IMG/VR virus record: IMGVR_UViG_3300028394_000193
Coordinates: 1-34,521 of that record
DNA: 34,521 bases
From: a virus
Lineage: Duplodnaviria; Caudoviricetes
Reading direction: 5' to 3' (one strand)
In this document: in pieces, positions 1 to 34,521 of the stretch
Layout of the letters: every line of letters begins with the position of its first letter
Position numbering within the stretch: the first letter of the stretch is position 1
Notes under the pieces: generated by a model
What the model saw: only the letters and a program-made list of their open reading frames with translations
Databases searched by the model: none
Told to the model about the DNA's origin: nothing
Translations under genes and position numbers: made by a program

Positions 1-2
1 CG

Positions 3-422
3 TCAACAATTACGTCCCGTGGAAGTTTAACTTCTCCAACAACAGATACGCTTAAAGCTGCGCTTTATCTTGCCTCGGCCACAATCAACGCGGCAACAAC
101 TGCGTATACGGCTACTGGTGAAGTAACGGGTACTAACTATACCGCTGGCGGTATAACGGTAACAAACGCAACTGGGCCGTTATCAAGCAACAGTTCAGCT
201 ACTGCTGGTGTGGGGTATTGGACTCCTTCTGGATCATTGGTGTACACAAACGTCACGCTTTCGACGGCGTTTGACACTGTGTTGATTTACAACTCGACGC
301 AAAGTAACAAGGCAATTAGTGTTCATACCTTTGGTTCACAGACTGTGACCGCTGGTACGTTCACGTTGACGATGCCAAGTAACACGACCAGTACCGCATT
401 GCTTCGTTTGGCTACGACTTAA
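3..422 (+). CDS. Phage virion structural protein (5'-truncated by window edge)
   Basis: The frame of the listed 210..422 ORF is open back to position 3 (STITSRGSLTSPTTDTLKAALYLASATINAATTAYTATGEVTGTNYTAGG...LIYNSTQSNKAISVHTFGSQTVTAGTFTL). It is T/S/A/G-rich and lies in the tail gene cluster. Confidence 0.7.
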   Translation, partial: STITSRGSLTSPTTDTLKAALYLASATINAATTAYTATGEVTGTNYTAGGITVTNATGPLSSNSSATAGVGYWTPSGSLVYTNVTLSTAFDTVLIYNSTQSNKAISVHTFGSQTVTAGTFTLTMPSNTTSTALLRLATT

Positions 423-431
423 AGGGTTGTA

Positions 432-725
432 ATGACCGTATCGTTAAAACATGCTTTTGCCAGCGCGAAAGCGGACGGTGCAGACTCGACCCTTGTTCAG
501 CCATCGAATTGGAACGCCGAGCATACCCTTCAATTAGCAACTAATCGGCTTCTTGGTAGGACAACCGCTGGAACGGGTGTAGTAGAAGAGATTTCTGTAG
601 CAGGAAGTCTCACCCTTGCTGGCGGTGTATTAACGGGTACAGGCGGTGGCAGTCCAAACCTTGACGGTGGAACGCCAACAAGTAACTATGGCGGGATTAC
701 CGCGATTGACGGAGGAACGCCATAA
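432..725 (+). CDS. Small tail-fibre-associated structural protein
   Basis: N-terminus KHAFASAKADGADSTLVQPSNWNAEHTL is typical of phage fibre N-termini. It has C-terminal LDGG/IDGG repeats and a TAATG overlap with the next gene. Confidence 0.6.
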   Translation: MTVSLKHAFASAKADGADSTLVQPSNWNAEHTLQLATNRLLGRTTAGTGVVEEISVAGSLTLAGGVLTGTGGGSPNLDGGTPTSNYGGITAIDGGTP

Positions 726-1696
726 TGGCTGTTCAGATTCAGCTTAGAAACGGAACCGCCTCGCAGTGGACCTCTGCTAACCCAACCCTTGCTGTTGGCG
801 AGATGGGCGCTGAGACTGATACCGGAAGATTTAAGATTGGTACAGGCTCAACGGCTTGGAACAGCCTTGGCTATTCACTTGGGGTTGCGTCTAAAGGAAC
901 GTATTCCGGCGCAACGCAATACTATGTAAACGACATTGTTCTATACAACAGTTCAAGTTACATCTGTATCCTAGCCTCGTTAGGTAATCTTCCAACCAAC
1001 GGAACTTATTGGAACCTTTTGGTTCAGGCTGGCGCTGTCTCATCTGTAGCGCAAACATTTACTGGCGGTATTGTTTCGGTTGCCGGTTCTCCAATTACAG
1101 GATCAGGAACGCTGGCTTTGACGGTCGCTGGCACTAGCGGCGGTGTTCCTTATTTTTCAAGCAGTAGTGCTTGGGCATCCTCGGCTGCGTTGGCAGCTAA
1201 TGCTCTGGTTATTGGTGGAGGTGCTGGCGCGGCCCCTGCAACGACTACAACTGGGACTGGCGTTCTTACATTCTTGGGAACCCCGTCAAGTGCCAATCTG
1301 TTGTCAGCTATGACTGATGAGACTGGCACTGGTTTGCTGGTATTTAATAGCGCCCCTGCGTTGACCAACCCAACGGTTACGAACTACGTTGAGACGCTTC
1401 ACTCGGCCAATACCGGCACAGCAATTACAGTTGATTTAACAAACGGTACGGTTCAGAACCTGACGCTGACGGGTAACGCCACAATCACGATGCCCACGGC
1501 GGTAGCGGGTAAGTCATTCATTATCATCTTGTCTCAAGACGGAACTGGCGGCAGAACGGTTACTTGGTCAACTGTATCTTGGCCTTCTGCTACAGCGCCA
1601 ACAGTCACCAGCACCGCGAGCAAACGGGATATTTTCTCGTTCTTCTCTAATGGATCAAGCTGGTTTGGAACCACTATCGGCCAGAACTACACATAA
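725..1696 (+). CDS. Tail fibre protein with Mtd_N (major tropism determinant N-terminal-like) domain
   Basis: QIQLRNGTASQWTSANPTLAVGEMGAETDTGRFKIGTGSTAWNSLGY matches the Mtd_N/hyaluronidase-N pattern. The body is G/T/S-rich. Confidence 0.8.
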   Translation: MAVQIQLRNGTASQWTSANPTLAVGEMGAETDTGRFKIGTGSTAWNSLGYSLGVASKGTYSGATQYYVNDIVLYNSSSYICILASLGNLPTNGTYWNLLVQAGAVSSVAQTFTGGIVSVAGSPITGSGTLALTVAGTSGGVPYFSSSSAWASSAALAANALVIGGGAGAAPATTTTGTGVLTFLGTPSSANLLSAMTDETGTGLLVFNSAPALTNPTVTNYVETLHSANTGTAITVDLTNGTVQNLTLTGNATITMPTAVAGKSFIIILSQDGTGGRTVTWSTVSWPSATAPTVTSTASKRDIFSFFSNGSSWFGTTIGQNYT

Positions 1697-3663
1697 TGTT
1701 TGCTGCATCTAAATCAAGCCGAGTAGCGGCGGTTGCTACGGACCCGTTTTTTCCGTATGTCCCGTTGCTGTTAAATACAACCAGCACTAACGGGCAGCAG
1801 AACAACACGTTCTTAGATTCTTCAACGAACAACTTCACCATTACCCGCAACGGAACGCCGACGCAGGGTTCTGTGACTCCGTATTGGCCTAATGGGTATT
1901 GGAGTAACTTTTTTAGTGGAACTACTCAATATGTTAGTGTTGGTGGAACCACATCTTTATCTGCAAATTTTACAATAGAGTTTTGGTTTTTTCCAACTGC
2001 TTCTGCAAATAGTAATTTTTTTGGTATAGATGACACGCAAAATCCAAACTCTTTAGCCTGCACATATAATGCAGGTGGCCCAACTATTAATGTTTTTGCT
2101 GATGCGGGAACCCCAATTAGCGGCGGCGCCCCATTAGTTTTAAATTCTTGGAATCATGTAGCATTGGTTAGAAGCGGTTCTACTGTAACCGTATATGTAA
2201 ATGGGGTTCAAAAAGCTACTGGTAGCGTCCCCAATGCCATTAGCGGCTCCTTGCAAATTGGAAGATGGTTAGATTCCGGGTCATACACAAATGGTATTAC
2301 TGGGTACCTATCTAATTTTAAGGTTTCAAATACCAACATATATAGTGGAAGCACTTTTTCTGTTCCAACTTCTCCATTAACATCTTCTGCAAATACTTTA
2401 TTACTAACCTTACAAGACAACAGGGTAAAAGACAATTCTTCAAGTCCAAAAACATTAACTGTTTCTGGTTCCCCCCGAACCCAAGCATTCCAGCCGTTCT
2501 CACCAACGGCTTCCTACACTGCTGCGGCGTATGGGGGAAGTGGGTATTTTAATGGCAGTACGGACTACTTGAGTTTGGCAAGCAGTGCCGCTTTTGGTGT
2601 TGGAACCGGAGATCTAACAATTGAAGCGTGGGTTTACTGCACTTCTTTGTCTAATGTGTATCAAGGAATTATTTCAACAAGGGTTGAAACACCTGCAAAT
2701 TACCCCGGTCTTGGTTTGGTGATTGACAATAGCAGAATACAATTTACTATCTTAAATTTAAGCGGAGCTTTGACTGATAGTGCAAACATTCCATTAAACC
2801 AATGGGTTCATGTTGCTGGAGTTAGGTCCGGAACAAATGCGGCCTTGTTTGTAAACGGGGTAAGAAAGGCATCTGGCACAAACTCAGAAAACGGGACTGC
2901 GGCCACTCTTGTTATTGGAAGATATTACACCGGGTCTAATAATTACTATATAAACGGTAATCTTTCTAACATTCGATTGGTCAAGGGAACGGCGGTTTAT
3001 GACCCAACTCTAACCACTCTTACCGTTCCAACAACACCGCTAACAGCAATCACCAACACCAGCCTCTTGACCAACTTCACCAACGCGGGGATCTACGACG
3101 CTGCGGTGCAGAACAATGTGATTACAGTTGGAGACGCTCAGGCGTCAACCACGCAGTCTAAGTGGCCTCCGACAAGCATGAAGTTTGATGGGACTGGAGA
3201 CTGGTTGACTGCTATAGACAATCCGCAGCTTCAGCTTGGTACGGGCGATTTTACGATTGACGGATGGCTGTACCTGTCTGCAAACGGCGTTGTTTACGGG
3301 CTTGTCAGCAAGGGAACGGCGACAACGGGATGGTCGGTCAACGTAACAGTATTAAACAAACTTCAGTTTAGCTATACGGCGTCCAACTTGACTGGCACAA
3401 CAACATTAGCCACAGGCACTTGGTATTATTTTGCTGTTGTTCGATCTGGTAGTGCAACCGGAAACCTCAAGGTTTATCTAAACGGATCGGTTGAAGCAAC
3501 TAGCGGCGGCGCTGTGACGGACAACTTTAACCAAACAAATATTCTGTATGTTGGTGCGGATCGGGTTGGCGCAATGCCTGTAAACGGATACTTGCAAGAC
3601 GTTCGGATTACCAAATACGCACGCACCATCACGACGCCAACAGCAGCATTCTTTACGAGGTAA
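1696..3663 (+). CDS. Tail adhesin with three ConA-like/LamG (Laminin_G_3) domains
   Basis: Three repeats of the form FTIE.W...W.HVA.VR.G....L(F/Y)VNG...L.IG...GY(L)..(I/V)R(I/V). It is translationally coupled (TAATG). Confidence 0.85.
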   Translation: MFAASKSSRVAAVATDPFFPYVPLLLNTTSTNGQQNNTFLDSSTNNFTITRNGTPTQGSVTPYWPNGYWSNFFSGTTQYVSVGGTTSLSANFTIEFWFFPTASANSNFFGIDDTQNPNSLACTYNAGGPTINVFADAGTPISGGAPLVLNSWNHVALVRSGSTVTVYVNGVQKATGSVPNAISGSLQIGRWLDSGSYTNGITGYLSNFKVSNTNIYSGSTFSVPTSPLTSSANTLLLTLQDNRVKDNSSSPKTLTVSGSPRTQAFQPFSPTASYTAAAYGGSGYFNGSTDYLSLASSAAFGVGTGDLTIEAWVYCTSLSNVYQGIISTRVETPANYPGLGLVIDNSRIQFTILNLSGALTDSANIPLNQWVHVAGVRSGTNAALFVNGVRKASGTNSENGTAATLVIGRYYTGSNNYYINGNLSNIRLVKGTAVYDPTLTTLTVPTTPLTAITNTSLLTNFTNAGIYDAAVQNNVITVGDAQASTTQSKWPPTSMKFDGTGDWLTAIDNPQLQLGTGDFTIDGWLYLSANGVVYGLVSKGTATTGWSVNVTVLNKLQFSYTASNLTGTTTLATGTWYYFAVVRSGSATGNLKVYLNGSVEATSGGAVTDNFNQTNILYVGADRVGAMPVNGYLQDVRITKYARTITTPTAAFFTR

Positions 3664-3665
3664 TT

Positions 3666-4082
3666 ATGCAACTCGCCAATCAAGATCTGGTCATAAAAGA
3701 CCACACTGAGTGGTTCCCCAACACATCGTTTGGTGACCGTGGTCCAGCTTTTGATTGGATTGCCGAGCAGGGCTACTACGTTATCACGGTGTGGAAACCC
3801 TACGACCACAACACAGAGAAGCTGGTATCTGCTGCCCCGCATCTGTATGACGGGATGTGCTGCATCGTTGACGTTGAGCCGCTGACTGTTGAAGAACTTC
3901 AATCACGTATTGATACCCAGTGGCAGGTGATTCGTAACCAGCGCAATCAGCTACTCAAGGATACGGACTGGACGCAGGTGGCAGATGCTCCGGTAGACAA
4001 AGCAAAATGGGCTACTTACCGACAGGCACTTCGTGATATAACTCTACAATCTGACCCGTTTAAAATTGACTGGCCTAAATAG
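3666..4082 (+). CDS. Tail fibre assembly chaperone (Phage_tail_APC-like C-terminus)
   Basis: C-terminal WQVIRNQRNQLLKDTDWTQVADAP...WATYRQALRDIT...IDWP motif, directly after a fibre gene. Confidence 0.85.
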   Translation: MQLANQDLVIKDHTEWFPNTSFGDRGPAFDWIAEQGYYVITVWKPYDHNTEKLVSAAPHLYDGMCCIVDVEPLTVEELQSRIDTQWQVIRNQRNQLLKDTDWTQVADAPVDKAKWATYRQALRDITLQSDPFKIDWPK

Positions 4083-4092
4083 TAGTTGAGTC

Positions 4093-5310
4093 ATGGCCGC
4101 AGCGTTTCAATCAACTGCGTTTGAACCGACTGCGTTTGAGGTTGGAAATGCGGTAATAGTTGCTCTAACCGGGGTTCAAGCCTCTGGTTTTGTTGCCACT
4201 GCTGACCCTTCATTATCGGTTGCGCTAACTAGCGTACTGGCTTCTGGCACTACAGGGGTCTTAAATACTGGCCGGTCACTAGATTCTGTTGCGGCTTCCG
4301 GCTCGGTCGGCAATGTTGCGTCTTCCATATCCGTAGCAATTACGGGGAATGAAGGTTCTGGTGAAGTTAATACTGTATCTTTACCCGGCAGCGCAGCACT
4401 AGAGCATGTGCTTGCTGATGGTTTTGTTGGGCAAGTTGGCTCTGAAAGAATAGTTGCTATTACCGGGACATCGGCTTCCGTTGCAGTTAGTTCTGTAGAT
4501 TTAAACCAGTCGGCGGATCTTCCATCTGTTTTTGCTGATGGTGCGCCCGGAAACGTAACGGTTGCCAACCGAGATATTGCGCTTACTGGAGATTTGGCTT
4601 CTGGATTTGTTAATACACCCGTAGCAAATACAAGCGTTGGGCTATCGGGAACAGCCGCATCCGGGTCAGTTGGGGACGTAAAGTTTACGCCGGGGTTGAC
4701 GGGGGTTCTTGCGTCAGGTTTAGTTTTAGCTGTTAACCCCTCAATTGAAGTTGCCCTGTCAGGAGTTTCTGCTTCCGGGGAAACTGGCAATATAGCTTTC
4801 TCTTTACTTCTAACAAGTAACAGTGCAAATGGATTTGTTAACGAGACTCAATCAGGGACTTCAATTGGTCTAACCGGAAACGCAGCTACAGCATCTGTCA
4901 ATTCAATAGGCTACACAGTTGCTTTATCTGGCGTATCTGCCTCTGGCAGTGTTAACAATGTTACCCCCGCATCAGATGCCGCTGGAACACAGGCTGCGGG
5001 GTCAGTTGGGAATACAGGGGTAAGCCAAACGATTTTGTTAACCGGGGCATCGGCAAGTGGTTCTGTTGGCACTGTAATTGCAGAAATTTTTTACGGGGCT
5101 GTTATTTCTGGCGTAGCTGCTAGTGGGTCCGTACAATCAGTTTCGATTGGTGCGCGGCTTATTGCTATTACGGGATGCCCTGCTTTGGGTCAGATTGGTA
5201 CTATATACCCAATGAATTGGATGGTCATTAACGATAATCAGAATCCAAATTGGGTTGATATAAATGATACTCAGTCTCCTAATTGGCAACTTGTCGAAGA
5301 CTTACAATAA
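4093..5310 (+). CDS. Repetitive beta-rich virion fibre-like protein (acidic paralogue)
   Basis: About 20-aa degenerate repeats LTGVxASGxVGxV, and C-terminal W..I.D.Q.PNW repeats. Confidence 0.65.
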   Translation: MAAAFQSTAFEPTAFEVGNAVIVALTGVQASGFVATADPSLSVALTSVLASGTTGVLNTGRSLDSVAASGSVGNVASSISVAITGNEGSGEVNTVSLPGSAALEHVLADGFVGQVGSERIVAITGTSASVAVSSVDLNQSADLPSVFADGAPGNVTVANRDIALTGDLASGFVNTPVANTSVGLSGTAASGSVGDVKFTPGLTGVLASGLVLAVNPSIEVALSGVSASGETGNIAFSLLLTSNSANGFVNETQSGTSIGLTGNAATASVNSIGYTVALSGVSASGSVNNVTPASDAAGTQAAGSVGNTGVSQTILLTGASASGSVGTVIAEIFYGAVISGVAASGSVQSVSIGARLIAITGCPALGQIGTIYPMNWMVINDNQNPNWVDINDTQSPNWQLVEDLQ

Positions 5311-5322
5311 CGAGGTGATTTG

Positions 5323-6510
5323 GTGAGTTTGGGTTGGGGCGACAGTACATGGGGTGCAAATGGCTGGGGTGGCACTCGTGCTGCAACCAGCAACCTTGCG
5401 TCTGGAACCCTTGGAACTTTTGGGAAAAGTCAGACAGTAGCTTTAAACTCGGCTATTGCAAACGGGGCAGTAAACACAACAGCTTCAATCAAATCAAAAG
5501 CTTTAACATCTAGCCTCGCTTCCGGTTCAATTGGAACAGTCACAACCAGCCGTTCATTAGCTTTAACATCTGCTTTAACAACTTATGGCTGGGGTGACAA
5601 TACATGGGGGGCAGGTGGTTGGGGTGGAATACTACCAAACGCCTTAGTATCTTCTGTTGTTGCAACTTATTCTTTCCCACTAACTGGGTTAGAGGCTTCT
5701 GGGACTGTTGGATACGTTACAAGATCTCCGGCATTAACAAATGTTCTTGGATCTGGGTTTGTAGGTAGCGTAACGACAAGTAGGGTTGTTGGTTTAAATG
5801 GAACTAGCGCAACTGGGGCGGTAGGTTTTGTATCCAAGTTAATTCAAATAACGGCTGTGTTGACATCGGGTACGGTTGGTAGCATAACCACATCCAGATC
5901 GTTAGGTTTAAACAGCACATTAGCAACCGGGACAATGGGCAATGTAGGTTTAAATTTAAGCAAAGCTCTTACAAATGTAATTGCAAACGGAGCGGTCAAT
6001 TCTGTATCTCCAACTCAGTTTTTAACGAATGTACTGGCAACAGGTTTGATCGGAACAGTTAAAGGTTCTGTTAGCCCATCTTTAATTGGCGCTCAGGCAA
6101 ATGGGTTTGCTGGGGATATAACGTCAAGCCCAACCATCCAGTTGTCTAGTGCGTCGGCTTCGGGACTAGTTGGAAAGTTGGTTGCCGCGCCACCTTTAAA
6201 CAACGTTCGTGCGTCTGGACTTGTTGTGGCTCCGGGGGTTACAATATCAATGCCCATTAGTGGAGTTGATTCGCTGGGGTCCGCTGGGTCTATGAGAGTA
6301 GGCGTAAACATACAGGGTGTGGCAGCAACCGGCGGTGCTGGCAATGTGGTATTTAACAAAGTTTTTCAGTTATCCGGAGTGTCAGCAAGAGGTGATGTAG
6401 GCAACATGGGATACCGTTATTGGGTAAACATTGACGATACTCAGACACCCAATTGGACACCCATTGACAACCAAGAATCGCCATTCTGGACGGAAATCAC
6501 GACAATTTAA
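5323..6510 (+). CDS. Repetitive beta-rich virion fibre-like protein (basic paralogue)
   Basis: Same repeat unit and C-terminal W..ID..Q.PNW motif as the upstream gene. SD GAGGTGA at 5312-5318 favours GTG 5323 over TTG 5320 as the start. Confidence 0.65.
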   Translation: MSLGWGDSTWGANGWGGTRAATSNLASGTLGTFGKSQTVALNSAIANGAVNTTASIKSKALTSSLASGSIGTVTTSRSLALTSALTTYGWGDNTWGAGGWGGILPNALVSSVVATYSFPLTGLEASGTVGYVTRSPALTNVLGSGFVGSVTTSRVVGLNGTSATGAVGFVSKLIQITAVLTSGTVGSITTSRSLGLNSTLATGTMGNVGLNLSKALTNVIANGAVNSVSPTQFLTNVLATGLIGTVKGSVSPSLIGAQANGFAGDITSSPTIQLSSASASGLVGKLVAAPPLNNVRASGLVVAPGVTISMPISGVDSLGSAGSMRVGVNIQGVAATGGAGNVVFNKVFQLSGVSARGDVGNMGYRYWVNIDDTQTPNWTPIDNQESPFWTEITTI

Positions 6511-6518
6511 GGATTGAC

Positions 6519-7718
6519 ATGGCAACTACAAACTACACCTCTCTTCTCGGGCTTGCTCTTCCTACCCAAGGTGATCTATCTGGGCAGTGGGGTAATGAGG
6601 TCAATAACTACATAACAACTTATTTAGATTCTGCGATTGCGGGGCAGTTGGCGATTTCGCTGACGGGTAACTTAACTCTTACCAAAGCCACAGGCACAAG
6701 TCTTAGCTCTACGTCATCCCAGTATGCGATTCTGAACGTAACGCCCAGTGCAAGTACATGGACGATCACCGTCCCAGCGGCGAGTCAGATTTACCATATC
6801 AACAACCTGTCGAGCACCCACACCTTTACGATTAAAGCGTCAGGACAAACCGGCTTTGTGGTTGCTGCTGCTGAGAAATGCGTTGTTGCATATAACGGCA
6901 CTGACTTTGTTCGCGTAGGCAGCACATCTGTCTTTGGTGCGCCAAGCACGGCGATGACGCTGGACGCCTCCGGTAACCTGCTGGTCGGGGAAACGTCAGC
7001 CAAATACTCTGCTGCAAATCGTGGCTTGATTGAGGTCAACGGAACAAGCTCTGCTTTACTTGGTTTATCCGTAAACAACACTGCCGCCGGTTATTTGTCT
7101 AGTAATGGTGTAAGTGTATCTGTTGGTGCCCCACCGGGGTACAACATACTATTTGACATCAACGGCGAAAAGATGCGCCTCGACTCCTCCGGCAACCTGC
7201 TGGTGGGGAAAACAGTAACTAGCGACTCAACGGTTGGAAATGTAATTGCTCCAACTTACATTTTTGCAACGCGAGACGGAGCAGCACCTTTAAATCTTCG
7301 TCGATTGACTGACGACGGTGAAATTGTTACGTTTTTTAGCCGAACTAATGGTGGTGTAAGCGGTACTATTTCTATTACGTCCACAACAACAGCATATAAC
7401 ACATCTTCAGACTACCGACTTAAAGAAAACATCCAGCCGATGCAAAACGCATTGGCTAAAGTTGATGCGCTTAAACCCGTTACTTACAACTGGAAATTAA
7501 ACGGTTCTGACGGTGAGGGTTTCATTGCACATGAACTTGCTGAAGTTTGCCCCCATGCCGTGACTGGTGAAAAAGATGCAGTCAACGAAGACGGTTCTAT
7601 TAAGTCCCAAGGTATTGACACATCATTCCTTGTAGCCACCCTGACTGCTGCTTTGCAAGAAGCGCATAGTTTGATTAAAGACCTGCAAATCCGTGTATCT
7701 CAACTGGAGGCCAAATAA
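6519..7718 (+). CDS. Tail fibre with C-terminal peptidase S74 intramolecular chaperone
   Basis: SSDYRLKENIQPM...LKPVTYNWK...GFIAHELAEVCPHAV...LTAALQE plus a terminal coiled coil. SD AAGGA at 6509-6513. Confidence 0.9.
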   Translation: MATTNYTSLLGLALPTQGDLSGQWGNEVNNYITTYLDSAIAGQLAISLTGNLTLTKATGTSLSSTSSQYAILNVTPSASTWTITVPAASQIYHINNLSSTHTFTIKASGQTGFVVAAAEKCVVAYNGTDFVRVGSTSVFGAPSTAMTLDASGNLLVGETSAKYSAANRGLIEVNGTSSALLGLSVNNTAAGYLSSNGVSVSVGAPPGYNILFDINGEKMRLDSSGNLLVGKTVTSDSTVGNVIAPTYIFATRDGAAPLNLRRLTDDGEIVTFFSRTNGGVSGTISITSTTTAYNTSSDYRLKENIQPMQNALAKVDALKPVTYNWKLNGSDGEGFIAHELAEVCPHAVTGEKDAVNEDGSIKSQGIDTSFLVATLTAALQEAHSLIKDLQIRVSQLEAK

Positions 7719-8041
7719 TGGCAACTGTATTTAACTGGAAAATTGAGCAACTCAACTGCTACCCCCAAGCCGAAGGGCAGACGGATGTAGTGTTCACCGT
7801 TCACTGGCGCTTGACCGGCACAGACGGAACCTACTCTGGCACGGTCTACTCGACCTGCGGTGTAACCTATGTAGCTGGTACACCATACACGCCCTACGCT
7901 GATCTGACGCAAGACCAAGTGCTTGGATGGATCTGGGCTAACGGTGTAGACAAAGACTCTGCCGAAGCTGCTGTACAGACGCAGATTAACAATCAGATCA
8001 ACCCCCCTGTCGTTTCACCTCAACTTCCTTGGATTAACTAA
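7718..8041 (+). CDS. Small conserved phage protein following the S74 fibre (probable fibre-associated)
   Basis: MATVFNWKIEQLNCYP...VVFTVHW...PYADLTQDQVLGW...LPW pattern, with TAATG coupling. Confidence 0.65.
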   Translation: MATVFNWKIEQLNCYPQAEGQTDVVFTVHWRLTGTDGTYSGTVYSTCGVTYVAGTPYTPYADLTQDQVLGWIWANGVDKDSAEAAVQTQINNQINPPVVSPQLPWIN

Positions 8042-8185
8042 ATGGATAACATCACTCTTACCCTGACCCTGACGCAAATCAACATCATCATGGCTGCTCT
8101 GGGCAAAGCCCCTTACGAAGCGGTTGCTGATGTTGTTCAGGCAATCCGTGAACAGGCAGTGCCGCAAGTGCCAAAACAAGATTGA
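8042..8185 (+). CDS. Small helical phage protein (47 aa, not in ORF track)
   Basis: ATG immediately after the preceding stop. Reads MDNITLTLTLTQINIIMAALGKAPYEAVADVVQAIREQAVPQVPKQD. Confidence 0.7.
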   Translation: MDNITLTLTLTQINIIMAALGKAPYEAVADVVQAIREQAVPQVPKQD

Positions 8186-8222
8186 AAGTAACTCTGTTGT
8201 CTTACGCACTCGGTAAAATACC

Positions 8223-8240
8223 GGCGGGCATCCGCCCGTC
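8223..8240 (+). promoter_or_regulatory. GC-rich hairpin upstream of the acidic ORF
   Basis: GGCGGGC-ATCC-GCCCGTC forms a 7-bp stem with one G:U pair. There is no U-tract. Confidence 0.35.
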
Positions 8241-8257
8241 TAACCCCGGAGATTTCC

Positions 8258-8470
8258 ATGAAAGACCAAATTATTGAAATTCTTGAAGGCTCTGAGCCTA
8301 TCGATGCGCTGAACGTTCTGTTTTCCGCTGTCTACGCAGTTGCTTCGGCAAACGGCGTAAGCGAGTTCACGTTGAGCAGCCTCTTCTCTTCTAACATCGA
8401 AGCTCAATTTGAGATTGACGCCGAGAAAGAAGAAGAAGAAGAAGAAGAAGACGAGCAAACTGACGACTAA
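8258..8470 (+). CDS. Small acidic protein with poly-Glu tail
   Basis: SD GGAGA upstream. The C-terminus EKEEEEEEEDEQTDD is encoded by a GAA run. Confidence 0.7.
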   Translation: MKDQIIEILEGSEPIDALNVLFSAVYAVASANGVSEFTLSSLFSSNIEAQFEIDAEKEEEEEEEDEQTDD

Positions 8471-8545
8471 CACCCCGGTAGGGGTGTCATTGTGCCCTCA
8501 CAATACTGTGATATTAGCTGGGTTCCCCAATAAGGAACCCAGCTA
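8470..8545 (+). promoter_or_regulatory. Structured intergenic leader, including a 12-bp hairpin occluding the RBS/start of the phosphoesterase
   Basis: Hairpins are ACACCCC-GGTA-GGGGTGT (8470-8487), ATTGTG-CCCT-CACAAT (8489-8504) and TAGCTGGGTTCC-CCAATAA-GGAACCCAGCTA (8515-8545). The last covers the GGA of the SD and the A of ATG. Confidence 0.7.
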
Positions 8546-9501
8546 TGATAGTCAAGGTATCTGATAAAGACTTCTTGGAGGCTTGGGAAAAGCACAAGTC
8601 CCCGGCAGCACTTGCAAAGTTGTTTAAAATGTCTGAACGCCGCGTCCACAGCAGGCGACGTTCATTAGAAAACCGTTTAAACATCAAGCTCACTGCTGAA
8701 AAACTAATCCCACCACACCTAAAGAAAGCCCGCCATCAAGCAGGTTTAACAGACGGGATAGTTCTAGTATTTAGTGATGCCCACTTCTGGCCCGGCATCA
8801 GAAGCACCGCGTTTAAAGGTCTTCTGTGGGCAATCAAAGAACTCAAGCCCCACGTCATCATTAACAACGGAGACGCATTTGATGGTGCCGCGATCAGCAG
8901 ATATCCTAGAATTGGTTGGGGTCATCAGCCCTCGGTTCGACAGGAGCTAGAAGCTTGTCAGGAAGCTCTAGGAGAGATTGAAAAAGCAGCACACAAGGCT
9001 AGGCACCACACACAACTGATATGGCCTTTGGGCAATCATGACAGCCGATTTGAGACTAAGTTAGCTCAGTCGGCATCAGAGTTTGAAGGGGTTTCAGGTT
9101 TATCTCTCAAAGACCATTTCCCCAAATGGCATGCTTGTTGGTCATGTTGGTTAACTGATAACGTGATTGTCAAACACCGATATAAGGGTGGCATTCACGC
9201 TACGCATCAGAATACCCAGTCAGCCGGGATTTCGATAGTAACTGGGCATCTACACAGTTTAAAATGTACCCCGTACAGTGACTACCGGGGCACGAGATTT
9301 GGGGTCGATACCGGAACATTGGCAGAGATCGATGGTCCACAGTTTATGGACTATCTGGAAGATTCGCCTGTAAACTGGAGATCTGGCTTCGCGGTTCTTA
9401 CATTCAAGGACTCAAAGATGTTATGGCCGGAGTTGGTAAGTAAGCACGAAGATGGGATAATAGACTTTCGTGGTCAACTCATTGATGTAAGTGGGTTCTA
9501 A
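8545..9501 (+). CDS. Calcineurin-like metallophosphoesterase with N-terminal HTH-like region
   Basis: Full motif set: SDAH, GDAFD, GNHD, H (KHRY), GHLH. Confidence 0.9.
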   Translation: MIVKVSDKDFLEAWEKHKSPAALAKLFKMSERRVHSRRRSLENRLNIKLTAEKLIPPHLKKARHQAGLTDGIVLVFSDAHFWPGIRSTAFKGLLWAIKELKPHVIINNGDAFDGAAISRYPRIGWGHQPSVRQELEACQEALGEIEKAAHKARHHTQLIWPLGNHDSRFETKLAQSASEFEGVSGLSLKDHFPKWHACWSCWLTDNVIVKHRYKGGIHATHQNTQSAGISIVTGHLHSLKCTPYSDYRGTRFGVDTGTLAEIDGPQFMDYLEDSPVNWRSGFAVLTFKDSKMLWPELVSKHEDGIIDFRGQLIDVSGF

Positions 9502-9659
9502 TGGAAGTAATTGACCTTTTCTTCAAGGCATGGCCGGTTCTGTTAGCGATCATTACGCTTATCGTTGTGCTGTCCAAGCTTGACCTTAGAGTTGCGGTGC
9601 TTGAGGAAAAGGTAAAAAGTGCTTTTGAGATCATCAACAAGATGAAGGACAAGCAATGA
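9501..9659 (+). CDS. Small membrane protein (one TM helix plus coiled coil; holin/antiholin-like; not in ORF track)
   Basis: MEVIDLFFKAWPVLLAIITLIVVLSKLDLRVAVLEEKVKSAFEIINKMKDKQ, with TAATG and ATGA overlaps at its ends. Confidence 0.7.
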   Translation: MEVIDLFFKAWPVLLAIITLIVVLSKLDLRVAVLEEKVKSAFEIINKMKDKQ

Positions 9660-9967
9660 GCGAGAAACTTGAGGCTAAAAGTCAGTTAATAGAGAAGACT
9701 GCATTTGCTGTCCTGCCGATTTTGTTCACTTGTGTTGTTTATCTGATGTCTGCTCTAGACAAACTCACGCATGAGGTCACTGTACTTAACGCCAAGATCA
9801 GCCTTGTGGTTACATCTGACAACAAACAAGCCGTGAACTCTGGTGCTGAACTTGCAAGGGAAAAATTGCGGCAAGAGCTTGAGAAAGAGATTCAACGCAA
9901 CCGCGACATGATTCACGATAATCAGAAGCACATCAGCATCATCGAAGACCGGATGGCGAGGAAATAA
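9656..9967 (+). CDS. Membrane-anchored coiled-coil protein in the lysis cassette
   Basis: TM segment AFAVLPILFTCVVYLM followed by a heptad-rich helix. It is coupled to the endolysin gene. Confidence 0.65.
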   Translation: MSEKLEAKSQLIEKTAFAVLPILFTCVVYLMSALDKLTHEVTVLNAKISLVVTSDNKQAVNSGAELAREKLRQELEKEIQRNRDMIHDNQKHISIIEDRMARK

Positions 9968-10482
9968 TGGCTGACTTCAATCCCGCATTTGACAAGATGA
10001 TCGTCGATGAAGGCGGTTATGTTTTACACACTGTTGCCGGGGATACCGGGGGAATGACTTATGCAGGAATTGCACGCAACTCAAATCCTCAGTGGCCGGG
10101 ATGGAACCTTATTGACCACGGCGCTATCGACAATCCGCTCCTTACTGGGATGGTGCGTAACTTTTATAAAGTTGAGTTTTGGGATCGTATCCGAGGGGAT
10201 GAGCTTACGAGCCAAGTTGTTGCGGAAAACCTCTTCAACTTTGGGGTAAACACCGGCATCAAAGTTGCAGTCAAACTAGCTCAGTTGATTGTGGGCGCTA
10301 CTCCAGATGGCGCGATTGGCGATGTGACCATGCAAAAGTTCAACAATGTTGAACCCGAAGCGTTTAGGAAAGCTTATGCTTTGGCAAAGATTACTCGATA
10401 CGCCGACATTTGCAATAAAAACAAAACTCAATCCAAATTTCTTCTTGGTTGGATTAATCGAACTTTGAAAGGGCTTAAGTAA
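9967..10482 (+). CDS. Endolysin, glycoside hydrolase family 108 with PG_binding_3 domain
   Basis: EGGY...DTGGMTYAGI catalytic motif, FNFGVNTG, DGAIG, and C-terminal KFLLGWINR. Confidence 0.9.
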   Translation: MADFNPAFDKMIVDEGGYVLHTVAGDTGGMTYAGIARNSNPQWPGWNLIDHGAIDNPLLTGMVRNFYKVEFWDRIRGDELTSQVVAENLFNFGVNTGIKVAVKLAQLIVGATPDGAIGDVTMQKFNNVEPEAFRKAYALAKITRYADICNKNKTQSKFLLGWINRTLKGLK

Positions 10483-10919
10483 TGGATCTGATTGGTATTG
10501 GGTCAATCATTGAAGGAGTTGGCAAAGTTGCGGATTCGCTTATTACGACCGACAAAGAACGGGCAGAGATGGCGCTGGAAGAGCGCAAACTCGATCTGGA
10601 GGAAAAGAAAATTGACCAAGCCACTGATTTGGCACAGGTCGAGATTAACAAGATTGAAGCTGGCTCTTCTAGCTTATTTGTCTCTGGCTGGCGTCCTGCT
10701 GTCGGGTGGATTGGGGTTGCTGGCTTGGCTTACCAGTTCTTAGGTTACCCGTTGATGCAGTGGCTATGGGCTTTTGGGCAGGGTTACGATATCATTCCTA
10801 AAGGTTTAAACCCGCCGCCGGATCTTGATGTTGAGCAACTGATGACGCTGCTTGCCGGTTTGCTTGGGTTTGGCGGTATGCGTAGCTTTGAAAAGCACAA
10901 GGGCGTAGCGAGCAAGTAA
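10482..10919 (+). CDS. Holin, GTA_holin_3TM-like
   Basis: AQVEINKIEA...FVSGWRPAVGW...LLGFGGMRSFEKHKGV signature. Confidence 0.85.
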   Translation: MDLIGIGSIIEGVGKVADSLITTDKERAEMALEERKLDLEEKKIDQATDLAQVEINKIEAGSSSLFVSGWRPAVGWIGVAGLAYQFLGYPLMQWLWAFGQGYDIIPKGLNPPPDLDVEQLMTLLAGLLGFGGMRSFEKHKGVASK

Positions 10920-13081
10920 TGCCACTTAAGAAGATACTGTTTAAACCCGGAGTTAACAAAGAAAACACACGCTATACAACCGAAGGCGGGTGGTACGAAT
11001 CTGACAAGGTTCGTTTTCGTCAAGGAACTCCGGAAAAAATTGGCGGATGGCTTCAGGTTTCTGCCAGTAAATTCCTTGGTGTCTGCCGGTCTTTGTGGAA
11101 CTGGGTAACCCTTTCAGGGCAGAACCTGCTTGGCGTTGGCACAAACCTAAAGTTTTACATTGAAAACGGTGGTGCGTATTACGACATCACCCCTATTAGA
11201 ACTTCGGCAACGCTTAGTTCTAACCCGTTTGCGGTCAACGGCACTACAAATGTAGTCACTGTCACCGCCACAGGTCACGGCGCAATTGACGGGGACTACG
11301 TTACGTTCAGTGGTTCTACGCTTGCTGACTTTAACGCCCAATTCAGCATTACGTATGTAAATGCTAATTCCTACACCATTACTACGCCCACCGTAATCAC
11401 TCCGGCGGGAAACAAAGGTGGTTCTGCGGTTGTTGCTGTGTATCAAATTAATGTTGGTGCCGCCTCTGTCACCCCTATTACTGGGTGGGGCGCTGGGACT
11501 TGGGGAACCCCGCCAACAGTTGCTCCTCCATCTACTGTAGGTACTTGGGGTTATGGTGTTTCTTCCACTTACAGCATTCGTCTGTGGAATCAAATAAATT
11601 GGGGACAGAACCTAGTGTACGGGTTCCGTGGCGGTCCTTTGTATTATTGGGATGCTGCAATTGGATACGCAACCACAGTGGTTAGCATTTCTTTTGCCTC
11701 CCCTGCTGTGGTTACGTCTGTCGTTACTATAGCTACAGGCACCCCATTTACGTTTTCAACATCAGGAACTCTCCCTACTGGACTGACTCCGGGCGTAACG
11801 TATTACGCAATTGCATCCACTGGGACATCGTTTAATGTGTCATTGACTGCTGGCGGCGCAGCCATTAATACCACGGGTGCGGGCAGCGGGACTCACTACA
11901 TCAATCCCAACGGCGTACTACTATCCAGTCTTGCCGGTTCTGATGGGTATGCTCCTCTTTACCAAAACACAATGACCGTATCGGATGCAAGCAGATTTTT
12001 GCTTGTGTTTGGTACAAATGATTATGGGTCAAGCACATTAGATCCAATGTTGATACGTTGGTCAGACCAAGAGTCATTAACCACTTGGTATCCAGCAGCA
12101 ACGAATCAAGCAGGAAGTATTCGTTTATCTCATGGCTCAGAAATAGTTACGGTGCTACAAAGTCGGCAAGAGATTCTTGTTTGGACCGATTCTAGTCTCT
12201 ATGCTTTGCAATACGTTGGGCCATCTGCTGTATGGCAAGTTCAATTGCTTGCAGACAACATTTCAATCGCAAGCCCTAATGCGGTTGCTTTGGCATCTGG
12301 TGTTGTATATTGGATGGGCGTAGATAAGTTTTACAAATACGACGGTCGAGTTCAAACCTTGCGTTGTGACTTGCGTCAATACATATTTGATGAAACTCTA
12401 AACAAAAACGAATTTGATCAAGTGTTTGCAAGTACAAACGAAGGGTTTAATGAAGTTTGGTTTTTCTATGTTCCAAAAGGCTCAAGCACTGTAGGGCTTT
12501 ATGCCGTATATAACTATTTTGAAAACAATGGAAACGGGGATGTTGGGGTTTGGTATTACGGATCAATGGCAAGAACCGCTTGGATCGATGGTGGATTGCT
12601 TGATTATCCAACGGCAGCAACCTATAGCTATAACCTTGTTCAACATGAATATGGTTTAAACGATTGCACTGATTCTGTTACAGGTTTGCCAATTGAAGCT
12701 TACATAAATTCTTCTCAATTTGACATTGAGGATGGTCAAAACTTTGGGTTTGTCTGGCGTCTTGTTCCAGACATAACCTTTCGTGGTTCGACCGCAACCT
12801 CCCCTACTGCCACAATGACTTTGTTGCCTCTTCAAAACTCTGGTTCCGGTTATAACAACCCAACCTCTGTTGGGGGCACAAGCTATGCGTCTATATCTAA
12901 CAGTGGCAATCAGTCAATCACTGTTGGCGGCAAAGCTTATACAATTGAACAGTTTACTGGTCAGGTATATACCCGTGTGCGCGGTCGCCAAATGTCTTTC
13001 TCTATCTATTCCAATCAACTAGATACAACGTGGCAGCTTGGTGCTCCTCGTATTGACATTAGAGCGGATGGAAGACGATGA
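10919..13081 (+). CDS. Tail tubular/nozzle-like (head-closure, P22 gp10/T7 gp12-like) protein
   Basis: 720 aa with beta-propeller-like segments (LIRWSDQE, VYWMG..KFYKYDG, NEVWFFY) and C-terminal RVRGRQ...WQLG.PRID. It lies just before the ejection genes. Confidence 0.7.
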   Translation: MPLKKILFKPGVNKENTRYTTEGGWYESDKVRFRQGTPEKIGGWLQVSASKFLGVCRSLWNWVTLSGQNLLGVGTNLKFYIENGGAYYDITPIRTSATLSSNPFAVNGTTNVVTVTATGHGAIDGDYVTFSGSTLADFNAQFSITYVNANSYTITTPTVITPAGNKGGSAVVAVYQINVGAASVTPITGWGAGTWGTPPTVAPPSTVGTWGYGVSSTYSIRLWNQINWGQNLVYGFRGGPLYYWDAAIGYATTVVSISFASPAVVTSVVTIATGTPFTFSTSGTLPTGLTPGVTYYAIASTGTSFNVSLTAGGAAINTTGAGSGTHYINPNGVLLSSLAGSDGYAPLYQNTMTVSDASRFLLVFGTNDYGSSTLDPMLIRWSDQESLTTWYPAATNQAGSIRLSHGSEIVTVLQSRQEILVWTDSSLYALQYVGPSAVWQVQLLADNISIASPNAVALASGVVYWMGVDKFYKYDGRVQTLRCDLRQYIFDETLNKNEFDQVFASTNEGFNEVWFFYVPKGSSTVGLYAVYNYFENNGNGDVGVWYYGSMARTAWIDGGLLDYPTAATYSYNLVQHEYGLNDCTDSVTGLPIEAYINSSQFDIEDGQNFGFVWRLVPDITFRGSTATSPTATMTLLPLQNSGSGYNNPTSVGGTSYASISNSGNQSITVGGKAYTIEQFTGQVYTRVRGRQMSFSIYSNQLDTTWQLGAPRIDIRADGRR

Positions 13082-13371
13082 GTAATATTGCAGCCCCACG
13101 CTTACCCAACTCAACGGTTGAGTACGATCAGAACTACATTAATGAACTAACCAATATTTTACGGCTGTACTTCAATCAAATCGATAGCGCGGTTAATCGA
13201 CTAAGCACCCCGGTAACGGTAGATCAGTTATCAAGCGCGGTTGTGTCCGGCGTAGGAGCCAGAAGGTTTGTTATTGATTCTTCTGTGTCTACATTTGGAA
13301 CCACGGTGGCCGGTGGCGGTTCAAATAAAGTTCCTGTGTATTCAGACGGTACAAACTGGAAGGTGGGTTAA
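13078..13371 (+). CDS. Small virion protein
   Basis: PRLP...EYDQ.Y...L..ILRLYFNQID N-terminus and VYSDGTNW C-terminus, with ATGA overlap. Confidence 0.6.
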   Translation: MSNIAAPRLPNSTVEYDQNYINELTNILRLYFNQIDSAVNRLSTPVTVDQLSSAVVSGVGARRFVIDSSVSTFGTTVAGGGSNKVPVYSDGTNWKVG

Positions 13372-13426
13372 TTATGGGGATTTTTGACAATCTATTTTTG
13401 TTTCGGCGTTATAAAAAGGTTTAATC

Positions 13427-15532
13427 ATGCCTTGGGTAGCATTTCCAGCCGGAACCGGCCAAGATGACCAGTTTTACTGGGTAGAAGACGACCCCGCTGT
13501 ACTAGCAAGACAACAAGAAGAGGAGATTGCTAGACAGCAAGCAGAAGCTGCACGTATTGAACAATTAAAACCCTTAATGGCAGAGCTTGGTGGAGATAGC
13601 CCACAAGCCAGAGCTATTGCTGAAGGACTTCAAAAGCAAGGCATTACAAGCACCAAAGACATTGAGTATAAAAAAGTACCAGCAACAGAACGTGTTTCTA
13701 TGTTTGCCACTCGCGGGCCTAATGGAAATCTTCCATTAGGAATTTACGACGAGTATGGAGGTCCGGTTGGTGGCATTACAAAGGTCGGCGAAAGAATTAC
13801 AGAGCCAAGTTTTAGTGATAATGGGTATAACCCCGGCGAGTTAGTTTGGGATGTAGAGCGTCCAACCGGAGAATATATTAGCAGCTTTATAAATAAAAAA
13901 ACAAATCAACCTATAAACCCCAATCGTGTTGGAATCATTCAAAACGGTCAAGCGGGAGTTGAAGGCGGAGATGTATTCTTTAATTTAAACGCTGACGAAA
14001 GTGGTAATGTTAAGTTTGACCCGCAGTGGAGTCCTCGCTCAAAGGGGTTTTTGGGTAGCGGTCTAGGTCAAGCAATCTTGTCTTTGGGATCTATAATTCC
14101 CAATCCCCTTACGCCCGCTTTTGTTGCAGCTAAAGCTGGTTATGCCTTGGCTCATGACCAACCATTACAAGCTTTAGCAGCCGTTCTTCCTTATGGTTTG
14201 CAAGAGCTTGCAACTGCTGGCAATTTGTCTAGCCTTGCGGGTAGTGCTGATTTTGTCCCCACCGCCGCAACATCAGCAGGAAAGATTGCCGAAGCCGTTG
14301 GGATTCCAAGCGCATATGCTGATGCGGCTGGCAGGGCTGGAGTTGCGGCTTTAAGATCAGGATTGACTGGCGGCGACATAGGGAAAGCCCTTCTCATGTC
14401 CCAGCTTCCATCACCCGGAAGTTTTGTAAAAGATGCGGGAGACTTCTCTAAAGGGATTGCCGGGTTTGATGTTGGCGATACATCAGAGTTTGATTCTAAT
14501 GCGCTCAAAGAATTGGATGGTTGGAATAGCTGGGAAGGCGGAGACAATCTCAACGCTCTTGATACTGTTATCATTAGGCCAACCCTGAGTGATTACGGCG
14601 ACCCTGACTATGTAACTCCTTTTGGTCAGGGAATGGTGGACGACACATGGACGACCGAAGGTGTTCCGTATGAGCTTCCTAATGACCCTAACTATGTGAC
14701 CCCTCCGGGTCAAGGTATGGTGGACGATGCATGGACAACTGAAGGCATCCCATCAGTCTCTCCCAGTCAACCAACAAAACCCAGTGCACCAACAAAACCC
14801 AGTGGATCAACAAACCCCAAACTTGATCTAAACGGTTTGCTTTCATTGTTTGCTCTTGGCTCTACGTTTAATCAACCAAAACTTGATGCAAAGTTTGAAA
14901 ACTTCCAATCGCCTACTGACTTAAAAGGTGGGTATTCTTTTGATTGGAACGCTCAACCGTTTAAACAACCCGAAGGCGGCAACGCTTACAGTCAGGACTA
15001 TTACGGGCAACACTGGAATAAAACTATGGCACAAGGCGGCATAACATCCATACCGTTTGCACACACTGTTGGGGATAGCGGTGTTCACGCAAATAAGCCT
15101 TCCAGTATTGCTACTCAGGTAATACAACATCTGCGTAACGGTGGGCATGTTATGGACGACAAGGCTCATTCAGAGGTCAAGTATCTTGCCAGCAAAGGCG
15201 AACCAGTTCATCATATCGTTGGCTTTATGAAGCACCGGATGGGGGGTATTACATCCCTAGGCTCTTACTCCGATGGCGGTCAGCTTCTCAAAGGCCCCGG
15301 CGATGGTATGTCTGATGACATCCCCGCCACTATCGCAGACAAGCAACCTGCCCGTCTTGCGAACGAAGAGTTTGTAATCCCCGCTGATGTTGTTTCTCAT
15401 CTTGGGAATGGCTCCTCTGAGTCCGGCGCAAAGGTTCTATACGACATGATGGCTAAAGTGCGAAAGGCTAGAACCGGGAATCCAAAACAAGGCAAACAGA
15501 TTGATGCCCACAAATTCATGCCAAAGGTTTAA
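13427..15532 (+). CDS. Putative internal virion/ejection protein
   Basis: G/A-rich hydrophobic middle, internal duplications, and C-terminal GPGDGMSDDIPA...ARLANEEFVIPADVVSHLGNG motif. Confidence 0.65.
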   Translation: MPWVAFPAGTGQDDQFYWVEDDPAVLARQQEEEIARQQAEAARIEQLKPLMAELGGDSPQARAIAEGLQKQGITSTKDIEYKKVPATERVSMFATRGPNGNLPLGIYDEYGGPVGGITKVGERITEPSFSDNGYNPGELVWDVERPTGEYISSFINKKTNQPINPNRVGIIQNGQAGVEGGDVFFNLNADESGNVKFDPQWSPRSKGFLGSGLGQAILSLGSIIPNPLTPAFVAAKAGYALAHDQPLQALAAVLPYGLQELATAGNLSSLAGSADFVPTAATSAGKIAEAVGIPSAYADAAGRAGVAALRSGLTGGDIGKALLMSQLPSPGSFVKDAGDFSKGIAGFDVGDTSEFDSNALKELDGWNSWEGGDNLNALDTVIIRPTLSDYGDPDYVTPFGQGMVDDTWTTEGVPYELPNDPNYVTPPGQGMVDDAWTTEGIPSVSPSQPTKPSAPTKPSGSTNPKLDLNGLLSLFALGSTFNQPKLDAKFENFQSPTDLKGGYSFDWNAQPFKQPEGGNAYSQDYYGQHWNKTMAQGGITSIPFAHTVGDSGVHANKPSSIATQVIQHLRNGGHVMDDKAHSEVKYLASKGEPVHHIVGFMKHRMGGITSLGSYSDGGQLLKGPGDGMSDDIPATIADKQPARLANEEFVIPADVVSHLGNGSSESGAKVLYDMMAKVRKARTGNPKQGKQIDAHKFMPKV
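14600..14755 (+). repeat. Tandem 84-nt (28-aa) imperfect duplication
   Basis: DPDYVTPFGQGMVDDTWTTEGVP starts at 14600 and DPNYVTPPGQGMVDDAWTTEGIP starts at 14684. Confidence 0.9.
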
Positions 15533-15534
15533 AC

Positions 15535-16674
15535 ATGCCTAATTTCTTTAACCCATCGCTGTCAAACACGCCAAGATATAAAGGGGAAACCTCAACTCCC
15601 GGCGTAACTCCATATGCAGAAGACCTTCTAAAGCGCGGGCAAGCATTTACAAGCGCGGGAGTTCCTGTTTACGGCGGTCAGTTAACCACTGGACCGTCTA
15701 GCTATCAGAACCAAGCTTGGCAAGGGCTGTCTAACCTAACGCTTCCTAAGAATCTTACAGAAGCAGGGACCGCACTAGGGAATATCTCTAGTCAACAGCA
15801 GGGCCTTTCTTACGATCCAACTAAATTTACTACTGGCACATTTGGAAACGAACAAGCTCTTCAGTACATGAATCCGTACATTGAAGCAGCTTTAAATCCT
15901 CAATTGGATTTGTTGCAGCGCAGAGCAGCCATAAACCAACAAGCTGATATGGCTAAGTTAGCACAGGCTGGCGCGTTTGGAGGCTCTAGGCAAGCAATTC
16001 TTCAGGGCTTAACCCAAGAGAACTTGCTTAGGGAACAGGCAGCAACTGCCGGTACTGGGTATGAAAAGGCTTATAACGCCGCTATGGCTCAGTTTAATGC
16101 CGATCAAGCGCGAGATATGGAGGCTCAAAAAGCTTCTGAACAAAGCAAGCAATATGGCGCTGGATATAAACAGACTGGGTTATCGAATGCGGCAAGCGCA
16201 GAACAGGCAAGAGCAGCAGTAGGTGCCAATGAAGCTCAGTATGGTTTGCAAAATTTAAACGCTCTTTCTGCTGCTGGCGCTCAACAGCAAGAGCTTGAGC
16301 AAGCCGCCTTGAATGCTCAGTACAAAGATTGGCTACGCCAAACTGATTACCCCGGCAAGCAGCTTGACATGCAAAAGGGGCTTATTAGCTCATTGGCTCC
16401 CTATATGCCTAAGAGTGAAGTTGCATATGGTCAGAAAGAAAGCGGTTTGCAACAAACTGCTGGCGGCGTAGCAGCAATTACAAAACTTGCCAAAGACATG
16501 GGCATTAACTCTTATACTGATTTAGCAAAAGCGTTTGGCACTTCTGTTGATGCATTGAAAGGTGTATTTGGTATCACTGCGGCTTCAAGTGCTGGCTATG
16601 CTGACGATGAGTTTTCTCTAGCGGCTGAAGGTGGGTTGGCTGGTATGCTACACAAGATGCGAGGTCAAAAATGA
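15535..16674 (+). CDS. Putative DNA-transfer/ejection protein (P22 gp7-like)
   Basis: QYMNPY...AGAFGGSRQAI motif, with Q/A-rich helical composition. Confidence 0.65.
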   Translation: MPNFFNPSLSNTPRYKGETSTPGVTPYAEDLLKRGQAFTSAGVPVYGGQLTTGPSSYQNQAWQGLSNLTLPKNLTEAGTALGNISSQQQGLSYDPTKFTTGTFGNEQALQYMNPYIEAALNPQLDLLQRRAAINQQADMAKLAQAGAFGGSRQAILQGLTQENLLREQAATAGTGYEKAYNAAMAQFNADQARDMEAQKASEQSKQYGAGYKQTGLSNAASAEQARAAVGANEAQYGLQNLNALSAAGAQQQELEQAALNAQYKDWLRQTDYPGKQLDMQKGLISSLAPYMPKSEVAYGQKESGLQQTAGGVAAITKLAKDMGINSYTDLAKAFGTSVDALKGVFGITAASSAGYADDEFSLAAEGGLAGMLHKMRGQK

Positions 16675-18008
16675 ACTTGATTCAAATCACTGAACAGTTG
16701 AAGAACCCCGCTATTAGCGTTCCTCAGTTGATGCAGTACGCAAACAACTCCAACCCTCAAGTGCCTTCATATGTTGCCCTCGCAGAAATGCAAAGACGGC
16801 AATCTATGCAAGCACCTGCACAAGCTCCTCAACAGACAGTGAAAGATCAGCTTGGCGCACAGCTAATGGGATTACCTGCTGCCCCCGGTGCAAATCCCGG
16901 TGCTGCACCGCAACAATCTCCGCAACAGCCGCAGGGAGCACAACCTCCGCCTATGCAGACTCCAATGCCGCAATCCCAACCTGCACTTCCCACTCAACCG
17001 GGAATGATGCCGGGGATGGCTGGCGGCGGTCTGACATCCATCCCTTTAAATTATGCTTCCGGTGGAATGATTGCTTTTGCTGATGGTGGATACCCTGCTG
17101 GGTATGAACTCCCGCAAGAGAAGACACTTGAAGATATTCGTTTGGAACGTGAAGCAGAAGAGCTTAAGCGAGGGATATCCCGAGATCCATACGCAGATGT
17201 TAAACGCCGCTACGCCGAAATCGAGGCAAGGCAAAAAGAAGCCGAGAAGGGCGCTGGCGCTAACAAAATAATTTCTTCTCTTGCTGCTATGGGTGCTGGT
17301 GGCCCACGCCAGTTTGGTGATGTTATGGCTTCATATGCCAATACATCCACAAACATTGAAAAAGAACAGCAGAAGCTTTCAGAGCAGAACGCTATGAAGA
17401 TGGCGGATCTTCAAATGGCATTTGCCGAGAAAGAAGATGCTCGACGTAGGGGTGATTTGACTGGCGACCGCGCAGCGGAAGACAAGATTAAAACTTTACA
17501 AAGGGAAATTCTTGGACTTCGTCATCAGTACAAACAAGCTGAAGCTCAAACAACATCGGCTGGTGCCTCTGCTAAACAAGCAGAAACTCAAGCAAGCAAA
17601 GAAGCTTTTGACCAACAAAACTATCCAAAAGAGTTTGCACTCAAACAACAAGAAGTCCGAGCAAGGGTTGCTAACGCATTGCAAAAACCCGGCGAACTTC
17701 AGGTTATTGACAACATATATGCAGCACTAAAAGCAAAAGATCCAAAAGCAAGTTATCTTGATGCTGTTGAAAGTTATAAAATGGCCGGTGCCGGGGTTAA
17801 CAAATCCGGTGTGCTTACATTCAAAGATGCTCTTGAACTAGCAGGTAAGAATCCTTTGCTTAAAGGTGATGCCTTGATTCAAGAGGCAAAGAGACTGATG
17901 GCTGGTCAAAGTGGTGGGGTTGCTGGGTTGCCTAGACCATCTGCCGGTAAAAGCCCTTACTCTGATAAATCTGACGCTGAAATCAAAGCTGCACTAGGAA
18001 TCAAATAA
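16671..18008 (+). CDS. Putative internal virion/ejection protein
   Basis: P/Q-rich N-terminal region, YASGG/FADGG motifs and a long coiled coil. It is coupled to the giant gene by TAATG. Confidence 0.6.
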   Translation: MNLIQITEQLKNPAISVPQLMQYANNSNPQVPSYVALAEMQRRQSMQAPAQAPQQTVKDQLGAQLMGLPAAPGANPGAAPQQSPQQPQGAQPPPMQTPMPQSQPALPTQPGMMPGMAGGGLTSIPLNYASGGMIAFADGGYPAGYELPQEKTLEDIRLEREAEELKRGISRDPYADVKRRYAEIEARQKEAEKGAGANKIISSLAAMGAGGPRQFGDVMASYANTSTNIEKEQQKLSEQNAMKMADLQMAFAEKEDARRRGDLTGDRAAEDKIKTLQREILGLRHQYKQAEAQTTSAGASAKQAETQASKEAFDQQNYPKEFALKQQEVRARVANALQKPGELQVIDNIYAALKAKDPKASYLDAVESYKMAGAGVNKSGVLTFKDALELAGKNPLLKGDALIQEAKRLMAGQSGGVAGLPRPSAGKSPYSDKSDAEIKAALGIK

Positions 18009-21000
18009 TGGCCGATTTGGATTTGCTGCTTGAAGCCGAGCGTCGAGGTCTGCTGCCCGCTGATAAACAAGGTCTTTTAAACGAGGCGCGGTCCAGAGGT
18101 TTGATTGGTGGTGGGATTCAATCCCTAAAGCAACCACCTAAAGAGCGCACTTGGGGTGAAGCGGCAACTGATATTGCGGCAAGCGTTGGTAAAGGCTTAG
18201 GTCAAACCCTACAGGTTCCGGGTCAGTTGTATGGACTGATTACCGGAGATATGGAGACTCCGCAGGGGCCTCCGCAAAACACAGAAGAAGCCCAAAAAGC
18301 TTTAGTAAGAGGGGCGGGTAACGCTGTTATGCCGGGAATGACTGGCATTCAGGGTCTTGGTAAACGACTTGAGGAATATTCCGAATCTAAGAAATCTGAC
18401 GTTCTAAAAGCCAAAGAGGCAGAGCGCAATCGTCTTATTCAAGAAGCAGAAAGCAAAGGTCTTTTGGAACAGGCAAAAGCCGCTGGCGCTGCAACCATTA
18501 CAGACCCCGCTCTTTTGACCAGCTTCTTGGCAGAGATGGCACCTAATATGTTGCCGGTTGGGGCTGCTGCGCGGCTTGGACGGGGCGTGGTGCTTGGCGG
18601 ACAACTCGCCAAAGGGGTTGGACGAGAAGCTGCTGAATTGGCGGCGCAGAAGGCTGGAACCCGCGCAGCATTAGGCACTGGCGCTGTCATGCAAGGCGCT
18701 GATGTAGGTACAGACACCTATGAAGAGGCATACAGAGAACTTATTGCTAAGGATGTTCCTCCAGACCAAGCAAAGCAAAGAGCTTTAAACCTTGCGCGAG
18801 CTTCTGGTCTTAGTGCCGCTGCGGTCTCTCTGTTAGCCCAAAAACTTCCCGGCGCACGGCGATTGGAAGAATCGTTTGCCGGTAAGGCAGGTGTTGCAGG
18901 ACGCGCTGTCGGTGCTGTCAAAACAGGGCTTGGAGAAAGTTACTCTGAAGGGTTTGAAGAAGCTGGCGGCGCATTTGGCAAGAACCTTGCAATGCGCGAC
19001 ATCAACCCTGAGTATGACCTAACCAAAGGGGTTGGCACGGCAGGGGCGTTAGGTGCTATTGGTGGGGTTGGTCTTGGTGGCGTCGCCGGTGCTTTGCAAA
19101 GACAGGCACCTACAGAAATGCCCAAAGAGGTTCCCCCGATACCAGAGCCTACAGAACCAAAAACGGTTGAGCCATTACGGATTGGGTACAGCCCAACGGT
19201 TGAAGATGTGGTTGAGAAAGACACTCTTCAAAACCCCGTGGGCAACTTCACGCCTAACGAACTCACACCTGAGATTGTGAAGTTTGTTAACAACCTTAGG
19301 AAAGAAGAAGGCAAACCTAAGCTCAAGGCATTCTCTATTGAAGACCTTGTAGAAGCTGGTGCTCCTCCGCAAGAGATTGACCGTTTGCTTGCCTATAAGA
19401 ATCAGTTTGATGGATCGGTAACGCTCTCGGCAGCAGATGTAACTAACATTGCACAACAACGCAATGTAGATACTGAAACCAAAGGGTTTACAGATTTCCT
19501 TCGCAGGGCTACGGGGCAGGAAGATTTAACCCAGATGTCGCAGCCGCAGCTACATTCTGCGTTTGTTGCTTTAAACGCTCTTGATACGTCGCCGGAGCTT
19601 AGGGTTCTTCCTGAAGGAACCAACGCAGTTCGTTTCACTGACAAGCAATACGACAGAGGTCTTAGGGGTGTTGCATTTCAACTTGGTCAAAGTCCTGCTG
19701 TAGGGAGGACTAGTGTCATTCAACAAATCAAAGACTACACGGGACTTGAGAATGATCAAGATGCTCATGTTTTACTTCGTACAGCCATTAGGAATGGTGA
19801 TCTTGAATCAAAGCGCGTACCTCAGTATGAAGTTGTAAATAATGAAGGTAAGGTTCAGTGGGTTAGTAATAGCAGGGAAGCTGCGTTGCGCGGTGCGGAA
19901 AAACGCGGGTTCAACGTTCGCGATGGATTCCGTGAAGAGATCTCATACCCCGGAGAGGCCACGCAACTACCCGGAGGCCCCGACATTCGCATGGGGATGT
20001 TTCAAGAAGGCGAAAGACCAGAGGGCTTTGAAATCAAAGCTGGAAGCACTGTTCTTAGTGTTTCTAACAATGAGACTGATGCCAACGAAAAAGCTGCGCG
20101 GCTAAGTGCTTTACGTGAGCAAGAAGCCAAAAGCACACAAAAGAATATTAACGAACTTAACAAAAAGATTCTTGCCAGCCAGAATGAACTTGAGCGGATG
20201 GAGGCCACCGGGCAGGGGAATTCATTAGAGTTTGCTCAACTGTCCGCAAGTGTCAACGCAGACAACCAAGCTCTTGTAGACCAGACCAACCAGCTAAAGA
20301 AAGATTTAAACGACTATCAGCAGCCAGTCACAGTAGTTCCAACCAAGTCCGTTACCCCTATCGTTCGTGAAGGGTTCACCTTCTTTGATAACGGCGCAGC
20401 GGTTGCATCCTTTCCAACGCAACAGCAAGCAGAAGAGTTTGCTCTTGCCCGTTTAAACAATGAAACGCTAACCAACATTGTTAACGTTGGCCCAACCCTA
20501 AAGGGGTTGATGCCTAAGCGTCTTGCAAAGATGGCTGAAGCGGAGCTTGCCTCTCGCGGTAGGACCGAACCCGGAATTGAAGTTAAGTTTGAAGGCACTG
20601 AAGAAGAAGCACGTGAGCGGCTTGCCAAACTTGGCATCTTTTCTGCTGATGTTCAATCTAAAGTGGCAGAACTTGAGAAAGCCCTGCTACCGGCTTTGCG
20701 TAAGCTTGGCCTTGAGCGAGTTGCTTTAAACATTGTAAGAGAGATTGAGAACAACGCAGAGGGTAACTATGCTGCGGGGGTCATCAAAATCTCTCTGGAC
20801 AACGAACCCGGAAACTATCTGGGTGTTCTGCGCCATGAATCTATCCATGCTCTTAAAGAGTTGGGTGCCTTCACAGCTAAAGAGTGGGCAGTCCTAAACA
20901 AACAAGCTAAGGAAGTGTGGGTTCCTCAGTACATGAAGAACCGCGCAACTGAATACAAGGGCAAACAAACCTCTTTGTATGATGCCTACCGAGACATATA

Positions 21001-24000
21001 TAAAAGAAACAAACTAAAAACCGGCGAAATCACACAAGAAGAATTTAACAACAATGATCCCAAGGCGCTTGCGGGGTTTGATGAGTACATCCAAGAGGAA
21101 GCTATTGCTGAAGCTTTCCGGTATTGGAAGCCTCAAGCTGGTTTCTTTGGAAACATGGGATACCGGCTTTCCAAGATGTTTGACGCTATCAAGAATGCGT
21201 TTAAAGGTCTTGGGTTTAGAACTGCCGACTCGGTCTTTGAGAAGGTCGAAGCAGGAAAGATGCGTCCGAAGGGTGAAGGTAAGGGAGAGGCAAAGTTTTC
21301 TTTGCGTCAATACAAACTTGATATTAAACGTCAAAAACGAGTTGTTCAGGAAATTGTTGATTTGCCTGTTAATGAACAAGCTGCTATTGAGCGTGATGCT
21401 CAAGAAATGGATTTACCAAAAGCAAGGGTTGATGAGCTAATTAAACAAGTAAAGGCTGATAAAAAACGATACCCCGAGAAACAGGGCTGGGCACCGCTTG
21501 AAGTTATTGGCATTGATGTTACATTGGACGATGAAGGAAAACCAATACGCGGAACCGAGGCTCCAAAGTATAAATCTATTCCTTATGAATACAATGTTCC
21601 AACAGGAAAAAACAAAGCGCCCACAAAGGTAGACCCAATATGGTTGGGCAAAGTAACCAAAGAATTTCAAAAACTTGTTCAACAGATTTACACTAGAGCA
21701 AGCAAAGGGGACACAAACGCACAAGGAATCATTGCACATCAAACTTGGTATAAGAACGTAGCCAAAACTCTTCGTAATGAATACGGTGGTTTTGGTGATG
21801 TACTGGCAGACCTTCTTGGTGCTACAAGCCCTAACACGCCTGTTGATACCAATTGGAGATTCTCCATTGATGTGATGCGCCGATTTGTGCGTGGCGACTT
21901 TAACTCTGATTTAGAAAAGTTTTCTAAACATCTTGAAGATGGAAAGCCCGCATCTTCTTTCCCTTCACAAGATAAGATTCGCCAGATAAGTGGCAAGCTT
22001 TATGGGATGAACTCCACGAATGCAATGCTTGCACTTGTGGATGCTTGGAGGCAAATCAAACCCGGACAAGCACCCAAAGCCCGTAACTTTGCCCTTAATC
22101 TTATTGGGCAATCAAACATTGCCACAATTGACGTATGGGCTGCGCGTATGTTGCGCCGCGCCGCAAATGCCATTTCAAAAGGCGAGTACGCTCGCATCCC
22201 CCCTCCTGCGGAGAAGGGGGTTTCTGGAGTTTGGAACACAGATGCAACAGAGATTACTGGTGCGTTTGGGTTTGGCGCAGAAGTTATGCGTCAGGTTTCT
22301 GCAAACCTAAAGAAGAAGGGCATCAACATTGAACCCCCAGACCTGCAAGCAATTGCTTGGTTTGCAGAAAAGGAATTGTGGGGGACCAAGGGTTGGACTT
22401 CAAAGGTAGGGGAAGGCGGTTCGTTTGAAGAGAACATTGAAAAGAATCCAGCAGACCGCTACTTGGCTGGGCATTCAATTCAAGTTGGGGAAACCACGCC
22501 ACTTCCAGAAGACGTTTACAAAGTACAGCAGGACGTTCTTGATGTACTTCAAAAAGACCCAAGTGTTATTGCGGTTCGTGTCAAACCCACTAAGGGTTTG
22601 TACGGGGGGACGGTTGAAGAGTCATTTGATAGCGAGTGGGTTGTAGACAGAAACACGTTTAAACCTGATGTCATCGTTTCGAAGATTGCTGAAGTTTCAA
22701 AGGCCAACCAACAGTACGACATTTTTGTTTCTAGAGTTATTCCTCCTAACGAGGACAACCCCAACGCCAGACCCGGCATCGAACTGTACTTCAAGACCGA
22801 AGAAGATTTAAACAATGTAATGCCTATCCTCAAGTCCTTTACAGACAAAGGGCAGGATGGCTTTACGTTGGCTGTAGACCCACGTGCTACGGGCGATTCC
22901 AACTTGTACATGGGGGTACGGCTTCAGTACGTACCAGAAATCTCCATGCGCTGGGATGAAGAGCTTCGTGAGAAGCTAAAAAATCCTCAAGAACTTGAAA
23001 GGATTCTTGCGGAAAAAGCACAAACACTCGAAGACATTGCCAGCGAAATTTCTCAAGAAGAAGGCGTTGCTTACGCGGCAGTGTTACAGTACGACACAAT
23101 AGTAATAGGGAAGGAAAACTACGATGCCTACATTAGCGGAGCAACTTCCGGGCAAGATAGCGCGGTTGGAGAAAAAGTTTGGTTCGGACAACCGGTTCGT
23201 GAACATGTTGAAGCAGCAGCTAAACGCTATACAGCAGGGCAAGTCGACGAAGCAGTTGTACCAGATGGGGGCGAAGCAGAGGCCCGATACAGTCTTAGAC
23301 CTACAGAACCTTCCGTTCGACCCAGCACAGGCGGCGGGCGAGGCATCACTCTTGGAGAGCGACAGGAAGGAGCGGGAACGTTCAGCGGCATCCACTACGG
23401 CAAAGCCAAAACAGAAAGACTAAGCGGGAGTATGTTTGGCTCCGGCATTCGCGGAGAAGAATCCAAACGGTTAGCTCAGAGCAGGGACCCACGTATCAAG
23501 CGGCGGGTCTACTTCTACATCCCCAATGATGTTGGGTTTGTGATGCGCCCAGAAGCAGGTTTGGGCCAGCACGTTTACACGCAGACCTTTGACAACATCC
23601 TCCCCTCTGGGGATGAGATGTCTCGTCTATACCGTTCCGTAGACAAAGACTTCAATGCGTTTGAAAGCGCAGTGGTTGATGCGGGTTACGATGGATACGC
23701 AGTCCCTTCGCAAGGGATGATGGTCATTCTTAACCACAACGTTCCGGTTAAGTACGAAGGTCTTGCCAACGAACTCCGTACTCAAGGCAAGCTTGTAAAC
23801 AACAAGATTAAGTACAGCCTTCGCGCCAACCCGGCCCAGACAGAAACGCCTGAGTTTAAACAGTGGTTTGGCAAGAGCAAGATAGTCAACAAAGAAGGCG
23901 AACCCAAGGTCATGTACCACGGCACTTCCCGTGACATTACTACGTTCCGCCCTAAACAAGCTGGTGCCATTTTTGTAACTGACAACCCAGACTTTGCTCA

Positions 24001-27000
24001 TATCTTTTCTGGGTTTTCAGAAAAGTACATGGTCAAAGAGTTTGAAAACAAACTTTCAAATGAAGAAAAAAAACAACTTTTGCTTGAAGTTTTAGAGAAA
24101 ACAAAAAAAGAACTTCCGCAACTTACAGTCAAAAGACTTCTTGATAACATAAACAATTCTCAAAATCTTTATGTAGGCCCCGGCGGTTTTCTTACCCAAG
24201 CCCACTTTCTTAATGTTCCTTTTGGAAGCAATTTAGTTAAGGAAGTACAAGCTAGATTAGAGTCGCGTCAAAACATAATGCCTGTATATGTAAGGGCAGA
24301 GAATCCTTTTGACTACAAAAACGAAGAGCATGTAAACAAACTTGTAAATGCAGTATCAAAGCTTTCTGAAAATAAACAAAACGAACTGTATGATGAGTTG
24401 GGGCTTGAGCCAATAGAAAAAACTAGACTATTGGATTTTAAGAATGCTATTGAAGATGGCGTATGGGAAGCAATAGAATCGCCAGAAGTTCAGAAACTTA
24501 TTAAGAAGTTTGGGCACGACGGTTTCTACATCATAGAAGCAAAGGAAAGAAACCTTGCCGTCTATGAGCCATCGCAAATCAAATCTGCGACCGGCAACAT
24601 CGGCACATTCGACATCACCAACCCAGACATCCGTTACTCTGTCCGGGCAAATCTTCCTGCCTCCACTAACGCACGTATTGATGCGACTACGGGGCAGAGA
24701 AAAACCGAAGGGTTCATGGATCGAATCCTTAGTATCTTTAATCCTGATACCCGTGCAAAGCTTCGTGCTGGCTTTATCTTCCAGTTTGAAGCCCTTGAAA
24801 GAGGCACCAAGGCCCGCGCAGCTAAGTATGGTAACCGTGAGTACATGGCGGACGTATCTGCCACTGCCGCCGCTCTGGAGTCGATGCGGTCGAAACAGAT
24901 CGTTGCCGCCGCGATGCGTGACGGAGTTCCGGTTTACCGCAACGGCTTCACCACCACAGACAATTTAAACGGCACACAGAAGGGTCTTCTGGATATCTTC
25001 TCGCCACTTGCTGCAACTGGTGATCCGGATGTTTGGAGATGTTTCCAGTACTACGCTGGTTCTAAACGCGGAGCCAGACTAGATGCCGAAGGTCGCGAGC
25101 ATCTGTTTACACAAACGGACGTACAGGCAGCGAACGCTATGGCCGCGCAGTTTAAACGAGATGGCATAGATTTTGATGCGGTCTACAAGGAATATCAGAA
25201 ATGGAATGATGCCCTTGTTAAGTACATGAAAGATACGGGGGTTCTGTCTGCCGCCGATGCTGCGTACTTCACCAAGTTTGGGGATTACATTCCGTTCTAT
25301 CGCCAGATGGACGGCGAATCCACGGTGGGTCCTAAGATCTTCTCTGCGATTGCCGGTGTTCAGAAACCTAAAGCGTTGAAGGGTGGAACTGAAAAGCTTG
25401 GTGACTTCCTTGAGAACGTGATACGTAATGCTTCTGCCGCTGTTGATGCTGGTATGAAGAACGTTGCCGCGAATCGAGGTATTAGAGATGCGCTCGACCT
25501 TGGGACTGCGCGGCAGGTAAATGTTCCTAATCAGGACTCAGTCAGCGTTAAAGAGAACGGCGTTACCAAGCACTACGAACTTGATGACCCGCTCCTCTTT
25601 GAAGCGTTTAAAGGTCTTAACGTTCCTCGGATGCCTTGGCTACAGATTCTTGCAGCGCCAGCGGATGTGCTTCGGAACTTCGTGACCAAGGACCCCGGAT
25701 TCATTCTGGCTAACATCATGCGTGACTCTGTCTCGGCATGGGTTACCTCGGGTTCAGATATGAAGCCCGTGATTGATTCGTTTAAACAGTTTGGCAAGAT
25801 TCTTGCTAACCAATCCCCGGAAGCGGTTGCTATGGCTAAGGCCGGTCTAGGTGGGTATGAGTTTAAAGGCTCCCTCAAAGACAGCGCAGAAGCCTTTGAG
25901 AAGGCTTTGAGAGCTAAGACAGGAACCAGAACTAAGACCGAGAAAGCTTTGCTTCCAGTTACCGCTCTTTGGGACATGCTTGAGCAAGGCTCTAATGCCT
26001 CTGACTTGGCAACCCGCGCAGAGATCTATAAGCGCACTTTAGCTAAAACCGGCAACGAAGCAGAGGCACTGTTCCAAGCATCGGAGGTGATGAACTTCTC
26101 CCGCCGTGGGAGCTTCCAAGTGATGCAGATCCTTACCGCTGTCGTTCCATTTATGAACGCCCGCATCCAAGGTTTGGATGTTCTCTATCGCTCTGGGTTT
26201 GGTCAGGCCGCGAACGTTAACAAAGAGCGGATGCAGAAAGCTTTCATTGTTCGTTCTCTTTCGATCCTTGCTATGACAGCGGCTTACTGGGCATTAGTCC
26301 ATGACGATGACGAATACAAGAAACTTACAAAGGAAGAACGTGACGGATACTGGATTGTTCCGGGGCTGACCTTCAACGACAAGCCCTTCCGGTTCCCGAT
26401 CCCGTTTGAGATTGGCGTGCTGTTTAAAGTGTTCCCTGAGCGTATCCTAGAATACACAATGGGTCAGGACACCGAGAAGGACTTCAGGGAATCAATCACC
26501 CGCAACATTGTAGATACGCTCAAGTTCAATCCAATACCTCAAGCGTTCATCCCTATCTATGAAAACATCAGCAATCATTCCTTCTTTACAGGAGAGAAGA
26601 TTGTTGGTCGCGGTCTTGAGGATGTAGCTAAACCTCTTCAGTACACCGCATCCACATCACTTGGGGCGCGGTGGCTGGGAGAACAAACCGGCATGTCTCC
26701 AATACAGATAGACAACGTTATCCGGGGCTACACGGGCACAATGGGTATGTACGCGGTCAACATGCTGGACTCGGTCTTTTCGAGCCAAGGAGACCCAGTT
26801 AAAGCCACTACAAGGGCGGAGCAGTTGCCTGTTATTAAGAGGTTCTTTGCCTCTGATTCTGGTACGGTCGCTCAGTACTACGATCTGAAAGACGAGGTTG
26901 ATGAGGTTGTACGTACAGTTAATTTCTTGGAAAGAAACGATCCAGATAAGCTAGAGGAATATCTTAAAAAGAATGAGAACACTTACATGTTGAAAGACTT

Positions 27001-27169
27001 TGTAAGGTCTATTGATAAAGATATGAAACAGATTAGAGAATATCGCGGCGCGGTTAACGCAGACAAAGATATGAGTGGCGATGAAAAGCGCGTAATCCTA
27101 GATGAGCTTCATCAATACGAAGTGGCTCTAACCGCTGATATCAAGGCAATCAGAAAAGAGTTCCATTAA
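18008..27169 (+). CDS. Large polyvalent virion protein (3053 aa): zincin, HhH-GPD-like, SAM-lyase-like, two ART-like domains, LPD38
   Basis: Motifs in order: HESIH at 20834 with EEAIAE at 21095; ATSPN/PKARNF/TIDVW/LQAIAW; GLYGGTVEESF...QQYDIFV; IHYG...RVYFY...GYDGY; FKQWFGKSKIV...YHGT...QIKSATGNIGTFD; DDEYKKL...YWIVP...IPFEIG. Confidence 0.85.
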   Translation: MADLDLLLEAERRGLLPADKQGLLNEARSRGLIGGGIQSLKQPPKERTWGEAATDIAASVGKGLGQTLQVPGQLYGLITGDMETPQGPPQNTEEAQKALVRGAGNAVMPGMTGIQGLGKRLEEYSESKKSDVLKAKEAERNRLIQEAESKGLLEQAKAAGAATITDPALLTSFLAEMAPNMLPVGAAARLGRGVVLGGQLAKGVGREAAELAAQKAGTRAALGTGAVMQGADVGTDTYEEAYRELIAKDVPPDQAKQRALNLARASGLSAAAVSLLAQKLPGARRLEESFAGKAGVAGRAVGAVKTGLGESYSEGFEEAGGAFGKNLAMRDINPEYDLTKGVGTAGALGAIGGVGLGGVAGALQRQAPTEMPKEVPPIPEPTEPKTVEPLRIGYSPTVEDVVEKDTLQNPVGNFTPNELTPEIVKFVNNLRKEEGKPKLKAFSIEDLVEAGAPPQEIDRLLAYKNQFDGSVTLSAADVTNIAQQRNVDTETKGFTDFLRRATGQEDLTQMSQPQLHSAFVALNALDTSPELRVLPEGTNAVRFTDKQYDRGLRGVAFQLGQSPAVGRTSVIQQIKDYTGLENDQDAHVLLRTAIRNGDLESKRVPQYEVVNNEGKVQWVSNSREAALRGAEKRGFNVRDGFREEISYPGEATQLPGGPDIRMGMFQEGERPEGFEIKAGSTVLSVSNNETDANEKAARLSALREQEAKSTQKNINELNKKILASQNELERMEATGQGNSLEFAQLSASVNADNQALVDQTNQLKKDLNDYQQPVTVVPTKSVTPIVREGFTFFDNGAAVASFPTQQQAEEFALARLNNETLTNIVNVGPTLKGLMPKRLAKMAEAELASRGRTEPGIEVKFEGTEEEARERLAKLGIFSADVQSKVAELEKALLPALRKLGLERVALNIVREIENNAEGNYAAGVIKISLDNEPGNYLGVLRHESIHALKELGAFTAKEWAVLNKQAKEVWVPQYMKNRATEYKGKQTSLYDAYRDIYKRNKLKTGEITQEEFNNNDPKALAGFDEYIQEEAIAEAFRYWKPQAGFFGNMGYRLSKMFDAIKNAFKGLGFRTADSVFEKVEAGKMRPKGEGKGEAKFSLRQYKLDIKRQKRVVQEIVDLPVNEQAAIERDAQEMDLPKARVDELIKQVKADKKRYPEKQGWAPLEVIGIDVTLDDEGKPIRGTEAPKYKSIPYEYNVPTGKNKAPTKVDPIWLGKVTKEFQKLVQQIYTRASKGDTNAQGIIAHQTWYKNVAKTLRNEYGGFGDVLADLLGATSPNTPVDTNWRFSIDVMRRFVRGDFNSDLEKFSKHLEDGKPASSFPSQDKIRQISGKLYGMNSTNAMLALVDAWRQIKPGQAPKARNFALNLIGQSNIATIDVWAARMLRRAANAISKGEYARIPPPAEKGVSGVWNTDATEITGAFGFGAEVMRQVSANLKKKGINIEPPDLQAIAWFAEKELWGTKGWTSKVGEGGSFEENIEKNPADRYLAGHSIQVGETTPLPEDVYKVQQDVLDVLQKDPSVIAVRVKPTKGLYGGTVEESFDSEWVVDRNTFKPDVIVSKIAEVSKANQQYDIFVSRVIPPNEDNPNARPGIELYFKTEEDLNNVMPILKSFTDKGQDGFTLAVDPRATGDSNLYMGVRLQYVPEISMRWDEELREKLKNPQELERILAEKAQTLEDIASEISQEEGVAYAAVLQYDTIVIGKENYDAYISGATSGQDSAVGEKVWFGQPVREHVEAAAKRYTAGQVDEAVVPDGGEAEARYSLRPTEPSVRPSTGGGRGITLGERQEGAGTFSGIHYGKAKTERLSGSMFGSGIRGEESKRLAQSRDPRIKRRVYFYIPNDVGFVMRPEAGLGQHVYTQTFDNILPSGDEMSRLYRSVDKDFNAFESAVVDAGYDGYAVPSQGMMVILNHNVPVKYEGLANELRTQGKLVNNKIKYSLRANPAQTETPEFKQWFGKSKIVNKEGEPKVMYHGTSRDITTFRPKQAGAIFVTDNPDFAHIFSGFSEKYMVKEFENKLSNEEKKQLLLEVLEKTKKELPQLTVKRLLDNINNSQNLYVGPGGFLTQAHFLNVPFGSNLVKEVQARLESRQNIMPVYVRAENPFDYKNEEHVNKLVNAVSKLSENKQNELYDELGLEPIEKTRLLDFKNAIEDGVWEAIESPEVQKLIKKFGHDGFYIIEAKERNLAVYEPSQIKSATGNIGTFDITNPDIRYSVRANLPASTNARIDATTGQRKTEGFMDRILSIFNPDTRAKLRAGFIFQFEALERGTKARAAKYGNREYMADVSATAAALESMRSKQIVAAAMRDGVPVYRNGFTTTDNLNGTQKGLLDIFSPLAATGDPDVWRCFQYYAGSKRGARLDAEGREHLFTQTDVQAANAMAAQFKRDGIDFDAVYKEYQKWNDALVKYMKDTGVLSAADAAYFTKFGDYIPFYRQMDGESTVGPKIFSAIAGVQKPKALKGGTEKLGDFLENVIRNASAAVDAGMKNVAANRGIRDALDLGTARQVNVPNQDSVSVKENGVTKHYELDDPLLFEAFKGLNVPRMPWLQILAAPADVLRNFVTKDPGFILANIMRDSVSAWVTSGSDMKPVIDSFKQFGKILANQSPEAVAMAKAGLGGYEFKGSLKDSAEAFEKALRAKTGTRTKTEKALLPVTALWDMLEQGSNASDLATRAEIYKRTLAKTGNEAEALFQASEVMNFSRRGSFQVMQILTAVVPFMNARIQGLDVLYRSGFGQAANVNKERMQKAFIVRSLSILAMTAAYWALVHDDDEYKKLTKEERDGYWIVPGLTFNDKPFRFPIPFEIGVLFKVFPERILEYTMGQDTEKDFRESITRNIVDTLKFNPIPQAFIPIYENISNHSFFTGEKIVGRGLEDVAKPLQYTASTSLGARWLGEQTGMSPIQIDNVIRGYTGTMGMYAVNMLDSVFSSQGDPVKATTRAEQLPVIKRFFASDSGTVAQYYDLKDEVDEVVRTVNFLERNDPDKLEEYLKKNENTYMLKDFVRSIDKDMKQIREYRGAVNADKDMSGDEKRVILDELHQYEVALTADIKAIRKEFH
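23124..23423 (+). CDS. Nested out-of-frame (+1) small protein inside the giant gene
   Basis: SD AAGGA at 23111-23115, 8 nt before ATG. It begins with an amphipathic helical hairpin (TLAEQLPGKIARLEKKFG-SDN-RFVNMLKQQLNAIQQG). The main frame here is linker-like. Confidence 0.6.
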   Translation: MPTLAEQLPGKIARLEKKFGSDNRFVNMLKQQLNAIQQGKSTKQLYQMGAKQRPDTVLDLQNLPFDPAQAAGEASLLESDRKERERSAASTTAKPKQKD

Positions 27170-27705
27170 ACATTTTTCCAAGTGTGCCCTTTGGCTATAT
27201 TCCACAATGTGTGATAAGAAAACCCAGTTTCTTTTGCAAGTTTGGCTGGCGTAGATTCTTTTGATTTTAGTTTTTTAACTATATAAATTGGAACTTTAGC
27301 GGCGTGATGGTTTTCGCCTTCTGGGTAGAGACCGCGTTTTTGCCGGTCTTTCATATTTCCCTTTTGAACATCCCAACGAAGGTTTTCAATCTTGTTGTTT
27401 TCTGGATTGCTATCGTTGTGGCATGCAAGTTGCCCAAGTTTGGGTTGCCCAACAAAAGCAATTAGCATTGCTCTGCTTACAAGCATTGAGTATTTTTTAC
27501 CATTTGCACCAAATCTAAATTTTATATACCCGCATTTGTCTTTGTAAGTTGTTAATAACCTGCCTTTGTAATTTTGTTTAACCGTGGAGTTTGATAATCC
27601 ACAGTGTTTTTATACGGTTCTTGGATAGGTATAAACTCTTCCAAAATTTGAAACTGCAATAAATTCCTCAAAACCGGGCAAGTCTTTAAACTCCTCCCCT
27701 TGCAT
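27166..27705 (-). pseudogene. NUMOD4-HNH homing endonuclease interrupted by an in-frame TAA
   Basis: ATG 27705 gives MQGEEFKDLPGFEEFIAVSNFGRVYTYPRTV, then TAA (27612-27610). The same frame continues KHCG...KGRLL...GYIKF...MLVSRAMLIAFVG...CHNDSNPENNKIENLRW. Confidence 0.8.
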
Positions 27706-27982
27706 AACCAAGCAATCTATAGACTTCGTCAATAAGCTCATCTTCGGTAACCTCGTAGTATTTCACAAAGGCTTTGGTGCCCATTCCATGAATTCCCATG
27801 TTACCCCTATGATGAGAAACGCACAAGGGAAATGAATCCCAGTGGCTGGCTCTTTTCCCAGCCCCGGTTCCAGTTCTTTTGTGATGTATTTCGCTTGGCG
27901 AATTTGGGTATCCCATCCTGTTACAGATGAGACATCCAAGCTCCGCAACAGCACTTAGGTGTTTCTTTTCAGCTTTGGTCAA
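27686..27982 (-). CDS. Ref/DUF968-like Zn-binding HNH-fold nuclease
   Basis: LGCLIC...EIHHKRTG.G.GKRASH...PLCVSHHRG..GIH. Confidence 0.8.
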   Translation of the reverse strand: MTKAEKKHLSAVAELGCLICNRMGYPNSPSEIHHKRTGTGAGKRASHWDSFPLCVSHHRGNMGIHGMGTKAFVKYYEVTEDELIDEVYRLLGYARGGV

Positions 27983-28451
27983 TGCTGTATGACTTCGCGG
28001 TTTTCATGTTTATAAAAGCGTTGGTCCTGTTTGCGGAGCCGCCGTTGATAGTGGCTTGAGTGACAGTTGTTTCTAATCTAAGCGGGGCAACAACATTCCC
28101 CAAACTGTCAGACACCACTATTGTCATAACAATACCAGACTCAACCAAGTAAAGAATCCCATAAAACGGAACGGCAAGATCCTTTGAGATCCTTATGCCT
28201 GAGTTTAACTTCTCCCAAGTGACCAGCCATTCATTGCTAAACTTTGTCTTGAAGTCATCTAGGGATGTGTTGTAGCGGCACTTGGTTTCAACTACCGCTA
28301 CAACCTCATCTTTGATGATGACCGCGTCAACAAAGGCGGCTCGATGTTTCGGGGTTTCAACGTACTTCAAATTGAACGTTGACTCAAACCATCTCTTAAC
28401 GTCTCTCTCGTCACTGAGGGACTTCTGTCCCTTGGGCGTCAGTATGTCCAA
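27969..28451 (-). CDS. PD-(D/E)xK-family nuclease
   Basis: VDAVII...VAVVETKCR motif. TTG 28451 is the likelier start, since the track start at 28496 overlaps the upstream gene. Confidence 0.65.
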   Translation of the reverse strand: MDILTPKGQKSLSDERDVKRWFESTFNLKYVETPKHRAAFVDAVIIKDEVVAVVETKCRYNTSLDDFKTKFSNEWLVTWEKLNSGIRISKDLAVPFYGILYLVESGIVMTIVVSDSLGNVVAPLRLETTVTQATINGGSANRTNAFINMKTAKSYSIDQS

Positions 28452-28452
28452 T

Positions 28453-28638
28453 TCAATGAACAGCCTCACCAAACTCCACATTGATTTTGTGATCAATGTA
28501 TTCGTCCAGTTCCTGTTCGTTGTTTAAACCTTCTGAAATGTCACGCTCTCGTCCCGCCAAGAACTCGCGGCGCAACCATCTATAACGATTTGATTCCAAT
28601 AACCTACGCTCAACTGCTTCGATAAGTTTATTGCCCAT
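28453..28638 (-). CDS. Small hypothetical protein (RYRWLR motif)
   Basis: RYRWLR...ELDEYID pattern common in phage accessory genes. It tiles with its neighbours. Confidence 0.6.
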   Translation of the reverse strand: MGNKLIEAVERRLLESNRYRWLRREFLAGRERDISEGLNNEQELDEYIDHKINVEFGEAVH

Positions 28639-28825
28639 GATATGGAAACACCATTGATTTGATTTTATCGAATACGGACGGGAGTAAAGGATCGCCGCAT
28701 ACTAGATGCTCCTGCAACCTGTGCATGTCATAGCACATTGATGCGTGGCGATACCACACAGGGTGATAGCTGATCCCAATTCGGGACTTGTCCCAGTCCT
28801 TTATGAACTCACCGTTTACTAACAT
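28628..28825 (-). CDS. Hypothetical protein
   Basis: ATG 28825 is preceded by GGAG and reads MLVNGEFIKDWDKSRIGISY... Confidence 0.55.
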   Translation of the reverse strand: MLVNGEFIKDWDKSRIGISYHPVWYRHASMCYDMHRLQEHLVCGDPLLPSVFDKIKSMVFPYHGQ

Positions 28826-28979
28826 ATGCGCTCCAGTAGGCTCCGTTTTTTGCAAGCTTTGCAATTTTCTCAAAGGTGCCTATAAGATCTTCGCCTGATG
28901 CGCTCTGCTCTTGAAGCTTTGTCGTTAGTTGCTTTAAAAGCACCACAGCTTCAGCTATGTAAATCTTTTCATCCTCCAT
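28809..28979 (-). CDS. Small hypothetical protein (56 aa, not in ORF track)
   Basis: MEDEKIYIAEAVVLLKQLTTKLQEQSASGEDLIGTFEKIAKLAKNGAYWSAYVSKR fills the gap between its neighbours. Confidence 0.55.
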   Translation of the reverse strand: MEDEKIYIAEAVVLLKQLTTKLQEQSASGEDLIGTFEKIAKLAKNGAYWSAYVSKR

Positions 28980-29187
28980 CGCTCACCTCGATAAGTTTGT
29001 TTAAATACCACGCAGCTTTTTTCAAGTCTTCAACCGGGTCACCTTTATGACCAACCCGGCTCAGATACTTCATACAGTTTAAACGCAGATACCCGGCAAA
29101 TTCTGCCGGTGTGCTCTTCGCTTCTAGGTAGTCGATTGTTTCGATACCACCTTTCAAGTAATGCTCAGGGTGATTCACCATATCCAT
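28969..29187 (-). CDS. DUF3310 family (T7 gp1.7-like nucleotide kinase) protein
   Basis: DMVNHPEHY..GGIETIDY...KYLSRVGHKG...EDLKKAAWYL. The start is revised to ATG 29187. Confidence 0.85.
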   Translation of the reverse strand: MDMVNHPEHYLKGGIETIDYLEAKSTPAEFAGYLRLNCMKYLSRVGHKGDPVEDLKKAAWYLNKLIEVSDGG

Positions 29188-29437
29188 AATCAATGTGCCT
29201 CGGTAGGTTTCTAAGGATGTAAGAATAGTCAGGTTCAACCGATTCCGGCCCTGCGTTATATAGCAAATACTTTCTGTTCTGTTCTCTAACCTCTTTCTTT
29301 ACTATCAAACCCGCGTCATACAATCGTTTGAGTATTCCCGACAATGCTTTCCTGTTCACCCCTTCTACGTCAATGTCTTTGTAGATAACCTCTCCTTTCT
29401 CTTTTAAATACTCAAGAACTTTTTGTTGACTCGTCAT
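29165..29437 (-). CDS. Winged-helix DNA-binding protein
   Basis: QQKVLEYLKEKG...NRKALSGILKRLYDAGLIVK wHTH pattern. Confidence 0.65.
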   Translation of the reverse strand: MTSQQKVLEYLKEKGEVIYKDIDVEGVNRKALSGILKRLYDAGLIVKKEVREQNRKYLLYNAGPESVEPDYSYILRNLPRHIDYGYGESP

Positions 29438-29690
29438 ATTCTTTCAGTTGTTGATTAAGACGTTTGTGGAATGTTGACTCGCTGTCATCAGCAGAAACCA
29501 ACCAGTCAATCCTTTGTACATAGATGTATGCCCTTCTTAACATCTCTACTGCGCGTTTAAATTCAGCAATAGTTTCGTCTTTGTATTTGTAATCCCAGCC
29601 AACATCTTCGTTATCAACAATGTGTTGCTCGATGTCATCGGCAATCTGTTGAAGTTTGTATTGCTCGTAATTAAATAGACCTCCGCTCAT
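29412..29690 (-). CDS. Conserved phage hypothetical protein
   Basis: MSGGLFNY...IDWLVSADDSE pattern, with ATGA overlap to the upstream ORF. Confidence 0.65.
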   Translation of the reverse strand: MSGGLFNYEQYKLQQIADDIEQHIVDNEDVGWDYKYKDETIAEFKRAVEMLRRAYIYVQRIDWLVSADDSESTFHKRLNQQLKEYDESTKSS

Positions 29691-29827
29691 GACCAATCCT
29701 CATAAAATTTTACAATTGGAATAACAACGCCGCATCTATCGCATCTGTCGTGCGTGTGCCGGTAATGGGCGTCAACGCAACTGATGGTGATTTTGTGGCC
29801 GAACAACCAGCACAGAATCTTAGCCAC
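29687..29827 (-). CDS. DUF1660-like small Zn-binding protein (46 aa, not in ORF track)
   Basis: GTG start after SD GAGGAG. Reads MAKILCWLFGHKITISCVDAHYRHTHDRCDRCGVVIPIVKFYEDWS. Confidence 0.65.
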   Translation of the reverse strand: MAKILCWLFGHKITISCVDAHYRHTHDRCDRCGVVIPIVKFYEDWS

Positions 29828-30071
29828 CGTTCTTCTCCTCTAACTTGTCTTGTGCAAAAAGAACACCAGCAATAAATGACGCATAGTTATCTGATTGTTC
29901 TGCGGCGTGGTCAATTTCTTCGTCCGTCAGCCCGACCCAATCGCGTTTTTGTTCTTTTAACGCGATGTTCTTTTTCATCAACAAGCTAATGGTTTCAATC
30001 TGCGAATGCATTGATGCATGGCATTTTTCGACTTCTGCTCGCAGGAATTCAACTTCGGTTGTGTAGTTCAT
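29820..30071 (-). CDS. Small accessory protein with WVGLT...EKN C-terminal module
   Basis: WVGLTDEEI...LEEKNGG, with ATGA coupling. Confidence 0.65.
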   Translation of the reverse strand: MNYTTEVEFLRAEVEKCHASMHSQIETISLLMKKNIALKEQKRDWVGLTDEEIDHAAEQSDNYASFIAGVLFAQDKLEEKNGG

Positions 30072-30316
30072 GTGTTCTTCTCCTTCAGCCTCGCCTCAAG
30101 CGCGGCTATCATGTCTATGACATACGGGCGATTTGCAAGGCTTATTTCTTTAGCCTCTTCTTTAGTTAGCCCGACCCACTGGTGCTCTGGTTGCGCCAGC
30201 CTATCGCGCAGAGCGGTGATAGCGGCGTGAATCAACTTGTCTTCAGCCTCCGTTGTTTCGGTATAGATGTATTCCAACGCATCCAGCGCCTGTTGCATAA
30301 GTTCGCGGTCAGTCAT
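30068..30316 (-). CDS. Small accessory protein with WVGLT...EKN C-terminal module
   Basis: MTDRELMQQALDALE...AITALRDRLAQPE..WVGLTKEEA...LKEKNT. Confidence 0.65.
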   Translation of the reverse strand: MTDRELMQQALDALEYIYTETTEAEDKLIHAAITALRDRLAQPEHQWVGLTKEEAKEISLANRPYVIDMIAALEARLKEKNT

Positions 30317-30654
30317 TTCTCTCCCCTTGCGCGGATAGCGTTAGCAACACCGCTCGGGCAGGTGTCGCAAGTCGGCTCATATGATTCAGCTACGCTTGCA
30401 CACATTTCTCGTTCCCGCTCCGCAACTTGCCACTCTAATTCTTTTAATAGATCCTCGATACTATCGCCATGCCCCGTTGCATAGCCGCGTTCGATCATCC
30501 AGTGTGCAAACTTCTCCCGCTCATGCGCGGCAACAAGTTTGACGAAGCGTTCAAGGTCTTTGTCTCGTATTTCCCAAATGTCCCACTTGTCTGGGTTGGC
30601 ACAATCTCTAGCACCAGCTTCTATTGCTATGCGAATGATGTCTTCTCTGTTCAT
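30313..30654 (-). CDS. Small accessory protein (ERE.CA...AIRARG family)
   Basis: MNREDIIRIAIEAG...LERFVKLVAAHERE...EREMCA...AIRARGEK. The start could alternatively be ATG 30726. Confidence 0.65.
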   Translation of the reverse strand: MNREDIIRIAIEAGARDCANPDKWDIWEIRDKDLERFVKLVAAHEREKFAHWMIERGYATGHGDSIEDLLKELEWQVAEREREMCASVAESYEPTCDTCPSGVANAIRARGEK

Positions 30655-30658
30655 GGTT

Positions 30659-30723
30659 TTCCCGTTCGGTAATTTTGATTCGCCATTAGTAGGCTTTCCT
30701 GCGGATTCTTCCCGTTCGGTAAT
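30659..30723 (+). repeat. Two exact 15-bp direct repeats TTCCCGTTCGGTAAT, 50 bp apart
   Basis: Copies at 30659-30673 and 30709-30723, with a quasi-palindromic CCG-TT-CGG core. Confidence 0.85.
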
Positions 30724-30863
30724 CATGCTATTTTGTCCTTGAACCCGCTCGGGGTTAGTCGCTTAAAGCAAGCCTCGCACTTCCAACGGAACCCCTTCCC
30801 GTTTGACGTTGGAACCTTGTGGCTTGCCGGGTTGACCCTGCACTGTTGGCAGTTATGTTTCAT
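30723..30863 (-). CDS. Small zinc-finger protein (46 aa, not in ORF track)
   Basis: MKHNCQQCRVNPASHKVPTSNGKGFRWKCEACFKRLTPSGFKDKIA has CxxC...CxxC and an ATGA overlap. Confidence 0.65.
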   Translation of the reverse strand: MKHNCQQCRVNPASHKVPTSNGKGFRWKCEACFKRLTPSGFKDKIA

Positions 30864-31090
30864 TTTCTAGCCATTTGTCCTGCAAGGAACGCTTCCTTTA
30901 CAACTTTTTCTTGGTTGCCCACACGCAGCAACTGCGCCTTTAAATGGGCAATCTCTTTCTCAGAGTTTAAAGCCCCTGCCTGAAACCCAGCAGACCATGC
31001 GTCATACATGTAACCTTCTATGGGGTTGTATCCACCAGCGGTTGCGTTATTTCCGTAAGTGCTGCCCCACCATTCTTGCCAAGATTTCAT
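30860..31090 (-). CDS. Hypothetical protein
   Basis: WQEWW...AWSAG pattern, with ATGA coupling at both ends. Confidence 0.6.
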   Translation of the reverse strand: MKSWQEWWGSTYGNNATAGGYNPIEGYMYDAWSAGFQAGALNSEKEIAHLKAQLLRVGNQEKVVKEAFLAGQMARK

Positions 31091-31374
31091 ACTCTTGCCC
31101 TTATTAAGACTTCAAGTTCAGCAGTTGTTAAGCTACGGGGTTTGCCCTTAAACAGTTCTTTTTCGACCCAAGGGCGCGTCCACATACATCTGAACTCCGG
31201 CCTAGCCTTCGACTCCAGCAACTCGCTGGTGGTCCATACATCGCCGCCTAGACCTACCCACTCATGCGGGTTGATGTAGTGCGGTACATAGTATTGTTCC
31301 GTGGTTGGAATCCTGAACACCGGCTCTAACTGATAGTCGGTTTCTCGTTTGTCTTGAATGTTCATGCGTATCAC
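31087..31374 (-). CDS. Hypothetical protein
   Basis: The ORF tiles the operon and contains YVPHY.N...WVG.GG. Confidence 0.6.
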   Translation of the reverse strand: MIRMNIQDKRETDYQLEPVFRIPTTEQYYVPHYINPHEWVGLGGDVWTTSELLESKARPEFRCMWTRPWVEKELFKGKPRSLTTAELEVLIRARV

Positions 31375-31376
31375 CT

Positions 31377-31586
31377 TTATATTTTCTTTGAATCTATGTC
31401 ATTGACTTTAGTCATTATCAAACCCTGCAACTTTAGTATTTCAGTTGTTAGGTTAAAGAATTTTATTTCTTCATCAGATGCAATAGGTAAGCTATCAGAA
31501 AGATTATGAACAGTATGTATATCGCTGGAAACAGACTTACCACTTTCTGTGTCTCCGTCTTCTTTTGATTGCAAGGATTCCTTCAT
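31377..31586 (-). CDS. Hypothetical protein
   Basis: A strong SD GGAGG precedes ATG 31586 (MKESLQSK...). It overlaps the upstream gene by 50 nt. Confidence 0.45.
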   Translation of the reverse strand: MKESLQSKEDGDTESGKSVSSDIHTVHNLSDSLPIASDEEIKFFNLTTEILKLQGLIMTKVNDIDSKKI

Positions 31587-31719
31587 CTTTTTCCTCCAAC
31601 ATGTCATCAGCAATTTCAAAGGCAATCTCTACAATTTCAGATGGGTTCAAGTCAGGCTTTGATTGAACCAATCCGTTCATAGCCAATGCCGCTATAAACA
31701 ACCTCAAATCATTGTCCAT
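31537..31719 (-). CDS. Small phage protein (..AM.GL...A..IAD.ML family)
   Basis: LRLFIAALAMNGLV...IAFEIADDML. Confidence 0.6.
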   Translation of the reverse strand: MDNDLRLFIAALAMNGLVQSKPDLNPSEIVEIAFEIADDMLEEKDEGILAIKRRRRHRKW

Positions 31720-32014
31720 TCCGCAGTGCCGCCTTCAGGTTCTCGCACACCAAATCGGCAAACGATTTCCCGCTCGGGAACATCATCTTCGCACCTTCGG
31801 TTTCCTTGGCGATCTTTATCGCCTCGTTTAAACCTTCATTGAACCCGGTGTTGAAGTCGTTCCCTTGTAGCCTCATCCTTAGTCCCTCCCTGATCACTTG
31901 GCTTGCAGTCATTTTTGACTGCTGGGCGTACTTAGACAGGGACTCTTTGTCTTCCGGGGTTATGTAGATCATTACCGGGGTGACGGTCTTAAAACGTGTT
32001 TTTGAATTGCTCAT
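31709..32014 (-). CDS. Ribbon-helix-helix DNA-binding protein
   Basis: Alternating strand PVMIYIT, then helix EDKESLSKYAQQ, then helix TASQVIREGLRMRL. Confidence 0.7.
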   Translation of the reverse strand: MSNSKTRFKTVTPVMIYITPEDKESLSKYAQQSKMTASQVIREGLRMRLQGNDFNTGFNEGLNEAIKIAKETEGAKMMFPSGKSFADLVCENLKAALRNGQ

Positions 32015-32393
32015 ATTGTTTAATCAACTCGTCAAAAAGTTTCTGGGCCTCAACATCGCTATTGAGTTCTGTTCGGGATTCGATTCCACAGAACATGTAG
32101 ATAGCATTGACAGCATCCTGTTCTGTCACACCTTCAGCGTTGAATTCGTTGTAAACCCAAAACTGAAAGTCGCGGTCGCGGCATAAAATACCCGCTTTCT
32201 GTACCCTGTCTAGGTAAGTGACAGGCTCTTCATCATCGCCAATCTTAGCTAGAGCGCACCCGTATCGGGACCCAACAACATCCCTAAACAACTCGTCAGG
32301 GATGTCGTTGGGGTGGATTCGTAGTGTTAGTACGAACCCAGCAGCATCCTGTTTAAGCGCGATTTTCTGGCACTCAAACATTAAGGCTTTCAT
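31989..32393 (-). CDS. Conserved phage hypothetical protein
   Basis: ALKQD..GFVLTLRIHPNDIP...AGILCRDRDFQ...CGIESRTEL. Confidence 0.65.
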   Translation of the reverse strand: MKALMFECQKIALKQDAAGFVLTLRIHPNDIPDELFRDVVGSRYGCALAKIGDDEEPVTYLDRVQKAGILCRDRDFQFWVYNEFNAEGVTEQDAVNAIYMFCGIESRTELNSDVEAQKLFDELIKQYEQFKNTF

Positions 32394-32761
32394 TCGCTAA
32401 ACACCTTCGCTTCAAGGTAGCCAATCACAATCAATGCGGCTTTGTGTTGTTTCTCCACCTTTTCAATATGAAGCTTGGCGGCATGCAAATCTTTGCGAAG
32501 TGTTTCAACTTCAATTGTCAAATGCAAAATTTCTGTCTTTGCGCTCTTTAAATTTGCATTTGCAATCATAGCGTCAACGTTTGCTTGAACGGCTTTCTCT
32601 CTGATTTTAGTAACAGGAGATTTTCGTTTGCCAACGGGTTTATTTTTACTGCCCTTCCCGTTTTTTACTCCGAGTGGACGACCGGGACCACGTTTAAACG
32701 GAGCCACGGAGGTTTCTTCTCCTGTAATTTGCACGGCGGGGGTATCAGAAAGGGATGTCAT
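32390..32761 (-). CDS. AT-hook-like basic protein with C-terminal coiled coil
   Basis: KRGPGRPLGVKNGKGSKNK followed by a heptad-rich helix. Confidence 0.55.
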   Translation of the reverse strand: MTSLSDTPAVQITGEETSVAPFKRGPGRPLGVKNGKGSKNKPVGKRKSPVTKIREKAVQANVDAMIANANLKSAKTEILHLTIEVETLRKDLHAAKLHIEKVEKQHKAALIVIGYLEAKVFSE

Positions 32762-33029
32762 CGTCTTGTTCCTCTTGTTTAGGTTGAACTCTTGGTACTG
32801 CTGGTGGAATCCACTGGTCTACCTTCAATGAAAGATAAGATTTACCAGAGGTTTTCGAGACTGATTTCCAGCCCGAAAGCTTTACAACGGCCATGCCGTC
32901 AGAATCGATATCCAATGTCTTGGTATCAATGAAAACGTCGCCTTTCATGTCAGGACTATTCTCACTGCTCTTGACATTGATCTTGAACAAAGACCCTGTA
33001 TTGGGCTTTGGTACAAATTTTTGTTCCAC
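32745..33029 (-). CDS. Single-stranded DNA-binding protein (DUF736-like, DDIPF tail)
   Basis: GSLF.....PDMKG...LSGW....GKSYLSL and an acidic DDDIPF C-terminus. It follows ERF. Confidence 0.75.
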   Translation of the reverse strand: MEQKFVPKPNTGSLFKINVKSSENSPDMKGDVFIDTKTLDIDSDGMAVVKLSGWKSVSKTSGKSYLSLKVDQWIPPAVPRVQPKQEEQDDDIPF

Positions 33030-33030
33030 G

Positions 33031-33651
33031 TTAATCCTTTAGATTAGATTTAAGTTCACCAAACCGCGCCTTCAACTTCTCATAAAGCTCAGGCGATTCT
33101 TTCTTCAGGTTGTTGATATCCTCCTGATTCTTTTTCCATATATCGGCAAGCTCTGCCTTAGTGGTCAATAGGTTTGCCCATTCGATTGTCTTTTCCACAA
33201 AGAGGGCGTGATTGGGGTTCTCCGTTTTCTCTACAAGTTTATCTACCTTACGTTCCGCAGGTGCAGGAGGCTTCTCCGCTTGCGGTGCGGCATCGACCGC
33301 ATCATGCTCGGTTAGCTCAAGCGCCATCAGCCATAGATACCTGCGAAGGTAGGTATGCGTCGAACCCAAGTCCTGAATCTGTTGCCCTTTAGGATTGTGT
33401 GCAGACACAACCGGACTAACAAAGGCAACCGACCCTGTAGCGTCAGTGTCGTGGATCGTTAGGGTTGCGTTGCTTCCCTCGAAACTAAACACCCCAAGCA
33501 ACCCAACATCATTAAAGATGCGGTGGGTATGGGGAAGGAAGTCCCCAAGCTCAAAGTATTCATACCCCGCAAACTTGTTCTTCCCACTCTTCTTCATATC
33601 CACGGAAAGAAGCTGAACCCTAGCCTCAGCAAGCTTCTTATAAACAGTCAT
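33031..33651 (-). CDS. erf: ERF-family single-strand annealing recombinase
   Basis: KSGKNKFAGYEYFEL.D...Q.LGSTHTYLRRY.......TEHD motif. Confidence 0.85.
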   Translation of the reverse strand: MTVYKKLAEARVQLLSVDMKKSGKNKFAGYEYFELGDFLPHTHRIFNDVGLLGVFSFEGSNATLTIHDTDATGSVAFVSPVVSAHNPKGQQIQDLGSTHTYLRRYLWLMALELTEHDAVDAAPQAEKPPAPAERKVDKLVEKTENPNHALFVEKTIEWANLLTTKAELADIWKKNQEDINNLKKESPELYEKLKARFGELKSNLKD

Positions 33652-33818
33652 AGCGACTCCAAGTATTTACGTGTAAGTGTTTGAGCCATAGACAACACGC
33701 AATCAGCAATGTGGTCTGCCGTCTCCGGTTCGTCTTCAATGAAGTCAATGTCTTCTTGTTTAATGCTTGAAGCCATTGCCAACATAAAATCCAACGTAAG
33801 CTCATCTCTAGTCTTCAT
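33648..33818 (-). CDS. Small hypothetical protein
   Basis: ATG 33818 follows GGAG and reads MKTRDELTLDFMLAMA...IADCVLSMAQTL. It resembles the 31537..31719 product. Confidence 0.55.
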   Translation of the reverse strand: MKTRDELTLDFMLAMASSIKQEDIDFIEDEPETADHIADCVLSMAQTLTRKYLESL

Positions 33819-34521
33819 CTTTGCTCTCCTGTTTAAACTGCGAACACCAAGCGGCAACACCGCAATAATTTCCGGTACATCGTACCGGCTCACCCTTACG
33901 TTCAACAACGTTGAACTTAGGATCTGTTTCAGCTAAGGCGATTGCCTCCTCGCTATTGTCGTAGACACGAACAGCAGTCTTACGACCTTCTTTCATAACT
34001 GCCCATTTATCTCCGCGAATCCAGCGATCACTGTCTGTACACAAGGGAAGCTCATCGCCCCAGTCGGCAGAAACTTGTGCCTGACGGTGCGCCTCGATGC
34101 GGTCGCGGATGAACTTCTCGATGACGGAATATTCCCAAATGGGTATATCGACCATTTGGATGGGTGCCTGTGGGTAGTCTGGTTTGATAGCGGCTTCGCG
34201 GCGGGACCAGTCCCTGATCAGGGCGCAGATTTTGATCGACCGCACCTTCTTGCCTTTCACCCTATTAACAAGGTAGGCATAACAGTTCTGCTGTTGGTGC
34301 CAATCGTCCTTGTCAGCCCGTAGGGACCACGCGGAGGTGAACTTGTAGTCCACGATATCAACCATGTCCCCATCGACGCGCTGGAGGTCAATGGCACCCG
34401 ATAGACGGACCCCGTCAATGTCTAGAAACAGGCGCTCTTCGCTAATGTGACCTTCGACCTGACTACGTTCTGCCACTACGTGGAGGGCAGAACCCATCAT
34501 TGACCACAACATGTCAGAAAC
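33808..34521 (-). CDS. Cas4-like/RecB-type PD-(D/E)xK exonuclease (5'-truncated by window edge)
   Basis: G.ALH...E...LSGAIDL...IVDYKFT...QQNCY and C-terminal RC..YC.....C. The frame is open to the window end, and it lies next to ERF/SSB. Confidence 0.85.
   Translation of the reverse strand, partial: VSDMLWSMMGSALHVVAERSQVEGHISEERLFLDIDGVRLSGAIDLQRVDGDMVDIVDYKFTSAWSLRADKDDWHQQQNCYAYLVNRVKGKKVRSIKICALIRDWSRREAAIKPDYPQAPIQMVDIPIWEYSVIEKFIRDRIEAHRQAQVSADWGDELPLCTDSDRWIRGDKWAVMKEGRKTAVRVYDNSEEAIALAETDPKFNVVERKGEPVRCTGNYCGVAAWCSQFKQESKDED

Follow-up and report, generated by a model that had tools for sequence, protein, structure and literature searches.

A gene for a giant polyvalent protein of a tailed phage contains a small gene nested in the +1 frame, whose two modules each track one of the enzyme-like blocks carried by the giant and also occur as free genes. 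The nested gene is the part that is new in the description of the giant. We consider the chances about equal, for and against, that its modules are cargo-specific inhibitors which shield the producer cell and which host islands have acquired as orphan immunity. The window analyzed is the whole 34,521-nt stretch of IMG/VR record IMGVR_UViG_3300028394_000193, and the features given below with coordinates lie on its + strand.

Position and architecture of the giant gene

The 3053-codon open reading frame at 18008..27169 is a genuine gene, and its 3053-aa product adds a member to the established class of phage polyvalent proteins. It closes a block of + strand genes; its start overlaps the stop of the upstream gene, and its downstream neighbour is a convergent HNH gene. 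An upstream neighbour at 15535..16674 matches a PHROG DNA ejection family (phrog_4287, E 1.6e-10), in agreement with the original prediction that the giant is the last gene of an ejection-protein cluster. This neighbourhood places it among late or virion genes, as for other polyvalent proteins. A Pfam search found LPD38, ART-PolyVal and DUF7178, the first two above their own cut-offs, which is the multidomain make-up of this class. LPD38 lies near the C-terminus, as predicted (aa 2767-2942, 26306..26833; PF18857, E 2.2e-38). It is preceded by a conserved region (24650..26305; phrog_18222, phrog_9854), and a Pfam search gave no match for aa 2215-2697. The N-terminal region (aa 1-370, 18008..19117) had been described as G/A-rich and hydrophobic. 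The former was evident (G+A 32% vs 16% elsewhere in the protein), but a best 19-residue Kyte-Doolittle mean of 1.36 indicates only mild hydrophobicity. In the PDB, nothing meaningful matched the sequence of the whole giant or the profiles built from the protease, block 1 and block 2, and an atlas search matched only DUF7178 or hypothetical clusters.

The 2811-aa gp47 of phi24B, which likewise combines LPD38 and a metallopeptidase in one large protein, was detected in virions by MS and proposed to be an ejection protein (bioRxiv 10.64898/2026.04.10.717836). By this likeness, the giant is likely packaged and injected. According to the same account, as far as it was available, gp47 differs in its cargo (LPD5, LPD1) and in its peptidase, which the authors assign to peptidoglycan; that part of the account mentions no nested gene.

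Exchange of cargo among relatives

Two relatives (L004 and L042) are 91-97% identical to the giant in the N-terminus, protease, block 3, C-region and LPD38. Block 1 of the giant has no match in them; an unrelated block takes its place, and the switch falls at boundary motif 1 (FSLR, 21296..21307), which shows that the cargo is swappable, as had been proposed. Domain architecture differs among the relatives, a variability that is also characteristic of polyvalent proteins.

Predicted metallopeptidase domain and boundary motif

The predicted zincin-like metallopeptidase (20660..21277) contains an HEXXH motif and a later Glu pair: HESIH at aa 943 (20834-20848) and EEAIAE at aa 1030 (21095-21112), the former at the position that had been claimed. 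HEXXH is present in 38/38 homologues, and H, E, H and the downstream EE are invariant across 39 aligned rows, the pattern of a zincin-like motif. The motif [FY]S[LV]R was found at aa 1097, 1761, 1936 and 2210, that is, at four block edges, and so matches the repeated boundary motif of the original prediction. Copies 2 to 4 are YSLR beneath the nested gene (23288..23299), YSLR (23813..23824) and YSVR (24635..24646). A DNA repeat as the source of the motif was ruled out, since the codons differ among copies.

In our model the HEXXH domain would cut at [KR][FY]S[LIV], with the odds about even. Only slightly less probable is that the giant acts whole and uncut, like the packaged N4 virion RNA polymerase, and that domain and motif serve otherwise. 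Recurrence of the motif at all four block edges, with both serine codon families in use, its coincidence with the cargo swap point, [FYL]S at the end of block 3 in 30/38 cases and the retention of HEXXH all argue for cleavage. On the other side, the motif is degenerate (enriched only 1.5-1.9 times and absent from many junctions), and comparison of the domain with the Pfam and PDB libraries by sequence and profile returned no meaningful match that would confirm a protease fold. Moreover, according to the text of PMC5512222, peptidases of this kind are present in N4 vRNAP, ArdC and TraC1, which remain uncut when they are packaged or transferred.

Predicted folds of the cargo blocks

Block 1 is predicted to combine a fold like that of HhH DNA glycosylases with one like that of a SAM lyase, and blocks 2 and 3 are each predicted to have an ADP-ribosyltransferase fold. 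Block 1a (DUF7178, 21650..22405) has a predicted HhH-GPD glycosylase-like fold, with a middling score against Tm1821 (Z 7.2, rmsd 4.4, 180 aligned); about ten more HhH glycosylases match over the same range (Z 4.5-6.0). K1357 and D1375, invariant in 48/48, are candidates for the catalytic Lys and Asp of HhH-GPD glycosylases.

Block 1b (22448..23128) is a predicted tandem ferredoxin-like repeat, the first repeat being a putative SAM-lyase-like domain. It matched the phage SAM lyase structure 6zm9 with Z 6.8 (rmsd 3.4, 115 aligned), a score exceeded by AcrB-like ferredoxin repeats (Z 8.9); Foldseek gave the SAM lyase a probability of 1.00 at E 0.064. G1530 (48/48), E1537 (48/48) and Q1569 (46/48) are conserved and pair with the strictly conserved G56, E69 and Q104 of the SAM lyase by order, with different spacing. 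Svi3-3 and T3 SAMase have the ferredoxin-like fold predicted for block 1b and similarly placed Gly, Glu and Gln, but are described in the PMC7877911 text as free enzymes, Svi3-3 as a trimer, whereas block 1b is a putative enzyme, arranged as a tandem repeat behind an HhH domain inside the giant. Block 1 had no match among GenBank phages.

For block 2 (23354..23782; invariant H1796, Y1835, E1886), an ART/RES-like fold is predicted. The top rows of the structure comparison were nearly all ART-fold (best Z 6.7, rmsd 3.9, 119 aligned), and Foldseek gave no significant match. The nearest folds include toxins solved with their antitoxins (MbcT, NatT, ParT): the RES/ART toxin-antitoxin systems MbcTA, NatRT and ParST score Z 6.7, 6.2 and 5.0, and AcrIF11 5.5. 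Block 2 differs from all four in its H-Y-D-type residues, H and Y being invariant among 62 giants and D present in 48/62. Block 3 (23840..24622) is an ART-PolyVal domain with an insert (PF18760, E 2.2e-18). The predicted folds thus agree with the proposed glycosylase/SAM-lyase block and two ART folds, although at middling scores (Z 6.7-7.2) and with no Foldseek E below 0.001.

A conserved gene nested in the +1 frame

The nested gene (23124..23423) encodes 99 aa from an ATG that follows, at a distance of 8 nt, a Shine-Dalgarno-like AAGGA (23111..23115); an SD-like word is found in 33/49 relatives. Its N-module (23124..23279) is tied to block 1, and its C-module motif, DLQNLPFDPA (23298..23327), to block 2. 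At this locus the +1 frame is open in 49/49 relatives selected on the main frame, the +2 frame in 2/49, and the ATG is kept in 46/49, these and the counts below being drawn from phylogenetically non-independent relatives. Random positions show an SD-ATG with an ORF of at least 45 codons at only 1.2%. The nested +1 ORF is far beyond chance.

An identity comparison of 96% vs 48% is circular, because the loci were chosen on the motif, and main-frame-selected sets were used instead. Among 632 pairs, +1 identity exceeded main-frame identity in 79%. In the motif region it is the frame of the small gene that is constrained, and the linker of the giant drifts. The original prediction of an overprinted small gene holds as to a real gene and is revised as to its nature: a fusion of two modules, read in the constrained frame, that also exists free of cargo. 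The nested protein had no match among GenBank phages, no internal sigma-70 promoter was found near the gene, and block 3 showed no convincing nested gene within this window. Further +1 ORFs inside the giant, at 21054-21440 and 24555-24968, lack an SD-ATG.

Association of the modules with cargo

The N-module accompanies the SAM-lyase-like domain in 49/49 relatives chosen on the main frame, and different upstream cargo clades have different N-modules. The C-module motif (DLQNLPFDP) occurs in 50/62 giants with block 2, the other 12 being without it, and in 1/50 block-1 proteins lacking block 2; in the +2 frame there were 0 matches over 175,337 codons. In 14 of the 50 motif-bearing giants the motif lies farther upstream, in 12 of these across an inserted domain. 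Within the block-1 set, 6/7 block-2 carriers are without the motif, and a 2x2 test on this set alone was not significant (p 0.23). A strict test of +1 compatibility found 7/120 compatible; a relaxed protein-only version (p 0.83) was too permissive and was dropped. Cargo shuffling fuses the N- and C-modules where blocks 1 and 2 adjoin. The small gene is closely linked to a putative effector, as in toxin-immunity pairs. Because the modules overlap or abut the cargo, physical linkage alone accounts for much of the co-occurrence, of the N-module especially.

Free-standing copies

Cargo-free copies of the nested modules were found at 27 loci, with no cargo homologue across 146 kb. Several lie on integrase-bearing bacterial islands, with integrase, AlpA, primase and HNH genes as neighbours; orphan copies on mobile elements are likewise known from toxin-immunity systems. 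The DNA match of the free copies is restricted to the nested gene, and one locus (L033) still has a relic of the following cargo, interrupted by a stop. The free copies examined for pN/pS are under purifying selection (0.09-0.12 in L007-L010; 0.36 in L030/L048).

Discussion

Since the N- and C-halves each track one enzyme block and occur alone on islands, they are likely candidates for antidotes to those enzymes. The giant has a constant framework, made up of the N-terminus, the HEXXH domain and the LPD38 end, and middle blocks that are exchanged among relatives. In the mechanism that we propose, the giant, by homology, would be packaged late and ejected with the phage DNA. The conserved +1 gene begins where block 1b ends; its N-module accompanies block 1 and its C-module block 2, the two being fused where the blocks are adjacent. 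It would be translated off the same late mRNA as the giant. In the producing cell, the peptides would keep the SAM-, NAD- and DNA-damaging cargo inactive by binding it; they would be left out of the virion, leaving the cargo free to act in the next host. The cargo-free copies, several of them on integrase-bearing islands, may have been captured from giant genes and would act as orphan immunity against injected enzymes. A broader version, a hidden out-of-frame immunity code in which each cassette has its antidote in the linker, shuffling makes chimeras and islands steal and string antidotes together as anti-phage defence, seems to us somewhat less probable than the core proposal.

Alternatively, the peptides could be independent host-directed effectors, mimicking short motifs from within tolerant linkers, that never touch the cargo and whose activity the islands keep. 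This is unlikely, though a serious competitor: it fits the short motifs within variable flanks, the large N-module family (441 clusters at E up to 0.001) and the conservation of free copies without nearby cargo, and co-occurrence could stem from linkage. It does not predict that the C-motif follows block 2 across inserted domains and is nearly absent without it, or that distinct upstream cargo clades have distinct N-modules. Less probable still is a role as chaperones or packaging adaptors, each specific to one cargo and bound to the giant without inhibiting it; such peptides would show the same cargo tracking and would suit co-translation from a single mRNA, but would leave purifying selection on cargo-free copies unexplained, unless those are decoys against helper phage. 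That the ORF is a mere shadow of main-frame conservation, its SD and ATG coming from conserved main-frame codons where block 1b ends, is highly improbable given a +1 frame more conserved than the main frame and free copies with stops in both other frames and a synonymous excess.

The inhibitor reading has parallels in known systems. Polymorphic toxins have swappable effectors, a small linked partner and orphan immunity genes alone on mobile islands. The giant resembles them in its swappable effector-like blocks, linked small gene and lone partner copies on islands; it differs in that its carrier would be a protein of the phage particle, the small partner gene lies within the carrier gene in another frame, and immunity is a putative function. 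Unlike in MbcTA, NatRT and ParST, the putative antidote of block 2 is a short peptide encoded in another frame of the very gene that carries the putative enzyme. In lambda, Rz1 is embedded in Rz on the same strand in the +1 frame, as a fixed lysis pair; the nesting here is the same, but the modules reshuffle with the cargo and escape as free genes.

A literature search, which covered few subscription papers, found no publication describing genes nested within those of polyvalent proteins. That polyvalent proteins enter with the DNA and process themselves was already proposed by Iyer et al. 2017 (PMC5512222), whose proteins are large late-gene products joining ART domains and LPD38 to a zincin-like peptidase, the make-up predicted here for the giant. 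The main text of PMC5512222 has 0 matches for 'glycosylase', 'lyase' and 'overlapping', and no counterpart of block 1, block 2 or the nested genes was found in it; nor does that text support cyanophage A4 gp26/gp27 as a precedent for nesting.

If true, the proposal would explain how a phage can make large amounts of enzymes that attack SAM, NAD and DNA and yet spare the cell that produces it, and would add a layer of the arms race unseen by gene callers, with anti-anti-defence through orphan peptides. Each nested module would flag its target domain, so that uncharacterised polyvalent domains could be cloned and tested as effector-inhibitor pairs. Even without an immunity role, a conserved family of small genes has been overlooked wherever such giants are annotated.

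The giant gene and its setting

The open reading frame at 18008-27169 (+) encodes a giant protein of 3053 aa. It is the last gene of a plus-strand block with tail-fibre, lysis, virion and ejection genes, and its ATG overlaps the stop of the upstream gene; recombination genes lie on the minus strand. The window spans an entire virus record, which is classed as linear and has an estimated completeness of 60%. An HNH-type gene (27166-27486, minus strand) is convergent with the giant gene and overlaps it by 4 bases, and a metallophosphoesterase gene (8545-9501, plus strand) has tail-fibre genes on one side and lysis genes on the other.

Every motif that the original prediction had claimed for the giant was found when checked, and Pfam recognised DUF7178, ART-PolyVal and LPD38. 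This domain layout is that of the polyvalent proteins, for which Iyer et al. 2017 (PMC5512222) already propose injection and self-processing. The giant is one more member of this known class. Because of this layout, and because a phi24B protein with LPD38 and a metallopeptidase was found in virions, packaging of the giant into the virion is likely by analogy.

Predicted folds of the cargo blocks

The enzyme folds proposed for the three cargo blocks held in part: HhH-GPD-like, ART-like and ART-PolyVal matches were obtained, but the SAM-lyase match ranked below AcrB-type repeats. The structure model of block 1 (aa 1118-1712) has a pLDDT of 92. Its first part resembles HhH-GPD glycosylases, the best match reaching Z 7.2 with an rmsd of 4.4 over 180 aligned residues. 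The second part is modelled as a tandem ferredoxin-like repeat, which matches the phage SAM lyase 6zm9 (Z 6.8) and T3 SAMase (Z 5.5) and is outscored by AcrB-type repeats (Z up to 8.9); Foldseek gave the SAM-lyase match a probability of 1.00 but an E of 0.064. G1530, E1537 and Q1569, kept in 46-48 of 48 aligned rows, echo three strictly conserved SAM-lyase residues (PMC7877911). For block 2 (pLDDT 89), the best structural matches were ART-fold chains almost throughout, headed by MbcT (Z 6.7), and Foldseek returned nothing significant. Block 3 is ART-PolyVal. The enzyme roles of all three blocks are predicted from fold and sequence.

Block-2 homologues also stand alone outside giants, in frames of 215-246 codons (loci L116, L117, L122-L124). 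Residues 1277-1609 of PDB 9k3a chain B, an ejection protein of cyanophage A4 (probably gp27), resemble block 2 (Z 4.7); the main text of the A4 paper makes no mention of ADP-ribosylation.

Cargo swapping and possible processing

The homologous loci L004 and L042 share 91-97% identity with the giant over five regions; the values are lower for aa 371-880 (72%) and for block 2 (71%). No match to block 1 was found in them, and the switch point is at the first boundary motif, [FY]S[LV]R, as expected for swappable cargo bounded by a repeated motif. Block 1 is common to 633 giants, and the remaining domains vary among the 120 of these that were listed. Since both serine codon families are used for the motif in the window, it is kept as protein. 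Among 87 non-redundant giants, the motif is enriched 1.5-1.9 times, and [FYL]S is found where block 3 ends in 30 of 38 cases and where the protease ends in 18 of 28. HEXXH is present in all homologues (38/38), and the giant's HEXXH domain had no naming match in any library searched. Iyer et al. cite both cut and uncut examples (PMC5512222); for the giant, cleavage is about an even bet.

A nested gene in the +1 frame

The predicted hidden gene at 23124-23423 proved to be real, judged by sequence conservation. It has an ATG start and an SD-like AAGGA, and 13 of 14 candidates were gene-called homologues. As loci picked on the nested motif would be circular, two locus sets were selected on the main frame. 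The first comprised 80 loci chosen by block-1a motifs (the glycosylase-like part); after removal of duplicates, loci unaligned to the end of block 1b (the ferredoxin-like part) and loci without a match, 49 distinct loci remained. Beyond this end, the +1 frame was open for at least 40 codons in 49/49, the +2 frame in 2/49. An ATG was present in 46 and an SD in 33 of the 49; an SD-ATG with an ORF of at least 45 codons occurs at 1.2% of random positions. The products form a recognisable family of 55-65 aa, even where block 1b is only 27-30% identical, and a profile search with this N-module family yielded 441 clusters. Across 100 giants, 632 pairs from an 88-member cluster were compared, and in 79% of them the +1 frame had a higher identity than the main frame. 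The same held for three more nested +1 families (L037/L058/L060/L067; L098-L102; L082/L087/L094/L121).

One of these further families directly follows an HhH-like domain without the SAM-lyase part. Block 1 also occurs in shorter frames of 870-1200 aa with the N-module nested close to the end (many loci, L142-L205). In L002, a 79-aa antisense ORF (6079-6318, minus strand) lies inside a giant behind another cargo, which we take to be RelA/SpoT-like; it looks like a real small protein, and nesting may occur on the opposite strand too.

Nested modules track their cargo

The second set comprised 77 loci picked by block-2 sequence outside the overlap with the nested gene, reduced to 62 distinct giants by removing 9 duplicate or short loci and 6 non-giants. 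A DLQNLPFDP-type motif was found in the +1 frame of 50 of the 62. In 36 of these it lies no more than 75 codons from block 2, in the other 14 farther upstream (12 with an inserted domain between); the +2 frame gave 0 matches over 175,337 codons. As the loci counted here and in the first set are related, the counts show retention rather than independent events. Among 57 block-1 proteins, the pattern occurred in 1/50 without block 2 and in 1/7 with it, and the latter value counts against strict coupling. Since each half tracks its own block in the two sets, the window's nested gene is a fusion of a block-1 and a block-2 module. In other giants, the block-2 module is joined to other N-modules. 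Ahead of another cargo, of no Pfam family, there is a nested third module with AFGF at its end (L065 near 4280, L092 near 5225).

Free copies outside giants

The 38 metagenome loci comprise the contig of the window itself, 15 nested copies and 22 free ones; all five genome loci are free, four of the records being labelled betaproteobacterial MAGs. No cargo homologue was found in the 27 free loci, which together cover 146 kb; three of them (L023-L025) are fragments and one (L021) is ambiguous. Seven (L010, L011, L016, L019, L041, L044, L048) carry an integrase, with AlpA, primase, Mob or HNH as neighbours. The AFGF module is also free, immediately behind the free copy in L007-L011 (L007 523-714). 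L007-L010 match the window DNA at 71-72%, solely within the nested gene; comparisons among these four give 13-17 synonymous versus 5 non-synonymous changes (small numbers). Capture from giants is suggested by L033: its copy shares 88% and 77% identity with the nested genes in two giants, and at its end there is a remnant of the following cargo, cut off by a stop. Two proteins of 165-169 aa (P0135, P0157) chain three nested-type modules and are possible poly-immunity genes.

A possible role for the nested peptides

None of the papers listed by the literature searches deals with nested genes in polyvalent proteins. The locus adds three things: modules that go with particular cargo, the joining of such modules at junctions, and copies that occur as orphans. 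The main rival reading, that the peptides are independent host-directed products carried along by linkage, seems rather unlikely to us. That they silence their own cargo, which would account for the cargo tracking as well as the orphan copies, we hold to be evenly poised between right and wrong. Over-expressed SAM lyases are toxic (PMC7877911) and RES-type ARTs destroy NAD (PMC9503650). If a giant is produced in large amounts late in infection, domains of this kind would have to be silenced. A peptide from the same mRNA would do this in the producing cell, would be inherited with its cargo cassette and would stay behind at packaging; on a host island, the same peptide would blunt the injected enzyme.

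Follow-up and report, generated by a model that had tools for sequence, protein, structure and literature searches.

Does a large protein encoded among the virion genes of a phage carry an enzyme that cleaves SAM, and would that enzyme enter the host together with the DNA? We know of no characterised SAM lyases other than small free proteins made after DNA entry, which leaves the genome exposed while it is entering. The DNA analysed (the window) is a 34.5-kb phage record of 34,521 nucleotides with a completeness of ~60%. A sequence-only reading of it had placed a T3-type SAM lyase-like domain, followed by a second ferredoxin-like domain, at 22457-23123; this stretch lies in frame within the ORF 18008-27169 (+ strand) and its first residue is R1484. 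The motifs quoted for it, YLAGHS, KGLYGG (1529-1534), TVEESF and QQYDIFV (1568-1574), are all found in the 3053-aa ORF, and the T3 motifs that had been cited alongside (YVLVSA, GCY, TEEKT and EQDCVLV) agree with the T3 record.

The 3053-residue protein and its gene neighbourhood

The gene for the 3053-aa protein stands last in a run of tail, lysis and virion genes on the plus strand (Table 1). Because Pfam recognises DUF7178, ART-PolyVal and LPD38 in it, we class its product as a phage polyvalent protein in the sense in which PMC5512222 uses the term; several disparate enzyme domains and LPD/ART domains are united in one chain, encoded among virion genes. It has in common with the polyvalent proteins described there LPD38, ART-PolyVal, an HExxH motif and the place among virion genes. 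The main text of PMC5512222 does not contain the words "glycosylase", "S-adenosyl" or "ferredoxin", and its supplements may include the tandem region as an unnamed domain. A MPTase role in polyvalent proteins is among the proposals of the same work, and the HExxH stretch could here free the module described below from the polyprotein.

Table 1 Features of the 3053-aa protein and of its neighbourhood in the window
Feature	Residues	Coordinates	Strand	Basis
DNA ejection protein gene, two genes upstream of the 3053-aa ORF		15535..16674	+	phrog_4287, E 1.6e-10
Polyvalent protein, 3053 aa, final gene of the virion block		18008..27169	+	Pfam LPD38, ART-PolyVal, DUF7178
HExxH motif HESIH in a zincin-like stretch	943-947	20834..20848	+	sequence
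Conserved module, glycosylase-fold domain and tandem	1100-1712	21305..23143	+	AF2 pLDDT 94.3, pTM 0.92
HhH-GPD glycosylase-fold domain (DUF7178)	about 1215-1466	21650..22405	+	Pfam E 1.4e-8 (1217-1384); VIA match
Predicted catalytic pair of the glycosylase fold	K1357, D1375	22076..22132	+	each in 79/79 non-redundant homologs
Pair spaced like the hOGG1 guanine-pocket Q315/F319	Q1447, W1451	22346..22360	+	each in 78/79 homologs
Domain 1, SAM-lyase-like ferredoxin fold, catalytic half of the putative site	about 1482-1578	22451..22741	+	model, fold match
G-x-Y and E-x-S (Svi3-3 G56, Y58, E69, S71; T3 G55, Y57, E68, T70)	G1530, Y1532, E1537, S1539	22595..22624	+	conservation, register
Q (Svi3-3 Q104, T3 Q94) and acid	Q1569, D1571	22712..22720	+	conservation
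Domain 2, second ferredoxin-like unit without lyase G/E/Q	about 1587-1708	22766..23131	+	model, conservation
ART-PolyVal domain, two stretches	about 1943-2201	23834..24610	+	Pfam E 1.2e-12; phrog_21376
LPD38 domain	2767-2942	26306..26833	+	Pfam E 2.2e-38

A survey of neighbouring genes covered 49 ORFs, of which 11 related loci contributed 45. The protein with the module is flanked by ejection/internal-virion families in L002, L004, L047, L048, L050 and L053, by virion structural families in L003 and L005, and by terminase and portal in L046, while only lytic or unnamed families neighbour it in L001 and L006. The location in an ejection-gene block is thus borne out by the phrog_4287 gene upstream and by the ejection/internal-virion neighbours in relatives, and the 3053-aa protein probably belongs to the ejection (internal virion) proteins. 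In phage phi24B, the LPD38 protein gp47 is reported from proteomics of virions (10.64898/2026.04.10.717836); judging by gene context and by analogy with gp47, the protein studied here would be built into the virion and enter the host with the DNA.

Domain 1 and the known SAM lyases

AlphaFold2 (residues 1478-1712, 38 sequences; pLDDT 85.3, pTM 0.82) predicts two ferredoxin-like domains in residues 1482-1708, and the predicted model has the ferredoxin-like (PII/GlnB-like) alpha-beta sandwich of the phage SAM lyases. In model numbering (E, strand; H, helix), the first unit consists of E5-13, H23-39, E43-55, E58-70, H77-89 and E94-101, and the second of E110-118, H121-136, E142-144, E159-163, H183-205 and E210-224; the second beta-alpha-beta-beta-alpha-beta unit that had been read from the letters is therefore present in the model.

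Residue counts rest on 231 collected proteins, biased to close relatives, of which 225 aligned segments span positions 1530, 1537 and 1569. G1530 and Q1569 are found in 225/225 segments each, E1537 in 222/225 and Y/F1532 in 221/225. Among 125 non-redundant homologs, the top invariant positions of domain 1 are G1530 (125), Q1569 (125), E1543 (124), E1537 (122) and S1575 (121); three of these five are residues that PMC7877911, in its description of the family, terms strictly conserved in SAM lyases, the conserved ligand-binding residues of Svi3-3 being given there as G56, E69 and Q104. Their T3 equivalents G55, E68 and Q94 are invariant in 12/12 T3-family proteins. The strict Gly/Glu/Gln set is present in domain 1 and missing from domain 2, the equivalence of residues resting on alignment register and secondary structure, not on residue-level superposition; in the AlphaFold2 model, G, E and Q of domain 1 fall in the expected strands and loop. 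E1537 is missing in 3/225 segments, and in a distant homolog (L051) both G and E are gone.

The sequence-only reading had named G-x-Y, an "EE" pair and Q as lyase-like positions. G-x-Y and Q are indeed conserved; the "EE" was rejected as a conserved pair, E1538 being E in only 38/225 segments. Since E1538 is not conserved, and since E1537-x-S1539 aligns with E68-K-T70 of T3, we assign E1537 as the equivalent of T3 E68. In Svi3-3, Y58 is described as bonding E105, S71 and, across subunits, S50 (PMC7877911). An aromatic lid residue and a partner acid are likewise found here, with the acid one position on; an acid stands at 1570 or 1571 in 212/225 segments, and D1571 likely substitutes for E105. 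The hairpin from G to E counts 7 residues, compared with 13 in T3 and Svi3-3. Further invariant polar residues (D1541, E1543, R1588, E1592, R1638, Q1640 and E1644) exceed what a SAM lyase needs. By its residues, domain 1 would be the catalytic half of the site (G1530, Y1532, E1537, S1539 and Q1569).

The tandem model was compared with 48,161 representative solved chains, and in a second look with 1000 Foldseek chains. Svi3-3 (6zm9) is the joint best of the 48,161 (Z 9.6, rmsd 2.9, 110/129 residues aligned, 16% identity), tied with AcrB (Z 9.6, 186 aligned, 9% identity), and the next match has Z 8.2. In the second look, Svi3-3 (6znb) comes first of the 1000 (Z 10.2), with many AcrB rows within 1 of it; no other single-domain fold exceeds Z 8.3, bar one engineered ferredoxin-fold protein (9.4). 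The 16% identity of Svi3-3 is the highest among the top structural rows, equalled by one MscK row. We judge AcrB (6-12% identity) to have a like arrangement of two ferredoxin units and not to be kin. Foldseek itself ranks 6znb 32nd (E 1.6e-3, prob 0.99), after two-domain ferredoxin proteins with rmsd >15; chlorite dismutase-like tandems, its top PDB rows, were rejected (rmsd 15-18, TM about 0.3). In a library of viral structures the best rows are uncultured-phage proteins aligned across the entire tandem, followed by several phage proteins of 100-150 aa, one of them labelled SAM hydrolase. A search of the ESM Atlas with the tandem returned no usable match.

By sequence profiles the picture is different. 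Profile-profile comparison with the 12 T3-family proteins was not significant (HHalign E 0.1-0.4), although it reproduces the expected register (G1530/G55, Y1532/Y57, E1537/E68, S1539/T70 and Q1569/Q94). The score of 12.9 (E 0.15) lies below the maximum of 17.8 in 100 column shuffles, and by itself is thus no evidence of kinship to the T3 family; active SAM lyases have been described as hardly alike in sequence. No SAM-lyase match in Pfam or PHROG was found among 38 members, and the curated cut-off of PF23780 (S-AdoMet_lyase) is reached by 0/38, T3 itself scoring 143 bits; the window's record gave no PF23780 match either, in a comparison where the controls stayed silent too. The tandem is outside PF23780, the T3 family proper. 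Sequence searches of the PDB pointed to no known family, the one hit to mS23 (E 1e-4) being rejected as a match to an alanine-rich stretch. Of the likeness to SAM lyases claimed at the outset, the fold therefore holds, with Svi3-3 as the top match, tied by AcrB; the comparison with T3-family profiles falls short of significance. The resemblance of domain 1 to a SAM lyase, by fold and residues, is real but modest in margin.

The same data bear on whether the tandem could be a ferredoxin-like scaffold devoid of catalysis, or a nucleic-acid-binding wing of the glycosylase-fold domain described below, with G, E and Q inherited or coincidental. DEMETER and ROS1 carry an RRM-fold domain that provides a model for such a wing; ferredoxin folds are common, AcrB ties for first place, and sequence profiles give no link to T3. 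Against a scaffold, G, E and Q are near-invariant despite an overall identity of about 30%, they are retained in homologs that lack the glycosylase domain, and the identity to Svi3-3 tops the structural rows as stated above. We consider a scaffold unlikely.

A further reading keeps the chemistry and changes the ligand: in the place of SAM, the tandem would cleave or bind a different adenosyl compound, for instance SAM-AMP, which serves as a signal in type III CRISPR, or a cyclic nucleotide. According to PMC12255297, the SAM-AMP lyases of type III CRISPR and phage AcrIIIB4 have a PII-like fold with catalytic E and Q, as seen here, share structurally only E71 and Q108 with the SAM lyase, differ in the T-loop, and include a phage enzyme that leaves SAM uncut. 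Phosphate binding could fall to the short hairpin and the arginines that are invariant in domain 2. On the other side, Y1532 and the downstream acid match the Y58/E105 pattern of Svi3-3, and the SAM-AMP lyases are described as trimeric, with a strictly conserved C66 (PMC12255297) that has no counterpart here, E and Q being present and a conserved hairpin Cys lacking. SAM-AMP lyase structures are absent among the structural matches listed, which excludes nothing. All told, another ligand seems to us very doubtful.

Domain 2 and the upstream glycosylase-fold domain

Domain 2 has an invariant set of its own (NARPGxE, DGFT, GxRxQxxPE and YDTxV) with no counterpart of the lyase G, E and Q; HHalign comparison of domain 2 with T3, and of domain 1 with domain 2, gave nothing meaningful. 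Its DGFT is reminiscent of the G-x-T motif of PII, which is supplied there by the neighbouring subunit. We think it likely that domain 2 closes the domain-1 pocket in the place of a neighbouring subunit, which would give one site per chain. Three weak lines of evidence place it against that pocket: (i) the Svi3-3 superposition extends to residue 227 of the tandem model, in the domain-2 tail; (ii) T3 SAMase aligns over 124 of its 152 residues (Z 5.6) with the 613-residue model of the whole module, in a range known by its first and last residue only, which starts in the upstream domain and reaches model residue 544, within domain 2; and (iii) covariation in 226 sequences, weak at an effective depth of 154, ranks the pairs 1571-1701 (4), 1532-1571 (12), 1532-1648 (13), 1570-1649 (18), 1571-1645 (24) and 1570-1702 (28). 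In a covariation run on the whole module, which gave noise, two of these pairs dropped to ranks 102 and 110. The Y1532/D1571 link shrinks once the tree is taken into account (8 and 7 changes, 13 joint), and only part of it is independent of descent. The 613-residue model shows no third ferredoxin unit such as would make up a pseudo-trimer. T3 SAMase in its MetK complex is reported as a monomeric nine-stranded barrel, with E68Q/Q94A as dead mutant (10.1101/2023.02.27.530186), and SAM-lyase chemistry therefore does not require a trimer.

The sequence-only reading had said nothing of a partner upstream of the tandem with a glycosylase fold. Residues 1100-1712 (613 residues) are predicted as a single rigid unit (AF2, 55 sequences), in which the pLDDT of the domain-2 hairpin rises from 53-57, its value in the tandem alone, to 83-92. 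The best glycosylase match to this model is 3n0u, the 8-oxoguanine glycosylase of T. maritima (VIA: Z 7.2, rmsd 3.9, 173 aligned, 13% identity); EndoIII, CacOgg, Mag1, OGG1 and AGOG also match its helical part (Z 4.7-5.8), and about a dozen HhH-GPD-fold rows beyond 3n0u appear in the VIA comparison. These Z scores are middling for helical proteins and are lowered by the size of the 613-residue model; VIA-align alone gave the glycosylases, none being among the Foldseek matches listed for that model. As in bifunctional HhH-GPD glycosylases, a two-lobed helical fold with a catalytic Lys and Asp is predicted. K1357 and D1375 are spaced by 18 residues, against 19 for the dyad K249/D268 that PMC12732785 gives for hOGG1 together with the guanine-pocket residues Q315/F319; from spacing and position, Q1447/W1451 would be the equivalents of the latter. 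We infer that the DUF7178 domain is a putative glycosylase/AP lyase for some altered guanine. Like the OGG-type HhH-GPD glycosylases (Tm1821, 3N0U; human OGG1), it has the predicted fold, the Lys/Asp pair and the Gln/aromatic pair of the last helix; it differs from them in being divergent and joined to a SAM-lyase-like tandem. A literature search for DUF7178 returned no match.

The union of the two parts is nearly constant. In 216/231 proteins a DUF7178-type domain ends at most 120 residues upstream of the tandem; of the remainder, 12 have <150 residues upstream and 3 are without such a domain. It is present in 8/9 genome-contig loci; the ninth locus is truncated by the end of its contig. DUF7178 also occurs solo, as phage proteins of 190-320 aa. 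Four proteins, P0157, P0171, P0190 and P0103, have the tandem without the glycosylase domain (behind a Peptidase_S78 prohead protease in P0157). They are scattered over four distinct positions of a 125-leaf tree, and G/Y/E/Q are kept in the three whose residues were compared; the tandem is thus an independent module. Among 13 short or N-terminally short matches checked, none is a clean stand-alone tandem. The five of 129-412 aa are all on contigs <1.7 kb, 7 of the 8 others are on contigs <2.7 kb, and P0177 (248 aa, on a contig of 13 kb) is missing positions 1-25 of the profile. The family is no rarity, and neither Pfam nor PHROG has a model for it: a word-seeded search gave 152 proteins (120 of them listed), and a profile search gave 507 clusters (50% identity) at E <=0.001, of which the best 150 were taken further.

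This near-constancy raises the chief alternative, which we hold only tentatively: the module of 600 residues would act on DNA as a single enzyme coupled to SAM, in which SAM or MTA, bound by the tandem, gates the glycosylase/AP lyase in a PII-like manner, or the aminocarboxypropyl group of SAM is passed to a base or abasic site in the grip of the HhH domain. The fusion is kept while the other domains of these proteins vary freely; the pTM of the whole module, the gain of the domain-2 hairpin in the 613-residue model, and the invariance of K1357/D1375 and of the extra residues point the same way. However, the tandem has no HhH domain beside it in four homologs, and DUF7178 is also found alone, so each part can exist separately, and a near-universal fusion could stem from a single inherited event.

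Proposed ejection and action of the protein

The reading that we prefer, with moderate confidence, is that the tandem is a single-chain relative of the SAM lyases that travels in the virion, enters the cell along with the DNA and would cleave SAM to MTA and homoserine lactone. The 3053-aa protein would be packaged in the virion and ejected with the genome, the HExxH domain perhaps releasing the module after ejection, and SAM would be lowered ahead of phage gene expression. The second wall of the pocket would be provided by domain 2, a part played in Svi3-3 by the neighbouring subunit and presumably in T3 SAMase by extra C-terminal strands; since one chain would hold the complete site, no oligomerisation would be needed after ejection. 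Lowered SAM may serve to weaken the defences that depend on it (type I and III restriction, BREX) during the first minutes. Most family members have the tandem fused to an OGG-type glycosylase/AP-lyase fold, whose packing is predicted and whose activity is putative.

Compared with Svi3-3 (PDB 6ZM9, 6ZNB), the ferredoxin-like fold (here predicted) and the matches to G56, Y58, E69, S71 and Q104 are shared. Svi3-3 is, however, described as a small homotrimer with three inter-subunit sites (PMC7877911), whereas here a single chain combines two unlike domains, with one complete residue set and a shorter hairpin, within a protein of 3053 residues. With T3 gp0.3 SAMase (PDB 7OCK; PF23780) the motif order and register are identical; gp0.3, in contrast, is a free early protein that binds MetK via its N-terminal tail and QT-H loop, and inspection of the tandem by eye revealed no MetK-binding motif of the T3 type. 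The asymmetric tandem and its fusion to a glycosylase fold set this protein apart. We found no published account of a virion-borne SAM lyase, of a tandem form or of a glycosylase fusion among the titles and abstract openings listed, a search that mostly covered journals other than subscription ones. If the proposal is true, an enzyme with its site at a subunit interface was rebuilt as a single chain for passage through the phage tail, and the near-constant union with the unstudied DUF7178 fold would tie SAM metabolism to base excision and give DUF7178 a testable context.

How fast such an enzyme could act was roughly estimated from the Svi3-3 rate of 9.5 per second, with 4-12 copies and no resynthesis. 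The SAM pool was taken as 0.18 mM. In a cell of 1 fL (E. coli-sized), 4-12 copies need 16-48 min per turnover of the pool. The copy number of T7 gp16 is given as 4-6 in PMC8954989, and T3 is stated to make about 10,000 copies of its SAMase (10.1101/2023.02.27.530186). Copies of an ejected protein would be too few for rapid bulk depletion of SAM in a cell of E. coli size, and the slowness keeps alive the alternative in which SAM is an effector or co-substrate of the joined module; its fuller form, an ejected enzyme in which SAM gates guanine excision, or donates aminocarboxypropyl to the incoming DNA, such that the DNA is edited or shielded at entry, seems to us improbable. At the same rate, and in an assumed cell of 0.05 fL, 4-12 copies of the lyase take 1-2 min, and the blunting of SAM-dependent defences by an ejected lyase is plausible mainly in small host cells.

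Fold relatives and variants of the tandem

In the fold search of the viral library with the tandem of two ferredoxin-like domains, ranks 4-32 include two-domain matches over the full length with 8-14% identity, in other polyvalent proteins as well as in proteins of 208-320 aa from giant viruses, Acinetobacter phages and Aeromonas phages. Judged by modelled fold, these full-length matches possibly constitute a wider tandem family.

Homologous proteins vary in the tandem and its surroundings. P0157 (816 aa, from an 8.8-Mb contig) carries a Peptidase_S78 prohead protease followed by the tandem in a single chain; the glycosylase domain is missing, and D1541 and E1543 are both substituted. A distant homolog, L051:4481-5089, has lost the G and the E of the lyase motif and retains the upstream glycosylase domain, itself with an insertion. 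In P0149 and P0154 an insertion of ~60 residues splits the tandem within domain 1, soon after the E-x-S-F-D strand.

Restriction-site content

Site content was considered for the window (1-34521) and the related loci L001, L003 and L050. CCWGG is missing altogether (in the window, 0 observed against 45 expected on both strands), CCGCGG is absent, and GGCC and GATC are under-represented. This looks like restriction-site avoidance common to several relatives.

Neighboring features

The stretch directly preceding ART-PolyVal resembles a possible second ADP-ribosyltransferase-like domain; Pfam gave no match for these residues. A metallophosphoesterase gene lies within the virion and lysis block, and the related locus L002 has a similar gene immediately downstream of its polyvalent gene.

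Coordinates of the neighboring features
Feature	Window	Residues of the large ORF	Basis
HYG ... GIRGEE ... RRVYFY stretch	23380-23830	about 1790-1940	sequence
Metallophosphoesterase gene, phrog_221	8545-9501

Follow-up and report, generated by a model that had tools for sequence, protein, structure and literature searches.

How can a phage make and package SAM-destroying or base-excising enzymes without ruining its own late growth? This question is raised by a 34.5-kb linear phage record (34,521 nucleotides, analysed whole and hereafter called the window), most of which is found in two freshwater metagenome runs, with no RNA run among the 24 listed. Within one of its virion genes, just behind a predicted glycosylase and SAM-lyase-like block, a shifted reading frame opens a 99-codon ORF whose conserved 53-residue core offers a candidate safety catch.

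Searches of domain and family libraries placed virion genes on the plus strand up to 27169, including tail fibres and one match to an ejection protein. The gene that closes this virion block, the host gene of the nested ORF (Table 1), encodes LPD38 (E = 2e-38) and ART-PolyVal (E = 1e-12) on the same long chain. Judged by these family matches, it is a phage polyvalent protein with LPD and ART-PolyVal domains on one chain. An ORF on the minus strand (27166–27486), which by its motif we take to resemble an HNH endonuclease, overlaps the polyprotein stop from the opposite strand. The family libraries also identified a tail protein with three laminin-G-like domains (1696–3663) and a metallophosphoesterase amid the virion genes (8545–9501). 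The host protein is like the polyvalent proteins of Iyer et al. 2017 (PMC5512222) in pairing LPD38 with ART-PolyVal, in its many modules per chain and in its virion context.

Table 1. Features of the host gene and the nested gene in the window.
Feature	Position	Strand	Basis
Host gene, 3053-aa phage polyvalent protein (DUF7178, ART-PolyVal, LPD38)	18008–27169	+	family matches
Predicted HhH DNA-glycosylase-fold domain (DUF7178); Lys1357 and Asp1375 invariant	21632–22429	+	family match, model, fold search, alignment
SAM-lyase-like ferredoxin-fold unit A (Gly1530, Tyr1532, Glu1537, Gln1569)	22442–22750	+	model, fold search, alignment
Second ferredoxin-like unit B; the nested SD and ATG lie in its final codons	22754–23134	+	model, alignment
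Shine–Dalgarno (SD) core AAGGA of the nested gene, written by host codons Lys-Glu	23111–23115	+	sequence
Nested +1-frame gene, 99 aa	23124–23423	+	sequence, recoding, variants, homologues
Conserved core, residues 1–53: predicted helical hairpin, G-x-D turn, short third helix	23124–23282	+	AlphaFold and family alignment
W-F-G-x-P motif and helix of the host frame, within the stretch that codes in both frames	23180–23236	+	homologues, block model
Host-frame module joint RYSLR; nested core and tail meet here	23285–23299	+	sequence, homologues
Exchangeable tail, DLxNLPFDP motif and predicted helix, common to nested genes with other N-termini	23298–23423	+	homologues
Next host domain after the nested gene (HYG...RVYFY...YDGY), exchangeable among homologues	23375–23791	+	homologue comparison

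A structure model of the block (host residues 1140–1745; pLDDT 90.6, pTM 0.88) forms a compact unit by itself. Three glycosylases matched model residues 66–334 with Z scores of 5.6–7.2, with T. maritima OGG (3N0U) at Z 7.2 over 181 aligned residues. K1357 and D1375, which we take to be the catalytic Lys and Asp positions of the HhH glycosylase family, are present in all 67 alignment rows that cover them, within a K...N.IG...TIDVW motif. For the SAM-lyase-like part, the best specific match was the phage SAM lyase 6ZM9 (rank 2, Z 8.1, r.m.s.d. 3.3 Å, 115 aligned residues), a score within 1 Z of unrelated ferredoxin-like folds, with an efflux pump at 9.0. Foldseek matched 6ZNB to the block with E = 0.032 and a probability of 0.96. 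Gly, Tyr, Glu and Gln are reported as conserved in SAM lyases (Gly56, Tyr58, Glu69 and Gln104; PMC7877911). The unit A residues that we equated to them by motif order and secondary structure are kept as G in 71/71, Y or F in 70/71, E in 70/71 and Q in 71/71 aligned sequences.

With moderate fold matches and the expected residues conserved, the block is predicted to be an HhH glycosylase joined to a SAM-lyase-like enzyme, in line with the identity that an earlier sequence-only reading had given it. Its glycosylase domain resembles HhH glycosylases (T. maritima OGG 3N0U, EndoIII and MagIII) by a moderate fold match and by its invariant Lys and Asp, and differs from them in being fused to SAM-lyase-like units. 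Likewise, a ferredoxin-like fold match and the G-x-Y...E-x-S...Q pattern recall the SAM lyases Svi3-3 (6ZM9, 6ZNB) and T3 SAMase (PMC7877911); unlike these small stand-alone oligomers, trimers whose sites lie at subunit interfaces, the block has its two units in tandem and joined to a glycosylase within a polyprotein. Among the homologues listed, the fusion occurs in 118 of 120, the other two ending within the glycosylase. A PDB sequence search with the block gave no match. Against cultured phages, units A and B together (A+B) gave no match and the glycosylase only distant mycobacteriophage relatives, and genome searches for A+B matched only the seed genomes (1/172 and 1/401).

The sequence-only reading had proposed that AAGGA, an 8-nt spacer and ATG open a +1-frame ORF where the folded main-frame domain ends. 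Both the sequence and the block model confirm this: the ORF, which is closed by TAA, starts at the end of the last domain of the block. The host gene has five shifted-frame ORFs of 30 or more codons that are led by an SD, and this one far exceeds the others in length. No sigma-70-type promoter was found upstream, and RNA structure over the start is not unusual (z = 0.56). The product lacks Cys and Trp and has 12 D/E, as had been stated, and so differs from seven other +1 ORFs taken from the host gene (at least two Cys plus Trp each, at most six D/E). It is not acidic, however; 17 K/R make it net basic. AlphaFold predicts helices at residues 4–19, 24–37, 42–48 and 67–91 (mean pLDDT 78.9, pTM 0.38), the first two giving the N-terminal helical hairpin of the earlier reading.

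Host-frame queries yielded 30 non-redundant homologous loci in addition to the window copy. As a null model, host amino acids were fixed and codons were redrawn from each gene's own usage, with 200 recodings per locus; the window copy, one locus with a misplaced anchor and three with host stops were left out, leaving 26 loci. Under criteria loosened after a stricter first pass, and in loci that are related and hence not independent trials, the start codon was present in 26/26 (14.9 expected), the +1 frame was open for 44 codons in 26/26 (12.6 expected) and the SD core was present in 24/26 (15.5 expected). All three occurred together in 24/26 loci, with 4.0 expected. The stricter pass over 28 loci pointed in the same direction (open frame, 25 versus 12.3 expected; start, 23 versus 10.8; SD, 25 versus 15.9). 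When scored with the family profile, the real +1 frame exceeded all 200 recodings in each of the 26 loci.

Conservation shifts from one frame to the other at the ORF. Across 20 gap-free loci, amino-acid identity in the upstream domain is 0.57 for the host frame and 0.27 for the +1 frame, and in the overlap 0.45 and 0.51, respectively; host third-position identity is 0.68 within the overlap versus 0.36 in the upstream domain. Population variants inside the nested ORF are silent in the +1 frame in 12/17 cases and in the host frame in 3/17. Outside it, 20/28 are silent in the host frame and 4/28 in the +1 frame, counting 28 of the 40 listed variant rows, to which 82 further rows exist. Thus, the conserved SD, ATG and open frame and the suppressed synonymous variation for which the sequence-only reading had looked to homologues were both found.

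Across clades, the start codon is retained in 58/59 loci and an SD core of at least 4 nt in 53/59, the latter spelled by host K-E, Q-E or G-G codons depending on the clade. In L004, where the host Asp is replaced by Arg, the nested start becomes GTG. An in-frame stop directly precedes the ATG in L023, L087 and L089, which argues for initiation over frameshifting; with the kept starts and SDs, it led us to reject +1 frameshift entry. Judged by these comparisons of related sequences, 23124–23423 is a genuine nested gene that carries its own ribosome-binding site and is under purifying selection in the +1 frame. In two short contigs (L046, 1349–1400; L047, 2990–3070), host-frame stops lie near the overlap and the +1 gene is open; these stops may be errors or decay.

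The main frame over this stretch had been read as linker, which is correct for only part of it. Over ORF codons ~20–36, the host frame conserves W-F-G-x-P-x-R in the nested loci and is confidently modelled as a packed helix, so that about 17 codons of the overlap code in both frames. Linkers of giant virion genes can thus carry two coding frames, and annotation therefore overlooks a protein family that has at least 171 profile matches. Host-frame conservation, such as the K and D of GKENYD, can signal a hidden gene and not an enzyme.

The core is free of stops in the +1 frame in all 56 non-redundant loci that have a complete unit B. These comprise 44 loci found with host-frame queries, 11 found with small-protein queries and the window copy, and 12 of the 56 had contributed rows to the profile that detects the core. 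Excluded were four loci that are truncated and four that lack a unit-B match. The stops or missing SD and ATG that the sequence-only reading had named as refuting its proposal are thus not the pattern of homologues with the same block. Three further loci carry the core behind the block, one weakly (11 bits). Reciprocally, a distant small-protein profile found 16 loci, of which 14 lie directly behind the same block and 2 are unrelated matches. The small gene therefore travels with the upstream block, as had been suggested.

The position behind the block is fixed across clades at about 30–65% block identity. The domain downstream of the nested gene varies widely among loci, on which ground we rejected a linkage of the core to that domain. 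Carriers of the block range from ~900-aa proteins to polyproteins of >3500 aa. A large clade of ~900-aa phage proteins (P0177–P0281, L050 and L051) ends with the glycosylase and SAM-lyase-like block; in L050 and L051, the block is followed by the small gene and then by another large gene, the nested gene filling the gap. The host frame ends before the small gene does in 19 loci, plus two in which it ends only at a contig edge. Its earliest stop lies 7 codons into the small gene, and the family pattern persists there; in this early-stopping clade, the small gene is nearly free-standing. These loci form one branch of an unrooted FastTree phylogeny. We dropped the free-standing form as the ancestral one, as a midpoint root would make nesting older, though the tree is unrooted.

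Three control loci that have one enzyme part only lack the small gene. L144 is a glycosylase-only phage protein. L146 and L147 are stand-alone A+B proteins of bacteria; there the +1 frame is closed, and other residues take the place of the host Lys and Asp whose codons spell the SD and ATG.

The pattern L8, G20, V26, L29, Q32 and L33 is kept over 114 small-protein sequences, with variable surface residues. The small-protein profile matched 171 proteins at E ≤ 0.001 among 50%-identity representatives, and nearly all of 150 listed matches are 43–201 aa long, a few long repeat proteins being chance matches. Searches of Pfam, PHROGs, NCBIfam and PADLOC gave no match to the 99-aa protein, and the 114 family members gave only single weak Pfam matches. 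A fold search returned generic hairpins (best Z 6.0) and no lead, matches in the ESM Atlas were below 0.9 and all without a name, and cultured phages gave one doubtful match (E = 0.6). Subfamily A7 was not found in viral contigs. Judged by alignment, the conserved core (residues 1–53) founds a family without a name in the libraries searched. In the main texts of the mostly open-access literature searched, neither this family nor any gene nested in a polyvalent protein was found described; the words 'overlapping', 'linker' and 'glycosylase' are absent from the main text of Iyer et al. 2017 (PMC5512222).

The net charge is +7 over residues 1–53, and the family median is +1 (range −6 to +8; negative in 28/114). 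DNA-mimic inhibitors of the Ugi and Ocr type are acidic, with a strong net negative charge, and we rejected an acidic DNA mimic on these charges.

Because its C-terminal half is a tail common to other nested genes, the 99-aa product is, as far as homologues tell, a chimera of which only residues 1–53 belong to the cassette of the block. The tail starts with DLQNLPFDP just past the host joint RYSLR. It has 18 non-redundant copies, carried by nested ORFs whose N-termini are unrelated; the domain that follows is the same as in the window for 10 of them and another one for 7, and 1 copy lies at a truncated locus. Motif-bearing ORFs ahead of the HYG domain have an in-frame SD-led start in 12/12 cases, and the nested ORF of L126 is little beyond the tail. 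Of the four variants that fall in the tail region, three are synonymous in the +1 frame. Over 12 loci, tail identity is 0.72 in the +1 frame versus 0.45 in the host frame, a biased comparison that we did not count as a test because the loci were picked by their +1 motif. Other members of the small-protein family bear other recurring tails. A (K/R)(F/Y)S(L/V)R motif is repeated at module borders of the host protein (residues 1096, 1760, 1935 and 2209); it could mark where a protease cuts or where modules recombine.

The HYG domain behind the nested gene conserves H-Y-G, G-x-G-x-x-G-x-E, R-V-Y-F-Y and G-Y-D-G-Y. It is possibly ART-like; the ESM Atlas gave a lead to ART-PolyVal (0.90) in 29% of one cluster, and Pfam and PDB sequence searches gave no match. 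Nested +1 ORFs lie about 210–260 nt upstream of the HYG domain in L103, L105, L119, L121 and L124. These five loci and P0012, P0013 and P0024 hold other nested +1 families with their own SD and ATG and the LPFDP tail. A DDPIY-type motif occurs in several of these families, and P0024 joins three such pieces.

From gene order and co-occurrence, we tentatively propose, at somewhat below an even chance, that the small protein is a cognate inhibitor that would bind the block and hold it inactive in the virion-building cell. The polyprotein would be virion cargo ejected with the DNA, as described for polyvalent proteins (PMC5512222) and likewise for P1 Dar proteins (PMC12810830). By destroying SAM and excising bases, the block would blunt SAM-dependent restriction on entry and would harm late phage growth. 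Type I restriction and BREX are overcome when SAM is destroyed (bioRxiv 10.1101/2023.02.27.530186), and phage SAM lyases are toxic to the producing cell when expressed (PMC7877911). Translation of the partner would begin at the internal SD of the late mRNA that also encodes the enzyme, and the partner would therefore be made wherever and whenever the enzyme is. It would then be left behind or stripped at ejection, so that the enzyme would work only in the new host. Nesting would let enzyme and partner shuffle as one cassette with the polyprotein unbroken, and recombination at (K/R)(F/Y)SLR joints would swap the tail of the nested gene together with the next host domain. Several points count against inhibition. 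The core is neutral to basic, the fold matches of the block are moderate, and both the glycosylase and the SAM-lyase-like part also occur separately with no small gene (three loci only), so that neither strictly needs protection in those settings. The text available for PMC7877911 describes no cognate small partner of phage SAM lyases.

The linkage data (56/56 and 14/16 loci) are also what a folding or virion-loading partner would produce, one that keeps the block soluble or ejection-competent and is maybe packaged with it. Such a role would suit the occurrence of the small gene only with the fused block in a phage virion-gene context and its absence from the bacterial stand-alone A+B proteins; P1 Dar proteins, small accessory members included, load in order (PMC12810830). 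However, the small gene follows one enzyme block and not the carrier, which varies in size and in its downstream domains, and the block alone already models as compact; we regard a loading role as rather unlikely. An activating subunit, or a protein that would target a host component of the same pathway (such as SAM synthetase or a restriction complex) and would share no more than its purpose with the block, seems distinctly improbable. The lack of acidity and the variable surface would fit it, and the weak fold matches of the block include 7ock, titled 'MAT in complex with SAMH', a title by which SAM lyases engage host proteins. Yet a core of 53 residues that is made late and is no enzyme has no obvious way into the next cell other than by packaging, and a position linked without exception is more usual for cognate pairs.

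The remaining alternatives deny a function to the product as such. If translation of the nested frame mattered and not its product (through mRNA protection, folding pace or coupling to the next gene), or if a +1 frameshift gave an alternative C-terminus, freely varying tails would be expected, as would the clade whose nested gene fills the gap between the block gene and the next large gene. We hold this to be very unlikely given the amino-acid pattern kept in 114 sequences, also where the host frame has ended, and given the kept starts and the stops directly upstream in three loci. Finally, part of the +1 sequence follows from the host motifs GKENYD and WFGxP, and recoded nulls score up to 33 bits, as would suit an ORF that is a shadow of conserved host residues and no gene. 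The recoding, variant and start/SD evidence, and the persistence of the family past a host-frame stop that comes as early as 7 codons in, make this scarcely credible.

Lambda Rz1 in Rz and phiX174 E in D and B in A are embedded out-of-frame phage genes, and the Rz and Rz1 products cooperate. As in these cases, the nested gene lies on the same strand, has its own ribosome-binding site and is wholly inside another gene in a shifted frame. Unlike them, it marks one module of a 3053-aa multi-domain protein and is shuffled with it, swaps its C-terminal tail at module joints and encodes a product without a family match. A second parallel is offered by MuF polymorphic toxins, in which small ORFs follow 89.4% of the toxin genes (PMC5576092). 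Shared with them are a phage carrier, an enzymatic module and then a small (<150 aa) ORF without known domains, co-inherited just past that module. In contrast to a MuF carrier with a C-terminal toxin, no MuF domain was found in the host gene, the host frame runs on across the small gene and the block is internal in the window, being C-terminal only in the ~900-aa clade. By analogy, the small gene would act in the manner of an immunity ORF that follows an enzyme carried by a phage, and it is laid out like an embedded gene, being neither a MuF system nor an acidic mimic.

A broader version of the inhibitor reading, on balance doubtful but worth stating, is that each harmful cargo module brings a nested +1 safety protein and that joint-motif recombination shuffles both frames, building chimeric mini-proteins; in the window, the hairpin would serve the glycosylase and SAM-lyase-like block and the attached tail would accompany the next domain. 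If true, an immunity system would be written within the toxin gene itself, and polyvalent genes would hold a hidden second modular layer.

Outside phages, Caballeronia/Burkholderia plasmids encode a stand-alone A+B protein that is 31% identical and keeps G-x-Y, E, S and Q. Two such proteins lie at L146:7851–8798 (NZ_CP084275.1, LDZ21_RS26885) and L147:7833–8852 (NZ_AP022319.1). The L146 gene adjoins annotated type VI secretion genes (VgrG, DUF4150 and DUF2169), and in L147 a nearby gene presumably resembles TssC. The plasmid A+B proteins are possibly a secreted SAM-degrading effector or a regulator in cultured bacteria.
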